The position numbers and the translations under genes were made by a program. From the IMG/VR virus record IMGVR_UViG_648276650_000006: a stretch of 7,032 nucleotides of DNA. One strand, written 5' to 3'. Below the pieces are notes generated by a model that did no database searches, was not told where the DNA came from, and was given only the letters and a program-made list of their open reading frames with translations. This DNA comes from a virus. Taxonomy: Duplodnaviria; Heunggongvirae; Uroviricota; Caudoviricetes. Below are positions 1 to 7,032 of this stretch, one piece after another. How positions within the stretch are numbered: the stretch's first letter is position 1; each line of letters starts with the position of its first letter.

Positions 1-32
1 GCGGGGGCGGGGGGGGGGGGGGGGGGGGGGGG
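1..32. repeat. Homopolymeric poly-G tract at the window edge, probably a sequencing or assembly artefact
   Basis: Seen in sequence: GCGGGGGC followed by an uninterrupted run of about 24 G (9..32) at the extreme 5' end, with no coding or structural context. Confidence 0.5.
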
Positions 33-62
33 CTTTGGGAATATGCGGGTGTGGGGAGATTG

Positions 63-473
63 TCAGTAACCGGTTTGTACCTTATACAGCCGCAGGGTTT
101 TGCTGCCCCGAACAATCTTCACATACAGGGCATTATCTTCCGCGCTGCGTACAAAACCGGCCTTCACATCGCCCTTACAGTCACCACCATCGTAAGGAAC
201 ATTGATGCCGGTCTGGCGCACCAGGTCGATAATCCCGAAGCTTAAATCTTCACAGGCTGGGCCCGGCAGGTCCTGAATCAGGGCAAATTTATGGTCGTCG
301 CTGACACCGGTCAGTGAGCACATGGACGTATTGATGTCGTTTCCCTGGCACCAGTACTCCTGGCCGGGATTGTCTTTATCCATCAGACTTGCCGGAAGCT
401 GAGCGGCACCGGCACTGAAGGCGGCAAGTGACAGAATGAGGGCAGGTACAGCAGAGGTCATTATTTTCAGCAT
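63..473 (-). CDS. Small secreted/periplasmic 4-Cys protein with N-terminal signal peptide (YfjT/YkfB-like, tentative)
   Basis: 136-aa ORF. N-terminus MLKIMTSAVPALILSLAAFSAGAA-QLP has the n/h/c layout of a Sec signal peptide with an AxA-type cleavage site. AGGAAG Shine-Dalgarno lies 6 nt upstream of the ATG at 473. Mature part has 4 Cys, including W-C-x9-C. Family name is from recollection, not a search. Confidence 0.6.
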   Translation of the reverse strand: MLKIMTSAVPALILSLAAFSAGAAQLPASLMDKDNPGQEYWCQGNDINTSMCSLTGVSDDHKFALIQDLPGPACEDLSFGIIDLVRQTGINVPYDGGDCKGDVKAGFVRSAEDNALYVKIVRGSKTLRLYKVQTGY

Positions 474-539
474 GGTCTTCTTCCTGAATTAATCCAGCCC
501 GCTGTCGGGCAAAATGAGAGAGGTTGATATCGGGTGTTA

Positions 540-977
540 TCAGAAGCGCCGGTAGCGAAACAGCTCTTTGCCCTGGTAAAGTGCCACCAGGTCGTCATAT
601 TCCGGCTTCTTCTGGTTGGGTTTAAAGGTCACTACCGTGCCCGGACGGCACAGGTCTTTTACGGTGAGTCCGTATTTCTTGTCCGGAGTAATGGTGAATC
701 CTTTCGACACATCGTTGCGCATGATAGTTATCCAGCCCCACAGGCCGCCTTCGCAGTCTTTAAAGGGTGCGGAACGCACCGTGACCATCCCGCCCAGGCG
801 GTCAACAGACATGGCTTCGCATTTTCCGGTAACCTGACGATGCGCATCGCACCAGAAAATGTTCCCGTTGTTGTCATTAACTACAGCAGGGAGGGTCCGG
901 TTATAAGGCTGAGCCTGAGCGCCCACACAGAGCAGAAGGCTGCCGGTAATACCCAGTACTTTAATCAGTGTTTTCAT
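540..977 (-). CDS. Small secreted 4-Cys protein with signal peptide, paralogous to the 63..473 product (YfjS/YafY-like, tentative)
   Basis: The track ORF 540..1103 starts at a GTG and would overlap the upstream gene by 85 nt. The internal ATG at 975..977 has an AGGA 8 nt upstream, leaves a 41-nt intergenic gap, and gives MKTLIKVLGITGSLLLCVGAQA-QP, a typical signal peptide. Shares the W-C-x9-C pattern with the neighbouring ORF. Confidence 0.55.
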   Translation of the reverse strand: MKTLIKVLGITGSLLLCVGAQAQPYNRTLPAVVNDNNGNIFWCDAHRQVTGKCEAMSVDRLGGMVTVRSAPFKDCEGGLWGWITIMRNDVSKGFTITPDKKYGLTVKDLCRPGTVVTFKPNQKKPEYDDLVALYQGKELFRYRRF

Positions 978-1018
978 TACGTTGGTCCTAAACAGAGAAA
1001 GAATCAGGTAGCGGTCAT

Positions 1019-1555
1019 TCAGGCCCAGACAGTCAGGGCCAGCATCAAAAGCCATACCCAGAAGTAAGCCGGTTTCTGACCGAGAGTTTTCGCCCGCCGC
1101 CACAGATAGAACGGCACCAGCCAGGCCAGTTTGCCGAACGTGGTGGTGTCCACTCCGGCCTTACGCAGGCGTCGTTCATCGAGATACCCCAGAGCAATAT
1201 TGAGCAGCAGCGTGATAAACCAGTACTGCCCACCCGAGACGGCATCATATGCCTCGTCAAATGACATCCCGCTCAATCCTGCAGTCCACAACTCCAGCGC
1301 GTAGCCAATGAAGGGAGCAAATGCCAGCGTCCACACAACGCCACCCGGAATGCGGTTCCCCGGCAGCGCTGGTGGTGTGGTGCTCCGGAGCAGCGTCGAA
1401 GCCAGCGGAGTAGCGGAGACCGGCTGCCACTCTGCCATTCCCTGTCGCCACACCAGAGTGGATGCAGTCAGTTCACCGCGCATAATCAGGCTGGTGATGT
1501 CGTCTTCGGTCACATTGTCGTGGCGTATGCCATTTTTCTCGTAATGCCAGGTCAT
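1019..1555 (-). CDS. Membrane protein with N-terminal DUF4339 (GYF-like) domain and hydrophobic C-terminal half
   Basis: 178-aa ORF. N-terminus WHYEKNGIRHDNVTEDDITSLIMRGELTASTLVWRQGMAEWQP matches the DUF4339 pattern as I recall it (W-Y..G...GP/V..L..L...G.L...TLVW..GM..W.P). C-terminal half has several hydrophobic stretches (DUF2628-like by recollection). AAGGA Shine-Dalgarno about 6 nt upstream of the ATG at 1555; 25-nt gap to the upstream regulator stop. Confidence 0.6.
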   Translation of the reverse strand: MTWHYEKNGIRHDNVTEDDITSLIMRGELTASTLVWRQGMAEWQPVSATPLASTLLRSTTPPALPGNRIPGGVVWTLAFAPFIGYALELWTAGLSGMSFDEAYDAVSGGQYWFITLLLNIALGYLDERRLRKAGVDTTTFGKLAWLVPFYLWRRAKTLGQKPAYFWVWLLMLALTVWA

Positions 1556-1580
1556 TGTTTTTCCTTCTTAACAGAGGTAA

Positions 1581-2204
1581 TTAAATCAGTGTGTTGCCCG
1601 GCTCCTCCTCTGAGGGCCCAGGAGACAGGACTTCACGGATACAGCTGAAGTGCGGAAGGGCCCGGATAAAGCCCGCCTGTGTGGTTAACTGGCTGAGACG
1701 TTTTAGCGGGGTGAAAGTTGTATTGAGGACTGTCACCGCATGGATGGTCGCCAGTGGATGCACGGTGATATGCCCGTTAAGTTCACCGGTGAGGTACCAG
1801 CAGCCGTCGAGTGATATCAGGCGGTACGGGGCCAGTCCGTCACAGCGCTCTCCCTCAGCCAGCAGCAGTACCCGTTGGCAGGCGGTAATAGCACTGACGA
1901 GACGGTAGAACACCAGTGAGGTGGCCGGTGATATAGTCTGTGGCGGTTGCCACACCAGACAGGGCATCCCTCCTGCTGTGAGCAGCATGCCCGCCAGACG
2001 CCGGTCCAGCCCCGGAAAGATATCGGCCAGTCCGGACCGGTGAGCAAAGGTCAGCGCATCCAGCTCACCCTGTACGCCCCCACTGGTGCTGCGCAGGCGG
2101 CATTGCCCTCGTCGATACTCCAGGTCCAGATACATCAGCCGTTCGCGAAAATCCCGTCGCAGGGTACGGACTGACACACTAAACTCTGCAGCCAGCCGGG
2201 CCAT
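1581..2204 (-). CDS. yfjR: HTH (DeoR-type) + WYL-domain transcriptional regulator, YfjR-like; coordinates are the longest canonical-start ORF, which appears N-terminally truncated
   Basis: ORF contains the HTH recognition region LAAEFSVSVRTLRRDF and a literal WYL motif (LDGCWYLTGELNGH). The frame stays open 29 codons upstream (to 2291), encoding (I)TQAERRHDRLAVRLSLIISRLVAGETLN, which completes helix 1 of the HTH. That stretch has no ATG/GTG/TTG; it begins at an ATA codon (2289..2291) with GGAG 7 nt upstream. Symbol is by family recollection; paralogues in other islands are possible. Confidence 0.55.
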   Translation of the reverse strand: MARLAAEFSVSVRTLRRDFRERLMYLDLEYRRGQCRLRSTSGGVQGELDALTFAHRSGLADIFPGLDRRLAGMLLTAGGMPCLVWQPPQTISPATSLVFYRLVSAITACQRVLLLAEGERCDGLAPYRLISLDGCWYLTGELNGHITVHPLATIHAVTVLNTTFTPLKRLSQLTTQAGFIRALPHFSCIREVLSPGPSEEEPGNTLI

Positions 2205-2499
2205 GTTCAGCGTCTCACCGGCAACCAGGCGGCTGATTATCAGTGACAGCCTGACAGCCAGTCGGTCGTGACGGCGCTCTGCCTGTGTTATCTCAAATCT
2301 CCGTAATAATTAACTGACTGAATATGAAATGATTCTAAAGAGGGGGGCGGACAGGGTATGGACATGGAATGAACTATTTTTTATCTGCCACCGGAGGCAA
2401 GCCCAACGCGGCGCACCGTGAAATACGGTGATAAAACACTCAATCCAATGGAGGTAAAACGGACAGGGAGTGTCCTTTCCCAACATGCTGATAACAAGC

Positions 2500-3324
2500 T
2501 CAGGACTGAAACCCACTCAGCATCGCTTCCGCCATCACCCAGAGAGCCCGGTTGAGCTTCACATCGCCGTCGATACCACGCACGGCGCGGGTGTGTGTTC
2601 GCCCACCTTTTGCACTCCGGCCACTGAGCCCGCCCTTAATCAGGTTCTCCTGAATACGCTGGTATGTGGTCCACAGGTCATTGCTCTCATCCTGCCAGCG
2701 GCGTGGGGAGAGTATCTGAGGTGCTGTCACCGGCTGGTGGTCCTCACCAAAACGGTACGTCAGTGCAGCCTGTGCCAGAGCCTGTTGTGCAGGTGGCGGC
2801 AGCATCAGCGACTGCATGGCATCCCGCTTCTCTTCCACACGGTCAAAAATACCCAGCACTTCATACGCCCCCTCAATCACCTGACTCACGACATCTCCTT
2901 TGTGCGGTACCCGCACCTCGCCGAACGATTCACCGCAGACAAGCCCGTTCTGGCATACCGCACGGAATAATCCCGGTAACATCTGATACGAGCTGGTGCC
3001 GTCATGAGAATTGAGCAGAATGATTTCTGGGACTTGCTTGCCAGTAATTTGTCCCTCCCGGCGCAGACGTAACATATGCTTTGTATGCTCGCGACGCCCT
3101 GGGTCACGCACCCGGGTCTGGCAGGCAAAGAAAGGCTGAAAGCCTTCACACTGCAGATTTTCAAGAACGGTAATGGTTGGTATCCAGGTATACCGTGCGC
3201 TACGAGACGCATGCTTCTCCTCGCTGAAGACACTGGGCACTACACGAAACAGCTCTTCCTGGGTTAACGGACGGTCACGACGAATAAGGTTTGCTGCGCC
3301 AAAGCGCGAAGCCAGACGGGTCAT
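2500..3324 (-). CDS. yfjQ: DUF932-family protein (YfjQ/YafZ-like)
   Basis: 274-aa product from the second in-frame ATG (3322..3324), which has a perfect AGGAG 7 nt upstream; the track start at 3339 lacks an SD. N-terminus MTRLASRFGAANLIRRDRPLTQEELFRVVPSVF matches my recollection of YfjQ/YafZ proteins, and length is close to the ~273 aa I recall. Lies directly after a GTPase gene as in CP4-57-type islands. Confidence 0.6.
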   Translation of the reverse strand: MTRLASRFGAANLIRRDRPLTQEELFRVVPSVFSEEKHASRSARYTWIPTITVLENLQCEGFQPFFACQTRVRDPGRREHTKHMLRLRREGQITGKQVPEIILLNSHDGTSSYQMLPGLFRAVCQNGLVCGESFGEVRVPHKGDVVSQVIEGAYEVLGIFDRVEEKRDAMQSLMLPPPAQQALAQAALTYRFGEDHQPVTAPQILSPRRWQDESNDLWTTYQRIQENLIKGGLSGRSAKGGRTHTRAVRGIDGDVKLNRALWVMAEAMLSGFQS

Positions 3325-3350
3325 AAGCAGACTCCTCATGATGGAAAATT

Positions 3351-3387
3351 AAATACAAAAAGCCCCGCCGCAAAATCGCGGCAGGGC
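3351..3387 (-). terminator. Rho-independent terminator-like hairpin between the GTPase and DUF932 genes
   Basis: Minus-strand RNA: stem GCCCUGCCGC / loop / GCGGCGGGGC (10 bp, one mismatch; plus 3362..3387), followed 3' by UUUUUGUAUUU (plus-strand A-run 3351..3361). Begins about 30 nt after the GTPase stop and ends about 25 nt before the DUF932 start. Confidence 0.55.
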
Positions 3388-3418
3388 TCAGGAAACTACG
3401 GGTTAGAAGGGTTAATGT

Positions 3419-4282
3419 TCAGAAGAAGAAATTCCAGACTGCACGGGCGACTGATACCACGATGTCGCGCACAGACTGGATGACTGACCGAACCTGGGCC
3501 GGTATCAGGGGCATGGAACTTACTGTATCCAGTACCGAGCCGACCGTTTCACCAAAATCGTCACGGGCTTTTTTATTAACGGCATCGGTACGAAGTGGCG
3601 CACTGAGTTGTACTGCCACCTGACTACTGGCCTCCCGTGGCAAGCAACGAATCATCCGCTCAGCCATCATCCGCAGCCCCCACTGCAAACGTATCGACAC
3701 CGCACAGACAGGGTTTACAGGTTGGAACAACTCATGCAGCAGACAGATTTTGAGGCTGATATTTCGTTTCTGCTCTGTAGACAGCTTTTCACCACCGCAG
3801 GTGGGTTCAACCTTGTCAGACTGGCTGATAACAAACAACACCTTATGCCGGTATGCTTCACCAATCACCTGCCGGTAAAAATGTTCATCTACGGCCAGCG
3901 CCCGATCATCACCCTTAATCAACCACAGAACCAGATCCAGCTGGGGGAGCTGTTTACGGTACAGCGTGGCATACTCTGTATCCCGGCGCTCAGACTCCCC
4001 GACGCCGGGTAAATCCACCAGCGTCATAAAGCGCTTCCCCACTTGCAGGCGAAAGCGTAAGGGTTCGCGTGTGCAGGCGGTCACATCGCTGACCGGTGAA
4101 ATCTCACCGGTAAACAGGGCATTACATAAGCTGCTCTTGCCCGAGCCAGTTTTACCCATGATGCCAATCACCGGCTCATAGTCAGTAAGCTGATTTATCT
4201 GCTGCAGAATACGCTCTGATGCCCAGTGCGGCAGGTTAGAAAGCGAATGCTGCAGTGACTGTAAACCTTCAAATTGATTCAT
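3419..4282 (-). CDS. yfjP: P-loop GTPase of the YfjP/YkfA/YeeP family (50S ribosome-binding GTPase-like domain)
   Basis: 287-aa ORF. Walker A/G1 GIMGKTGSGKSS, G3-like DLPG. AGGAG Shine-Dalgarno 5 nt upstream of the ATG at 4280..4282. Length matches what I recall for YfjP/YkfA (287 aa). The yfjP versus ykfA assignment rests on the downstream DUF932 and WYL-regulator order and is not certain. Confidence 0.7.
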   Translation of the reverse strand: MNQFEGLQSLQHSLSNLPHWASERILQQINQLTDYEPVIGIMGKTGSGKSSLCNALFTGEISPVSDVTACTREPLRFRLQVGKRFMTLVDLPGVGESERRDTEYATLYRKQLPQLDLVLWLIKGDDRALAVDEHFYRQVIGEAYRHKVLFVISQSDKVEPTCGGEKLSTEQKRNISLKICLLHELFQPVNPVCAVSIRLQWGLRMMAERMIRCLPREASSQVAVQLSAPLRTDAVNKKARDDFGETVGSVLDTVSSMPLIPAQVRSVIQSVRDIVVSVARAVWNFFF

Positions 4283-4300
4283 TACTGCTCCTCTGAAATG

Positions 4301-4335
4301 AAAACAAAAAAGGCAAGACCGTGAGGTTCTGCCTT
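4301..4335 (-). terminator. Terminator-like hairpin plus U-tract in the leader immediately upstream of the GTPase gene
   Basis: Minus-strand RNA: about 11-bp stem (plus 4310..4320 pairing with 4325..4335; one mismatch, one wobble), loop GUGA, followed 3' by UUUUUUGUUUUC (plus A-run 4301..4311), then the AGGAG SD and ATG. It faces transcripts entering from the AT-rich cargo side. Confidence 0.5.
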
Positions 4336-4384
4336 TAATGAGGTATGTTCAGGGGAATGATATATATCTGAATATTTTTAGAAT

Positions 4385-4430
4385 GCTGATAGGCCGTTCT
4401 GTGCCAGGAGCGGACGTTGCGAACGCTTTG
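4385..4430. repeat. Left copy of a degenerate ~46-bp direct repeat (core GTGCCAGGAGCGGAC)
   Basis: Manual alignment to 5363..5408 at a constant offset of 978 bp: core 15-mer 14/15 identical, flanks 9/16 and 7/15, about 30/46 overall. Located in the divergent intergenic region upstream of the Toprim gene. Confidence 0.45.
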
Positions 4431-4570
4431 AGACTGATGATCATTTCAGATGTTAATTAATTAAAGGCATGGTAATGTTTAGGCTCTGTAGGGTAAATTT
4501 CCCGCAGTATTTTCGGTTATCAATAGCTTGTGGAGTTAACTCTCAGAGGGGGCAGTTAGTGGGAACAACA

Positions 4571-5269
4571 ATGGAGGACATCCAATACGAAGAAATGTTA
4601 AATGAGCTTCTATTCGAAAAAGTAATGAAGAATGAAGCAAAAAAACAATGCATTTACATTTTTGTCGAAGGTGAGTCTGAAGAACTTGCTTTTCAACCCT
4701 TACTTGAAGACTGTGGTATAGATTTCGATAAGCTTGGTATTGTAATTGCAAATTACAATGGGATTGGTAACTTAAAACACGCCATAAGACTTCTACATAA
4801 AACATTGAGCCATGATCGACCAATAATAGTAACGTATGATGATGATCATGAAGGAAAAATAATAAAGAAAATAAATAGCCCATTGATCACATACTTTAAA
4901 ATACCATTTAGCCCTGTAGTTTCTTATAATGATGGAACTTTAGGCGGAACATTTGAAGAAAGCTTTCCTAAAGATTGCTTTATAGAAGCTTGCTTTCAGC
5001 AAAATGTTATAGCTAGTTCTTTTTTATCAAAACGTAATGACTTTGAAAAAAAATTCAATCCAACTCAGCCATGGTTAGCTCAATTAGCACAATTCATTTC
5101 TTCCAATGGTGGGACTCCTAATTCTATAAATAAAACAAAATTAGCTGAAAACATGATGCTTTCAGTATCTCAGATACCTGAAACCTATAATGAGTTAGCA
5201 AAGTTAATCATTGATATTAGAAACAAGACCCCAATAAAACACCCTGAAAATGTAGATTTGAATTTGTAA
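4571..5269 (+). CDS. Standalone Toprim-domain protein, a putative nuclease with an OLD/AriB-like catalytic core
   Basis: 232 aa from the ATG at 4571, where G+C content drops; the track ORF begins at ATG 4469, which is an alternative start. Toprim signature seen directly: hydrophobic strand IYIFVEGESEE with E33, and IIVTYDDDHEGK with D90-x-D92-x-x-G95. No Walker A motif in this ORF or in any adjacent ORF. Markedly AT-rich with A/T-ending codons, unlike the backbone. Confidence 0.6.
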   Translation: MEDIQYEEMLNELLFEKVMKNEAKKQCIYIFVEGESEELAFQPLLEDCGIDFDKLGIVIANYNGIGNLKHAIRLLHKTLSHDRPIIVTYDDDHEGKIIKKINSPLITYFKIPFSPVVSYNDGTLGGTFEESFPKDCFIEACFQQNVIASSFLSKRNDFEKKFNPTQPWLAQLAQFISSNGGTPNSINKTKLAENMMLSVSQIPETYNELAKLIIDIRNKTPIKHPENVDLNL

Positions 5270-5362
5270 ATAATACTATTTATTTTCACGCACTGATTTT
5301 TCCGCGTTTGGTAGGTATTATCGCAACGTCCTATTTTCACTCATAGCTGCCCTACCTACCTT

Positions 5363-5408
5363 CTTGATGGGCAGCTTCGTGCCAGAAGCGGACATAGCAT
5401 CCGCTAAA
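5363..5408. repeat. Right copy of the degenerate ~46-bp direct repeat (core GTGCCAGAAGCGGAC)
   Basis: See the left copy at 4385..4430. This copy lies about 95 nt downstream of the Toprim gene stop and contains a small hairpin, AGCGGA / loop CATAGCA / TCCGCT. Confidence 0.45.
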
Positions 5409-5790
5409 GTAAAAGCAGGCGTTAATACCTGTGAGGGGTAAAAACGCGCATCGATTAACAAGAGTAACTGTAGTGATTCACAATCATGAAAAAATTTTCT
5501 TTATACAGAATAAGAAGCCATTTAATATGGTTAGAAGATTTAATTTAAGAGTAAATTATATATAATATATGGCTAATTAACTTATGTTAATGGAACTATA
5601 AAATGAAAACTTCAATGAGTTAATCGGTGGATTAAATAAATATATCGTTCCTGGACTTCAGAGAGATAAGACTAATGATTTTCAAAAATAGATTTCTGAA
5701 CAAGCAGTGAAAGTGTGGGGTGTTAACTAATACATCAAGATATACTTTAAACGGATAATATATAAAGTCACAATCAAAGGTAGATGAAAA

Positions 5791-6813
5791 ATGTTAGACT
5801 TAGAATATGCTGTAACTGAGCCTTTTTTAAATTACCATTTATTTCATGAAGGATTAAATACGAAGGTTAAGGTTTTAACCTCATCACTTAATCATGTGAT
5901 TGAATATTTATTGACGCCAGGCAATGAAAATAAAATGAATGAGCTCATTAAGAAAACTGATAAATCTTGGCAATTCCCGCCGAATTTTTCACTTCCAAGC
6001 CCTCCAGTTGATGAATCAAATTTAAAAAATAAAACATCATCAAGAAGACTAGATAAGGAAGAGGATAATAATGAATTAGATTATCAATTAAAGAAAAAGG
6101 AATTAGCGCAAGAGATGTTGTATTGGTATGTAAGTGAAATGGCTATATTTGGCACTTTTTCTGCTTTGGATGATTGTATTGTCGATATTGATTCTTGGTT
6201 TTCAAGTTGGGCAATGTTTAATAACACTCAAGATAAAAAATCGGAATCAACCAGTAGTAACAAAATTGAAAGGTTATATGATTCACACGAATGGAACATG
6301 AAGAACATAAAGACATTCCTTCCGATTTATGAGTATTTTTCAGCAGTTAGAAATTCAATAGCTCATAGGCAATCCAAAGCATCTCATAAGTTATCAGAGA
6401 TATCAAAATCCCAAGAATTAAAAGAGTCAGTAGAGAGAAACTTCCCAAAAGGTAAACCATTAAGTGAATTTGAATATAATGAAGATATATTCATCTCTCC
6501 AAAAACGTCGTTGCTTTGTTCTCACATAATAAGATTAATTTTCGAAGATATCAATAAATACATCATAAAAAAAATGGGTATTGAAGGTATCATCTACATG
6601 TCATGCAAACTTGCATTTGAACCATCATCTTATAATGAAAGCAAAGTTGTTAACTTAGCTAGAAATAGATTGAACGAAATCGTTAGTGGTCGATATCATG
6701 TAATTATAAAAGGTGAGGATGAAGCCGTTAAGGTTGCTGAGTCACTTGGCATTTGGCGTGATTGCGCTAAATTTCATGCGAACAATATGAGGAAATTAGA
6801 TCCAAAATTCTAA
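5791..6813 (+). CDS. Hypothetical 340-aa protein with an R-x4-H (RNSIAH) HEPN-like motif; candidate Abi-like RNase
   Basis: Long uninterrupted AT-rich ORF. AAGG lies about 10 nt upstream of the ATG, a weak SD. No P-loop. The single motif R187-N-S-I-A-H192 (nt 6349..6366) has the RNxxAH form common in HEPN RNases, within a predicted helical stretch (FLPIYEYFSAVRNSIAHRQ). The CDS call is stronger than the functional call, which rests on one short motif. Confidence 0.6.
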   Translation: MLDLEYAVTEPFLNYHLFHEGLNTKVKVLTSSLNHVIEYLLTPGNENKMNELIKKTDKSWQFPPNFSLPSPPVDESNLKNKTSSRRLDKEEDNNELDYQLKKKELAQEMLYWYVSEMAIFGTFSALDDCIVDIDSWFSSWAMFNNTQDKKSESTSSNKIERLYDSHEWNMKNIKTFLPIYEYFSAVRNSIAHRQSKASHKLSEISKSQELKESVERNFPKGKPLSEFEYNEDIFISPKTSLLCSHIIRLIFEDINKYIIKKMGIEGIIYMSCKLAFEPSSYNESKVVNLARNRLNEIVSGRYHVIIKGEDEAVKVAESLGIWRDCAKFHANNMRKLDPKF

Positions 6814-6899
6814 CCTTATCGCGAAATAATTTATGTGCCAGAGTTTCCCTGGCGCTATTGCGATAATGTTTTATTGGCCTATGCCTCGCAGATTAACAC

Positions 6900-6928
6900 A
6901 GGGCGATGTTAAAAGTCGCCCTTTATAG
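6900..6928 (+). terminator. Candidate intrinsic terminator downstream of the HEPN-like gene
   Basis: Plus strand: stem (A)GGGCGA / 9-nt loop / TCGCCC(T), followed by TTTATAG; about 90 nt after the stop at 6813. Short stem and weak U-tract. Confidence 0.35.
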
Positions 6929-7032
6929 TCAGAACAGATTCCTACTTCCGCTCCTCGCTCATAGCAGACCTTCAGATCCGGGAGGGTGTCCGCTTAGTGC
7001 TGTGAGTTCAACTGATGGACGCAACACACTTA

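Follow-up and report, generated by a model that had tools for sequence, protein, structure and literature searches.

A YfjR-like wHTH-WYL regulator gene with ATA in place of the family's ATG start codon in a widely spread Enterobacterales island lineage

The closest described counterpart of the regulator analysed here is YfjR of Escherichia coli K-12 (b2634), encoded in the cryptic prophage CP4-57. The two loci share the order of GTPase (yfjP-like), DUF932 (yfjQ-like) and regulator genes, as well as upstream TGTCC motifs and the sequence TTCAGTCAGTTAA. The proteins are 57% identical over 233 aligned residues, with residues 2-28 identical. K-12 yfjR differs in its ATG start, in its product of 233 aa and in its own downstream genes, ypjK, yfjS and yfjT. 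The regulatory role of YfjR is thinly documented even in K-12: a gSELEX summary table gives the "yfjR operon" as its target (PMC8249747), and no DNA binding was seen for it by ChIP-exo (PMC8464067).

With respect to fold, the best matches to a model of the protein are the wHTH-WYL regulators of solved structure BrxR, CapW, DriD and PafBC (Foldseek E values of 1e-5 to 1e-3, probability 1.0). In the model, the protein resembles these regulators in that a winged HTH at the N-terminus precedes a beta-rich WYL-like domain. It differs from them in sequence, with identities of only 12-18% and global TM-scores of 0.25-0.37, and in length, the described proteins having approximately 280-330 aa versus 236 aa here, or 45-90 residues more.

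With respect to the start codon, infC has a natural AUU start that is conserved among orthologues, and is autoregulated through IF3. The locus described here is like infC-type starts in that a near-cognate AUN codon stands behind a good Shine-Dalgarno sequence (here GGAG with a 7-nt spacer), but its ATA is confined to one near-clonal allele. It is also like hypomorphic or null start-loss alleles of the Met1Ile type, the third base of ATG having undergone one transition and the gene having no further lesion. It is, however, no rare private variant, being fixed in an island lineage found on hundreds of contigs and in several genera.

The window, i.e., the whole stretch of DNA that was analysed, is 7,032 nt long. 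The features considered below are as follows:

1581..2291, minus strand: frame of the YfjR-like wHTH-WYL regulator, 236 codons plus stop, with the start codon as its sole defect.
2289..2291, minus strand: ATA at the family's ATG start position, from the sequence, the orthologue alignment and the PGAP CDS start.
2299..2302, minus strand: Shine-Dalgarno sequence GGAG, with a 7-nt spacer to the ATA and an anti-SD duplex of -6.6 kcal/mol.
2202..2204, minus strand: internal ATG, codon 30, the first canonical start, giving a 207-aa product and lying at the N-terminus of HTH helix 2.
2310..2312, minus strand: in-frame TAA, the upstream limit of the open frame that contains the ATA, from the translation.
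2292..2499, minus strand: intergenic leader/promoter region and candidate operator, with TGTCC repeats and a TAGAAT -10-like hexamer.
1019..1555, minus strand: GYF_2/DUF4339 gene, starting 25 nt past the regulator stop codon.

The ORF list contains only a 207-aa, ATG-initiated ORF for the regulator locus. The initial annotation had instead drawn attention to the upstream extension of this frame, and its coordinates for the ATG, the ATA and the GGAG with its 7-nt spacer all hold on the minus strand. A codon-by-codon check detected no in-frame ATG, GTG or TTG between the TAA (2312..2310) and the ATG at 2204, in agreement with the claim that the extension lacks these codons; the ATG at 2204..2202 is the first canonical start. 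The ATA and the internal ATG are separated by 29 codons in the same frame, and the 28 sense codons after the ATA encode TQAERRHDRLAVRLSLIISRLVAGETLN. The description of the frame as open for 29 codons upstream is accurate for the distance from ATA to ATG only: the frame is really open for 35 codons, with LLRRFE preceding the ATA. The extended product of 236 aa fits the length expected from K-12 YfjR (233 aa), as had been proposed.

We evaluated the potential start sites by the energy of the duplex with the anti-Shine-Dalgarno sequence. The in-frame near-cognate codons between the TAA and the ATG were CTG (five), ATA (one) and ATC (one), all of poor SD complementarity, with duplex energies of +0.6 to -3.6 kcal/mol. 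At the ATA of 2289..2291, the duplex was -6.6 kcal/mol, compared to -5.7 to -8.9 kcal/mol at neighbouring genes, and only ~8% of the window positions sampled attained -6 kcal/mol. At the internal ATG, the duplex was -3.6 kcal/mol, a level reached by approximately one quarter of the sampled positions. The sequence CGGAG is kept across the close subfamily, and GGAG also precedes the start in K-12 and in E. coli HH45.

The start column was examined in orthologues. A megablast search of the regulator gene against 5,426 complete E. coli genomes matched LD93-1 (100%), the NN5 orthologue (93%) and HH45 (88%), in addition to K-12 yfjR. In DNA alignments, the column occupied by the ATA is ATG in NN5, K-12, PS10-3 and 2273-PO3 and GTG in HH45, and the flanking bases are conserved. 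Two ENA metagenome contigs also have ATG at this column, as do 15 of 17 loci from GTDB species representatives, the other two being the identical ATA allele; the ATG-type representatives span Yersinia, Serratia, Franconibacter, Kluyvera, Lelliottia, Citrobacter, Xenorhabdus and others. At the protein level, the regulator is 95% identical to the NN5 orthologue, and the invariant residues 2-28 are shared by all three proteins when K-12 YfjR is included. In a family alignment of 36 sequences, all 35 homologues start with Met at the ATA column and hardly vary over the following 27 residues, while residue 30 is variously M, V, L or I. A canonical start is absent from the conserved N-terminus, and ATA stands where YfjR-family relatives carry ATG or GTG, a coincidence that goes beyond chance. 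The orthologue alignment that the initial annotation had proposed as a check was run: orthologue starts coincide with 2289..2291 and not with the M at 2204. Its suggestion of a mutated ancestral ATG is likewise borne out in that all inspected orthologues start there, with ATG except for one GTG. Based on these alignments, the gene most likely carries an ordinary start-codon point mutation, G-to-A on the coding strand at window base 2289.

The extension contributes to a DNA-binding domain. The Pfam HTH_DeoR profile matched residues 14-50 of the long form with an E value of 4.7e-4 and 20.3 bits, just missing the cut-off of 21; in the 207-aa form, the match is limited to profile positions 19-37. 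An AlphaFold2 model computed from the family alignment (mean pLDDT of 81) has a three-helix bundle and a beta wing in residues 3-66, followed by the beta-rich WYL-like domain. Specifically, helix 1 comprises residues 3-23, a strand residues 27-29, helix 2 residues 30-36, the recognition helix residues 41-51 and the wing residues 57-66. At the C-terminal end, where regulators of the BrxR/CapW/DriD/PafBC type have a WCX dimerisation domain, the model has short helices only after residue 197, and residues 227-236 are disordered. The earlier proposals that the extension encodes the first helix of the HTH and that the short ORF begins inside this domain both agree with these results: the HTH_DeoR match is halved in the short form, and M30 opens helix 2. 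In the model, a start at M30 would therefore entail the loss of helix 1 and of the first strand of the wHTH.

Assignment to the WYL class, defined by a ligand-sensing domain of Sm/SH3-like beta fold, draws on several comparisons. The PADLOC WYL profile matched residues 10-201 with an E value of 1.9e-17, and the Pfam WYL profile scored below threshold for the regulator sequence alone (13.2 versus 21.8 bits). The homologues annotated as WYL-domain or DeoR-family regulators number in the hundreds, and many homologues have precomputed PF13280 matches. A sequence search of the PDB with the regulator gave no match, and no NCBIfam family matched it. In Foldseek searches of the PDB, matches with E < 1e-3 were solely wHTH-WYL regulators (PafBC, DriD, BrxR and CapW). 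By homology and synteny, the gene belongs to the YfjR family, with a predicted wHTH-WYL architecture. A separate substitution, G38S (codon 38, window 2180-2178, minus strand), lies in the turn between HTH helices 2 and 3 and is private to the ATA lineage; residue 38 is Gly in 5/5 ATG alleles compared, in the closest cluster members and in most of the 35 homologues, with Asp or Ala in a few.

The ATA was present in 14 of 14 independent assemblies of the allele (loci L001, L005-L014, L022, L029 and L036), which were drawn from NCBI, ENA and JGI and cover several genera and at least six flanking contexts. Carriers include E. coli LD93-1 and HH107, Enterobacter sp. Bisph1 and Cedecea davisae. The two GTDB representatives with ATA, among 17 loci, are Enterobacter sp. 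Bisph1 (L022) and C. davisae DSM 4568, both identical to the window gene over the stretch compared. Among the 5,426 complete E. coli genomes, 28 carry the start region of the subfamily, and two of these have the ATA allele. An exact look-up of the 207-aa product returned 784 blocks of a public assembly collection, with ATA in all four distinct places listed, and the 236-aa version beginning with M returned 309 blocks, with ATA in all five places listed. Because the listed places are all ATA, the 236-aa "M" entries are PGAP-style calls from ATA and not ATG alleles. RefSeq/PGAP starts the CDS at the ATA in LD93-1 and HH107 (WP_024198336.1, "hypothetical protein"). In the cluster listing, the 207-aa form is on 380 contigs and the 236-aa form on 306; ATG alleles are on 25, 47 and 10 contigs among the 40 of 1,236 cluster members read. 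Among the source names in the cluster are Hafnia paralvei, Citrobacter freundii and "MULTISPECIES Enterobacterales". Far from being a private lesion, the allele has become fixed in a mobile island lineage that has spread widely.

The ATA copies differ from the window gene at 0-1 of 711 nt, the single difference being synonymous, and they share a block that is 99.6-99.95% identical to window positions 29..~4418 (4.4 kb). ATG-bearing islands have only ~90% identity over the same block, and the nearest ATG alleles differ from the ATA gene at 40 or more of 711 nt. Matches with few mismatches each extend over window positions 29-4418 in LD93-1, 1653-6975 in Enterobacter sp. Bisph1 and 29-5291 in CP083258.1. 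Past ~4418, the cargo varies by locus and includes an acetyltransferase, a LysR regulator, a cation-diffusion transporter, an OLD-like TOPRIM protein, HupE/UreJ and others. No ATG counterpart identical at all other positions was found, 5/5 inspected "236-aa M" places being ATA, and a scan of JGI metagenomes for diverged ATA, ATC or ATT lineages gave one contig only, with the identical allele. Since the ATA copies share a near-identical block and the ATG islands are only ~90% identical to it, the simplest reading of these comparisons is one mutational event in one island lineage, then recent, broad horizontal spread across several Enterobacterales genera.

Selection on the allele was evaluated from substitution patterns. 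The dN/dS was 0.09-0.11 between ATA and ATG alleles and 0.08-0.11 among ATG alleles. The changes private to the window lineage were eight synonymous and four non-synonymous (G38S among the latter), a ratio within the range of the other alleles, and no frameshift or stop was found in 14/14 ATA copies. Pairwise and private-substitution counts gave no signal of relaxed constraint, at a power that is low as the ATA copies are nearly identical. The unrelaxed dN/dS may reflect recent mutation only; because the ATA copies are near-identical, a recent loss and a working start would yield indistinguishable values. Enterobacter sp. Bisph1 holds two copies of the gene, the ATA allele (L022) and an ATG paralogue that differs at 48 of 711 nt (L034). 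As the family's N-terminal HTH hardly varies, ATG paralogues elsewhere in a genome could supply the function of the ATA copy in trans, making the allele neutral. In E. coli HH45 (L003), the GTG-started regulator is also frameshifted, and the GTPase, DUF932 and antirestriction genes next to it are likewise pseudogenes; HH45 has a decaying island, whereas the ATA-bearing block is fully intact.

Published reporter data bear on the output of an AUA start. In a T7-sfGFP construct, initiation at AUA, AUC, AUU and CUG was 1-2% of that at AUG, and in NanoLuc constructs it was 0.02-3% (bioRxiv 10.1101/063800); AUA reporter efficiencies vary with context. Initiation at AUU and AUA is impeded by IF3 (PMC9723500). 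At this locus, a single G-to-A transition most likely converted the ancestral ATG to ATA, and the ribosome-binding site and the 236-codon frame are otherwise intact. Residual translation would most likely still begin at the ATA, with initiator tRNA and an fMet N-terminus, since this is the sole site with a usable Shine-Dalgarno sequence. Rejected by IF3, AUA would be expected to work at ~0.02-3% of AUG and so to yield very little regulator. Initiation at the internal ATG would be weak and would yield a DNA-binding domain devoid of its helix 1 and first strand. Given the published range for AUA initiation, the allele probably amounts to a strong hypomorph that is nearly null, the expression level being inferred from those reporters. 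As a whole, an explanation that combines a start-codon transition, an intact Shine-Dalgarno sequence, a single spread and a strong hypomorph with residual AUA-made protein appears to us likely. As a mutational event, this is routine and of a familiar kind, and the ATA start is already implicit in the RefSeq annotation.

We weighed three other explanations. An artefact of sequencing or assembly that conceals a true ATG, an escape route left by the initial annotation, has no observation in its favour and is refuted by the recurrence of the same ATA in 14 independent assemblies from three archives, several genera and at least six flanking contexts; we regard an error as vanishingly improbable. 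Initiation at the internal ATG (2204..2202), yielding a 207-aa free WYL sensor or dominant-negative partner, would make use of the sole canonical start, and the corresponding ORF is called on 380 contigs by Prodigal-type programs. Its Shine-Dalgarno duplex of -3.6 kcal/mol is weak, however, being matched by approximately one quarter of random positions, codon 30 varies between M, V, L and I among relatives and hence is no conserved alternative start, and the product loses helix 1 (3-23) and strand 27-29 of the wHTH. These points make a start at this ATG very unlikely.

Alternatively, the ATA may be a working, selectively maintained weak start for a regulator that is needed in few copies per cell. 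Negative autoregulation would then partly compensate for poor initiation, AUA would tie the level of regulator to IF3 as AUU does for infC, and the PGAP start would be right. Such a start is consistent with the intact, optimally spaced Shine-Dalgarno site, the unbroken frame in 14/14 copies, the unraised dN/dS, the PGAP call at ATA and the contig counts (380 and 306 versus 25, 47 and 10 for ATG alleles among the cluster members read). A common allele without a second lesion in any copy also fits low but sufficient expression. Against it, the non-AUG codon is not conserved: ATG or GTG stands at this position in all 15 ATG-type species representatives, in K-12 and in four further E. coli alleles, and the metagenome scan for ATA, ATC and ATT yielded one contig with the same allele. 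Moreover, the ATA copies are essentially identical, so the intact frame is uninformative on selection after the mutation. On balance, we consider a maintained weak start unlikely. That the ATA is in addition adaptive, either by keeping the downstream module or the adjacent cargo partly derepressed through a throttled regulator or by its tie to IF3, and so explains the spread of the island, seems to us distinctly doubtful. The module in question comprises the GYF-domain protein, antirestriction, RadC and toxin-antitoxin genes. If true, adaptation would explain the near-unchanged spread through E. coli, Enterobacter, Cedecea, Citrobacter and Hafnia and the occurrence on more contigs than ATG relatives among the cluster members read.

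The strong-hypomorph reading has a possible regulatory consequence, which depends on the leader. Four of the window's ten TGTCC sites are in the 208-nt leader, at 2349, 2360 and 2461 (minus strand) and 2471 (plus strand). One pair makes up a GGACA-N5-TGTCC palindrome (2475..2461), located directly past the stop codon of DUF932, and the other pair is arranged as a TGTCC-N6-TGTCC direct repeat (2364..2349), which the TAGAAT -10-like hexamer adjoins. The TGTCC motifs, TAGAAT and TTCAGTCAGTTAA are kept down to CP4-57 of K-12, though the regulators are only 57% identical. A strict sigma-70 promoter scan of 1500-2600 gave no match, and an inverted-repeat search of the leader with a seed of 6 detected none beyond the short TGTCC palindrome, which was spotted by eye. 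A G at -4 was considered as a compensatory leader change and rejected, as it also occurs in ATG alleles L015 and L016 and is not ATA-specific. The conserved TGTCC motifs of the leader together with the near-invariant HTH make autoregulation at these candidate sites plausible. The repeats are also the lead for an operator of the kind that regulators of the BrxR/CapW/DriD/PafBC type bind near their target genes under the control of a ligand such as ssDNA. If the regulator acts on the TGTCC repeats of its own operon, then with less of it the downstream island genes would be transcribed more strongly relative to the regulator. Derepression of the downstream co-oriented genes by the ATA allele, as suggested in the initial annotation, is thus a possible consequence, and the GYF_2/DUF4339 gene would be the first co-oriented gene affected if the regulator controls its own operon.

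The locus carries two annotations: a Prodigal-type product of 207 aa without a recognisable domain (380 contigs) and a PGAP "hypothetical protein" of 236 aa (306 contigs). Neither reveals that, compared with the entire family, the start codon has mutated. The locus amounts to a natural experiment, with a near-null or strongly throttled wHTH-WYL regulator allele in a successful, recently spread island lineage, and ATA/ATG pairs offer a route to learning what YfjR-type regulators control.

The gene order, read from annotated regions of LD93-1, HH107, NN5 and K-12, is GTPase, DUF932, regulator and co-oriented genes ending with antirestriction, RadC, DUF987 and YeeU/CbtA. For DUF932 (minus strand), the longest ORF starts at 3339 and encodes 279 aa, whereas the PGAP start is the ATG at 3324, giving 274 aa; the SD-duplex energy is -8.9 kcal/mol at 3324 versus +0.9 kcal/mol at 3339. 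A GC-rich hairpin followed by a T-run, GCCCTGCCGCGATTTTGCGGCGGGGCTTTTT, is located at ~3387-3357 (minus strand) between the GTPase and DUF932 genes. It resembles an intrinsic terminator, which suggests separate transcription units.

Searches with the regulator gene gave no match in phage records and, in plasmid records, distant relatives only, with no close ones. The distant family members reside on large conjugative plasmids (250-360 kb) from Citrobacter, Enterobacter, Salmonella, Klebsiella and Leclercia; these matches (H69-H78, e.g., NC_019360.1) have 81% nt identity and cover the N-terminal coding part only. In the window itself, the conserved island block stops near 4418, and the cargo at ~4418-7032 is low in GC (29-38%). 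This region may be a defence-type slot adjoining the WYL regulator. Positions 4469-5269 (plus strand) encode a stand-alone OLD-like TOPRIM protein (Pfam, 38 bits) with weak GajA-like PADLOC matches, and positions 5791-6813 (plus strand) encode a 340-aa protein with only weak HEPN/Csx1-like matches.

Follow-up and report, generated by a model that had tools for sequence, protein, structure and literature searches.

Genes of the Locus and the Island Backbone

The DNA analyzed here, a stretch of 7,032 nucleotides to which we refer in its whole length as the window, carries on its minus strand a regulator gene (1581..2291; 236 codons and a stop codon) whose translation has the wHTH-linker-WYL layout of the YfjR family. 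The protein shares 56% identity over 232 residues (E=6e-84) with YfjR (b2634), encoded in the cryptic prophage CP4-57 of E. coli K-12, and, judged by this match, is a YfjR homologue and a member of the YfjR family, in which 53 alignment columns are invariant among 36 members, position 1 aside. Upstream on the same strand lie a GTPase gene, YfjP-like by profile annotation (3419-4282, minus strand), and, between it and the regulator, a YfjQ-like DUF932 gene (2500-3339, minus strand); K-12 has the same synteny of yfjP (GTPase), yfjQ (DUF932), and yfjR. A promoter-like site on the plus strand at 4357-4384, inside the conserved leader region of the GTPase gene, might drive the cargo outward from the backbone; it contains no regulator motif of the kind described below, and its hexamers are not conserved. 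After the regulator, the window encodes a GYF/DUF4339 protein followed by two secreted or lipoproteins (63-1555). In E. coli LD93-1, ten same-strand genes follow the regulator with gaps of 8-85 nt, and further downstream these include DUF905, antirestriction, RadC/JAB, DUF987, and a CbeA/CbtA toxin-antitoxin pair.

The GTPase gene is found on the regulator's strand and at most 2.6 kb upstream of it in 64 loci, with DUF932 placed either before or after the regulator. These backbone neighbours are constant whatever the cargo, and the cargo varies between backbones that are 100% identical. By gene order, the regulator is a fixed core gene of CP4-57-like integrative islands in Enterobacterales, and the placement of an HTH-WYL regulator in an island backbone, proposed in an earlier sequence-only reading of the window, is borne out by the synteny across the 64 related loci and K-12. 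The cargo of the window (4469-6813) consists, according to profile scans, of TOPRIM/HEPN-like genes divergent from the regulator. In the 64 related loci the variable slot holds the families GajA, AriA, LmuB, type I/III R-M, SIR2, and TIR; the slot is a genuine defence hotspot, a point in support of the earlier interpretation.

The Regulator Reading Frame and its ATA Start

Translation of the window gives a minus-strand frame that is open between stops at 2312-2310 and 1583-1581. At 2289..2291 (minus strand), where comparison of 82 related loci shows ATG in 79, the window has ATA, which is found only in three 100%-identical copies of the gene; the regulator protein is 100% identical in loci L001, L004, and L022. 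E. coli LD93-1 carries a 100%-identical copy, for which the NCBI pipeline annotates the same 711-nt CDS. Homologues start with ATG-ACA-CAG (MTQAERR...), 29 codons before M30, in all 35 that were aligned and in 79 of the 82 loci, and M30 is the first in-frame canonical ATG of the window's ORF list (2202..2204, minus strand). Because the ATG of the relatives aligns with the ATA at 2291-2289, the CDS at 1581-2291 is the homology-defined extent of the gene. The start-codon lesion suspected earlier is real, being an ATG-to-ATA change confined to one 100%-identical allele in three genera.

Such a lesion raises the possibility that this copy of the regulator gene is dead or close to null and that the island runs unregulated. 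The restriction of ATA to a single allele fits this view, as does the weakness of AUA initiation in E. coli, measured at ~1-2% of AUG with a range of 0.02-3% (bioRxiv 10.1101/063800). The earliest other in-frame start is M30, and a product made from it would, according to the AlphaFold2 (AF2) model, be without helix 1 of the wHTH (residues 3-23). In addition, the allele carries G38S in the HTH turn, a change unique to the ATA-allele lineage. On the other hand, the rest of the ORF is intact, a good Shine-Dalgarno sequence (GGAG, 2299-2302) lies 7 nt upstream of the ATA, and weak initiation may be tolerable for a low-copy autoregulator. On the branch leading to the ATA allele, the unique codon changes are 19 synonymous and 6 non-synonymous, the latter including M1I, which is far from the ratio of roughly 1:3 expected without constraint, and the codon changes thus show purifying selection on the remainder of the ORF despite the ATA. 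Moreover, E. coli, Hafnia paralvei, and Enterobacter sp. all carry the allele; since these identical copies in three genera stand beside at least two different neighbouring cargos, the ATA allele has spread and persisted. We therefore consider it unlikely that the allele is null.

Domain Architecture and Fold

From its N-terminus, the regulator consists of a winged HTH (residues 1-66; 2094..2291, minus strand), a helical linker (residues 67-137; 1881..2093, minus strand), a WYL (Sm-like) beta-barrel (residues 138-192; 1716..1880, minus strand), and a C-terminal tail with the motif FxxxLPHF (residues 193-236; 1584..1715, minus strand). The AF2 model (pLDDT 81) places the winged HTH at residues 3-66, the linker at 73-137, and a five-strand barrel at 139-192, with the barrel strands at pLDDT 90-95. 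Within the wHTH, AF2 gives helix 3-23, strand 27-29, helices 30-36 and 41-51, and a wing at 57-66, and Pfam HTH_DeoR matches residues 14-50 (E=4.7e-4) with 20.3 bits, just missing the cut-off of 21. The recognition helix, RTLRRDFRERL (residues 41-51; 2139-2171, minus strand), was delimited from AF2 and the conserved residues; R42, T43, L44, R46, D47, and F48 are invariant in the family alignment. The linker helices (73-86, 97-105, and 123-137) match the CapW linker at 71-136. In the tail, AF2 predicts helices 197-202 and 206-222 and disorder in the remainder, and F208, L212, P213, H214, and F215 are invariant in the family alignment.

The motif CWYLTG occupies residues 164-169, with the codons of W165-Y166-L167 at 1791-1799. 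Pfam WYL (PF13280) stays below threshold over residues 154-187 (E=0.09; 13.2 bits against 21.8), the NCBIfam search returned no family for the regulator, and an HTH-only sequence search of PDB gave nothing useful. However, many homologues at 55-65% identity carry precomputed PF13280 matches above the cut-off, and the PADLOC HTH-WYL model PDLC01457, the best profile match, covers residues 10-201 with E=1.9e-17. The regulator-family profile matches both PafBC WYL domains. The best 22 Foldseek matches in PDB are all HTH-WYL regulators (PafBC, BrxR, CapW, DriD). Their E values range between 5e-6 and ~1e-2, 18 matches having 1e-3 or below, and their probabilities are 0.99-1.0. Because the PADLOC model, the PF13280 matches of the homologues, and AF2 with Foldseek agree, the WYL fold is real and not a chance tripeptide. 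The DeoR-type HTH and WYL motif read earlier from the letters are thus upheld by fold prediction, Foldseek, and PADLOC, with both Pfam models sub-threshold. Of the wHTH-WYL-WCX architecture that had been put forward for checking, domain search and AF2 recovered the wHTH and the WYL domain and no WCX: in the AF2 model, ~30 ordered residues (197-222) lie beyond the barrel and the protein stops 44 residues after it. The whole family is 213-244 aa long, and in the model the short FxxxLPHF tail appears to stand in the place of the WCX domain.

Two Conserved Sites Upstream of the Regulator

A perfect inverted repeat, GGACA-CTCCC-TGTCC (2461..2475, unstranded), came to light in the multi-locus alignment and forms the distal candidate operator; it is the sole perfect match to the palindrome in the window. 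Our comparative motif set comprises 84 loci, of which 72 non-redundant ones were used to count spacer lengths. The palindrome lies at -180 to -189 from the regulator start in 69 of the 84, with arms of 5-8 bp and compensating outer bases (GGACA/TGTCC, TGACA/TGTCA, CGGACA/TGTCCG, GTGGACA/TGTCCAC). A repeat finder with 6-nt seeds, run over 2200-2560 and 4230-4600, reported no inverted repeat upstream of the regulator; with arms of no more than 5 bp, the palindrome escaped it.

The second site, TGTCC-ATACCC-TGTCC (2349..2364, minus strand), is the proximal candidate operator and lies over the -35 position of a predicted promoter, whose -10 hexamer TAGAAT (2332..2337, minus strand) represents a conserved TAnnnT at fixed spacing and whose transcription start is predicted near 2325. 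The combination CCTG[T/A]C-N12-TAnnnT is present in 79 of the 84 loci, with TAAAGT, TAGAAT, TAAAAT, and TACACT as conserved variants of the -10. The spacer between site and -10 is exactly 12 in 70 of the 72 non-redundant loci, while its sequence varies. Inspection of the sequence by eye found neither a -35 (no TTGACA-like hexamer 16-18 nt upstream of TAnnnT) nor an extended -10, and a simple promoter scan did not call the predicted regulator promoter. An A-tract, AAAAAATA (2375..2382, minus strand), consists of near-invariant columns in an alignment of 75 upstream sequences and, lying ~50-57 nt upstream of the predicted start, is possibly UP-element-like. The conservation profile also marks a leader motif, TTCAGTCAGTTAA (2310..2322, minus strand), between the predicted start and the GGAG at 2299-2302.

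Both sites are islands of conservation in an otherwise variable spacer, 109-113 bp apart from centre to centre in 62 loci, and both palindrome and promoter motif remain with the regulator where DUF932 has been relocated. Over the 1.5 Mb of loci, the only other occurrences of the palindrome lie inside the coding sequence of the regulator (8 K-12-type loci), and the promoter motif has no positionally recurrent copy elsewhere. The conserved upstream palindrome together with the TGTC-N12-TAnnnT module is a family feature defined in the present analysis, and the window carries both.

It could be argued that the distal palindrome is no operator and forms an RNA hairpin or a terminator at the end of the upstream DUF932 gene, given that a terminator-like scan flagged it and that it lies 25 nt past the stop codon of DUF932, with GTTTT after it. 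However, its RNA fold of -9.9 kcal/mol is no better than that of shuffled sequence (z = -0.6), the T-run is missing in most loci, the palindrome moves with the regulator and keeps its distance to the regulator start where DUF932 sits downstream, and its outer bases co-vary with regulator residue 45. We rejected it as a terminator and regard the hairpin reading as extremely unlikely. An Rfam search of the whole window with E up to 1 returned no match, and therefore the conserved intergenic blocks are not a known RNA.

Co-variation of the sites with the recognition helix concerns residue 45: all 59 loci that have TGTCC and G...C as outer bases encode R at this position, and all 7 loci that have TGTCA and T...A encode Y. 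The seven Y45-type proteins share 59-83% identity with the protein of the window, and in 6 of the 7 loci the proximal site is a full GACA-N5-TGTC palindrome, L051 having TGAC as its right half. Only one or two evolutionary events may lie behind this co-variation, and linkage alone could carry it, the HTH coding region and the sites being physically adjacent. The correspondence of R45 to G is not a simple code, since a WYL regulator in the cargo of locus L037 pairs RTIRRD with TGACA sites.

Defence Cargo and the Repressor Question

Could the regulator be a BrxR/CapW-type repressor that silences the TOPRIM/HEPN-like cargo until infection or DNA damage? The sequence-only reading had pointed to this type, and the fold class is indeed common to BrxR and CapW, the defence-hotspot slot adjoins the backbone, and WYL regulators co-localise with defence islands (PMC9122601). 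The assignment to the BrxR/CapW type fails, however, on the protein itself, which is without WCX, has CWYLT where RWHVR is expected, and has P179/T182 in place of the two essential arginines of PafB. The position of the gene also argues against such a role: two genes and a strong terminator (-25.7 kcal/mol) intervene between regulator and cargo, and the regulator reads away from the cargo. In LD93-1, the same regulator allele stands beside non-defence cargo (a CDF transporter and ars genes).

Neither the palindrome nor the promoter motif is present in 4283-7032, even with up to two mismatches allowed. A search for palindromic operator sites had been suggested for 2292..2500 and 4283..4570; candidate sites lie in the first interval and none in the second. 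Only two WYL regulators were found in cargo zones, in L037 and L038, where the cargo carries a full-length WYL regulator of its own, with TGACA-N5-TGTCA, N12, and TAnnnT before the gene of that regulator. These paralogues are only distantly related (31% identity), and that of L037 is 300 aa long, its extra ~100 residues aligning to the PafBC WCX. We consider a repressor of the cargo very unlikely; of the two targets suggested earlier, the backbone operon is favoured by the comparative evidence and control of the cargo is unsupported.

Proposed Autoregulation or Possible Activation of the Backbone Operon

We propose that the regulator acts on its own backbone operon, and not on the cargo, by negative autoregulation through the two candidate sites, a proposal whose chances we put at about even. 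The observed fold, family, synteny, conserved motifs, motif spacing, and protein-site co-variation are the ground from which we infer binding of the regulator at 2461-2475 and 2349-2364, together with the sign of regulation and any ligand. A dimer of the regulator would bind the two conserved sites in the 208-nt region before its own gene, the right half of the proximal one lying exactly 12 nt upstream of TAGAAT at a -35-less promoter, and through both sites it would control the promoter of the regulator. Bound at the proximal site, the protein would block the position of sigma-4, aided by the distal site ~111 bp away. The same promoter would also drive the co-directional, tightly spaced backbone genes downstream, and the divergent TOPRIM/HEPN-like cargo would lie outside the regulator's control. 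Negative autoregulation would give a burst of expression on entering a naive cell, followed by shut-off, and the ATA start would lower synthesis of the regulator to a few percent of normal, shifting the autoregulatory set-point.

As to the sign of regulation we lean to repression, with PafBC-like activation as a serious alternative. In that alternative, which we hold to be possible but less probable, the regulator is a PafBC/DriD-like activator, possibly ligand-sensing, that recruits or 'adapts' the sigma-70 holoenzyme from the proximal site near -31 and so turns the backbone operon on. In PafBC, HTH-B reads GTC at -23 to -28 of promoters without a -35, with the motif tGTCgg(N10)tA(N3)T (PMC8635444), and TGTC-N12-TAnnnT has this geometry; DriD sites are likewise placed at a constant distance from the -10, in promoters whose -35 elements are poor (PMC13004042). 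A -35-less promoter with a strictly fixed distance from site to -10 is more typical of activator-dependent than of repressed promoters, and here the spacer of 12 is kept despite sequence drift and recurs before the two distantly related WYL regulators of the cargo zones. Conservation of the spacing within the YfjR family could, however, be inherited and not selected, and the proximal site would equally occlude sigma-4 under a repressor. The invariant R42 and R46, four residues apart, parallel R46 and R50 of PafB, which read the GTC guanines, an equivalence drawn from helix position and not from alignment, and sequence profiles place PafBC closest among the solved relatives. Against this stands the lack of WCX and of the arginines of PafB's ssDNA activation (R211/R214, here P179/T182). 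A second perfect palindrome ~111 bp upstream is a typical trait of looping repressors and is not reported in the descriptions of PafBC and DriD promoters in PMC8635444 and PMC13004042, and negative feedback is well served by a regulator encoded at the head of its own operon.

Our literature searches (YfjR; CP4-57 with WYL) found no functional study of the YfjR family. In favour of autoregulation, a genomic SELEX review lists a single YfjR target, the 'yfjR operon' (PMC8249747); against binding at the two sites, ChIP-exo of tagged K-12 YfjR gave zero peaks (PMC8464067). Activation would accommodate the missing peak under standard growth, which fits ligand-dependent binding, and it is also favoured by the expression of yfjR although no promoter is predicted for it (PMC9308461). 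Extended to the family, the YfjR proteins would be WCX-less homodimeric WYL activators that bind TGTC 12 nt before the -10 and adapt or recruit sigma-70, the distal palindrome serving as a reservoir or looping site; this generalization we regard as doubtful. If true, sigma-70 activation would turn on an 'establishment' operon of the island with antirestriction, RadC, and toxin-antitoxin genes, and 'sigma adaptation' would reach beyond Actinobacteria to a mobile-element regulator without the canonical ssDNA-sensing residues.

Among the 'y' transcription factors of E. coli K-12 that still await characterisation is YfjR, whose family belongs to the core of islands that house a large part of the variable anti-phage arsenal in Enterobacterales. 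With negative autoregulation as the preferred reading, the comparison makes the targets concrete, namely two candidate operators, a predicted -35-less promoter, and a predicted R45Y/G-to-T specificity switch. The argument that the defence cargo lies outside the control of the regulator matters for predicting the expression of island-borne defence genes.

Comparison with Known WYL Regulators

BrxR and CapW share with the regulator the winged HTH, the helical linker, and the WYL barrel (Foldseek E 4e-5 to 6e-4). In BrxR boxes, 5 bp separate the arms of an inverted repeat (PMC9122601), as they do in the candidate operator, and brxR, like the regulator here, is the first gene of the unit that it presumably controls. 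In contrast, the ~100-residue WCX (CapW 193-297) is missing, and the RWHVR of BrxR/CapW corresponds to CWYLT (x-W-Y-L-[TVI] in the family), with the flanking ssDNA-contacting arginines absent; the arginines of FRLxRI are replaced by P179 and T182, so that the S/R/R/R set of ssDNA contacts is lacking. The operator arms measure 10-11 bp in BrxR/CapW and 5-8 bp here, and BrxR sites lie downstream of the -10 and CapW sites over it, whereas the proximal site here is upstream. The regulator is also tied to the island backbone and not to a particular defence system.

By sequence profile, PafBC is the best match among solved relatives (E=1.8e-4), and it likewise has two conserved recognition-helix arginines four residues apart. 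TGTC-N12-TAnnnT without a -35 resembles its promoters in layout only. PafBC differs as a heterodimer that has WCX domains and a tunnel for ssDNA, and PafB R211 and R214, essential for ssDNA binding, are P179 and T182 in the regulator. YfjR loci have an extra distal palindrome, and their hosts are Enterobacterales with sigma-70, whereas PafBC is mycobacterial. DriD of Caulobacter resembles the regulator in its homodimer-type wHTH, helical bundle, and WYL domain (Foldseek E=8e-5), and in a palindromic site whose distance from the -10 is constant, at promoters without a good -35 (PMC13004042), and differs by a WCX-type C-domain and ssDNA activation, neither of which is evident here. Short CRISPR-associated HTH-WYL proteins (PDLC01457, 229 positions; E=1.9e-17) are of similar length, and HTH-WYL proteins without WCX are thus not unprecedented. 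These belong to CRISPR-Cas loci, in contrast to the island backbone of the regulator, which has no cas genes nearby.

The comparison with K-12 is the closest in gene order. There, ypjK-yfjS-yfjT follow the regulator in place of the GYF/DUF4339 gene and the two small proteins of the window, and the window allele differs from yfjR in beginning with ATA. The two proteins are of one length class (233 and 236 aa), the order GTPase-DUF932-regulator is the same, and yfjR is preceded by the palindrome CGGACA-CCACC-TGTCCG and by TGTCC-N12-TAAAGT. The gene in the window is an ordinary member of the YfjR family with a weakened start codon, and not a defence repressor of the BrxR/CapW type.

A YfjR-family HTH-WYL regulator

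The gene at 1581-2291 on the minus strand encodes an ordinary member of the annotated, functionally uncharacterised YfjR family, its product sharing 56% identity along its full length with YfjR of E. coli K-12 (b2634, CP4-57 prophage), where the order yfjP-yfjQ-yfjR is also that of the window. Across Enterobacterales there are homologues 213-244 aa long, for example in Citrobacter, Yersinia, Dickeya, Serratia, Pectobacterium, Photorhabdus, Klebsiella, and Hafnia; among complete E. coli genomes, about 13% contain a match. For YfjR itself, no binding sites emerged from ChIP-exo (PMC8464067), the sole target given in a genomic-SELEX overview is the yfjR operon (PMC8249747), and yfjR is known to be expressed, though without a predicted promoter (PMC9308461). 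What is new here is a concrete model of the operators and promoter, together with a specificity prediction, for this K-12 y-gene family.

Pfam scores for the protein fall below the cut-offs, both for HTH_DeoR (E=4.7e-4, 20.3 bits; cut-off 21) and for WYL (E=0.09, 13.2 bits; cut-off 21.8). The combination of HTH and WYL domains proposed in the sequence-only reading is nevertheless borne out by the PADLOC HTH-WYL model (residues 10-201, E=1.9e-17), by a regulator-family profile that matches both PafBC WYL domains, and by an AlphaFold2 model (pLDDT 81) whose best 22 PDB matches are all HTH-WYL regulators (PafBC, BrxR, CapW, DriD); PF13280 (WYL) is also present in many relatives. In the model, a winged HTH spans residues 3-66 and linker helices 73-137, followed by a barrel of five strands (139-192, pLDDT 90-95) and a pair of short helices (197-222), and the C-terminal tail has a motif, FxxxLPHF, that is invariant in the family alignment. 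Of the suggested wHTH-WYL-WCX architecture the first two elements are thus found, and the WCX domain is missing.

A constant gene in a variable defence island

From position 1 to ~4416 the window has a G+C content of 52-62% and carries six co-directional minus-strand genes, which encode a YfjP-like GTPase (3419-4282), a DUF932 protein (2500-3339), the regulator, a GYF_2/DUF4339 protein (1019-1555), and two small proteins whose N-termini resemble signal peptides (540-977 and 63-473). From ~4419 to 7032 G+C drops to ~31%, and two plus-strand cargo genes encode an OLD-like TOPRIM-only protein (4469-5269, the true start probably being M35, at position 4571) and a protein of 340 aa that carries an RNSIAH (Rx4H) motif (5791-6813), for which HEPN/Csx1 matches are weak. 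No convincing PADLOC system match was obtained for this pair; a 100% identical copy exists in Enterobacter sp. Bisph1 (L022), and one related locus (L050) has a TOPRIM homologue at 78% without the second gene. The junction is placed at ~4416-4419 because 100% identity with E. coli LD93-1 (29-4415) ends there, LD93-1 carrying a cation-diffusion (CDF) transporter and arsenic (ars) genes instead of the window cargo. The same backbone segment, including the ATA start of the regulator gene, is 100% identical in LD93-1, Hafnia paralvei ATCC 29927, and Bisph1, and such identity across three genera with differing cargo implies very recent intergeneric transfer with a cargo swap near the junction.

A scan restricted to a single genome for each species gave 80 loci, of which 64 have enough flank and show a GTPase homologue at most 2.6 kb upstream of the regulator on the same strand. 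DUF932 stands between the two in most loci and downstream of the regulator in ~13-17 (e.g., L040-L046). Upstream of the GTPase lies a hypervariable zone of 7 kb (291 ORFs in 198 clusters) that is rich in defence families (GajA, AriA, LmuB, type I and III restriction enzymes, SIR2, TIR, and UvrD). The earlier placement of the regulator in the island backbone holds, and the island houses a defence hotspot, but the regulator is a backbone constant, indifferent to hotspot content.

Several features surround the GTPase gene. In the 80-nt gap between GTPase and DUF932, a strong intrinsic-terminator hairpin (3360-3389, minus strand; 13 bp, -25.7 kcal/mol, z = -5.0) is followed by UUUUUGUAUUU, and the GTPase gene is probably a transcription unit apart from DUF932 and the regulator. 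Its 5′ leader carries a conserved TTCAGATATATATCAT (~4352-4367, minus strand) and a conserved hairpin followed by a U-run directly before the Shine-Dalgarno (4305-4337, minus strand; -14.7 kcal/mol, z = -4.9), with compensating stem variants in other loci (GGCAGAACC/GGTTCTGCC versus GGCGAATCC/GGATTCGCC) and a stem weakened by an AG/GA swap in the window lineage; this resembles a terminator or attenuator of the leader, or else a short leader RNA. Farther upstream, at the backbone/cargo junction, a sigma-54-like motif TGGCAC-N5-GGC (4392-4406, minus strand) is present in only a subset of loci; L030 has TGGCACAGAAATGCC.

The ATA start allele

The regulator frame is open from 2309 to 1584, and no ATG, GTG, or TTG precedes M30 (2204) in it, so that there is no alternative in-frame start before that codon. 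All 35 aligned homologues begin 29 codons earlier with MTQAERR, where the window has ATA (2291-2289), preceded by a GGAG Shine-Dalgarno 7 nt upstream; the NCBI pipeline annotates the same 711-nt CDS in LD93-1. The suspected start-codon lesion is real, in that 79 of 82 related loci have ATG and ATA occurs in three 100% identical copies (LD93-1, ATCC 29927, and Bisph1). Being found in three genera beside at least two different cargos, the ATA is not a sequencing error and the allele has spread. The branch unique to it carries 19 synonymous and 6 non-synonymous codon changes (among the latter M1I, and G38S in the HTH turn), and the ORF was therefore under purifying selection for most of the branch and has not decayed. 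AUA initiation in E. coli reaches ~1-2% of AUG, with a range of 0.02-3% (bioRxiv 10.1101/063800), and from sequence the allele could be either a functional low-dosage form or a recent null. A second change in this lineage, 2 nt upstream of the start (2292-2296, minus strand), turns TTTAAGATG of the relatives into TTTGAGATA, creating a TTG-AGA-TAA mini-ORF that is out of frame and runs across the start codon.

Candidate operators and a predicted promoter

Alignment of 75 non-redundant upstream regions resolved the 208-nt spacer upstream of the regulator into sharp islands of conservation in otherwise variable sequence. The distal candidate operator is an inverted repeat, GGACA-CTCCC-TGTCC (2461-2475), which in 69 of 84 loci lies at -180 to -189 relative to the start codon, and its arms of 5-8 bp show compensating outer bases (CGGACA/TGTCCG, TGGACA/TGTCCA, AAATGACA/TGTCATTT, GTGGACA/TGTCCAC). 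It was also considered as a terminator and rejected, since its RNA fold is no better than that of shuffled sequence (z = -0.6). The proximal candidate, TGTCC-ATACCC-TGTCC (2349-2364), is followed after exactly 12 nt from its right half by TAnnnT, the predicted -10 (TAGAAT, 2332-2337). The combination occurs in 79 of 84 loci, with a spacing of 12 in 70 of 72 non-redundant loci even though the spacer sequence drifts, and in 62 loci the centres of the two sites are separated by 109-113 bp. The predicted window promoter has neither a TTGACA-like hexamer 16-18 nt upstream of the -10 nor a TG extension. Other conserved elements are a near-invariant A-tract (2375-2382), a leader motif TTCAGTCAGTTAA (2310-2322, minus strand), and a TGTTR ... 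GTTRA direct-repeat pair (2479-2497, minus strand) directly upstream of the distal palindrome.

Both sites remain with the regulator where DUF932 has moved. The promoter motif recurs at no other position in 1.5 Mb of loci, and the palindrome pattern is repeated elsewhere only within the regulator coding sequence of eight K-12-type loci. The search for palindromic operators gave candidates upstream of the regulator, and neither motif lies near the GTPase or the cargo in the window, even with two mismatches allowed. The sequence-only reading had offered the backbone operon or the adjacent cargo as targets; the motif distribution and the constancy of the regulator whatever the hotspot holds point to control of its own backbone operon, and make control of the cargo very improbable.

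The recognition helix RTLRRDFRERL is almost invariant in the family alignment, in keeping with the invariant GACA/TGTC core of the sites, and varies at residue 45 alone. All 59 loci with G...C outer bases and TGTCC have R there, and all seven with T...A and TGTCA at both the distal and the proximal site have Y; the Y45 proteins share 59-83% identity with the window regulator, so this HTH type occurs on different protein backgrounds. Such a pattern would be expected if the window regulator reads the predicted sites, with the caveats that independent events are few, that the HTH coding region adjoins the sites on the DNA, and that the L037 paralogue combines RTIRRD with TGACA sites, which precludes a simple code. 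This paralogue (6749-7654, minus strand; 300-301 aa by start choice; closest solved relative PafBC) and that of L038 (4215-5093, minus strand; 292 aa; arms of 15 bp) are the only two WYL regulators found in cargo zones, both wHTH-WYL-WCX proteins. Each gene is preceded by TGACA-N5-TGTCA, 12 nt, and TAnnnT, and from this shared layout the module seems general to the branch of WYL regulators that contains the YfjR family.

Sign of regulation

Bound at the proximal site, a dimer would span approximately -37 to -25, where it could either block sigma region 4 or replace the -35. We tentatively favour the former, as negative autoregulation, at close to even confidence, because the regulator heads a closely spaced run of co-directional genes (ten in the identical LD93-1 copy, separated by gaps of 8-85 nt and ending with antirestriction, RadC/JAB, DUF987, and CbeA/CbtA genes), a second, perfect palindrome lies at looping distance, SELEX binding reportedly occurred without ligand, and ssDNA-activation residues are absent. 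PafBC-like activation is a serious rival, if a less likely one, and would account for the missing -35, for a spacing that is strictly conserved, likewise at two distantly related regulators, and for the negative YfjR ChIP-exo result.

Comparison with characterised WYL regulators

CapW is built of wHTH (1-70), linker (71-136), WYL (137-193), and WCX (193-297) modules, and contacts ssDNA through S144, R164 and R168 of the RWHVR motif, and R184 (PMC11662680). The first three modules of the window regulator are near-equal to these in length, residue for residue, but the protein ends before WCX and has C-W-Y-L-T in place of RWHVR; the canonical FRLxRI strand reads HPLATI (family consensus FPLTDI). 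PafB was compared through the 300-aa L037 paralogue, which aligns to PafB/PafBC through the WYL and WCX domains and is 31% identical to the window regulator over residues 11-198; by this bridge PafB R211 and R214, needed for ssDNA binding, correspond to P179 and T182. Assignment to the BrxR/CapW type therefore fails on the missing WCX and on these replacements, and the YfjR family is thus a WCX-less offshoot of full-length regulators, for which canonical ssDNA sensing should not be assumed.

BrxR binds inverted repeats with a 5-bp spacer (PMC9122601), as in the candidate distal site, and CapW sites overlap the -10 (PMC9122588). In the PafBC motif tGTCgg(N10)tA(N3)T, one HTH reads GTC at -23 to -28 via two arginines and the activator stands in for the -35 contact (PMC8635444); the YfjR-type TGTC-N12-TAnnnT without a -35 has the same layout. 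DriD sites likewise keep a fixed distance to the -10, and the promoters concerned have poor -35 elements (PMC13004042).

Follow-up and report, generated by a model that had tools for sequence, protein, structure and literature searches.

The closest described counterparts of the element studied here are the intrinsic terminators in the 5′ untranslated regions of Escherichia coli genes, in which a stem-loop and U tract lie downstream of the promoter and ahead of the start codon, as catalogued by 3′-end mapping (Adams et al. 2021, PMC7815308). The leader of a GTPase gene in the 7,032-nucleotide stretch of DNA that we analyzed (hereafter, the window) shares this layout and, like the members of that set, is predicted to yield a short 5′ RNA alongside a read-through mRNA. 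It differs from them in being absent from the catalogue, in having no riboswitch, leader peptide or alternative fold, and in belonging to a horizontally transferred island cassette with several copies per genome. The trp, pyrBI, T-box and riboswitch systems also carry a terminator in the leader of the regulated gene; unlike these, the GTPase leader has no leader ORF, no antiterminator fold and merely 5–17 nt ahead of the stem. Terminator T1 of rpsU–dnaG–rpoD is an intercistronic attenuating terminator inside an operon. It finds a parallel wherever a terminator stands here between co-directional genes with nearly no spacer to the next Shine-Dalgarno, as in relatives with an upstream gene X or Y (described below) and in the GTPase–DUF932 spacer; the difference is that at the GTPase leader a predicted promoter separates the terminator from the stop codon upstream.

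A further point of comparison is provided by lambda PR′–tR′ and by P. aeruginosa PalpB–tB and PA0807, where a conserved element between −35 and −10 is followed by a terminator a few tens of nucleotides downstream; in Pseudomonas this element is the AlpA binding element, and the intrinsic terminator lies tens of base pairs downstream of it (PMC7969949, PMC9371919). The GTPase leader has a conserved box and a terminator-type hairpin at corresponding places, and it also shares with the Q/AlpA modules the presence of further terminators within the operon and of AlpA-family genes near many of the islands. In contrast to those modules, the box is unrelated to the AlpA element GGGACG-N5-GGTA, a sigma-dependent pause element is not evident, the window has no AlpA gene, and an antiterminator is hypothetical.

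The GTPase–DUF932–antirestriction–RadC–CbeA/CbtA backbone that this leader precedes is among the commonest island scaffolds of the Enterobacterales (CP4-57/CP4-6/CP4-44-type; K-12 carries three copies), and the variable region just upstream of it holds defence and resistance cargo. We found no paper on transcription of the GTPase–DUF932 backbone; full-text literature searches did not return the stem and box sequences and, with the gene names, yielded nothing on regulation. The leader terminator is apparently undescribed, while the kind of signal it represents is well known. A promoter-plus-terminator cassette at this position would offer a concrete handle on the timing of island antirestriction and toxin–antitoxin expression.

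A terminator-type hairpin ahead of the GTPase gene

The minus-strand letters 4336-AAAGGCAGAACCUCACGGUCUUGCCUUU-4309 form a stem of 8+3 base pairs with one G·U pair, one 1×1 A·C mismatch and a UCAC loop, the arms reading 4336-AAAGGCAG-A-ACC-UCAC-GGU-C-UUGCCUUU-4309 (Table 1). The initial annotation had described an approximately 11-bp GC-rich stem. The count of 11 pairs stands, but “GC-rich” was generous for a mismatched stem with just five G-C pairs, three A-U pairs at its base and one G·U. On the 3′ side of the stem, UUUUUUGUUUUC is followed by GAGGAG and by the GTPase ATG at 4282; read from the hairpin, UUUGUUUUC extends down to 4300, then comes AUUUCAG, then GAGGAG. The arrangement AGGAG-N5-ATG is as first described (AGGAG at 4292..4288, minus, five nucleotides, then the ATG), whereas the U tract does not pass immediately into it, the seven nucleotides AUUUCAG lying between them.

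Table 1. Coordinates of the features discussed in the text (window positions unless a locus is named)
Feature	Position	Strand	Basis or remark
Terminator-type hairpin	4336..4309	minus	sequence, folding, U-tail scoring, covariation
Hairpin core GGCAGAACC-UCAC-GGUCUUGCC	4333..4312	minus	
U tract UUUUUUGUUUU	4311..4301	minus	U-rich tail after stem in nearly all relatives
Shine-Dalgarno GAGGAG	4293..4288	minus	sequence
GTPase start codon ATG	4282..4280	minus	opens ORF 3419..4282
−35-like hexamer TTCTAA	4383..4378	minus	15-bp spacer to −10
Conserved box TTCAGATATATATCATT	4356..4372	minus	near-invariant columns, 70 leaders, GTPases 41–100% identical
Predicted sigma-70 −10 hexamer TATCAT	4362..4357	minus	leader alignment; K-12 spacers bind RpoD holoenzyme (PMC3946193)
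Predicted transcription start G4350 or A4349	4350..4349	minus	within invariant TGAA, 7–8 nt past −10
Outer edge of conserved backbone, roughly 40-bp block	4379..4418	minus	homology end, GC fall
GTPase gene, 287 aa, MMR_HSR1/dynamin-N type, YfjP/YkfA/YeeP family	3419..4282	minus	PF01926, E 6.5e-15
Second, strong intrinsic terminator (predicted)	3360..3389, U tract to about 3352	minus	13-bp stem, 9 G-C pairs
DUF932 (YfjQ-like) gene	2500..3339	minus	PF06067, E 3e-52
Gene X	L008:1970-2902; L017:1742-2878; L026:1736-2902; L073:1875-2837		
Gene Y	L031:2131-2883; L001:9206-10003		

RNA folding bears the hairpin out. A 63-nt leader has a minimum free energy (MFE) of −15.9 kcal/mol (z −2.4; 4 of 200 shuffles equally good), and the predicted 50-nt terminated RNA reaches −14.7 kcal/mol (z −4.0; 0 of 200). 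The GC core by itself contributes −8.8 kcal/mol, as against −14 to −16 kcal/mol with its flanks, and this weak core may make for poor termination at the window's copy. A simple terminator scan did not pick the hairpin up because of the mid-stem mismatch. We therefore applied a score that joins hairpin energy with the U tail, a formula of the d'Aubenton-Carafa/Lesnik type computed with ViennaRNA energies and carrying an approximate threshold, which gave d=+18.6 at this site. Across both strands of the 7-kb window only two sites scored positive, the GTPase leader hairpin and the terminator 3′ of the GTPase gene, and none of 120 random windows from related loci did so. The plus-strand version of the hairpin has merely UUUAAUG after the stem and scores negative, which makes the signal orientation-specific; a bidirectional terminator was rejected on the same ground. 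Letters, fold, score and the conservation described below all agree with the earlier claim of a minus-strand terminator-like hairpin ahead of the GTPase gene and, judged from the sequence, this is a real and evolutionarily conserved terminator-type signal.

The second site is considerably stronger (−22 to −25 kcal/mol; d=+48.7 for the scored site 3387..3362). It begins 29 nt past the GTPase stop, and the stretch of about 20 nt from its end to the Shine-Dalgarno of the DUF932 gene leaves no room for a promoter. It is kept in the subfamily with 75–100% identity and absent from the 53% subfamily. The window's only two terminator-scoring sites thus bracket the GTPase gene, whose homologues are annotated in E. 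coli as “GTPase family protein”.

Conservation and covariation across the Enterobacterales

A protein-guided scan, with one genome per species, gave 80 loci from about 40 enterobacterial genera, their GTPases being 41–100% identical; the leader set comprises 70 distinct leaders, likewise from about 40 enterobacterial genera. One hairpin of ≤−10 kcal/mol, followed by at least 5 U in 8 positions and with its end 21–35 nt before the start codon, was present in 61 of the 70 distinct leaders (87%), as compared with 0.6% of 350 dinucleotide shuffles. Hairpin energies among the relatives have a median of −16 kcal/mol and a best value of −23 kcal/mol, the window's copy being weaker. Around the hairpin the relatives share one upstream layout: an A/T-rich stretch, the box TTCAGA(Y)A(K)ATAT(Y)ATC, six nucleotides, TGAA, the hairpin, a U-rich tract, the Shine-Dalgarno and the start codon.

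The stems that occupy this constant position are unrelated in sequence among GTPase subfamilies (GGCAGAACC/GGTTCTGCC; CCCCGCC../..GCGGGG; CTCGCCTGAAT/ATTCAGGCGAG; GGCAGCAG/CTGCTGCC). Within subfamily 1, 92.8% of alignment cells are paired, against 29–56% when the 3′ partner is slid, and 6 of the 12 pairs show double-sided changes, such as C-G to U-A in 11 sequences. The corresponding figures for subfamily 2 are 78% and at most 61%, in an alignment with register problems. As read from these alignments, it is structure, rather than sequence, that is maintained by evolution. A covariance-model search of both strands of the window against Rfam 15 gave no matches at E≤1.

The comparison with the K-12 rnlB–yfjP spacer, suggested at the outset, revealed the same hairpin there, with a perfect 13-bp stem and −27 kcal/mol for the whole yfjP leader. 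The ykfA copy has the same design, and perfect stems of 10–13 bp are found in K-12 yfjP and most relatives. In the window's lineage a TC-to-CT swap in the 3′ arm has weakened the stem and, with its G·U pair and A·C mismatch, the window's copy is predicted to be leakier than most. Of 5426 complete E. coli genomes, 573 carry this leader variant, at 1338 places in all. The sole clade with a degenerate −10 (loci L079–L082) has a degenerate hairpin as well; joint decay of the two fits a putative coupled promoter–terminator unit, as seen in a single clade.

A promoter-like box upstream of the hairpin

Upstream of the hairpin, the leaders follow a near-invariant consensus, TT(C/G)NAA-15-TAT(C/T)AT, 6–7 nt, then TGAA. 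The −35-like hexamer is TTGAAA, TTCCAA or TTCAAA in most relatives, with the 15-bp spacing kept, and the box holds both a near-invariant TCAGA (about −21 to −17) and a palindrome, GATATATATC, that overlaps the −10. G4350 and A4349 (alignment columns G33 and A34) are invariant in the leader alignment. There is one copy of the box per locus, always ahead of the GTPase gene; scans of the rest of the window, of 85 loci and of the K-12 intA–alpA region gave no further copies beyond chance. A 15-bp spacer makes a poor promoter. The operon's own promoter is probably weak.

In genomic SELEX, RpoD holoenzyme bound in vitro to the K-12 rnlB–yfjP, perR–ykfA and yfjW–yfjX spacers, and TTGAAA-15-TATCAT was assigned to the yfjPQ and ykfA promoters (Shimada et al. 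2014, PMC3946193). In K-12 the box is present in precisely these three spacers; the SELEX signal has spacer-level resolution, and the hexamers are the authors' prediction (PMC3946193). Because the box lies just upstream and RNA polymerase holoenzyme binds box-bearing K-12 spacers, we assign the hairpin to the 5′ leader of the gene itself, at about +15 to +42. With a predicted +1 at 4350, the U tract would end at ~+50, and the Shine-Dalgarno and ATG would fall at +58 and +69.

Two other promoter-like sites were noticed nearby. A sigma-54 promoter, TGGCAC-AGAAC-GGCC (4405..4391), was rejected on inspection, its GG–GC spacing being one nucleotide short. On the plus strand, a consensus scan returned ATGATA-16-TAGAAT (4357..4384), directed at the TOPRIM cargo gene; it mirrors the palindromic box together with the −35 region, and the palindrome may have produced it by chance.

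The backbone/cargo junction lies upstream of the hairpin

Backbone and cargo meet at 4418/4419, which lies 83 nt upstream of the hairpin. Cargo included, the window is a 99.9% match to Enterobacter sp. Bisph1 contig NZ_JXAG01000026 (L006). In E. coli HH107, Hafnia paralvei and Cedecea davisae (L001, L005 and L007), the backbone 29..4418 is present at 99.8–99.9% and homology ends at 4418; over a wider set (these three with L023, L025, L003 and L002) it ends at 4417–4423. For backbones at 75–91% identity the end falls at 4372–4423, in no case at the hairpin and in every case on the upstream side of the promoter-like box. GC content changes from 0.48–0.60 (about 53%) in the backbone to 0.31–0.38 (about 32%) upstream of about 4400. 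Since homology and GC content both break here, the hairpin is part of the backbone, and the hairpin itself was rejected as the cargo junction. The boundary at 4418/4419 can help to delimit the cargo of such islands. Different cargo is carried in Enterobacter, Escherichia, Hafnia and Cedecea on a backbone 99.8–99.9% identical, which implies very recent transfer between genera with exchange of cargo at a fixed boundary, 4418.

The outermost part of the backbone, 4418..4379 (minus), is common to about 10 lineages with differing cargos. It reads ...PLLAQNGLSA[F/I/L]-TAA (F in the window), with the TAA at the −98 position. No intact gene with a PLLAQNGLSAF C-terminus occurred in any sampled locus, every copy being an open frame of at most 39 aa. 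The block either remains from the 3′ end of a lost gene or is non-coding and functional.

At many other loci, in all GTPase subfamilies, a gene ends here, with its stop at −98 from the ATG (some at −117 to −131) and overlapping the −35-like hexamer. We refer to two types: gene X encodes 300–390 aa with a C-terminal RHH-like part, and gene Y 250 aa with an N-terminal RHH-like part; these upstream genes are homologous across loci but very divergent. Searches of Pfam and NCBIfam gave weak RHH-type matches only and no Pfam family, and YfjH was rejected as a homologue of gene X for lack of similarity. The presence of gene X or Y upstream of the GTPase gene looks like the ancestral arrangement, probably replaced in the window. 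Further upstream of gene X/Y, by 0.5–1.1 kb, there is usually an AlpA-family gene in divergent orientation.

Discussion

Starting from the structure, position, conservation and covariation of the hairpin and from the position of the junction, all of which are observed, we infer termination, a start site and regulation, and put at roughly 0.55 the probability that hairpin and U tract constitute an intrinsic (Rho-independent) terminator serving as a 5′-leader attenuator of the GTPase gene. Three readings had been offered initially: (i) the retained terminator of an ancestral gene, marking the exact backbone/cargo junction; (ii) insulation of the backbone against read-through from the cargo; and (iii) a leader attenuator. 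The last is best supported, the hairpin lying between a conserved promoter-like box and the Shine-Dalgarno, while the first fails as stated, on position. Since the order of predicted promoter, terminator and Shine-Dalgarno is universal, the terminator would act on the gene's own transcripts, as a promoter-proximal attenuator.

We suggest that TTCTAA-15-TATCAT, as a weak sigma-70 promoter whose spacer is palindromic and conserved, and the start, hairpin, U tract, Shine-Dalgarno and ATG form one compact conserved cassette. RNA polymerase starting from its own promoter, or reading in from upstream, would reach the terminator ahead of the coding region; a fraction of transcripts would end as a 44–50 nt RNA, and the GTPase would be expressed from the read-through fraction only. 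As a promoter-proximal attenuator, the hairpin could in this way hold the backbone genes low, subject to modulation by a trans-acting factor or by general elongation factors. Stopping read-in from upstream would be a secondary role. Searchable Term-seq and long-read supplements (PMC7815308, PMC6131387, PMC10687069) have no entries for 5′ or 3′ ends of yfjP, ykfA or yeeP.

In the leader, between 4350 and 4283, there is no ATG or GTG, and the sole TTG lies inside the stem and has no Shine-Dalgarno; MFE and centroid folds give the terminator hairpin only, with no competing fold, and 5–17 unpaired nucleotides precede the stem. Control by ribosomes or by a riboswitch is excluded on these grounds, namely the lack of a leader ORF, a terminator as the only stable fold and the short 5′ segment; with neither leader peptide nor alternative fold, any control must therefore act in trans. 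A pairing of 5′ CUGAA with 3′ UUCAG, seen in a 211-nt fold, was rejected as an alternative, since most of it precedes the predicted start and subfamily 2 does not conserve it.

If control does act in trans, a dedicated antiterminator becomes conceivable as a regulated sub-case of the attenuator reading, one that we hold only tentatively and at well under even odds. An island-encoded factor, with an AlpA-family protein or the upstream-encoded RHH protein as candidates, would bind between −35 and −10, load onto RNA polymerase, pass both terminators and switch on the backbone operon. Promoter spacers are normally free to vary, and TCAGA in this one is near-invariant. No more than about 15 nt separate the predicted start from the terminator, which may be compared with the PA0807 terminator 26 bp from its promoter (PMC7969949, PMC9371919), and the strong second terminator stands about 20 nt before the DUF932 Shine-Dalgarno, with no promoter room. 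At least 24 sampled loci also have an AlpA-family gene (PF05930) in the 3 kb upstream, and in L079–L082 it adjoins the GTPase leader. It is, however, precisely in this clade, with alpA directly upstream, that the terminator is weakest, and the 7-kb window has no AlpA gene at all. Moreover, proteins of the AlpA family often serve as excisionases or activators, no copy of the box lies in the K-12 intA/alpA region, the second terminator is absent from the 53% subfamily, and a −10-like pause element at +1 to +6 is not conserved (GAACAT in subfamily 1, where A2 and T6 are kept; GAATCC in subfamily 2). The cassette, with its palindromic promoter box, TCAGA in the spacer and two terminators, might be a processive-antitermination switch of the lambda-Q/Pseudomonas-AlpA kind for the whole GTPase–DUF932–antirestriction–RadC–CbeA/CbtA backbone, again at well under even odds. 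Were the terminator factor-controlled, antitermination of the Q/AlpA type would extend to a very large class of non-phage elements.

Among the points against an attenuator, many relatives have a co-directional gene whose end lies 43 nt ahead of the hairpin, and termination of that gene could be the primary role. A somewhat less probable explanation than the antiterminator is that the hairpin serves transcription arriving from upstream, combining readings (i) and (ii): it would be the terminator of the ancestral RHH-type gene X/Y and, in the window, a barrier to read-in from the cargo. In line with this, the homologous upstream gene of 250–390 aa stops at −98 with no terminator between it and the hairpin, the upstream ORF is co-directional in 46 of 73 loci, and K-12 rnlAB reads toward yfjP. 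A part of reading (i) survives here, since the hairpin is the first terminator after the ancestral co-directional gene in many relatives; what falls is its claim to mark the junction, which is at 4418 and not at the hairpin. Retention of the hairpin is the same whether the neighbor is co-directional (89%, n=46) or divergent (89%, n=27; p=0.24), which argues against a sole role as another gene's terminator, and the window is itself among the divergent cases, both cargo ORFs being directed away. Insulation, as in reading (ii), is physically possible; it leaves unexplained the terminator's constant place downstream of the gene's own predicted promoter. With the promoter box upstream of it in every case, a terminator that insulates would necessarily act on transcripts of the GTPase gene as well.

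The hairpin could instead be a 5′-UTR element for stability or translation, the stem-loop countering 5′-end-dependent decay and the U-rich tract acting as an S1-binding translational enhancer. The U-rich tract is close to the Shine-Dalgarno, with AUUUCAG between, and the subfamily 2 stem starts about 5 nt from the predicted 5′ end. In stabilizers of the ompA type, a long unpaired 5′ stretch is incompatible with 5′-end protection, and the 14–17 unpaired nucleotides before the stem in the window's subfamily are too long for it; the run of U always right after the stem is a specific terminator signature. We consider this explanation unlikely. More improbable still is that the product of interest is a small RNA of 45–50 nt, made constitutively from the conserved promoter and acting in trans: the predicted 50-nt RNA, a stable hairpin with a 3′ U tail, does have an Hfq-binding shape, but there is no conservation of its single-stranded 5′ “seed”, which has 16 nt in subfamily 1 and about 5 nt in subfamily 2, and the RNA has no Rfam match. 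Least likely of all is a function at the DNA level, as an inverted repeat of the oriT or recombination type. A variable-sequence inverted repeat does lie beside a near-invariant 17-bp box in mobile islands, and an inovirus Gp2-type (HUH) protein is encoded by some of these islands; against this, a T tract universally follows the repeat and is specific to one strand, as for a terminator, and the cargo junction is not at the repeat.

Island cargo and a relic leader

The two cargo ORFs of the window, 4469..5269 (+) and 5791..6813 (+), are low in GC (about 32%). The first encodes a 266-aa stand-alone OLD-like TOPRIM protein (PF20469) with weak matches to the GajA C-terminus, and the second a 340-aa protein with weak HEPN/CARF-like matches only and an R-x4-H motif (RNSIAH); the pair may be an uncharacterised two-gene defence candidate. 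The same TOPRIM cargo is found in Enterobacteriaceae bacterium G50 (L070; 81% DNA identity to window 4401..5329) beside a GTPase of another subfamily (52% identity). Its occurrence upstream of differing GTPase subfamilies suggests that cargo appears to move between island lineages at this position.

In K-12, the CP4-57 yfjW–yfjX spacer (L003:3001-3142 / L004:14001-14142) contains a relic second leader with box, perfect hairpin, Shine-Dalgarno and ATG, in a spacer for which an RNAP-binding site is listed (Shimada et al., PMC3946193). The leader is followed by about 20 GTPase codons fused to a DUF905 pseudogene, which suggests that the prophage arose from two backbone copies, as a composite or by deletion.

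Follow-up and report, generated by a model that had tools for sequence, protein, structure and literature searches.

Paired palindromic units of about 76 bp at the joints between cargo cassettes in variable regions of enterobacterial mobile elements

Genes, junction units and cassettes of the window

Analysis of the window, by which the whole stretch of 7,032 nucleotides is meant, indicated that two cargo cassettes and three short palindromic units follow a yfjP-like GTPase gene. This gene is annotated as 'GTPase family protein' in the E. coli loci L001 and L002 (99.9-100% identical) and forms the end of the backbone of a CP4-like island, next to the variable region. The covariance model R1, constructed from 24 units of other loci, gave three matches on the window, on the plus strand only and with E values from 3e-7 to 1e-11. 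The features are the following:

3419..4282, minus strand: yfjP-like GTPase gene (Pfam MMR_HSR1, E 6.5e-15)
4358..4421, plus strand: junction unit 1 (model R1, 29.7 bits, E 3e-7; the plus strand scored better)
4392-4415, plus strand: B1 remnant GGCCGTTCT-GTGCCAG-GAGCGGAC, spacer 4401-4407, part of unit 1
4401..5382, plus strand: cassette 1, with a stand-alone OLD-like TOPRIM gene (Pfam PF20469, E 2.3e-9)
5324..5399, plus strand: junction unit 2 (model R1, 38.7 bits, E 1e-9; also called as a unit by regular expression; repeats D8 and D1)
5328-5351, plus strand: A2 remnant, followed by the linker 5352-5369, left parts of unit 2
5370-5393, plus strand: B2, GGCAGCTTC-GTGCCAG-AAGCGGAC, part of unit 2
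5383..7000, plus strand: cassette 2, with a 340-aa ORF (5791-6813)
6835..6841, plus strand: a GTGCCAG outside the family, in a local hairpin GCCAG-N7-CTGGC (model R1, 2.6 bits, E 4.8)
6942..7000, plus strand: junction unit 3 (model R1 match 6942-7026, 46.4 bits, E 1e-11)
6946-6969, plus strand: A3, TTCCGCTCC-TCGCTCAT-AGCAGAC, followed by the linker 6970-6987, part of unit 3
6988-7000, plus strand: left half only of B3, GTCCGCTTAGTGC, cut at 7000/7001 by the IS end
7001..7032, plus strand: terminal inverted repeat (IR) of an IS30-family (ISCfr4-like) element, identical to the right IR found at locus L215

The TOPRIM ORF probably extends from 4571 to 5269 (232 aa) rather than starting at 4469, its homologues having 232-237 aa. 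The 340-aa protein contains an RNSIAH motif (Rx4H, HEPN-like) and its gene gave weak PADLOC matches to CARF_HEPN/Csx1. The three units have the same orientation and all are decayed; unit 3 has homologues in about 500 E. coli records.

The unit of about 76 bp consists of palindrome A (GTCCGCTYC-TCGCTCAT-AGCGGAC), a linker of 14-20 nt and palindrome B, the 24-mer GTCCGCTYN-GTGCCAG-RAGCGGAC, and its consensus reads nnAnGTCCGCTCCTCGCTCAnAGCGGAC...GTCCGCTCTGTGCCAGAAGCGGACnTTGnn. Comparison of the consensus sequences showed that A agrees with the reverse complement of B at 20-21 of the 24 positions, A being an inverted variant of B. From one unit to another the palindromes are conserved while the linkers are variable; the arm pairs are 87-92% complementary (24 units), and the arm variants GTCTGC/GCAGAC are also present. 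The innermost base pair of B covaries (UA in 10 sequences, CG in 7), and palindromy is thus under selection. In a repeat search of the window unit 3 turned up as 'inverted repeat I2', owing to the inverted relation of A to B.

The first-pass annotation of this DNA had described a degenerate direct repeat bracketing the TOPRIM gene, and such a repeat is present: segments 4385-4430 and 5363-5408 agree at exactly 30 of 46 positions in an ungapped alignment, GTGCCAGGAGCGGAC and GTGCCAGAAGCGGAC in the near-perfect core agree at 14 of 15, and both copies are intergenic, the first lying between the GTPase gene and the TOPRIM ORF and the second between the TOPRIM ORF and the 340-aa ORF. Most of the first copy is contained in unit 1, of which only the B half is recognisable, and the second is the right part of unit 2. 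A third GTGCCAG, also pointed out at that stage, is present at 6835-6841 but does not belong to the family, the true third copy being that at 6942-7000.

The similarity is significant with the covariance model built from other loci, but within the window alone it is marginal. The best pair of 46-mers in the window matched at 31 of 46 positions while 40 dinucleotide shuffles gave 27-32 (31 or more in 2 of the 40), and 15-mer pairs with at least 14 matches numbered three in the window against 0-8 in the shuffles. The significance of the repeat therefore comes from loci outside the window and not from window statistics. A chance resemblance of two GC-richer intergenic stretches, to which shuffles reaching 32 would lend some colour, has a negligible probability and is refuted by the E values obtained with a model from other loci and by the thousands of homologous units elsewhere.

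A stem-loop AGCGGA...CCGCT, proposed for both copies, could be formed by the second (6 bp, -8.4 kcal/mol, z -1.98) but hardly by the first (4 bp, z 0.08). The palindrome conserved in the family, GTCCGCTT-N-GTGCCAG-AAGCGGAC, lies on the other side of the core, so that the core of the repeat corresponds to the B spacer plus the right (3') arm; the idea of covariation around AGCGGA....CCGCT found no support, the conserved hairpin being a different one. The window copies have lost most of their arm complementarity and may be inert scars. The suggestion of decayed REP-like elements is apt, as intact 24-bp palindromes are abundant in other bacteria while the copies of the window are mostly unpaired.

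An RNA-level role, with the units acting as terminators, 3'-end stabilisers or a small RNA and one copy per cargo gene, had been among the possibilities raised and is quite improbable. Single strands of intact copies do fold favourably (z -2.6 and -3.7), units in other genomes tend to lie downstream of genes, and a T-run follows some copies, as in L002, but the T-run is mostly absent, most copies being followed by RTTG or ATNGC, and the window copies fold no better than shuffles. The orientation of the units goes with the array and not with the gene: additional units inside loci are co-oriented in 26 cases vs 2 (binomial p 3e-6), while the cargo genes of unit arrays run in either direction. 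Unit 1 lies upstream of both its neighbours, in a divergent intergenic region, and cassette 2 has its own terminator-like hairpin (about 6901-6925) ahead of unit 3. A terminator scan detected no terminator at the three window units, and the Rfam 15 covariance models gave no match at the units of the window and of seven loci with intact units.

Cassette boundaries and distribution of the units

The TOPRIM and 340-aa cassettes each recur in unrelated contexts with 81-99% DNA identity, and the homology breaks inside B or A. The TOPRIM module was found in the Rac-like prophage L210 (98.7%; window 4398-5399 corresponding to L210 3521-4522) and in strain PAR beside a diverged GTPase gene (81%; window 4401-5329). 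The 340-aa module was found in Klebsiella L128 (96.6%; window 5374-6977 corresponding to L128 5584-7186), in L132 beside Gabija genes (86%; window 5381-6972) and in E. coli L211 near norVW (97.5%; window 5379-7000). Homology of the backbone to other E. coli genomes ends at 4414-4420, and to L001 and L002 at 4415-4418, the end of the core; in L002 the same left flank is followed by GTGCCAGAAGCGGAC and then by different cargo.

Breakpoints at the palindromes were observed in further comparisons. One and the same CDF-transporter cargo is found after B with two different left flanks, and in Rac-like prophages four different cargos are placed between one B and one A, one of the slots being nearly empty (230 bp of non-coding DNA). 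In these prophages the homology of the left backbone stops at B, with variation setting in directly behind the GTGCCA of the B spacer, and that of the right backbone begins inside the A spacer. The P2-EC48 Z-region record contains a unit at every cargo junction (37-121, 1398-1472, 2709-2755 and 3773-3837). Breakpoints fell at B or A in at least eight comparisons, in which conservation of the palindromes makes the BLAST ends imprecise by several bases.

That the repeat might mark cassette boundaries, as suggested initially, is strongly supported by the homology of the two modules to five unrelated loci, which starts and stops inside units, and the breakpoint comparisons confirmed that cargo boundaries at other loci coincide with the repeat. 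The units thus mark, with strong support, the places where separately mobile cargo cassettes meet in the variable regions of enterobacterial mobile elements.

A-B units were detected in 2909 of 5426 E. coli genomes, with one to seven per genome, and every one was intergenic and unannotated. More than 120 contigs, belonging to Enterobacterales, soil Alphaproteobacteria and other phyla, carried the exact B 24-mer; its flanks were unrelated, and soil MAGs had several exact copies each. The neighbours of 120 exact B sites include LysR regulators, ABC binding proteins, MCPs and others; when clustered they showed no single gene family, and a gene-specific regulatory motif was rejected.

A candidate recombinase and competing explanations of cassette exchange

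The 24-bp palindromes fit the anatomy of tyrosine-recombinase core sites of the lox/FRT/dif type, in which two inverted binding arms of 7-13 bp enclose an asymmetric spacer of 6-8 bp. Their own inverted arms, GTCCGCTY and RAGCGGAC, measure 8-9 bp and stand around a conserved asymmetric spacer of 6-8 bp, B reading GTCCGCTY-(N)GTGCCA(G)-RAGCGGAC. The candidate enzyme is a 200-aa Phage_integrase protein (PF00589, E 5e-19) consisting of the catalytic domain only, in which the R, K, H, R, H and Y positions are invariant in 11 of 11 homologues. Its gene lies less than 5 kb from a unit in three of four sampled E. coli contexts and is present in CFT073 and Nissle 1917, among others; K-12 intG was considered as a relative and rejected as unrelated. 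In E. coli the gene is preceded, 45 nt upstream of the ATG, by the A-left half-site CTTCCGCGCC-TCGCTCAT and followed, 27 nt past the stop codon, by a hairpin and the B-right half-site GTGCCAG-AWGCGGAC-GTTG, at which the homology between recombinase-bearing loci ends. These loci may share ancestry, and their consistent layout is therefore not independent evidence.

Environmental homologues (about 73 and about 60% identity) showed the same bracketing. GTCCGCT, with one mismatch tolerated, occurred within 160 nt upstream in 37 of 74, compared with 10 of 75 inside the gene and 4 of 62 far away, while AGCGGAC occurred within 100 nt downstream in 30 of 73 vs 5 of 62 far away; the enrichment is orientation-specific (Fisher p 1e-5 to 2e-8). 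Flanking inverted repeats matching at 13 or more of 16 positions were found in 21 of 73 homologue loci vs 2 of 73 shuffled ones. Full palindromes showed no density peak near 80 metagenomic homologues, only half-sites being enriched, in 40-50% of the loci, and a search for other palindromes near frame-disrupted copies of 68% identity and other distant homologues gave nothing consistent. In the alphaproteobacterial locus L056 a recombinase homologue is located 20 nt from an exact B site.

The reading that we favour, to which we give an even chance, is that the 76-bp units are both cassette joints and recombinase-type sites, with cassettes exchanged by the 200-aa recombinase acting in trans. Recombination inside the spacers would move cargo by two routes. 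In the first, exchange between co-oriented B sites would excise or insert a cassette together with a tail made of A, the linker and the left part of B; in the second, paired crossovers, one at a B site and one at an A site, would replace the cargo in between. The small tyrosine recombinase is the most likely enzyme, and its binding and cutting of the sites, the position of strand exchange and the usability of the worn copies of the window are all inferred from sequence. The 76-bp units would be recombinase-less miniature derivatives of the recombinase element bracketed by half-sites.

A serious rival, which we regard as possible but less likely, is that the units are passive REP-like palindromes, structural or insulating, or relics of miniature transposons, and that cargo is swapped by homology through RecA, lambda Red or RecET with no dedicated enzyme. 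Only the palindromes are conserved between units, so homology crossovers would be confined to them and would give the same breakpoints, and homologous or Red/RecET-type recombination needs roughly 24 bp at the least. The same figure is the lower limit for efficient homologous exchange, which counts against such an explanation. In its favour are the absence of the small recombinase from most unit-bearing genomes (its gene is present in 885 of the 5426 E. coli genomes, vs units in 2909, and within 8 kb at one of 120 loci picked for an exact B site), the REP-like placing of units in other bacteria, in the gaps between ordinary genes of the chromosome and mostly downstream of convergent ones, and the fact that many host elements are lambdoid prophages which themselves encode recombinases. 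However, the strong conservation of both arms and of the asymmetric spacers from one bacterial class to another points to a protein that recognises them; half-sites bracket the recombinase gene precisely even at a large evolutionary distance; and variation in the Rac-like prophages begins after GTGCCA within the B spacer.

IS30 elements prefer palindromic hot spots as targets and form reactive IR-IR junctions. In the window the IS end sits at the centre of the B3 spacer, at 7000/7001, and L215 carries a full ISCfr4-family copy inside a B site, GTGC|IS|GCCAG-AAGCGGAC, with a 2-bp (GC) duplication; such central insertion in a palindrome of about 24 bp with a duplication of 2-3 bp is that of an IS30-family target hot spot. 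The same IR lies directly against palindromes of the A or B type in eight or more further loci, some of them alphaproteobacterial. A match that seemed to represent the empty site, joining the left flank of the window to its right end (H224), was an artefact, namely an IS30-family end in another B site. These insertions are what would be expected if IS30-family (ISCfr4-like) elements built the arrays: their transposase would target palindrome centres, IS-mediated fusions or composite transposition would bring cargo from one palindrome to the next, and the IS copies would later be lost, with palindromes reconstituted at the ends of the cargo. We hold this to be improbable, since most units carry neither an IS nor an IS scar, precise loss of both IS copies with restoration of the palindrome would be rare, and the insertions resemble those of IS elements into REPs, in which a preferred target is used secondarily.

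Anti-phage systems have major reservoirs in the variable hotspots of P2-like phages, lambdoid prophages and CP4-type islands, and the turnover of their cargo is an acknowledged open question. For P2-like phages, whose hotspots carry anti-phage systems, Rousset et al. 2022 (PMC9122126) left the mechanism of exchange open, suggested cos-end and homologous recombination and called for experiments; 'hairpin' and 'palindrom' have zero occurrences in that text. A full-text literature search with the core and arm sequences and translated peptides returned no relevant paper, and in a keyword search on boundary sequences, cassettes, tyrosine recombinases and IS30 targets the element was not described. 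The analysis defines a sequence element at the hotspot joints and shows the same cargo in unrelated mobile elements with the breakpoints inside that sequence element, and the naming of a concrete candidate enzyme makes the question of cargo exchange directly testable. The units could mark single cargo modules computationally and could help to find single-gene defence candidates, for example the TOPRIM and 340-aa cassettes of the window. If the recombinase-driven reading is true, it could supply the missing mechanism for the turnover of defence hotspots and possibly also the enzyme that a class of orphan REPs lacks.

Comparison with known systems

The units share with REP/REPIN-RAYT systems the form of short, GC-rich extragenic palindromes arranged as inverted doublets with a spacer, multi-copy and in some genomes high-copy, as well as a presumed mobilising gene flanked by the repeats and the use of the palindromes as IS targets. 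The GTAG tag of REPs is absent, the units being flanked by AT, AC or RTTG, and the half-site-flanked gene gave no match to Y1_Tnp (IS200/IS605 HUH-Y1) and matched Phage_integrase instead. Unlike REPs, the units of E. coli occur in few copies, only in the accessory genome and at cargo junctions, and their sequence is common to several bacterial classes, a REP being as a rule restricted to one genus.

Acinetobacter pdif modules carry cargo that includes toxin-antitoxin and resistance genes, have 28-bp XerC/XerD core sites in alternating orientation and, like the cassettes described here, place one module in different replicons. The present sites differ in being paired as A-linker-B and in having phages and islands of Enterobacterales as hosts. 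The dif consensus consists of an 11-bp XerC arm GGTGCGCATAA, a 6-bp spacer and an 11-bp XerD arm TTATGTTAAAT, and sequence comparison showed that the arms GTCCGCTT/AAGCGGAC are unrelated to GGTGCGCATAA-N6-TTATGTTAAAT.

CGTC-tagged REPs (Di Nocera et al. 2013, PMC3733652) are reported mainly from Alphaproteobacteria and also from deep phyla, mostly as inverted dimers downstream of genes and lacking a dedicated transposase. The stems given there are of 8-9 bp starting with A/T and the loops of 4-5 nt, while the units have stems GTCCGCTT and spacers of 6-8 nt; by stem and loop sizes there was no obvious fit to the families described.

Integron attC sites resemble the units in size (about 60-140 bp), in the two 'simple sites' with inverted arms around a spacer of 7-8 bp, and in separating co-oriented cassettes, attC crossovers occurring in the 3' simple site; co-orientation (26 vs 2) and cassette boundaries inside the site (at least eight comparisons) were likewise found for the units. 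The integron tyrosine recombinase has a hybrid primary site by its gene, and the 200-aa recombinase has a hybrid site 27 nt past its stop codon. A unit can also fold like attC, with an outer stem of A-left and B-right, unpaired spacers, an inner stem and a loop; pairing amounts to 89.7% for two separate palindromes vs 92.6% for this fold, and the pair counts do not discriminate between them. Neither of the attC core sites RYYYAAC (R'') and GTTRRRY (R') is present in the unit consensus, and the recombinase scored 15.9 bits on NCBIfam integrase_gron, for which the cut-off is 265. Unlike integron cassettes, those bounded by units are long, have their own promoters and run in either direction, and the arrays occur in phages, satellite-type islands and chromosomal islands, usually with no recombinase gene nearby. 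The units may belong to a recombinase-driven cassette system distinct from integrons, a reading with a less than even chance, in which the 200-aa recombinase acting in trans on the units would insert, excise, invert or exchange whole cassettes, anti-phage genes included, between phages and satellite-type and chromosomal islands of Enterobacterales, and in which the same pair of enzyme and site would propagate as REPIN-like repeats in soil Alphaproteobacteria.

The repeated stretches and the palindromic unit

Alignment of the two 46-bp stretches at 4385-4430 and 5363-5408, described in the first-pass annotation as a direct repeat bracketing the TOPRIM gene, confirmed their similarity (30/46 matches, 14/15 in the core); judged within the window alone, it exceeded shuffled background only marginally (best 46-mer 31/46; shuffles reach 27-32). 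Of the two copies, only copy 2 forms the proposed stem-loop well, and the third GTGCCAG, at 6835, proved unrelated to the unit family described here.

Short BLAST queries with the core and a few flanking bases gave exact or near-exact matches in some 400 E. coli genomes, in each case in unannotated DNA within prophages and islands, where the core is the spacer and 3' arm of a 24-bp palindrome, B, GTCCGCTT-N-GTGCCAG-AAGCGGAC. Among the matches listed from a species-representative genome set, the exact B 24-mer occurs in at least 120 contigs, from Pantoea, Erwinia, Enterobacter, Klebsiella and Citrobacter and also from soil Alphaproteobacteria (Pseudolabrys, Xanthobacteraceae) and single contigs of other phyla, with flanks unrelated between contigs. 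A second palindrome, A, usually lies ~14-20 nt upstream with the arms of B and a different spacer, reading GTCCGCTYC-TCGCTCAT-AGCGGAC in enterics. Since the A consensus agrees with B, read as its reverse complement, at 20-21/24 positions, the resulting ~76-bp unit is an inverted doublet.

Intact units fold strongly while the window copies do not, and the innermost pair of B shows covariation (UA in 10 sequences, CG in 7). These pairing data fit two independent palindromes and an attC-like fold alike; roles of the units at the RNA level were considered a less likely explanation. Units are present in 2909/5426 complete E. coli genomes, in 1-7 copies and all in unannotated DNA. Additional units within loci were co-oriented in 26 cases versus 2 opposed (p 3e-6), and cargo genes point either way.

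A covariance model based on 24 units taken from other loci gave three hits in the window, with E-values from 3e-7 to 1e-11.

Covariance-model hits in the window
4358-4421, plus strand: unit 1, B half only
5324-5399, plus strand: unit 2, decayed A plus B
6942-7026 (hit), plus strand: unit 3, interrupted at 7000/7001

In units 1 and 2 the two 46-bp copies cover the linker, B and the 15 nt of flank that follow, and an apparent inverted repeat, 4386-4417 against 6944-6975, is the B of unit 1 against the A of unit 3. The safest statement is that the repeats are worn copies of a junction unit, bipartite and palindromic, that bounds independently mobile cargo cassettes.

Cargo boundaries and IS30-like insertions

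The window is the end of an E. coli CP4-type island backbone (51-64% GC) followed by AT-rich cargo (30-37%).

Genes of the window
Backbone, minus strand: lipoprotein-like gene
Backbone, minus strand: GYF-domain gene
Backbone, minus strand: DeoR-like regulator
Backbone, minus strand: DUF932 gene
Backbone, minus strand: yfjP-like GTPase
Cargo, listed as 4469-5269: stand-alone OLD-like TOPRIM gene
Cargo, 5791-6813: 340-aa ORF with RNSIAH (Rx4H, HEPN-like) motif

Homology to other E. coli genomes begins at position 29; the ~30-G run that opens the window (1-34; gcgggggcgggggg...) most probably reflects an artefact of sequencing or of the assembly end. The TOPRIM protein, OLD-like and stand-alone without an ATPase domain, is widespread among Gammaproteobacteria. 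Because its homologues have 232-237 aa and the listed ORF 266, the reading frame probably starts at 4571 (232 aa, MEDIQYEE...). The 340-aa ORF had no family match in Pfam or NCBIfam and weak PADLOC CARF_HEPN/Csx1 matches; it travels alone, beside McrBC, Gabija, GIY-YIG or SymE genes in other genomes, and is a candidate one-gene module for defence or abortive infection.

Comparison with other strains, suggested in the first-pass annotation, revealed that cargo boundaries coincide with units. The backbone is 99.9-100% identical in two E. coli chromosomes up to window 4415-4418, with different cargo beyond. The TOPRIM module recurs in a Rac-like prophage at 98.7% identity (window 4398-5399) and, in strain PAR, next to a diverged GTPase gene at 81% (4401-5329). 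The 340-aa module recurs next to McrBC in a chromosomal island of Klebsiella at 96.6% identity (5374-6977), next to Gabija genes at 86% (5381-6972) and near norVW of E. coli at 97.5% (5379-7000). All left ends fall at the B spacer, and the right ends all coincide with the following B or with A. Comparison locus L002 carries a CDF-transporter cargo that also follows B in records from Kluyvera and Enterobacter, where the flank to the left of B is a different one, and the P2-EC48 Z-region hotspot has one unit at each of its four junctions.

In the Rac-like prophages of four strains, the stretch from one B to one A holds a different cargo each time, in one case just 230 bp of non-coding DNA. Homology of the left backbone stops at B, variation beginning right after GTGCCA, and right-backbone homology starts inside the A spacer. 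Homologous exchange at short conserved palindromes, the main rival explanation for such exchange of cargo, is a serious one, if less likely than site-specific recombination; the spacer-level breakpoints are among the grounds for preferring the latter.

A 5-kb TonB-receptor/ABC-transporter operon for E. coli iron uptake (L139/L140) is also bounded by units, which therefore enclose cargo other than defence genes as well. The ~85 nt leading into the B of unit 1 (window 4320-4404) are repeated elsewhere in CP4-type islands (K-12 locus L216, 9001-9083; L215, 6001-6085), at a median of 2 places per genome among genomes with any match. In K-12 CP4-57 this sequence lies between a DUF905 gene and yfjW, followed by GTGCCAAAAGCGGAA, which suggests that a second cargo slot shares this entry sequence.

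The window closes with 32 bases that agree at every position with the right inverted repeat of an annotated ISCfr4-family (IS30-like) element. In L215 this element lies inside another B site, with a 2-bp duplication (GTGC/IS/GCCAG-AAGCGGAC), and the same IS end adjoins A- or B-type palindromes in at least 8 further loci. IS30-mediated mobilisation of the cargo, to which these contacts might point, was judged less likely than site-specific recombination. In the K-12 yfjP-rnlB intergenic region (L216, ~16900-16930) the B site is absent beside yfjP; the gap contains GAACTCACAGCACC, the reverse complement of GGTGC/TGTGAGTTC, and the rnlAB toxin-antitoxin cargo adjoins. This string resembles a remnant of the same IS30-type end, fused to a B half-site.

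A candidate recombinase bracketed by half-sites

A 200-aa 'site-specific integrase' is encoded within 5 kb of a unit in 3/4 sampled E. coli contexts. The protein has the Phage_integrase catalytic domain only; the best matches that carry a name are Xer-type recombinases, each scoring far under its family cut-off, and the R, K, H, R, H and Y residues are the same in all of 11 homologues. An A-left arm and A spacer lie 45 nt upstream of its ATG, and 27 nt after the stop codon a hairpin is followed by the B spacer, B right arm and GTTG; homology between different recombinase loci stops at this B-right half-site.

The same layout was found in ~73 metagenomic homologues (~60% identity). GTCCGCT occurs upstream in 37/74, inside the gene in 10/75 and far away in 4/62, and AGCGGAC downstream in 30/73 and far away in 5/62; the pattern is orientation-specific (p values 1e-5 to 2e-8). 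The locus ends form inverted repeats in 21/73 versus 2/73 shuffled controls, and the spacers next to the gene are of the same type as those of the local palindromes, GTGCCA in enterics and GGCCA or GACCC where loci are GC-rich. There are substantial caveats: 885/5426 E. coli genomes have the gene, fewer than carry units, it is encoded nearby in just 1/120 loci with an exact B site, and a density peak of full palindromes was looked for around distant homologues and none was found.

A divergent 366-aa gene (minus strand; L137, 1222-2322; L140, 840-1940) accompanies the recombinase gene in every case; it has an RNRVVH (HEPN-like) motif, a cysteine-rich C-terminus and no family match, and may be cargo or a partner of the recombinase. 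In IMG/VR loci L174-L191, ~68%-identical recombinase gene copies are disrupted by stop codons, no canonical A or B sites were found nearby, and the copies may be decayed.

Mechanism and known systems

Site-specific recombination at the units by the candidate 200-aa recombinase is the mechanism we prefer, at about an even chance, because of the inverted arms, the conserved asymmetric spacer, the two spacer types, the array polarity, the spacer-level breakpoints and the bracketed recombinase gene. No description of the unit was found in Rfam or the searchable literature, a scope outside which two possibly relevant sources lie, Nilsson 2004 and, in Di Nocera 2013, the figures. Integron attC cassettes, REPIN/RAYT pairs and Acinetobacter pdif modules work in a similar way, but the system seen here fails the sequence and enzyme tests that define each of them.

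Follow-up and report, generated by a model that had tools for sequence, protein, structure and literature searches.

An OLD-type Toprim gene and a HEPN-type gene beside a yfjP-like GTPase gene appear to occupy two separate site-bounded cassettes

The stretch of DNA analysed here (7,032 nt, hereafter the window) is E. coli MS 115-1 DNA from a CP4-57-type island, and carries genes for a stand-alone OLD-type Toprim protein (gene 1) and a HEPN-type protein (gene 2) that are probably two independently mobile, site-bounded single-gene cassettes, each of which would encode a self-contained nuclease-type effector. A preliminary description of the window had put the pair forward as a two-gene defence module, a headline that did not hold up, as both genes also occur singly and have boundary sites of their own; the fallback offered there, that they are single-gene defences independent of each other, agrees with the evidence. 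In a possible, more tentative extension, these boundary sites (t1 and t2) and a 200-aa recombinase may form an undescribed cassette-exchange system of Enterobacterales, similar in kind to integrons or dif modules, that moves single defence genes or small operons between unrelated hotspots; the Toprim and HEPN genes would then be two of its cassettes, each providing an uncharacterised nuclease defence encoded by one gene. We consider the sites and recombinase a more novel lead than the gene pair itself.

Compositionally, the G+C content steps down from ~0.55 to ~0.31 at window position 4300, and 300-nt windows (0.50-0.64 over 1-4200 vs 0.27-0.37 over 4650-6750) bear out the abrupt drop noticed at first reading. 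Both AT-rich plus-strand ORFs then described are present and divergent from the GTPase gene, with the start of gene 1 now corrected (Table 1). The GTPase is 78.7% identical to K-12 YfjP over 287 aa, and in K-12 yfjP has rnlAB on the corresponding side, which supports, by position, the claimed rnlAB-equivalent location. That this is a variable cargo hotspot was also confirmed: the cargo differs among strains, with a retron Eco8, kinase and TIR genes, a reverse-transcriptase gene (annotated as RNA-directed DNA polymerase), Dsr1, or nothing at all in the place of the genes described here. The supposed return to backbone-like sequence from ~6830 was mistaken, since 6814-6977 still belong to the gene-2 cassette, as its conserved 3' end, and show 96.6% identity to a Klebsiella copy. 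From 6987 onward, the window is annotated as IS30-like transposase and gives megablast matches to IS30. Consensus promoter matches in the window showed no excess (12 vs 12.4 in shuffles), and there were three terminator-like sites vs 1.2 expected.

Table 1 Features of the window, with coordinates and strand.
Feature	Position	Strand	Remarks
YfjP-like GTPase gene	3419..4282	-	MMR_HSR1, E=6.5e-15; backbone gene adjoining the hotspot
t1 site (GGCCGTT-CTGTGCCAGG-AGCGGAC-GT)	4392..4417	+	Left junction of the ~11-kb cargo array; conserved backbone stops
Gene 1, OLD-type Toprim protein	4559..5269	+	236 aa from GTG 4559; 232 aa from ATG 4571
Degenerate t2-type site (reverse complement)	5326..5353	+	Closes the Toprim cassette; repeat D4; inverted relation to 6944-6975
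t1 site (GGCAGCT-TCGTGCCAGA-AGCGGAC)	5370..5393	+	Opens the gene-2 cassette
AT-rich 5' region of gene 2	5394..5790	+	Kept in all cassette copies
Gene 2, all-alpha protein with HEPN domain	5791..6813	+	340 aa; R187-N-S-I-A-H192
t2 site (GTCTGCT-ATGAGCGAGG-AGCGGAA on the minus strand)	6944..6970	-	Closes the gene-2 cassette
Left half of next t1 site (GTCCGCTTAGTGC)	6988..7000	+	Split by ISCfr4 insertion
ISCfr4 end	7001..7032	-	IS30-family; terminal inverted repeat TGTGAGTTCAACTGATGGACGCAACA and transposase gene 3' end

The sites are 24 bp long, with 7-bp inverted arms (GTCCGCT/AGCGGAC) flanking an asymmetric 10-nt centre, and have the consensus GTCCGCT-ctGTGCCAGg-AGCGGAC for t1 and GTCCGCT-gtGAGCGAGg-AGCGGAa for inverted t2. 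The homology breakpoints of each cassette match its sites, left and right. On the GTPase-proximal side, megablast matches to other E. coli strains end at window 4414-4424, and the homology of strain PAR to the Toprim cassette stops at 5329, a degenerate t2-like sequence also lying 3' of the Toprim gene in PAR and in Morganella. From the second t1 site onward, the window is homologous to the Klebsiella, P4-satellite and L037 copies of the gene-2 cassette, with the sequences to its left diverging, and at the far end five copies of this cassette are identical until the closing t2 site and divergent past it (homology ends at 6977 in locus L009 and at 6972 in locus L013). The other half of the t1 site split by ISCfr4 (GCCAGGAGCAGACAT) was found beyond the IS, at position 18940 of L001. 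In all, 18 Enterobacterales loci yielded 36 t1 and 28 t2 instances, all of them distinct, and a separate count gave 38 sites in 10 loci (190 kb) vs ~1.6 expected from shuffles. The two types lie on opposite strands in all loci but one, the exceptions being three matches with 2 mismatches: L018 has a palindromic site, the match in L045 is probably due to chance, and in K-12 the strands are the other way round. In other E. coli, the same sites divide cargo at hotspots of the P2, P4, lambdoid and island types.

Mechanistically, the comparison of empty and filled hotspots points to where exchange takes place. Strain HH107, in which the site is empty, follows the window as far as 4418 and picks up again at L001 26186, the two matches overlapping by 20 nt. 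Set against filled MS 115-1, this places the crossover within TGTGCCAG; chromosomal and insert arms have changed places between the two, exactly as tyrosine-recombinase strand exchange predicts, and the junction sequences suggest recombination at the t1 and t2 sites. The likely exchanger of these sites would be the array-encoded, Xer-like tyrosine recombinase of 200 aa at L001 25558-26160, which consists of a catalytic domain only, with PF00589 as its sole match (the best NCBIfam models, XerA and XerC, score far below their cut-offs) and with the catalytic residues R, HxxR, H and Y all present, the Tyr within VRY. It was found in 904 of the 5426 complete E. coli genomes (17%), and its scanned flanks hold a conserved t1-type site 3' in six loci and a t2-type site 5' in three. 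We posit that window 4392-7000 would be the first two units of a tandem cassette array that, by site-specific recombination, entered a 24-bp site adjoining the yfjP-like GTPase gene, each cassette being bounded by t1 on one side and inverted t2 on the other. Unit 1 (~4408-5385) would contain one gene, for the 236-aa Toprim protein with its metal-binding set intact and a C-terminal helical region, and unit 2 (~5386-6995) one gene, for the HEPN protein, together with a leader of ~400 nt; the two genes would move separately and not as partners.

The Toprim identity proposed for gene 1 was upheld by a match to Pfam OLD-like_TOPRIM (PF20469, E=1.8e-9, 38.4 bits vs a curated cut-off of 23.2) that begins at residue 25. 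GTG 4559 is most likely the true start because RefSeq annotates it and most aligned family members start MGTT/MATT-x-EDI, which the N-terminus V-G-T-T-M-E-D-I in the window fits; a 266-aa ORF from 4469 was unsupported. E33, D90 and D92, the residues singled out beforehand, are invariant in family alignments of 35 and 56 sequences, the full invariant set of the family alignment being E33, N61, Y62, G64, N67, D90, D92, G125, G126 and E130, and the acidic pair E129E130 is invariant together with E33 and D90xD92. The Toprim core aligns with GajA residues 413-512 (hhalign), a sequence-profile search of the PDB gave a marginal match to the class 2 OLD protein 6nk8 (E=0.11), and AF2 run on the single sequence gave no usable model (pLDDT 36.5). 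The Toprim fold is a prediction from one Pfam match and motif conservation. The C-terminal ~100 aa form a helical region that belongs to no named family. As had been stated, the protein has no partner ATPase: it contains no ATPase domain, no ATPase gene is adjacent (its neighbours in MS 115-1 are the GTPase gene and gene 2 only), and no ATPase families were found among its profile matches. Its relatives, 129 among the matches listed, are all ~235 aa, and the family ranges from Enterobacterales to Desulfobacterota, Akkermansiaceae and one archaeon. No recurrent neighbour family was found at 20 species-level Toprim loci (19 of them in other species), and an ATPase partner for the family was rejected, with an AriA/AAA_21-like gene nearby at only one of the 19 other loci. 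AAA_21 and mad3 matches among the neighbours of Toprim homologues number three in total, and the neighbours with a Walker A motif include an OLD/AriA-like ATPase in a single MAG and two proteins of ~230 aa whose P-loop is of the ABC-transporter type.

Gene 2 contains the HEPN-like motif previously pointed out, with R187 and H192 unchanged in each of 45 members of its family (19-55% identical to the query), and combines the Rx4-6H motif with the alpha-helical bundle fold of HEPN domains. It has no family match in Pfam, NCBIfam or PHROG, only faint matches to PADLOC HEPN models (E ~3e-3), and no sequence-profile match in the PDB, where the best Foldseek hit (E=1.3) leaves the whole-protein fold unmatched. 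Particular to this family are the N-terminal ~100 aa (TEPF...FHE...W60) and an FSAxDD motif. We regard gene 2 as a predicted RNase of a HEPN family that has no curated model. The AT-rich region 5' of the gene is presumably its promoter and leader; it contains no conserved small ORF, and a 20-codon ORF at 5487-5549 was rejected as a real gene because its start ATG is deleted in L013. An Rfam search of the window gave no match at E<=1, and therefore no known RNA antitoxin or riboswitch in the leader, and no ORF lies between gene 2 and its t2 site.

A defence role for either gene is suggested by genomic context only, that is, through guilt by association: other strains have defence genes such as retron Eco8 in the same hotspot, relatives of gene 2 are located in plasmid islands and at the end of a P2-like prophage, and Toprim homologues from other phyla have scattered defence genes near them. 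Each protein would be a self-contained nuclease-type anti-phage or abortive-infection effector, with gene 1 encoding an Mg2+-dependent nuclease acting on tRNA or DNA, like the Toprim domains of OLD, AriB and GajA, and gene 2 a metal-independent RNase whose active site would form on dimerisation. The non-catalytic parts of each polypeptide would restrain its activity, and H-NS silencing through low G+C may contribute. An orphan Toprim or HEPN nuclease that has no visible regulator poses a problem of self-toxicity, which counts against this explanation even as the best one.

That the Toprim and HEPN proteins instead make up one two-component abortive-infection module (a sensor and a killer, or a nuclease pair) we consider very improbable. 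The genes are adjacent, co-oriented and similarly AT-rich, both domains are common effectors of conflict systems, and the pair is shared by E. coli MS 115-1 and a contig of another genus (Enterobacter sp. Bisph1), an adjacency that may therefore reflect functional cooperation in this island. However, the Bisph1 Toprim protein is 100% identical and the gene order is the same, so this occurrence represents the same island and not an independent association; the pair was found nowhere else, and in only 1 of the 5426 complete E. coli genomes. Moreover, the 521-nt gap between the genes holds a full pair of boundary sites, and all other copies of either gene occur without the other. In PAR, the Toprim unit lies beside its GTPase gene (81% nucleotide identity over window 4401-5329) and next to an unrelated gene, and the Toprim-adjacent genes of Morganella (299 aa) and PAR (301 aa) were rejected as hidden relatives of gene 2 (hhalign probability <1%). 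Conversely, no stand-alone Toprim gene adjoins any gene-2 copy at 84-98% identity: units with 86-97% nucleotide identity follow a GIY-YIG gene in K. quasipneumoniae, adjoin Gabija in a P4-like satellite, or occupy a chromosomal site near flavorubredoxin/reductase-type genes, and proteins at 84-88% identity are encoded 3' of GmrSD or a type I R-M operon.

Two further alternatives bear on the sites and on the cargo, respectively. It is rather unlikely that the repeats belong to a different class of conserved hairpin (REP-like elements, terminators or IS targets) between which cargo is swapped by short-homology recombination. Paired sites do fold, as single strands, into long imperfect hairpins (z-scores -2.6 to -4.0), IS30-family and IS110-family insertions lie in or next to sites, elements of such kinds being known to insert at REP sequences, and P2 and lambdoid phages have efficient recombination functions. 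Yet the sites are not genome-wide repeats, with 1-2 detectable copies per genome in 474 of the 5426 complete E. coli genomes, a copy number that rules out a REP or BIME class; no T-run lies 3' of the hairpins; the 7-10-7 arrangement, whose centre is asymmetric and contains the crossover and whose polarity is fixed, is that of a tyrosine-recombinase core site; and a catalytically complete small recombinase travels with them. As for the cargo, we think it unlikely that the two genes serve purposes other than phage defence, whether as selfish toxins or addiction modules, as mobile-element functions (nicking, processing) or as decaying passengers. Cassettes bounded by such sites also hold DinB, DHFR-family and CBS-domain genes, and the cargo is therefore not exclusively defensive; toxin-antitoxin cassettes are well known from integron arrays; and neither protein was found in 50,697 phage genomes or matches a system in PADLOC-DB v2, the latter in keeping with the preliminary description, which had recognised no described system. 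Against this stand the intact reading frames of both genes, catalytic residues that are invariant in families across many phyla, which argues for selection on activity, the lack of a candidate antitoxin gene in either cassette, and other contexts that are mostly restriction, Gabija, retron and prophage-cargo positions.

Compared with known defence systems, gene 1 shares the PF20469-type Toprim, catalytic Glu, DxD and an extra acidic pair with the OLD family (P2 Old, GajA, retron Eco8 effector) and AriB, and it occupies the kind of hotspot where OLD-type systems occur, but its polypeptide has no N-terminal ABC ATPase, whereas in each of the four OLD classes described so far Toprim is paired with an ATPase (PMC10568477). 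Its best PADLOC matches are GajA C-terminal regions, mad4 and HEC-01B. Unlike in PARIS, no ariA is adjacent and no AriB/DUF4435 model matched at E<=1 (Pfam, PADLOC); unlike in Gabija, the Toprim cassette holds no helicase/ATPase gene, and the GajA matches cover the Toprim part only (model ~380-480); and unlike in MADS, the mad4 match is weak (E=5.9e-5) and the MS 115-1 locus has no other mad genes. Gene 2 differs from the HEPN defence RNases (RnlA/LsoA, AbiD/F, ApeA, HepT toxins, Csm6/Csx1, HepS) in having no family match and no antitoxin gene, and from RnlA-RnlB and LsoA-LsoB specifically in having no RnlA family match and no small antitoxin gene downstream.

As in integrons, the array here is a tandem series of mostly one-gene units that includes a tyrosine recombinase with a conserved special site directly beside it, and the t1/t2 junction elements are imperfectly palindromic and fold as hairpins; the defence-gene cargo reported for chromosomal integrons also resembles these arrays (bioRxiv 10.1101/2024.07.02.601686). 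Unlike IntI, however, the recombinase is a 200-aa, Xer-like catalytic domain, the 24-bp 7-10-7 sites are of two types with no visible resemblance to the attC core or R/L boxes, and the cassettes bring their own long leaders and form arrays inside prophages, satellites and islands. The pdif modules of Acinetobacter plasmids carry cargo between short Xer sites in alternating inverted orientation and use host XerC/XerD. Discrete modules, inverted site pairs and an Xer-like recombinase are also found here, but the site sequence has no relation to dif, the cargo is accompanied by the gene for a dedicated small recombinase, and the setting is chromosomal and prophage hotspots of Enterobacterales.

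The gene pair contributes two further candidates for defence genes of the nuclease type. If the orphan OLD-type Toprim protein works, what restrains and triggers it becomes a question, and the HEPN family of gene 2 is probably missed by current defence finders. A literature search by topic, site sequence and accession, with subscription journals thinly covered, returned no description of the sites, the recombinase or either protein. For P2/P4 hotspots and E. coli defence islands, the way in which systems pass from one hotspot to another has been called unclear (PMC9122126; PMC10121019; bioRxiv 10.64898/2026.02.27.708500), and sharp boundaries, an empty/filled comparison and a co-travelling recombinase together offer a concrete, testable mechanism for such transfer. 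The t1/t2 sites would moreover serve as a signature with which to delimit cargo units and mine new defence genes. Under cassette exchange, the hotspots concerned would include P2 tail-region sites, P4-like satellites, lambdoid prophages, CP4-57-type islands and Klebsiella chromosomal sites.

In sequence, the window matches the E. coli MS 115-1 chromosome (NZ_CP146665.1) at 100% identity; no other member of a set of 5426 complete E. coli genomes has the 4283–7032 stretch in full. Compositionally, G+C content is 0.50–0.64 up to ~4200 and 0.27–0.37 between 4650 and 6750, values that, together with the ORF calls (see table), bear out the G+C drop and the two AT-rich ORFs of the preliminary description. 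That description had also placed the cargo at the equivalent of the rnlA-rnlB position in a hotspot, an idea that we judge right: K-12 has rnlA-rnlB on the promoter-proximal flank of yfjP, and the window cargo occupies this flank of its yfjP-like GTPase gene; the positional analogy therefore holds, with only the ~100 nt of intergenic DNA adjoining the GTPase gene being common to both. Elsewhere in the backbone, the gene at the YfjR position (1581–2291, minus strand) encodes a WYL-type regulator (PADLOC WYL, E=1e-11; weak Pfam HTH and WYL matches), which is 236 aa long in the RefSeq annotation and 207 aa as the shorter ATG-started ORF.

Positions of the genes and boundary sites compared
Feature	Locus	Position	Strand	Remark
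Gene 1 (Toprim) ORF	window	4571–5269	+	divergent from GTPase gene
Gene 2 (HEPN) ORF	window	5791–6813	+	divergent from GTPase gene
GTPase gene	window	3419–4282	opposite to both ORFs	78.7% identical to K-12 YfjP
Boundary sites	window	4392–4417; 5326–5393; 6944–7000		
Boundary sites	L001, L002, L004–L009, L013, L017, L018, L025, L037, L043–L045			
Empty site	L003 (HH107)	8116–8135		
Sites compared with the empty site	L001 (MS 115-1)	15116–15135; 26185–26204		
Recombinase gene	L001 (MS 115-1)	25558–26160		~9 kb past window end
Recombinase gene	L006	11057–11659		
Recombinase gene	L007	10607–11209		
Recombinase gene	L043–L045			

Gene 1 encodes an orphan OLD-type Toprim protein. It belongs to Pfam OLD-like_TOPRIM (PF20469; E=1.8e-9, 38.4 bits against a cut-off of 23.2), PADLOC gave only weak matches (the Toprim part of GajA models, mad4 and HEC-01B), and hhalign paired its EGESEE...DDD with the EGDSEE...DLD of a GajA protein. 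Translation probably starts at GTG 4559, as in the RefSeq annotation, given that the MGTT/MATT-x-EDI N-termini of most aligned family members match the window. The family comprises at least 129 clusters of stand-alone proteins of ~235 aa, in whose alignments E33, N61, Y62, G64, N67, D90, D92, G125, G126 and E130 are invariant. When one genome per species was scanned, 20 loci were found, spanning Enterobacterales, Desulfobacterota, Chlorobi, Akkermansiaceae, Thermodesulfovibrionales, Bipolaricaulota and one Altiarchaeales genome. Clustering of all neighbouring ORFs at these loci revealed no recurrent partner, and Pfam and PADLOC scans found no family common to the 135 neighbours, hence the classification as an orphan; an OLD/AriA-like ATPase lies 776 nt from the homologue in one MAG, and defence genes (dGTPase, type II restriction enzyme, DpdJ, Old, PD-T4-6, MkoA and reverse transcriptase) are scattered nearby. 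In all four described OLD classes, by contrast, Toprim is paired with an ATPase (PMC10568477).

Gene 2 encodes a HEPN-domain protein of a family without a curated model: it has no family in Pfam, NCBIfam or PHROG, and its sole PADLOC matches are faint ones to the HEPN models Csx1 and CARF_HEPN (E ~3e-3). Close relatives are few (24 clusters, chiefly Klebsiella), and an exhaustive HMMER search reached 154 clusters at E≤1e-3, mostly of 300–330 aa. In an alignment of 45 members that are 19–55% identical to the query, no variation is seen at W60, R187 or H192, the family motif is RNCIAHR, and FSAxDD is nearly invariant.

Both domain calls of the preliminary description, Toprim and HEPN, stand. Its proposal that the pair forms a two-gene module does not, as the genes are distributed independently of each other. 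In strain PAR, the Toprim unit adjoins the GTPase gene and is followed by a gene unrelated to gene 2 and then by Dsr1. Copies of gene 2, for their part, lie between a GIY-YIG gene (before) and McrBC (after) in K. quasipneumoniae, beside Gabija in a P4-like satellite, at a chromosomal site near flavorubredoxin/reductase-type genes, downstream of a type I R-M operon and 64 nt after GmrSD, with a 54% homologue in a phage-like contig and a 35% homologue at a P2-like prophage end; in none of these settings does a stand-alone Toprim gene adjoin it. The only other occurrence of the pair is in Enterobacter sp. Bisph1, which carries the same island as MS 115-1, since its Toprim is 100% identical and the GTPase/DUF932 gene order is the same. 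We conclude that the Toprim and HEPN genes are separate cassettes of one gene each, independent of one another; both are uncharacterised variants of known nuclease effector classes and sit in a cassette array for whose recombination sites no earlier description seems to exist.

A 41-nt repeat at 4387–4427 and 5365–5405, with inverted relatives at 5326–5353 and 6944–6975, flanks each gene. Backbone homology of other strains ends at 4414–4424, homology to PAR covers 4401–5329, to Klebsiella 5374–6977 and to the P4 satellite 5381–6972, and in multiple alignments the cassette copies diverge directly beyond the sites on both sides. We collected 36 distinct t1 and 28 distinct t2 sites from 18 Enterobacterales loci; a separate count gave 38 sites in 10 loci (190 kb) against ~1.6 expected from shuffles. 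Structurally, both types are 24 bp long, with 7-bp perfect inverted arms (GTCCGCT and AGCGGAC) flanking an asymmetric 10-nt centre, ctGTGCCAGg in t1 and gtGAGCGAGg in t2. The two types lie on opposite strands in all loci but one, irrespective of cargo-gene orientation, the exceptions being three matches with 2 mismatches each: a palindromic site in L018, one in L045 that probably arose by chance, and one in K-12, where the strands are reversed. Inter-cassette junctions read t2(reverse complement)-CTTCAG-N(8–16)-t1, and as single strands these units form long imperfect hairpins (z-scores −2.6 to −4.0). An IS30-family element, ISCfr4, is inserted exactly at a t1 site centre (GTCCGCTTAGTGC / IS / GCCAGGAGCAGAC; window 6988–7032, L001 17719–18954) with an apparent 2-bp duplication, GC. 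In MS 115-1, the IS110-family ISEsa2 adjoins a t2 site, the HH107 counterpart of which (L003 10398–10417) is intact. In Morganella (L025 5831–7786) and PAR (L002 10001–12312), the site after the Toprim gene is decayed and a single t1...t2 interval holds this gene and an unrelated ~300-aa gene, apparently neighbouring cassettes fused through site erosion.

In strain HH107, the same island has only a single empty site, ggccgtTCTGTGCCAGAAGCGGACTT, separating the GTPase gene from a cation-diffusion-facilitator (CDF) transporter gene. Relative to HH107, MS 115-1 has ~11 kb inserted, with at least four cargo units and a recombinase gene, in the order Toprim, HEPN, t1 split by ISCfr4, DinB, AAA ATPase plus Cap4-type nuclease (IS3-disrupted) and, further on, the 200-aa recombinase and t1. 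The left junction reads ggccgtTCTGTGCCAG-GAGCGGACGT and the right cagcagcCCTGTGCCAG-AAGCGGACTT, so that the crossover falls in the site centre, with arms swapped about the central TGTGCCAG, as would be expected of tyrosine-recombinase strand exchange. The co-travelling enzyme, a Xer-like tyrosine recombinase, matches only the Phage_integrase catalytic domain (best models XerA/XerC, far under their cut-offs) and keeps the complete catalytic set of R, HxxR, H and Y. Of 5426 complete E. coli genomes, 904 contain its gene together with ~60 nt of DNA on either flank, 42 of the places being on plasmids. In all six loci scanned, the gene precedes a conserved t1-type site (gcaacagcagcCCTGTGCCAG), and in three of them a t2-type site was detected upstream. 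The AAA ATPase and DUF4297/Cap4-type nuclease (E=9e-51) form a two-gene unit (L001 19842–23840) with IS3 inserted in the ATPase gene, probably an inactivated defence system.

Cargo units bounded by the sites occur in elements of the P2-like, lambdoid, P4-like and CP4-57 types, as well as in Klebsiella; the sites separate cargo in the variable region of a P2-like prophage between tail-fibre-assembly and tail-sheath genes, in a lambdoid prophage, in the ST131 GTPase hotspot, which holds a reverse-transcriptase gene, and in further islands. They are absent from the scanned non-Enterobacterales Toprim loci. That they are a genome-wide repeat class was ruled out, 474 genomes having 1–2 detectable copies each. 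K-12 has no t1 site in the rnlB–yfjP interval; a t1-like site that shares the window's tgataggccgttct flank lies between yfjW and ypjI in CP4-57 (L046, MG1655, 19413–19426), adjoining yfjW, several kb away and on the other strand relative to the window, which suggests a rearranged hotspot.

Functionally, each gene would be a self-contained nuclease-type defence, the HEPN protein acting as an RNase and the Toprim protein as a Mg2+-dependent nuclease on tRNA or DNA, the precedents being P2 Old and AriB (PMC12445682, PMC11464382) and also GajA, and the small recombinase would move the cassettes. Papers on P2/P4 hotspots and E. coli defence islands describe cargo variability and leave the exchange mechanism open; literature searches by topic, site sequence and protein accession, with most subscription journals outside their scope, turned up no account of the sites, the recombinase or either protein. 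Cassette cargo extends beyond defence: DinB, DHFR-family and CBS-domain genes are also found in site-bounded cassettes. Upstream of the gene 2 copy in the P4-like satellite (L013 5383–7362), two unannotated genes (320 and 333 aa), the first weakly matching HEPN/RES N-terminal domain 1 (E=1.8e-4), occupy their own site-bounded unit and may represent another uncharacterised cargo system.

Follow-up and report, generated by a model that had tools for sequence, protein, structure and literature searches.

The window, by which we mean the entire stretch of 7,032 nucleotides that was analyzed, is 100% identical to the chromosome of Escherichia coli MS 115-1 (NZ_CP146665.1), where it sits within a CP4-like genomic island. 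The island backbone has a GC content of approximately 53% and specifies CbtA/YeeU, a JAB/RadC protein, an antirestriction gene, DUF932, and a YeeP-type GTPase. GC content falls to 31–35% from approximately position 4400 onward, marking the start of the cargo. Inside the window, the low-GC cargo consists of a Toprim ORF, a 340-aa ORF, and an IS30-family element; past the window it continues with DinB, a DUF4297/HerA-like pair broken by IS3, and a truncated integrase. Enterobacter sp. Bisph1 (contig026, locus L003) carries backbone and cargo at 99.9% nucleotide identity over 5.3 kb (window 1653–6975). Such identity across genera, here an E. coli isolate from the gut and an Enterobacter strain, implies a very recent transfer of the island between them. 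The features are as follows.

2500–3339, minus strand: DUF932 gene, island backbone
3419–4282, minus strand: YeeP-type GTPase gene, island backbone
4401–4417, plus strand: left boundary motif of the Toprim module, GTGCCAGGAGCGGACGT
4418–4558, plus strand: conserved noncoding leader (promoter/5' UTR), 140 nt
4559–5269, plus strand: gene for a predicted stand-alone OLD-type Toprim nuclease (ORF list; PGAP CDS WP_024198337.1, identical coordinates; PF20469)
4559–4645, plus strand: conserved N-terminal helix, consensus MxTTxEDIxYDEM... (model helix at residues 5–29; family conservation)
4646–4945, plus strand: Toprim core (Pfam match, invariant columns, spacing as in BpOLD)
4667–4669, 4838–4840, and 4844–4846, plus strand: E33, D90, and D92, putative metal-A ligands by their BpOLD counterparts
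4679–4681, plus strand: E37, putative metal-B ligand by its BpOLD counterpart
4946–5266, plus strand: OLD-type helical domain, ending in a conserved PxKHPxxV tail
4949–4951 and 4955–4957, plus strand: T127 and E129, helical-domain counterparts of metal-B ligands
5132–5134, plus strand: K188, helical-domain counterpart of the catalytic lysine
5270–5349, plus strand: conserved trailer and right module end (blastn ends, alignment)
4401–4417 (plus), 5321–5349 (inverted), 5379–5395 (plus), and 6944–6960 (inverted): boundary-motif copies in the window
5379–6977, plus strand: separate module with the 340-aa ORF and its own motif copies, not part of the Toprim system
5791–6813, plus strand: 340-aa HEPN-like ORF with an invariant RNSIAH

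The Toprim ORF and its two motifs, VEG..E and DxD, lie where an earlier note on this DNA had placed them. That note began the gene at the ATG at 4571, which would yield a protein of 232 aa. We favor the GTG at 4559, which yields 236 aa and is probably the authentic start: it is preceded by a Shine-Dalgarno sequence, it is the start chosen by PGAP, and GTG and Shine-Dalgarno sequence are both kept in four Enterobacterales copies. The ATG, by comparison, reads ATT in the Morganella copy. Some gene callers lengthen the ORF upstream (4469–4558) to 264–266 aa, as seen in family protein P0001 and in the ORF list. Because this extension is unconserved and contains a stop codon in E. coli PAR, we regard it as an open-frame artifact. 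NCBI labels the proteins of this family [quoted passage not shown]

Several Toprim families had been put forward as candidate relatives, and the one that matches is OLD-like_TOPRIM (PF20469), which scores 38.4 bits against a cutoff of 23.2 over residues 30–92. The generic Toprim and OLD-like_TOPRIM_1 Pfam models remain below threshold; the DUF4435 (at E ≤ 1), DUF3226, and RloB models do not match the ORF, and it contains no AAA_15, AAA_21, SMC_N, or reverse transcriptase Pfam domain. PADLOC returns partial matches only, to the Toprim regions of GajA models and to mad4 and HEC-01B. Structure comparison was needed because a PDB profile search with the family gave only a marginal match, to 6nk8 (E 0.11). 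Specifically, an AlphaFold2 model was built from an 87-sequence alignment (pLDDT 88), and its top five Foldseek matches are the C-terminal regions of Burkholderia pseudomallei (Bp) and Xanthomonas campestris (Xcc) OLD, with 217–231 columns aligned. Thus, the two motifs are not coincidental: the fold is Toprim, and the match covers the entire catalytic C-terminal region of OLD.

One consequence concerns the region downstream of the Toprim core, in which the earlier note recognized no motif. These 110 residues are the OLD helical domain, as the best Foldseek matches span the full Bp and Xcc OLD C-terminal regions, and they hold apparent counterparts of metal-B ligands and of the catalytic lysine. 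In Bp OLD, E400, D455, and D457 bind metal A, E404, T506, and E508 bind metal B, and K562, on the helical domain, is the catalytic lysine (Schiltz et al., PMC6755086). The spacing of E33, E37 (+4), D90, D92, T127-x-E129, and K188 in the Toprim protein matches that active site. E33, E37, D90, D92, E129, and K188 are invariant in the 87-sequence family alignment, and every sequence in the displayed family alignment has Ser or Thr at the T127 position. The VEGxsEE, DxD, fEExF, and inK..La blocks likewise align to full-length AAA_15+Toprim OLD proteins. For the helical domain, the alignment was taken from hmmsearch; hhalign of the family alignment against a full-length OLD protein aligned only up to the DxD. 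At the other end of the protein, the conserved N-terminal helix aligns to the linker ahead of the Toprim domain in full-length OLD protein P0213 (residues 342–375), which fits an origin via loss of the ATPase at the linker. An OLD nuclease combines a Toprim domain possessing an invariant Glu and a DxD, a helical domain bearing T-x-E metal-B ligands and a catalytic Lys, and, in the same protein, an N-terminal ABC ATPase. The Toprim protein has the first two and begins approximately 30 residues ahead of the Toprim core. It falls short of the OLD nuclease definition solely by the absent ATPase.

The protein belongs to a distinct family. A word-indexed search identified 129 members, nearly all of 230–250 aa apart from some partials, and PF20469 is the sole Pfam domain recorded for them. 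An exhaustive profile search of 1.84 billion representatives yielded 28 clusters (50% identity) at E<1e-30. Past these clusters, there is a gap to E>1e-7, at which point the matches are mostly OLD proteins of 400–630 aa, aligned via their C-terminal regions. Full-length family members have 230–263 aa and no ATPase domain, with a lone exception of 668 aa. That exception, metagenomic protein P0158, carries the Toprim module at residues 8–233, followed by approximately 435 residues with an HExxH-like HEYIH and a Cys-rich tail. The added region has no Pfam match; judged by these motifs, P0158 may be a fusion to a metallopeptidase-like domain.

Hosts of the family include Enterobacterales, Vibrio, Pseudomonas, Stenotrophomonas, Marinomonas, Desulfobacterota, Chlorobiaceae, Akkermansia, Cloacimonetes, Thermodesulfovibrionales, Dadabacteria, and one Altiarchaeales archaeon. 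Within E. coli the gene is present in 2 of 5,426 complete genomes. Among plasmids, the one match is to a Pseudoalteromonas replicon of 680 kb. The gene also appears on 3 of 2.9 million IMG/VR viral contigs, in one case beside prophage lysis genes. No match exists among 50,697 phage genomes, and we therefore reject a phage origin. Among the four Enterobacterales copies, dN/dS is 0.16–0.45, indicating purifying selection. Full-text literature searches revealed no description of this stand-alone Toprim family.

In Enterobacterales, the gene moves as a one-gene module of 950 bp. Specifically, blastn shows that block 4401–5349 is common to the E. coli PAR, Pectobacterium, and Morganella copies, and that a prophage-like contig shares the block from approximately 4415 to 5289. 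Similarity to other E. coli CP4-like islands ends at the left boundary motif, and the right end points in three other genera are 5329, 5349, and 5382. At its end, the trailer carries the boundary motif in inverted orientation (TCGCAAC GTCC ... at 5321–5349). Identity in the leader is 71–82% between copies versus 59–72% at synonymous sites. The leader has no conserved ORF and no unusual RNA fold (z-score −0.72), an Rfam search of the window gave no match, and the module contains no second conserved ORF, small or antisense. An RNA regulator or antitoxin in the leader is rejected on these grounds.

We note that, in the island cargo of several Enterobacterales, each module of a single gene lies between a 17-nt motif, GTGCCAGRAGCGGACRT, and an inverted copy of that motif. 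The modules so bracketed carry the Toprim gene, the HEPN-like ORF, DinB, Abi_alpha, and GIY-YIG. Outside the window, motif copies lie at the following positions.

L001: 18921, 19627, 26171
L002: 8001, 10349, 14448
L003: 5292, 5345, 11764
L004: 8764, 9832
L023: 5589, 7637

Motif copies with ≤2 mismatches occur far above chance, a rough estimate being ~0.005 expected per 33 kb. The module junctions are imperfect palindromes of 75–80 bp with AAC...GTT-like ends, which makes them superficially attC-like, and the first bases of the Toprim module, GTTGCGA, are complementary to the TCGCAAC at its end. The E. coli junction hairpins are weak (z −1.1 to −2.5), GTT is changed to ATT or ATA in several copies, and the predicted complementarity of the ends failed for the DinB module. 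No intI was found near the window island, and blastn of the junction in E. coli genomes returned only the self match. The IS30-family element, ISCfr4, runs from window 7000–7032 on to L001 18923 and appears to be inserted inside one boundary-motif copy: its joined flanks, GTCCGCTTAGTG|CCAGGAGCAGACAT, rebuild the motif, and in Enterobacter sp. Bisph1 the same junction is uninterrupted and lacks ISCfr4. Farther along the island, a DinB-family gene occupies its own motif-bounded module between the window and a DUF4297 protein gene adjoining a gene for a HerA-like AAA ATPase (L001 19825–23823, approximately 3 kb beyond the window), the latter split by IS3. This pair may be a defense pair of the DUF4297-HerA type.

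In Vibrio, the Toprim gene forms an integron cassette by itself, with no second ORF. The arrangement that defines such a cassette, a single ORF between hairpin-forming attC sites (R'' ..AAC / R' GTT..) in an array headed by intI, is found for the Vibrio homologs only. In Vibrio owensii (L029), the ORF lies between 132-nt VCR-like attC repeats, with a shorter attC 49 nt past the stop codon. VCR is the attC type of Vibrio chromosomal integrons. A second Vibrio array (L026) has an integron-type integrase at its head and canonical ATAAC...GTTAT sites 22 nt before the start codon and across the stop codon; the upstream attC hairpin has a z-score of −5.4.

We searched the surroundings of the gene for a partner. 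The Toprim ORF has no Walker A motif, and a scan of all six frames bears out the earlier claim that the only one in the window belongs to the backbone GTPase. All-versus-all BLAST of the neighbors at 21 loci reveals no flanking family in common, apart from the CP4-like backbone that the three closest loci share. When Pfam and PADLOC are applied to the 76 genes within two positions, each Pfam family appears at most twice, and Pfam detects no recurrent partner among the 20 immediate neighbors. At 14 of the 21 loci, no Walker A protein is encoded within two genes. Where ATPases do lie nearby, they comprise the backbone GTPase, large helicases, a UvrD-like helicase (L013), an ABC transporter (L004), the single-gene candidate PDC-S06 (L031), and an Old nuclease that is complete and includes a Toprim domain of its own (L009). 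Two AbiLi-like matches among the 76 neighbors are provisionally attributed, by Pfam and Walker A, to the L009 complete Old and the L004 ABC transporter. None of these qualifies as the ATPase partner: L004 offers an ABC transporter, L009 a complete Old, L013 a UvrD-like protein without a GajB match, and L031 PDC-S06. Homologs are thus not always encoded beside an ATPase that happens to be missing here; no neighbor family recurs in more than 2 of the 76 flanking genes, length is uniform at 230–263 aa, and the modules have one ORF. The reading of the locus as a stand-alone Toprim gene without an ATPase partner is supported. What does characterize the neighborhoods is a catalog of defense genes: Dsr1, Abi_alpha, AbiGi-like, Mrr, DUF4365, DUF2971, DpdJ, and BrxH.

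Comparison with known systems sharpens the assignment. The nearest counterpart is the C-terminal catalytic region of class 2 OLD proteins (B. pseudomallei and X. campestris OLD; GajA). Unlike those, the Toprim protein has no N-terminal ABC ATPase and no dimerization region, and identity is only ~18–20%. It belongs to its own tight family, set apart from full-length OLD by >20 orders of magnitude in E-value. In class 1 OLD (P2 Old, TsOLD, Vibrio cholerae OLD, and E. coli YbjD), the ATPase is in the same polypeptide and is required. Unlike Gabija, no conserved UvrD/GajB gene lies downstream, the HEPN-like ORF being what follows in the window; a UvrD-like gene is present at 1 of the 21 loci (L013) and lacks a GajB profile match. 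PARIS AriB (a DUF4435 Toprim, class 4 OLD) and the AbiLii/RloB-type toxins are always encoded beside an ABC/AAA ATPase (AriA, AbiLi, or NetFlax D29) by which they are neutralized or caged. The Toprim protein, in contrast, matches neither DUF4435 nor the PARIS models and has no linked ATPase; it likewise has no RloB match and no adjacent neutralizing AAA (AbiLi/D29) gene.

Retron Eco2 (Ec67) is a special case. The earlier note had proceeded from the premise that defensive Toprim nucleases always have an ATPase or SMC-like partner, to which retron Eco2 is a published exception: its Toprim domain forms one protein with a reverse transcriptase, and retron DNA (msDNA) cages it (PMC12916289). Thus, ATPase-free control of an OLD-type Toprim exists, but via components absent here: the window protein has no reverse transcriptase, noncoding RNA, or fusion partner. 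RNase M5, 2i5r, and PH0156/DUF3226 represent small Toprim proteins that have no ATPase and whose two-metal site is related. These proteins do not possess the OLD helical domain and lysine, sequence matches to them stay below threshold (TIGR00334, 14 bits against a cutoff of 110.65), and RNase M5 is a core rRNA-maturation gene rather than mobile cargo.

OLD, Gabija, and PARIS are viewed as systems in which the ATPase is sensor and safety catch and Toprim is the blade. Here, a complete blade is kept without the ATPase across many phyla, under purifying selection, and among the smallest possible mobile units. We infer, at slightly better than even confidence, that the Toprim protein is an autonomous, ATPase-independent, metal-dependent nuclease acting in defense or abortive infection. 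On this view, the gene product is the entire catalytic C-terminal region of OLD, made up of linker helix, Toprim domain, and helical domain, with a two-metal site and catalytic lysine. The N-terminal ABC ATPase of an OLD protein would have been lost at the linker, and the remaining gene would have survived and spread alone, as a one-gene cassette in Vibrio integrons, as the 950-bp island module in Enterobacterales, and as an occasional prophage accessory gene. The product would be an Mg2+/Mn2+-dependent endonuclease that binds and cuts without an NTPase. Consistent with this proposal, isolated Bp and Xcc OLD C-terminal regions bind, nick, or degrade DNA in vitro without the ATPase (PMC6755086), and the Toprim domains of P2 Old, AriB, and retron Eco2 cut tRNA. 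The substrate could accordingly be either DNA, nicked or cleaved as by the class 2 OLD C-terminal regions, or tRNA, as for P2 Old, AriB, and Eco2. The role would be that of a compact effector against phages or mobile elements, possibly causing abortive infection. A Toprim domain is not automatically the effector: the phage phenotype of E. coli YbjD reportedly does not require its Toprim domain (PMC13261556).

The autonomous-nuclease reading must accommodate toxicity. Free TOPRIM_OLD proteins of two-gene systems are toxic in E. coli unless the AAA partner is present (PMC10440598). By that measure, an unregulated Toprim copy should be harmful, which counts against an autonomous nuclease, and we identified no regulator inside the module. 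Restraint might come from low expression from the gene's own leader, from substrate specificity, or from gating by the conserved N-terminal helix, the C-terminal tail, or oligomerization. We tentatively entertain a stronger version, to which we give somewhat less than even weight: this could be the smallest OLD-type immune system, a nuclease of 236 aa that alone protects against phages or plasmids, is gated by something other than an NTPase, and is traded as an integron cassette. In that case, a phage trigger might bind the N-terminal helix or C-terminal tail, the oligomeric state might switch, or the nuclease might be specific for a phage-dependent substrate, for example, a particular tRNA or DNA end.

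Against a defense role, genes unrelated to defense also travel in integron cassettes and island cargo, and the family is rare. An alternative that we judge unlikely is that the gene is a selfish or housekeeping-type cassette gene, encoding a toxin that stabilizes the array or island, a DNA repair or processing nuclease, or an antiplasmid nuclease. Chromosomal integron arrays are rich in addiction modules, and ParE/ParD, Phd, and RelB adjoin the Toprim gene in the L026 Vibrio array; in addition, the structural relatives include RNase M5/DnaG-like active sites. However, the Toprim module provides no second conserved ORF or structured RNA to serve as an antitoxin, its non-integron surroundings are overwhelmingly defense genes, and because the gene is accessory and rare, it is not a housekeeping gene.

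A further possibility, to which we assign a rather low probability, is a split system: the Toprim protein would be only its effector, paired with an ATPase, SMC, or other sensor encoded at a distant site, or it would borrow a host factor. All well-studied OLD-type effectors are restrained by a partner, be it ATPase domains, AriA, or msDNA, and the dependence of AriB on AriA supplies a model; the toxicity of free TOPRIM_OLD proteins and the lack of a regulator within the module point the same way. Against a split system, the gene transfers alone, as integron cassette and 950-bp module, across genera and phyla, so an unlinked partner would have to pre-exist in Vibrio, Akkermansia, Desulfobacterota, and an Altiarchaeales archaeon, and OLD C-terminal regions show activity in vitro when isolated.

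A two-gene system, with the 340-aa HEPN-like ORF as sensor or co-effector, is very improbable, and we reject it. The two ORFs share a strand and the low-GC cargo, both E. coli MS 115-1 and Enterobacter sp. Bisph1 have them side by side, and the 340-aa ORF carries an invariant RNSIAH (Rx4H) motif and has HEPN-like fold matches; a HEPN RNase is defined by a four-helix fold together with an Rx4-6H motif. Yet the genes are 521 bp apart and bounded by separate copies of the motif. Klebsiella has a 96.6% identical 340-aa gene, preceded there by a LEM-3-type GIY-YIG nuclease gene with McrBC adjoining, and a 54% homolog has no Toprim neighbor. Conversely, E. coli PAR, Pectobacterium, Morganella, Vibrio, and all other loci have the Toprim module but not the 340-aa gene. 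The families also differ in size, with 24 proteins, mostly >84% identical, in the narrow family of the 340-aa ORF versus 129 in the Toprim family. Finally, that the gene is a decayed remnant, a pseudogene in the making from an OLD/PARIS-like locus stripped of its ATPase by local rearrangement, might be suggested by the IS30, IS3, and IS1 copies and truncated integrase in the island and by the downstream HerA-like ATPase split by IS3, but this reading, which we give almost no weight, is refuted by conservation: the ORF is intact and under purifying selection, 87 sequences from many phyla show no change at its catalytic residues, family length is uniform with a sharp gap to full-length OLD, and the module has the same ends in four genera.

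If the Toprim protein defends alone, it would offer a simple system for learning how a Toprim nuclease stays harmless and what triggers it, and it would be a compact single-gene addition to the defense catalog, relevant to integron cassette screens. If an unlinked host factor is required, that factor would represent a new kind of OLD nuclease regulator.

We note one further ORF at two of the loci. A 301-aa ORF, convergent with the Toprim gene, lies in the E. coli PAR CP4-like island (L002 9229–10134, minus strand) and in the prophage-like IMG/VR contig (L030 6060–6965, minus strand), within a common block of 2.3 kb. The two copies are 85% identical and have no Pfam or PADLOC match. By eye, their FIDMLGY...FLRGGIS motifs resemble a nucleotidyl-cyclase-type palm domain.

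Follow-up and report, generated by a model that had tools for sequence, protein, structure and literature searches.

The 340-aa protein encoded in the window (the whole 7,032-nt stretch of DNA analysed here) belongs to a previously unnamed protein family, which is likely part of the HEPN superfamily. An arginine and a histidine, R187 and H192, are its only invariant residues, and we consider it probable that the protein is a stand-alone HEPN endoribonuclease acting in phage defence, although its activity, dimerisation, trigger and phenotype are inferred from HEPN biology. This is a new unnamed family inside a well-known superfamily and functional class, that of the single-gene HEPN Abi and toxin proteins, and not a new type of system.

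The window is 100% identical to the chromosome of E. coli MS 115-1. A previous reading of the sequence alone (hereafter the sequence-only reading) had described an AT-rich ORF of 340 codons lacking a P-loop and lying about 520 nt from a Toprim gene. All of this was borne out: the ORF starts with ATG, its GC content is 31.7% as opposed to 55% for window 1-4300, the GxxxxGK[ST] pattern is absent from its translation, and the spacer measures 521 nt from the stop of the TOPRIM ORF at 5269. The RefSeq entry is named 'hypothetical protein', and a literature search for its accession, WP_000884912.1, gave no match. The features discussed below are collected in Table 1.

Table 1. Features of the window, with strand and basis of assignment
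Feature	Position	Strand	Basis
Further IS30 inverted-repeat tip copy (TGCCAGGAGCGGAC)	4402..4415	+	Motif scan, repeat alignment
Separate cassette: stand-alone OLD-like TOPRIM gene	4559..5269	+	PF20469 at 2.3e-9
IS30-family (ISCfr4-like) right inverted-repeat relic	5330..5394	+	Alignment to ISCfr4 repeat, same locus
DNA unit moving between genomes	5374..6977	+	blastn
Decayed GmrSD (type IV restriction enzyme) remnant	5569..5727	+	tblastn with L010 GmrSD
Gene for 340-aa HEPN-like protein	5791..6813	+	ORF, translation, RefSeq WP_000884912.1
Codon for D127, candidate helix-2 acidic residue of HEPN active site	6169..6171	+	Conservation, long helix 88-143
Codons for R187-N-S-I-A-H192, predicted HEPN Rx4H catalytic motif	6349..6366	+	Alignment of 100 members
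Terminator-like hairpin past stop codon	6900..6922	+	RNAfold of 6881-6945
Second IS30-inverted-repeat-like relic, right end of unit	6944..6971	+	Direct repeat D1 of 5326-5353
Left end of intact IS30-family ISCfr4, abutting unit	6987..7032	.	RefSeq annotation, inverted-repeat mapping

The family and its invariant Arg/His pair

The family was delimited by an exhaustive HMMER search over 1.84 billion cluster representatives, which recovered 204 proteins at E <= 1e-3 and 127 at E <= 1e-10. Members are typically 300-335 aa long and occur in Enterobacteria, Burkholderiales, Verrucomicrobia and Bacteroidota, and also on phage-like contigs and plasmids. The word-indexed protein search reached only the close clade (Klebsiella, Enterobacter and metagenomes, at 84-98% identity) plus one protein at 54%, with the motif invariant across these homologues, and a repeat search with the A2 profile again returned the close clade only. 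The A3 profile found related loci in genomes (three), viruses (one) and metagenomes (12); the viral contigs searched with the A1 profile yielded none. Scans with Pfam, NCBIfam and PHROG assigned the window protein to no family, and no HEPN model of Pfam or NCBIfam matched any of 100 family members except for one Las1 match at 0.008, while PDB sequence searches with the A1 and A2 profiles gave chance matches only. The family is covered by no current Pfam, NCBIfam, PHROG or PADLOC model. In one metagenome protein of 291 aa (P0024), a part that is 91% identical to the query and spans 32% of it is fused to ComEA-like helix-hairpin-helix domains; this protein comes from a 1.2-kb contig and is probably an assembly or gene-calling chimera.

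The sequence-only reading had pointed to RNSIAH at residues 187-192 as a possible HEPN catalytic motif, with the caveat that one Rx4H match is expected by chance in roughly every protein of this size. The translation confirms the motif, and the caveat was fair, since the composition predicts 0.32 Rx4H and 0.95 Rx4-6H matches per protein. The 340-aa protein in fact has four Rx4-6H matches, close to the chance level, and thus the motif by itself proves nothing; for its exact RNxxAH form, the same composition predicts about 0.001 occurrences per protein.

The homologue alignment that had been proposed as a check was more informative. Among 100 full-length members sharing 17-55% identity with the query, R187 and H192 are both kept in every sequence and form the only invariant columns, whereas the three remaining Rx4-6H pairs of the query recur in 3, 1 and 3 of the 100 relatives. 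Position 188 is N in 82 members, H in 12 and D in 6, position 189 is C in 94 and S in 6, and R193 is present in 87%. The family form of the motif is RNC[IV][AV]HR; the window protein has RNSIAHRQ, with no Y at H+2. Both R and H are retained in 144 of the approximately 145 representatives that cover the motif. R-x-[CS]-x-x-H was found in 141 of the 149 representatives listed and three more read RNRIAH, RNRIVH and RNIIVH; four are fragments ending short of the motif, and a single 232-aa protein lacks the R. This invariance is not a mere by-product of the search, because the matches have good scores across more than 200 residues. Conservation extends to the N-terminal region (A7, E10, P11, F18, H19, E20, N23, K27 and W60), which carries the signature TEPF..F..FHE..N...K followed by W60.

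Predicted fold and comparison with known HEPN proteins

HEPN domains are defined by a conserved Rx4-6H motif in which the polar residue after R is mostly N, D or H, and by another conserved acidic residue, which lies upstream in helix-2 and usually within an Ex3[KR] motif (Anantharaman et al. 2013, PMC3710099). The 340-aa family has the Rx4-6H motif with a polar residue after R. An AlphaFold model built on the 100-sequence alignment was all-alpha, with a pLDDT of 95.1 and a pTM of 0.90; an earlier model with only seven close homologues had been poor (pLDDT 60). In the better model, H192 is the last residue of helix 171-192 as assigned by DSSP, with a loop (193-198) after it; this is the placement described for the HEPN motif helix. 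The sequence-only reading had predicted a helical segment at this place, and its HEPN-like interpretation is supported by the conserved R187/H192 and by the position of the motif in the helix. Residues 144-170, with one short helix, part helix 171-192 from a 56-residue helix (88-143). On this long helix D127 could be the upstream acidic residue, as position 127 is D in 59 and E in 37 of the 100 members and lies within a conserved S124-A-F-[DE] stretch (S124 at 93%). Further along, position 136 is E or D in 86 of the 100 and position 139 is R in 70, forming an ExxR pair and not Ex3[KR]. The window protein has W and S at these positions (codons 6196-6198 and 6205-6207), as does the rest of the enterobacterial clade, and for this reason the clade may have a modified active-site periphery or interface.

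It is likely that the predicted fold resembles HEPN domains and that the family belongs to the HEPN superfamily. It is, nonetheless, a member of no named HEPN family. Profile comparisons gave no significant link to any established HEPN family, matches to the PADLOC CARF-HEPN, Csx1 and RTasHEPN models being weak (E 1.6e-4 to 4e-3), and a search for HEPN relatives by Foldseek, also suggested earlier, disappointed, as the model had no significant match in PDB or BFVD. We regard as unlikely a reading in which the protein is a helical bundle that uses the conserved Arg/His pair for a non-RNase role, such as nucleotide or ligand binding, its likeness to HEPN being convergent or non-catalytic.

HepT/MntA is a type VII toxin-antitoxin system in which a DUF86 HEPN toxin, some 110-140 aa long and bearing an Rx4HxY motif, is encoded adjacent to an MNT nucleotidyltransferase antitoxin. 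Structures of HepT/DUF86 minimal toxins include that of SO_3166 (PDB 5YEP) and those of the Aphanizomenon HEPN toxin (PDB 7AE2 and 8XDJ). Compared with these toxins, the window protein is approximately three times longer, is extended by conserved helices at both its N and its C terminus, and has a motif without the HxY extension. Profile similarity was undetectable: an hhalign comparison of the family with a DUF86/HepT alignment, made of real PF01934 proteins that were retrieved by an approximate consensus sequence, gave a probability of 0.35%. This negative result, the length of 340 aa, the missing Y at H+2 and the lack of an MNT antitoxin neighbour in any locus context looked at together rule out HepT/MntA identity.

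The window protein is more comparable to AbiD/AbiF (Abi_2), AbiU2, AbiV, AbiJ and HEC-08 (DUF3644), which like it stand alone, measure 200-400 aa, are largely helical, contain a single Rx4-6H motif and are encoded in defence islands or mobile elements. In HEC-08, mutation of the motif histidine abolishes defence (bioRxiv 10.1101/2024.01.29.577857). The N-terminal signature with W60 and the RNC[IV][AV]HR form set the window family apart from these proteins, and the Pfam and PADLOC models of the Abi and HEC-08 families matched none of the 100 members. Assignment to Abi_2 or another Pfam HEPN Abi family was rejected, since none of the 100 members gave a match at E <= 0.01, nor did the window protein give one at E <= 1. 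Compared with the Csm6/Csx1 CARF-HEPN RNases, the protein has neither a CARF sensor domain nor a CRISPR context.

The mobile unit, its decayed GmrSD gene and its borders

The HEPN-like gene is mobile on its own. The unit that carries it consists, in this order, of an IS30-type inverted-repeat tip, a promoter region, a GmrSD remnant, the HEPN-like gene and a 3' hairpin. In blastn comparisons it matched the chromosome of Klebsiella quasipneumoniae (L003) with 96.6% identity over 1604 nt, where it has a GIY-YIG gene on one side and McrBC on the other; a P4-like satellite (L006/L009), in which Gabija is also encoded, with 86% identity; and a metagenome contig (L010) with 83% plus 77% identity. The flanks are different in every context. 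The hairpin, which is conserved within the unit, has the form GGGCGA..TCGCCC followed by TTTAT, a weak T-run, and was not flagged by a consensus terminator scan; an Rfam scan of window 4200-7032 gave no match.

In the GmrSD remnant the first 33 codons of the gene are joined in frame to the last 21, giving 54 codons with three stop codons. With an intact 560-aa GmrSD as query, tblastn aligned two segments, residues 1-33 at 76% identity (E 3e-10) and residues 540-560 at 71% (E 1e-4). The identical scar is present in Klebsiella (L003 7779-7937) and in the P4-like satellite (L006 7780-7938). The intact gene is found in L010 (1171-2853, PF03235 + PF07510, 560 aa), ending 64 nt upstream of the homologue, and probably in L011 too; in the window, there is no intact DUF262-DUF1524 gene directly upstream. 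As 5569-5727 is the leftover of a GmrSD gene of the L010 type, the apparent spacer is mostly promoter region and GmrSD pseudogene. The intact pair of L010 and the common scar indicate that the ancestral module of the enterobacterial clade was a two-gene operon of GmrSD and the HEPN-like gene. The decayed gene records this restriction and RNase module shrinking to one surviving gene.

According to these data, the 340-aa protein might not be autonomous but a second GmrSD component (a regulator, specificity factor or PrrC-like guard), of which the E. coli copy was orphaned by the GmrSD deletion. This would agree with the same-strand arrangement of the pair in L010, and probably L011, with the one scar shared by E. 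coli, Klebsiella and the satellite, and with the precedent set by PrrC, an anticodon nuclease of the HEPN type that is coupled to EcoprrI, a restriction system. However, the HEPN-like gene is under purifying selection (dN/dS 0.11-0.20 in GmrSD-less copies) and has stayed intact in at least three contexts without GmrSD, while the remnant gained stop codons, and no GmrSD adjoins the 54%-identical homologue or the approximately 20 distant members looked at. Dependence on GmrSD therefore seems improbable to us. We likewise give little credence to a guard pair like EcoprrI-PrrC, in which GmrSD would attack glucosyl-hmC phage DNA and the HEPN RNase would be a second line, firing once the phage neutralises GmrSD. 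If it were true, the family would represent a new class of guard RNases for restriction systems, also able to act alone once released, and IS30-family elements would shuffle cassettes among the defence hotspots of islands, satellites and chromosomes.

The ancestral pair resembles PrrC/RloC and CoCoNuT systems in that a HEPN RNase is placed in one operon with a DNA restriction enzyme; CoCoNuTs combine McrBC-type systems with HEPN RNases (PMC11090510). Nevertheless, the window protein has neither the ABC-ATPase domain of PrrC nor the wHTH and coiled-coil of CnuE from CoCoNuT, and the GmrSD linkage was observed only in the enterobacterial clade and is lost in the window.

The left border relic is composed of an inner part (5330-5354) and a tip (5380-5394, TGCCAGAAGCGGACA), with a hairpin-bearing insert of about 26 nt between them; the inner part matches the intact ISCfr4 inverted repeat at 20/25 positions and the tip at 12-13/14. 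The further tip copy marks the end of the conserved island backbone, shared by approximately 30 further E. coli genomes as far as about window 4419, and the start of the variable cargo. The 14-nt motif common to both, TGCCAG[AG]AGCGGAC, occurs at 4402 and 5380, that is, twice in the window as opposed to 0.12 times expected, and is also found past the island integrase gene and at unit ends in other genomes; the border elements include one at L001 26172-26185. It corresponds to the outermost 13-14 nt of the ISCfr4 right inverted repeat, and the CTCATAGC element that adjoins it at cassette borders matches the inner part of the same repeat. Since both tip and inner part match, the cassette borders can be considered relics of IS30-family inverted repeats. 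All copies of the border repeat have one orientation. At the right end of the unit, direct repeat D1 has 71% identity over 28 nt and aligns weakly to the inverted repeat. The border repeats may be scars left by IS elements, hot spots targeted by IS30, or sites of recombination. These relics suggest, without proving it, that IS30-type insertion and deletion helped to move or delimit the unit, and suggest one route for the exchange of defence cassettes among hotspots. An RNA antitoxin, a spacer riboswitch, an integron attC and a sigma-54 promoter were dropped as explanations of the 14-nt motif, given the empty Rfam scan and its fit to the ISCfr4 tip.

The TOPRIM gene is a separate cassette outside the mobile unit. 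Its product has 236 aa as annotated, and a longer ORF (4469-5269, 266 aa) begins 90 nt upstream of the RefSeq start; it has no ATPase domain or partner and is weakly like the TOPRIM part of GajA (PADLOC models), mad4 and HEC-01B. The two genes are adjacent, on the same strand and in one AT-rich stretch, and TOPRIM-HEPN fusions exist in some defence proteins (PMC3710099), which would be in line with a two-gene system made of a DNA or RNA nuclease and a HEPN effector. However, the AT-rich stretch is whole, with both genes together, in only 1 of 5,426 complete E. coli genomes; E. coli PAR has the TOPRIM cassette next to Dsr1 without the HEPN-like gene (82% over window 4401-5329); no TOPRIM gene was present beside other homologues in any of the contexts looked at; and the IS30 inverted-repeat relic and the GmrSD pseudogene lie between the two genes. 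Thus, on genomic context, the two-gene system was rejected as highly implausible.

Genomic settings and proposed mechanism

The 340-aa gene lies in a variable slot directly past a YfjP-like GTPase gene in a CP4-57-like island, and in other E. coli the same slot holds retron Eco8, Dsr1, or kinase, DUF4238 and TIR genes. This defence-hotspot setting is an association and not proof of function. Other members have varied neighbours. The 54%-identical homologue (L002 8001-9011) stands alone on a phage-like 38-kb metagenome contig, on the opposite strand to all neighbours, which include a DnaB helicase gene and large unannotated genes; its arrangement resembles a moron-type insertion. The copy of Rhodoferax sp. 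U2-2l (in the region L012 5947-10653) has an Mrr-like gene on one side and an ABC-3C system on the other. Genes for a 391-aa unknown protein, the ABC-3C middle component MC3 and a DUF3732 ABC ATPase follow directly downstream of this member on the same strand, and it could be an effector linked to the ABC-3C system. Copies from metagenomes adjoin genes for Schlafen/AlbA_2, HNH, methylase or caspase proteins, or housekeeping genes. As no partner is conserved, the 340-aa protein most likely works alone.

Some copies are carried by mobile elements: the phage-like contig and the P4-like satellite already mentioned, a predicted prophage of Chthoniobacter, and a conjugative plasmid of Cupriavidus, near genes for a RES toxin domain, a helicase and a methylase. 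It could be argued from this distribution that the gene serves the element itself, as an addiction toxin, a superinfection-exclusion factor or an anti-defence factor. Such a role largely overlaps with phage defence, since defence genes borne by prophages and satellites are common; moreover, there is no conserved antitoxin-like partner, and tblastn against 50,697 sequenced phage genomes found no copy. Service to the element is, in our judgement, distinctly improbable.

The preferred reading remains that of a metal-independent, stand-alone endoribonuclease with a single HEPN-superfamily domain. By analogy with known HEPN enzymes, whose metal-independent, R- and H-dependent RNase activity comes from a site formed by a HEPN dimer, the protein would act as a homodimer in which the two R187-x4-H192 motifs make up one composite active site, with N188 and the acidic D127 helping. 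It would stay latent in healthy cells and, on phage infection, would cleave host and/or phage RNA (tRNA, rRNA or mRNA), leaving 2',3'-cyclic phosphate ends and halting phage growth through abortive infection or growth arrest. The N-terminal helix region (1-60) and the C-terminal helices (237-336) might serve in regulation, dimerisation or substrate choice. If confirmed, this would add approximately 200 sequence clusters to the catalogue of HEPN RNases in defence and toxin systems, improve how defence islands are annotated, and offer a compact system of one gene for which two point mutants are obvious choices.

The E. coli copy is strongly AT-rich (32% GC), and on the Cupriavidus basilensis plasmid pRK1-1 (L016) two short genes of the H-NS family (7336-7590 and 15012-15209) flank the region of the member. 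Thus, silencing of family genes by H-NS is conceivable.

Follow-up and report, generated by a model that had tools for sequence, protein, structure and literature searches.

A putative site-specific module-exchange junction, entered by an ISCfr4-like insertion sequence, beside a CP4-57-type island backbone

CP4-57-type islands are common in Escherichia coli, and their changing cargo is in most cases described simply as a 'hotspot'. In integrons, the attC sites are themselves targets for IS1111-attC elements, and invertases of the FimB/FimE type act on short inverted repeats. The closest described analogue of the arrangement reported here is provided by the dif modules of Acinetobacter. In that system, discrete modules lie between short sites of inverse orientation and are extensively shuffled among replicons; it is described as unique to Acinetobacter and uses dif-like 28-mers together with the host Xer proteins (PMC13141974). 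Elements of the IS1202 family are the 'pdif hunters' of Acinetobacter (PMC10132070). IS30 inserts at the central 2 bp of near-palindromic hot spots and generates 2-bp duplications (PMC9333248).

We analysed a stretch of DNA of 7,032 nucleotides (the window), and in particular its right flank, positions 6814–7032. We can say with high confidence that this flank starts with a module tail containing a hairpin, continues through a T1 site, a spacer and half of a T2 site, and finishes in one terminus of an IS30-family element (Table 1). The proposed site-specific exchange of modules by a small recombinase, with an IS that would target the sites, is well supported by the comparative evidence. The explanation taken as a whole, namely a composite junction, recombinase-driven module exchange and a site-targeting IS, appears quite probable from the sequence comparisons described below.

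Table 1. Coordinates of the features discussed in the text, in window positions
Feature	Position	Strand	Basis or remark
T2 site GGCCGT TCT GTGCCA GGA GCGGAC	4392–4415	+	Backbone/first-module junction; array entry point
ORF with OLD-like TOPRIM domain, 266 aa from first ATG	4469–5269	+	Pfam PF20469, E = 2e-9
Degenerate T1 site GTCCTA TTT TCACTC ATA GCTGCC	5328–5351	+	3′ of the TOPRIM gene
T2 site GGCAGC TTC GTGCCA GAA GCGGAC	5370–5393	+	Left end of the 340-aa module
340-aa ORF	5791–6813	+	Identical protein in many enterobacterial genomes (index: 438 blocks)
3′ untranslated tail of the 340-aa module	6814–6945	+	G+C 0.43; linked to the 340-aa gene in every context
Hairpin, 9 pairs including G-U, 7-nt loop	6899–6923	+	RNA/DNA folding
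T1 site TTCCGC TCC TCGCTC ATA GCAGAC	6946–6969	+	Module right end; 8-context alignment
Variable inter-site spacer, 18 nt (CTTCAGATCCGGGAGGGT)	6970–6987	+	
Left half of T2 site, GTCCGC TTA GTGC	6988–7000	+	Cut at the central GC by the IS
ISCfr4-like IS30-family right end, inverted repeat TGTGAGTTCAACTGATGGACGCAAC...	7001–7032	−	32/32 nt against annotated copies

The G+C content goes up after the stop codon at 6813, from 0.317 in the 340-aa ORF to 0.475 in 6814–7032. The earlier note had reported this rise and had taken it as a return to the island backbone (positions 1–4390, G+C 0.547), with the cargo ending at the stop codon, a weak terminator at 6900–6921 and gene fragments at the edge that could not be interpreted. 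The rise itself is confirmed, but it is spread unevenly across the flank (0.43 in 6814–6945, 0.60 in 6946–7000 and 0.44 in 7001–7032) and arises because G+C-rich sites of recombination type lie there, not because the backbone resumes.

When the window was compared by BLAST with 10 loci that carry an identical 340-aa gene, the right end of the match was at 6974/6975 and the left end was at either 4394–4401 or 5370–5379. In a base-level alignment, eight distinct right contexts shared the sequence ...TCCGCTCCTCGCTC through position 6960 and diverged from 6961, with the consensus retained. The right contexts include LysR/hydrolase genes, a pair encoding a 550-aa protein and a Cap4 nuclease, cytochrome-b remnants, and chromosomal lacI-type and cys genes; some of the eight are non-island chromosomal sites. 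Positions 6814–6960 accompany the 340-aa gene at ∼99.7% identity in all eight independent contexts, and this segment is therefore still cargo. There is thus a right cargo boundary in the interval, as had been proposed, but the tail travels with the gene, and on the alignments the boundary is placed at about 6960–6969 and not at the stop codon at 6813.

Neither of the two E. coli genomes with a backbone of ∼100% identity contains a backbone homologue of 6814–7032. Beyond the travelling tail come 40 nt of site junction and, in the last 32 nt, one end of an unrelated IS30-family element. The earlier note had named cargo continuing into the flank, or an unrelated element there, as grounds for giving up the backbone, and the flank contains both. 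An end of the cargo at 6813 followed by backbone would explain the higher G+C content and leaves room for a hairpin of significant stability. Given the movement of the tail with its gene among unrelated contexts, the junction and IS end beyond it, and a hairpin followed by only three U's that is not called as a terminator, we consider it very improbable.

The hairpin itself is real and stable, with arms CAGGGCGAU (6899–6907) and GUCGCCCUU (6915–6923). Folded as RNA (6880–6940, 61 nt), the region has a predicted free energy of −16.7 kcal/mol (z = −3.3), and none of 200 shuffled sequences was as stable; folded as DNA, z = −3.6. The structure has the G+C-rich stem-loop of an intrinsic terminator. 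However, the stem is followed only by UUUAU (three U's), against a threshold of at least five U's in the eight nucleotides directly past the stem, and a scan of 6500–7032 returned 0 terminator-like sites. The proposal that a hairpin with a T-run at 6900–6921 may terminate the cargo transcript therefore holds for the hairpin and fails for the U-tract. It is possible that the hairpin acts as a weak terminator or as a 3′ element that stabilizes the mRNA of the 340-aa gene.

At its right edge the window enters an ISCfr4-like element. When 6700–7032 was compared by megablast with a set of 5,426 complete E. coli genomes, the matches were confined to the last 46 nt; without exception they lay under features annotated as 'IS30 family / ISCfr4 family transposase', where a minus-strand transposase gene has its 3′ end. 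Independent chromosomal and plasmid copies of the IS align from TGTGAGTTCAAC... over 1,219–1,221 bp, and the first IS base in the window is therefore 7001. Positions 7001–7032 are identical (32/32 nt) to the right end of annotated ISCfr4-family copies in loci L001, L002, L020, L022 and L025. The window stops 32 nt into the IS, far enough to include the last 7 transposase codons and the stop codon (complement of 7008–7010).

These codons give the minus-strand peptide KCVASIS followed by a stop, exactly as at the C-terminus of an intact 387-aa ISCfr4-family transposase. The edge, which had been described as holding only ORF fragments that could not be interpreted, can thus be assigned; the ATG at 7015, which had been thought to start an ORF running off the edge, falls within the inverted repeat of the IS. 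A minus-strand C-terminus had also been suggested near 6960. The TGA is there (complement of 6959–6961), but it does not end a gene, because the frame spans the IS terminus and two sites of recombination type. The 13 nt outside TGTGAG (GTCCGCTTAGTGC) were considered as part of the IS inverted repeat and dropped, being variable among copies with an identical inverted repeat; alignment of independent copies begins only at TGTGAG.

All eight of the full ISCfr4-like copies examined, which came from Klebsiella, Enterobacter and Pantoea plasmids and from E. coli chromosomes, interrupt a 24-bp GTCCGC...GCGGAC dyad at its midpoint, where GC is duplicated. The flank of the IS in the window, GTCCGCTTAGTGC/TGTGAG, has the same half-site format as the left flanks of these eight copies, the window holding one of the two flanks. 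The transposase of the ISCfr4-like element would thus prefer 24-bp dyads as its target and produce a 2-bp GC duplication, in the manner of IS30 at hot spots. The window would enter the IS exactly at the centre of a site because of this targeting, and the sequence may break off at a contig edge because the edge falls in an IS. The available portions of papers that mention ISCfr4 gave no description of a specificity for module-junction sites.

Beyond the window, we predict ∼1,190 more bases of IS, then GC + CAGrAGCGGAC, and then the next module or linker. Both the full length of the IS and its far side are predictions. The ISCfr4-like element of locus L001 is truncated, and the element in the window could be too. 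We also observed that the copy in locus L020 interrupts the T1 site of the island cytochrome-b module, and that many arrays have an older IS30-like inverted-repeat remnant at the same position of the terminal T2 site. The exact 41-nt junction (6966–7006) had no match in the genome contigs or metagenome contigs searched, and an IS30 element was found downstream at none of 20 places encoding the 340-aa or the TOPRIM protein. A search for related loci identified one species-representative genome alone, Enterobacter sp. Bisph1.

The dyads fall into two classes. T1, with the consensus GTCCGC-NNN-TCGCTC-NNN-GCGGAC, is found at the right ends of modules; T2, with the consensus GTCCGC-NNN-GTGCCA-NNN-GCGGAC, is found at the left ends. 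The T1 site at 6946–6969 is slightly degenerate (arms TTCCGC and GCAGAC); its central hexamer, TCGCTC, occupies 6955–6960 and the exchange point lies within this hexamer. The T2 site at 4392–4415 borders the region upstream of the yfjP-like GTPase gene.

An att-like repeat had been said to be absent from this region. In fact, three copies of the 15-nt end motif GWGCSAGRAGCGGAC are present in the window where 0.03 would be expected, a count reached in 0 of 200 shuffles, and a generic repeat finder placed 5326–5353/6944–6971 first among the direct repeats and 4386–4417/6944–6975 first among the inverted repeats. The absence of a tRNA-like T-arm, reported alongside, was borne out: ARAGORN predicted 0 tRNA genes and the flank had no Rfam match. 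We found no description of the T1/T2 sites in open-access papers and bioRxiv, including searches with literal 12–15-nt site strings, and an earlier description elsewhere is possible.

With T2 on its left and T1 on its right, the AT-rich cargo from 4392 to 6969 is a single fused module, itself one member of a module array beside the yfjP-like GTPase gene of a CP4-57-type island. Positions 29–4418 are ∼100% identical to the CP4-57-type island of E. coli LD93-1, and the backbone gene order agrees with that of K-12 CP4-57 and with that of ssrA islands. The backbone contains the CP4-57-type set of a yfjP-like GTPase, DUF932 (yfjQ), antirestriction, RadC/JAB, DUF987 and CbtA/YeeU genes, and in islands of this type yfjJ/alpA/integrase are found across the cargo from this set.

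Of the two genes in the fused module, the TOPRIM ORF comes first; in calls elsewhere it is 264 aa long, and it gives weak PADLOC matches to GajA-TOPRIM. The second, the 340-aa ORF, had no Pfam or NCBIfam family, and its module has left partners of three kinds (the window type, the locus L004 type and that of locus L007). That the TOPRIM and 340-aa genes are often found together as a single fused module is probably due to decay of the T1 site between them, at 5328–5351.

In every island, sites and modules alternate in a single orientation, as T2, module, T1, a spacer of 14–18 nt, T2, module, T1 and so on, with GTGCCA at all left ends and TCGCTC at all right ends. Modules of one or two genes, each enclosed by such a T2...T1 pair, occur in CP4-57-type islands, in enterobacterial plasmids and in Pantoea megaplasmids. 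The modules include those for an acetyltransferase, the 340-aa gene, TOPRIM with the 340-aa gene, LysR with a hydrolase, the 550-aa protein with the Cap4 nuclease, cation efflux with cytochrome b, APH(6) and RibD_C; the ssrA islands of E. coli have further modules with a kinase, TIR/DUF4238 and a Gabija-like pair. Inside the modules, genes are found in both orientations.

The order of the modules varies among otherwise near-identical islands. At least five different first modules (from loci L003/L013, L004, L010/L014/L016-type, L016 and L017) are found attached to the backbone half of the T2 site near the GTPase gene, and one linker (ACAGCGGACCTTCAAACCAGCCATCTCGTCCTCTCT) comes after three different modules and before two different ones. 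The bases that follow the hexamer (GGA, GAA or GTA) go with the module, and the three bases across the hexamer go with the linker. In both classes of site, this limits exchange to the invariant 6-bp core. Two of the IS-interrupted sites, in loci L023 and L024, have the cores TCG/CCA and TCG/CCG, which are of the a–d type predicted for the joints of free modules; these are only suggestive of joint sites of free modules.

The inverted 15-mers at the ends of modules could instead be imperfect 15-bp terminal inverted repeats (GWGCSAGRAGCGGAC), the modules being non-autonomous transposons moved by a transposase acting in trans, possibly of the IS30 family, into GTCCGC...GCGGAC targets. This would fit the solitary modules found among ordinary chromosomal genes at locus L007, the palindromic c–b 'empty site' that is produced when a module is deleted in silico, and the co-occurrence of the sites with an IS30-family element that has exactly this target preference. 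However, the module ends do not resemble the inverted repeats of the ISCfr4-like elements (TGTGAGTTCAAC...), the modules lack a flanking direct target duplication, and the linkers reassort independently of the modules, which simple transposition does not predict. The 'intervening genes' of locus L007 sit between T1 and T2 and may be linker-type modules. Transposition of the modules therefore seems to us distinctly unlikely. Mobilization of modules by the IS30-family transposase was rejected as a candidate, the module ends being unrelated to the IS ends.

Confinement of exchange to the hexamers is what would be expected of crossover regions defined by an enzyme. Across 23 distinct junctions, with T1–T2 spacers of 14–18 nt, deviations in the arms were compensated in 1/39, 0/31, 1/25 and 2/40 cases under four pairing schemes, and the linker-side arms were more conserved than the module-side arms. 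The deviations are essentially uncompensated, and there is therefore no sign of selection for a folded structure. The pattern fits protein-binding half-sites on duplex DNA that flank a 6-bp crossover, as in classical tyrosine-recombinase core sites.

An intact junction can nevertheless be folded into one long imperfect hairpin (locus L004, 11150–11225, z = −2.7). A folded attC- or REPIN-like hairpin formed by T1, spacer and T2 was dropped as a general rule, as the 23 junctions have essentially no compensation. The apparent compensations behind that idea were seen at 5345–5376, at the APH module site of locus L007 and in the hairpin past the recombinase gene.

Integron-like attC sites, recombined as folded single strands, would account for small cassettes separated by ∼65-nt imperfect palindromes and for sites that are specifically targeted by IS elements. 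The boundaries, however, have no RYYYAAC/GTTRRRY cores and are found in both halves of the junction, and there is no structural covariation. Module genes lie in both orientations, and the 200-aa recombinase described below scores only 15–16 bits where the cut-offs for integron integrases are 265–435 bits. We regard attC sites as an extremely remote explanation.

The sites could also be REP- or REPIN-like palindromes, with T1–spacer–T2 doublets spread by a RAYT or by slippage, modules reassorting by homologous or illegitimate recombination, and the IS targeting the repeats. The foldability of the intact junction (z = −2.7), the intergenic location of the sites and their frequent occurrence as inverted pairs are all in keeping with this, and IS targeting of REPs is documented in the available part of one paper (PMC1525189). 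The distribution of the sites is different from that of dispersed repeats. In E. coli, the junction sequence was found in at least 128 of 5426 genomes, at 1–2 places in each, by BLAST, which is insensitive for short degenerate motifs.

On a 613-kb megaplasmid of Pantoea agglomerans, three of four sampled regions of 41–50 kb contained 45 sites (15, inside 18 kb, 17 and 13), mostly T1/T2 pairs around single small genes, and the fourth, 50 kb of ordinary operons, contained 0; a mononucleotide shuffle of one region gave an expectation of ∼0.1 site per 41 kb. This clustering therefore indicates array behaviour and not REP-like dispersal. Moreover, arm deviations are uncompensated, no RAYT or IS200/IS605-like gene is annotated in the arrays examined, exchange is limited to a 6-bp core with class-specific sequences, as for enzyme-defined crossover regions, and the tyrosine recombinase gene described below always lies between such sites. 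An origin as REP-like repeats is thus unlikely.

The protein that would carry out site-specific exchange is encoded inside most of the arrays. It is 200 aa long (WP_039316117-like) and consists of a tyrosine-recombinase catalytic domain (PF00589) alone, its putative catalytic tyrosine lying in a VRY motif near the C-terminus. Its scores with Xer, invertase and integron-integrase models fall well short of the cut-offs: two integron-integrase models gave 16.2 and 15.5 bits (cut-offs 265 and 435 bits), and the NCBIfam models for tyrosine-type DNA invertases gave weak scores of 25 and 17 bits (cut-offs 221–222 bits). Its start codon is preceded, at ∼38 nt upstream, by a T1 site whose inner arm is unusual (CGGGAC or AAGGGAC), and GGGCTGCAAyAGCAGCCC and a T2 site follow directly past its stop codon.

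This bracketing by T1 and T2 is kept in the islands (100% identical, 12 loci), in a Kosakonia plasmid (98%) and an E. coli IncY plasmid (93.5%), and in two Pantoea megaplasmids in which the protein identity is 87.5% and 84.7%; the neighbouring modules are unrelated from case to case. The 200-aa protein is thus the obvious candidate for the recombinase of the T1/T2 sites, and we infer this from its conserved position. In loci L003, L016 and L017 the gene is absent within the locus examined, and in arrays without a recombinase gene nearby the enzyme would need to act in trans unless the arrays are fossils. Among recombinase homologues with 50–63% identity, those examined in Cupriavidus and Vibrio have no recognisably similar flanking sites.

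These observations suggest the following mechanism. T1 and T2 would be recombination sites on duplex DNA, each with two inverted binding arms around a 6-bp crossover region, and the 200-aa tyrosine recombinase, whose gene lies between T1 and T2, would act on both. Through T1×T1 and T2×T2 exchange inside the invariant hexamers, modules and linkers would then be excised, inserted and swapped among islands and plasmids.

More tentatively, and with somewhat less than an even chance in our estimation, Enterobacterales may carry a module system that has not been described, in which a 200-aa tyrosine recombinase and T1/T2 dyads build and shuffle arrays of modules, each with one to a few genes for phage defence, resistance or small metabolism, and which has its own site-hunting ISCfr4-like IS. 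Its range would take in CP4-57-type islands of E. coli and relatives, plasmids of Klebsiella, E. coli and Kosakonia, and Pantoea megaplasmids with dozens of modules. If so, the system would correspond in function to integrons and to the dif modules of Acinetobacter, would join these two as a third system of cassettes or modules, this time in the best-studied bacterial family, and would explain in concrete terms how defence and accessory genes are exchanged so rapidly in the cargo regions of CP4-57-type islands. The sites would provide a simple sequence rule for delimiting modules, and hence candidate defence systems such as the TOPRIM and 340-aa pair, and would account for the strict target choice of a widespread IS30-family element. 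A compact recombinase with its pair of sites would also be directly testable.

The comparison with known systems is closest for the dif modules. In both cases, modules lie between short, inversely oriented sites and are shuffled across replicons; there are two classes (C and D in Acinetobacter, 'module' and 'linker' here); exchange is tied to the central regions of the sites; and a dedicated IS hunts them, of the IS1202 family in Acinetobacter and ISCfr4-like here. The sites differ, being 24 bp (6+3 / 6 / 3+6) with GTCCGC/GCGGAC arms rather than dif-like 28-mers (an 11-bp XerC arm, a 6-bp spacer and an 11-bp XerD arm), and to our knowledge their sequence shows no relation to the 28-bp dif-like consensus or to E. 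coli dif/cer. There are also two classes of hexamer here, usually in T1–spacer–T2 pairs. The dif modules rely on the host XerC/XerD, whereas here there is a candidate dedicated recombinase gene of 200 aa, and its conserved bracketing argues for an enzyme other than XerC/XerD. Finally, the modules described here are found in islands and plasmids of Enterobacterales, whereas the dif modules are described as unique to Acinetobacter.

Integrons are similar in having arrays of mostly one- or two-gene cassettes with accessory or defence functions, a fixed entry site by the backbone (here the T2 site near the GTPase gene, with its at least five first modules), a tyrosine recombinase, and cassette sites that are targeted by IS elements. 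They differ in that there are no R″/R′ attC cores here, the boundaries lying instead in the TCGCTC and GTGCCA of two separate dyads. It is sequence and not structure that is conserved, so that a folded single-strand substrate is unsupported; sites are present at both ends of a module; and the recombinase is a minimal protein of 200 aa and not IntI. As genes lie in either orientation here, they presumably have their own promoters, unlike those of integron cassettes.

The hot spots of IS30 resemble the IS-entered sites in that insertion occurs at the central 2 bp of a near-palindromic target of ∼24 bp with a 2-bp duplication; here, however, the target is a specific family of sites at module junctions, whereas the IS30 hot spots are sporadic. 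REP doublets, REPINs and BIMEs are likewise short, extragenic imperfect palindromes that frequently occur as inverted pairs with a short spacer and serve as IS targets. The T1 and T2 sites differ from these in being clustered, uncompensated and without a RAYT, and in coinciding with the exchange points of modules and with a tyrosine recombinase gene. The FimB/FimE-type invertases, at ∼200 aa and with a catalytic domain only, are close in form to the candidate recombinase, which has weak scores (25 and 17 bits) with invertase models. These scores are far below the family cut-offs (221–222 bits), and the invertases act on a single invertible promoter element, whereas the sites described here form arrays of many sites around different genes.

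In the window, a fused, AT-rich module of two genes encodes an OLD-like TOPRIM protein and a 340-aa protein without family; it is found at 100% protein-level identity across many enterobacterial genomes and contexts. PADLOC matches of the TOPRIM protein to GajA-TOPRIM were weak only, and those of the 340-aa protein, of the CARF/HEPN type, were marginal. The module looks like a candidate anti-phage system. It was also seen in a chromosomal cys-gene region (locus L036), between a RelB/ParE pair on one side and a gene for a 446-aa HTH/rve-type transposase on the other. At the right junction of this copy, the sequence that flanks the IS in L001 and L020 appears in reverse-complement form.

One 5.5-Mb genome (L007) carries three single-gene modules (340-aa, RibD_C and APH(6)), each flanked by T2, the module left-end site, and T1, the 24-bp dyad site at the right end. 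These modules are spaced 3–4 kb apart by ordinary-looking genes. Such genes have a T1 site on one side and a T2 site on the other, and might represent long modules of the 'linker' type.

Several sites were interrupted by insertion sequences. Where ISCfr4-like copies are inserted in L023 and L024, the flanks give site cores of TCG|CCA and TCG|CCG; these combine both module-side halves, as would be expected of the joint in a module that had been excised as a circle. In many arrays, the last T2 site holds an old IS30-like left inverted repeat remnant at the same central position (GTGC followed by TGTGAGTTCAACGGGTCTATGCAAC), after which come cytochrome-b gene fragments. This remnant stems from a separate, older insertion event of the type also seen at the edge of the window.

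A T1 site in L012 is interrupted off-centre by an IS110-family element, with GTCCGCTTC before and CTCGCTCACAGCGGAC after the insertion point, which lies close to where the central hexamer begins on its left side. The same element is carried by L041. Unrelated IS110-family genes occur in L025 and L030: the CDS in L025 ends ∼55 nt away from a site, and no site was found close by in L030. The T1/T2-type sites may also be targeted by a second IS family, IS110.

A conserved inverted repeat, ATCTCC...GGAGAT, separates the T1 site from the start codon of the small recombinase gene. The second arm of this repeat coincides with the likely Shine–Dalgarno sequence of the gene, which suggests that the small recombinase is under translational control.

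Coordinates of the modules, sites and insertions
Locus	Feature	Position
Window	TOPRIM protein	4469-5269
Window	340-aa protein	5791-6813
L036	TOPRIM + 340-aa module	5283-10014
L007	Single-gene modules	9580-11179; 14584-15584; 19734-20788
L012	IS110-family interruption of T1	7055-8583
L003	IS30-like remnant in last T2	12655-12740
L012	IS30-like remnant in last T2	11157-11240
L004, L005, L006, L010, L013, L041, L043	IS30-like remnant in last T2	
L004	ATCTCC...GGAGAT repeat	16660-16717
L030/L031	ATCTCC...GGAGAT repeat	14940-15000
L044/L045	ATCTCC...GGAGAT repeat	19939-20000
L015	CP4-57 site, minus strand	23403-23426

In CP4-57 of E. coli K-12 MG1655 (L015), the cargo genes abpAB and rnlAB had no recognisable flanking sites at the thresholds used. 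A single clear site was found there, between yfjW and ypjI and not adjoining yfjP; its sequence, GCTGATAGGCCGTTCT GTGCCA AAA GCGGAA, shares the backbone half.
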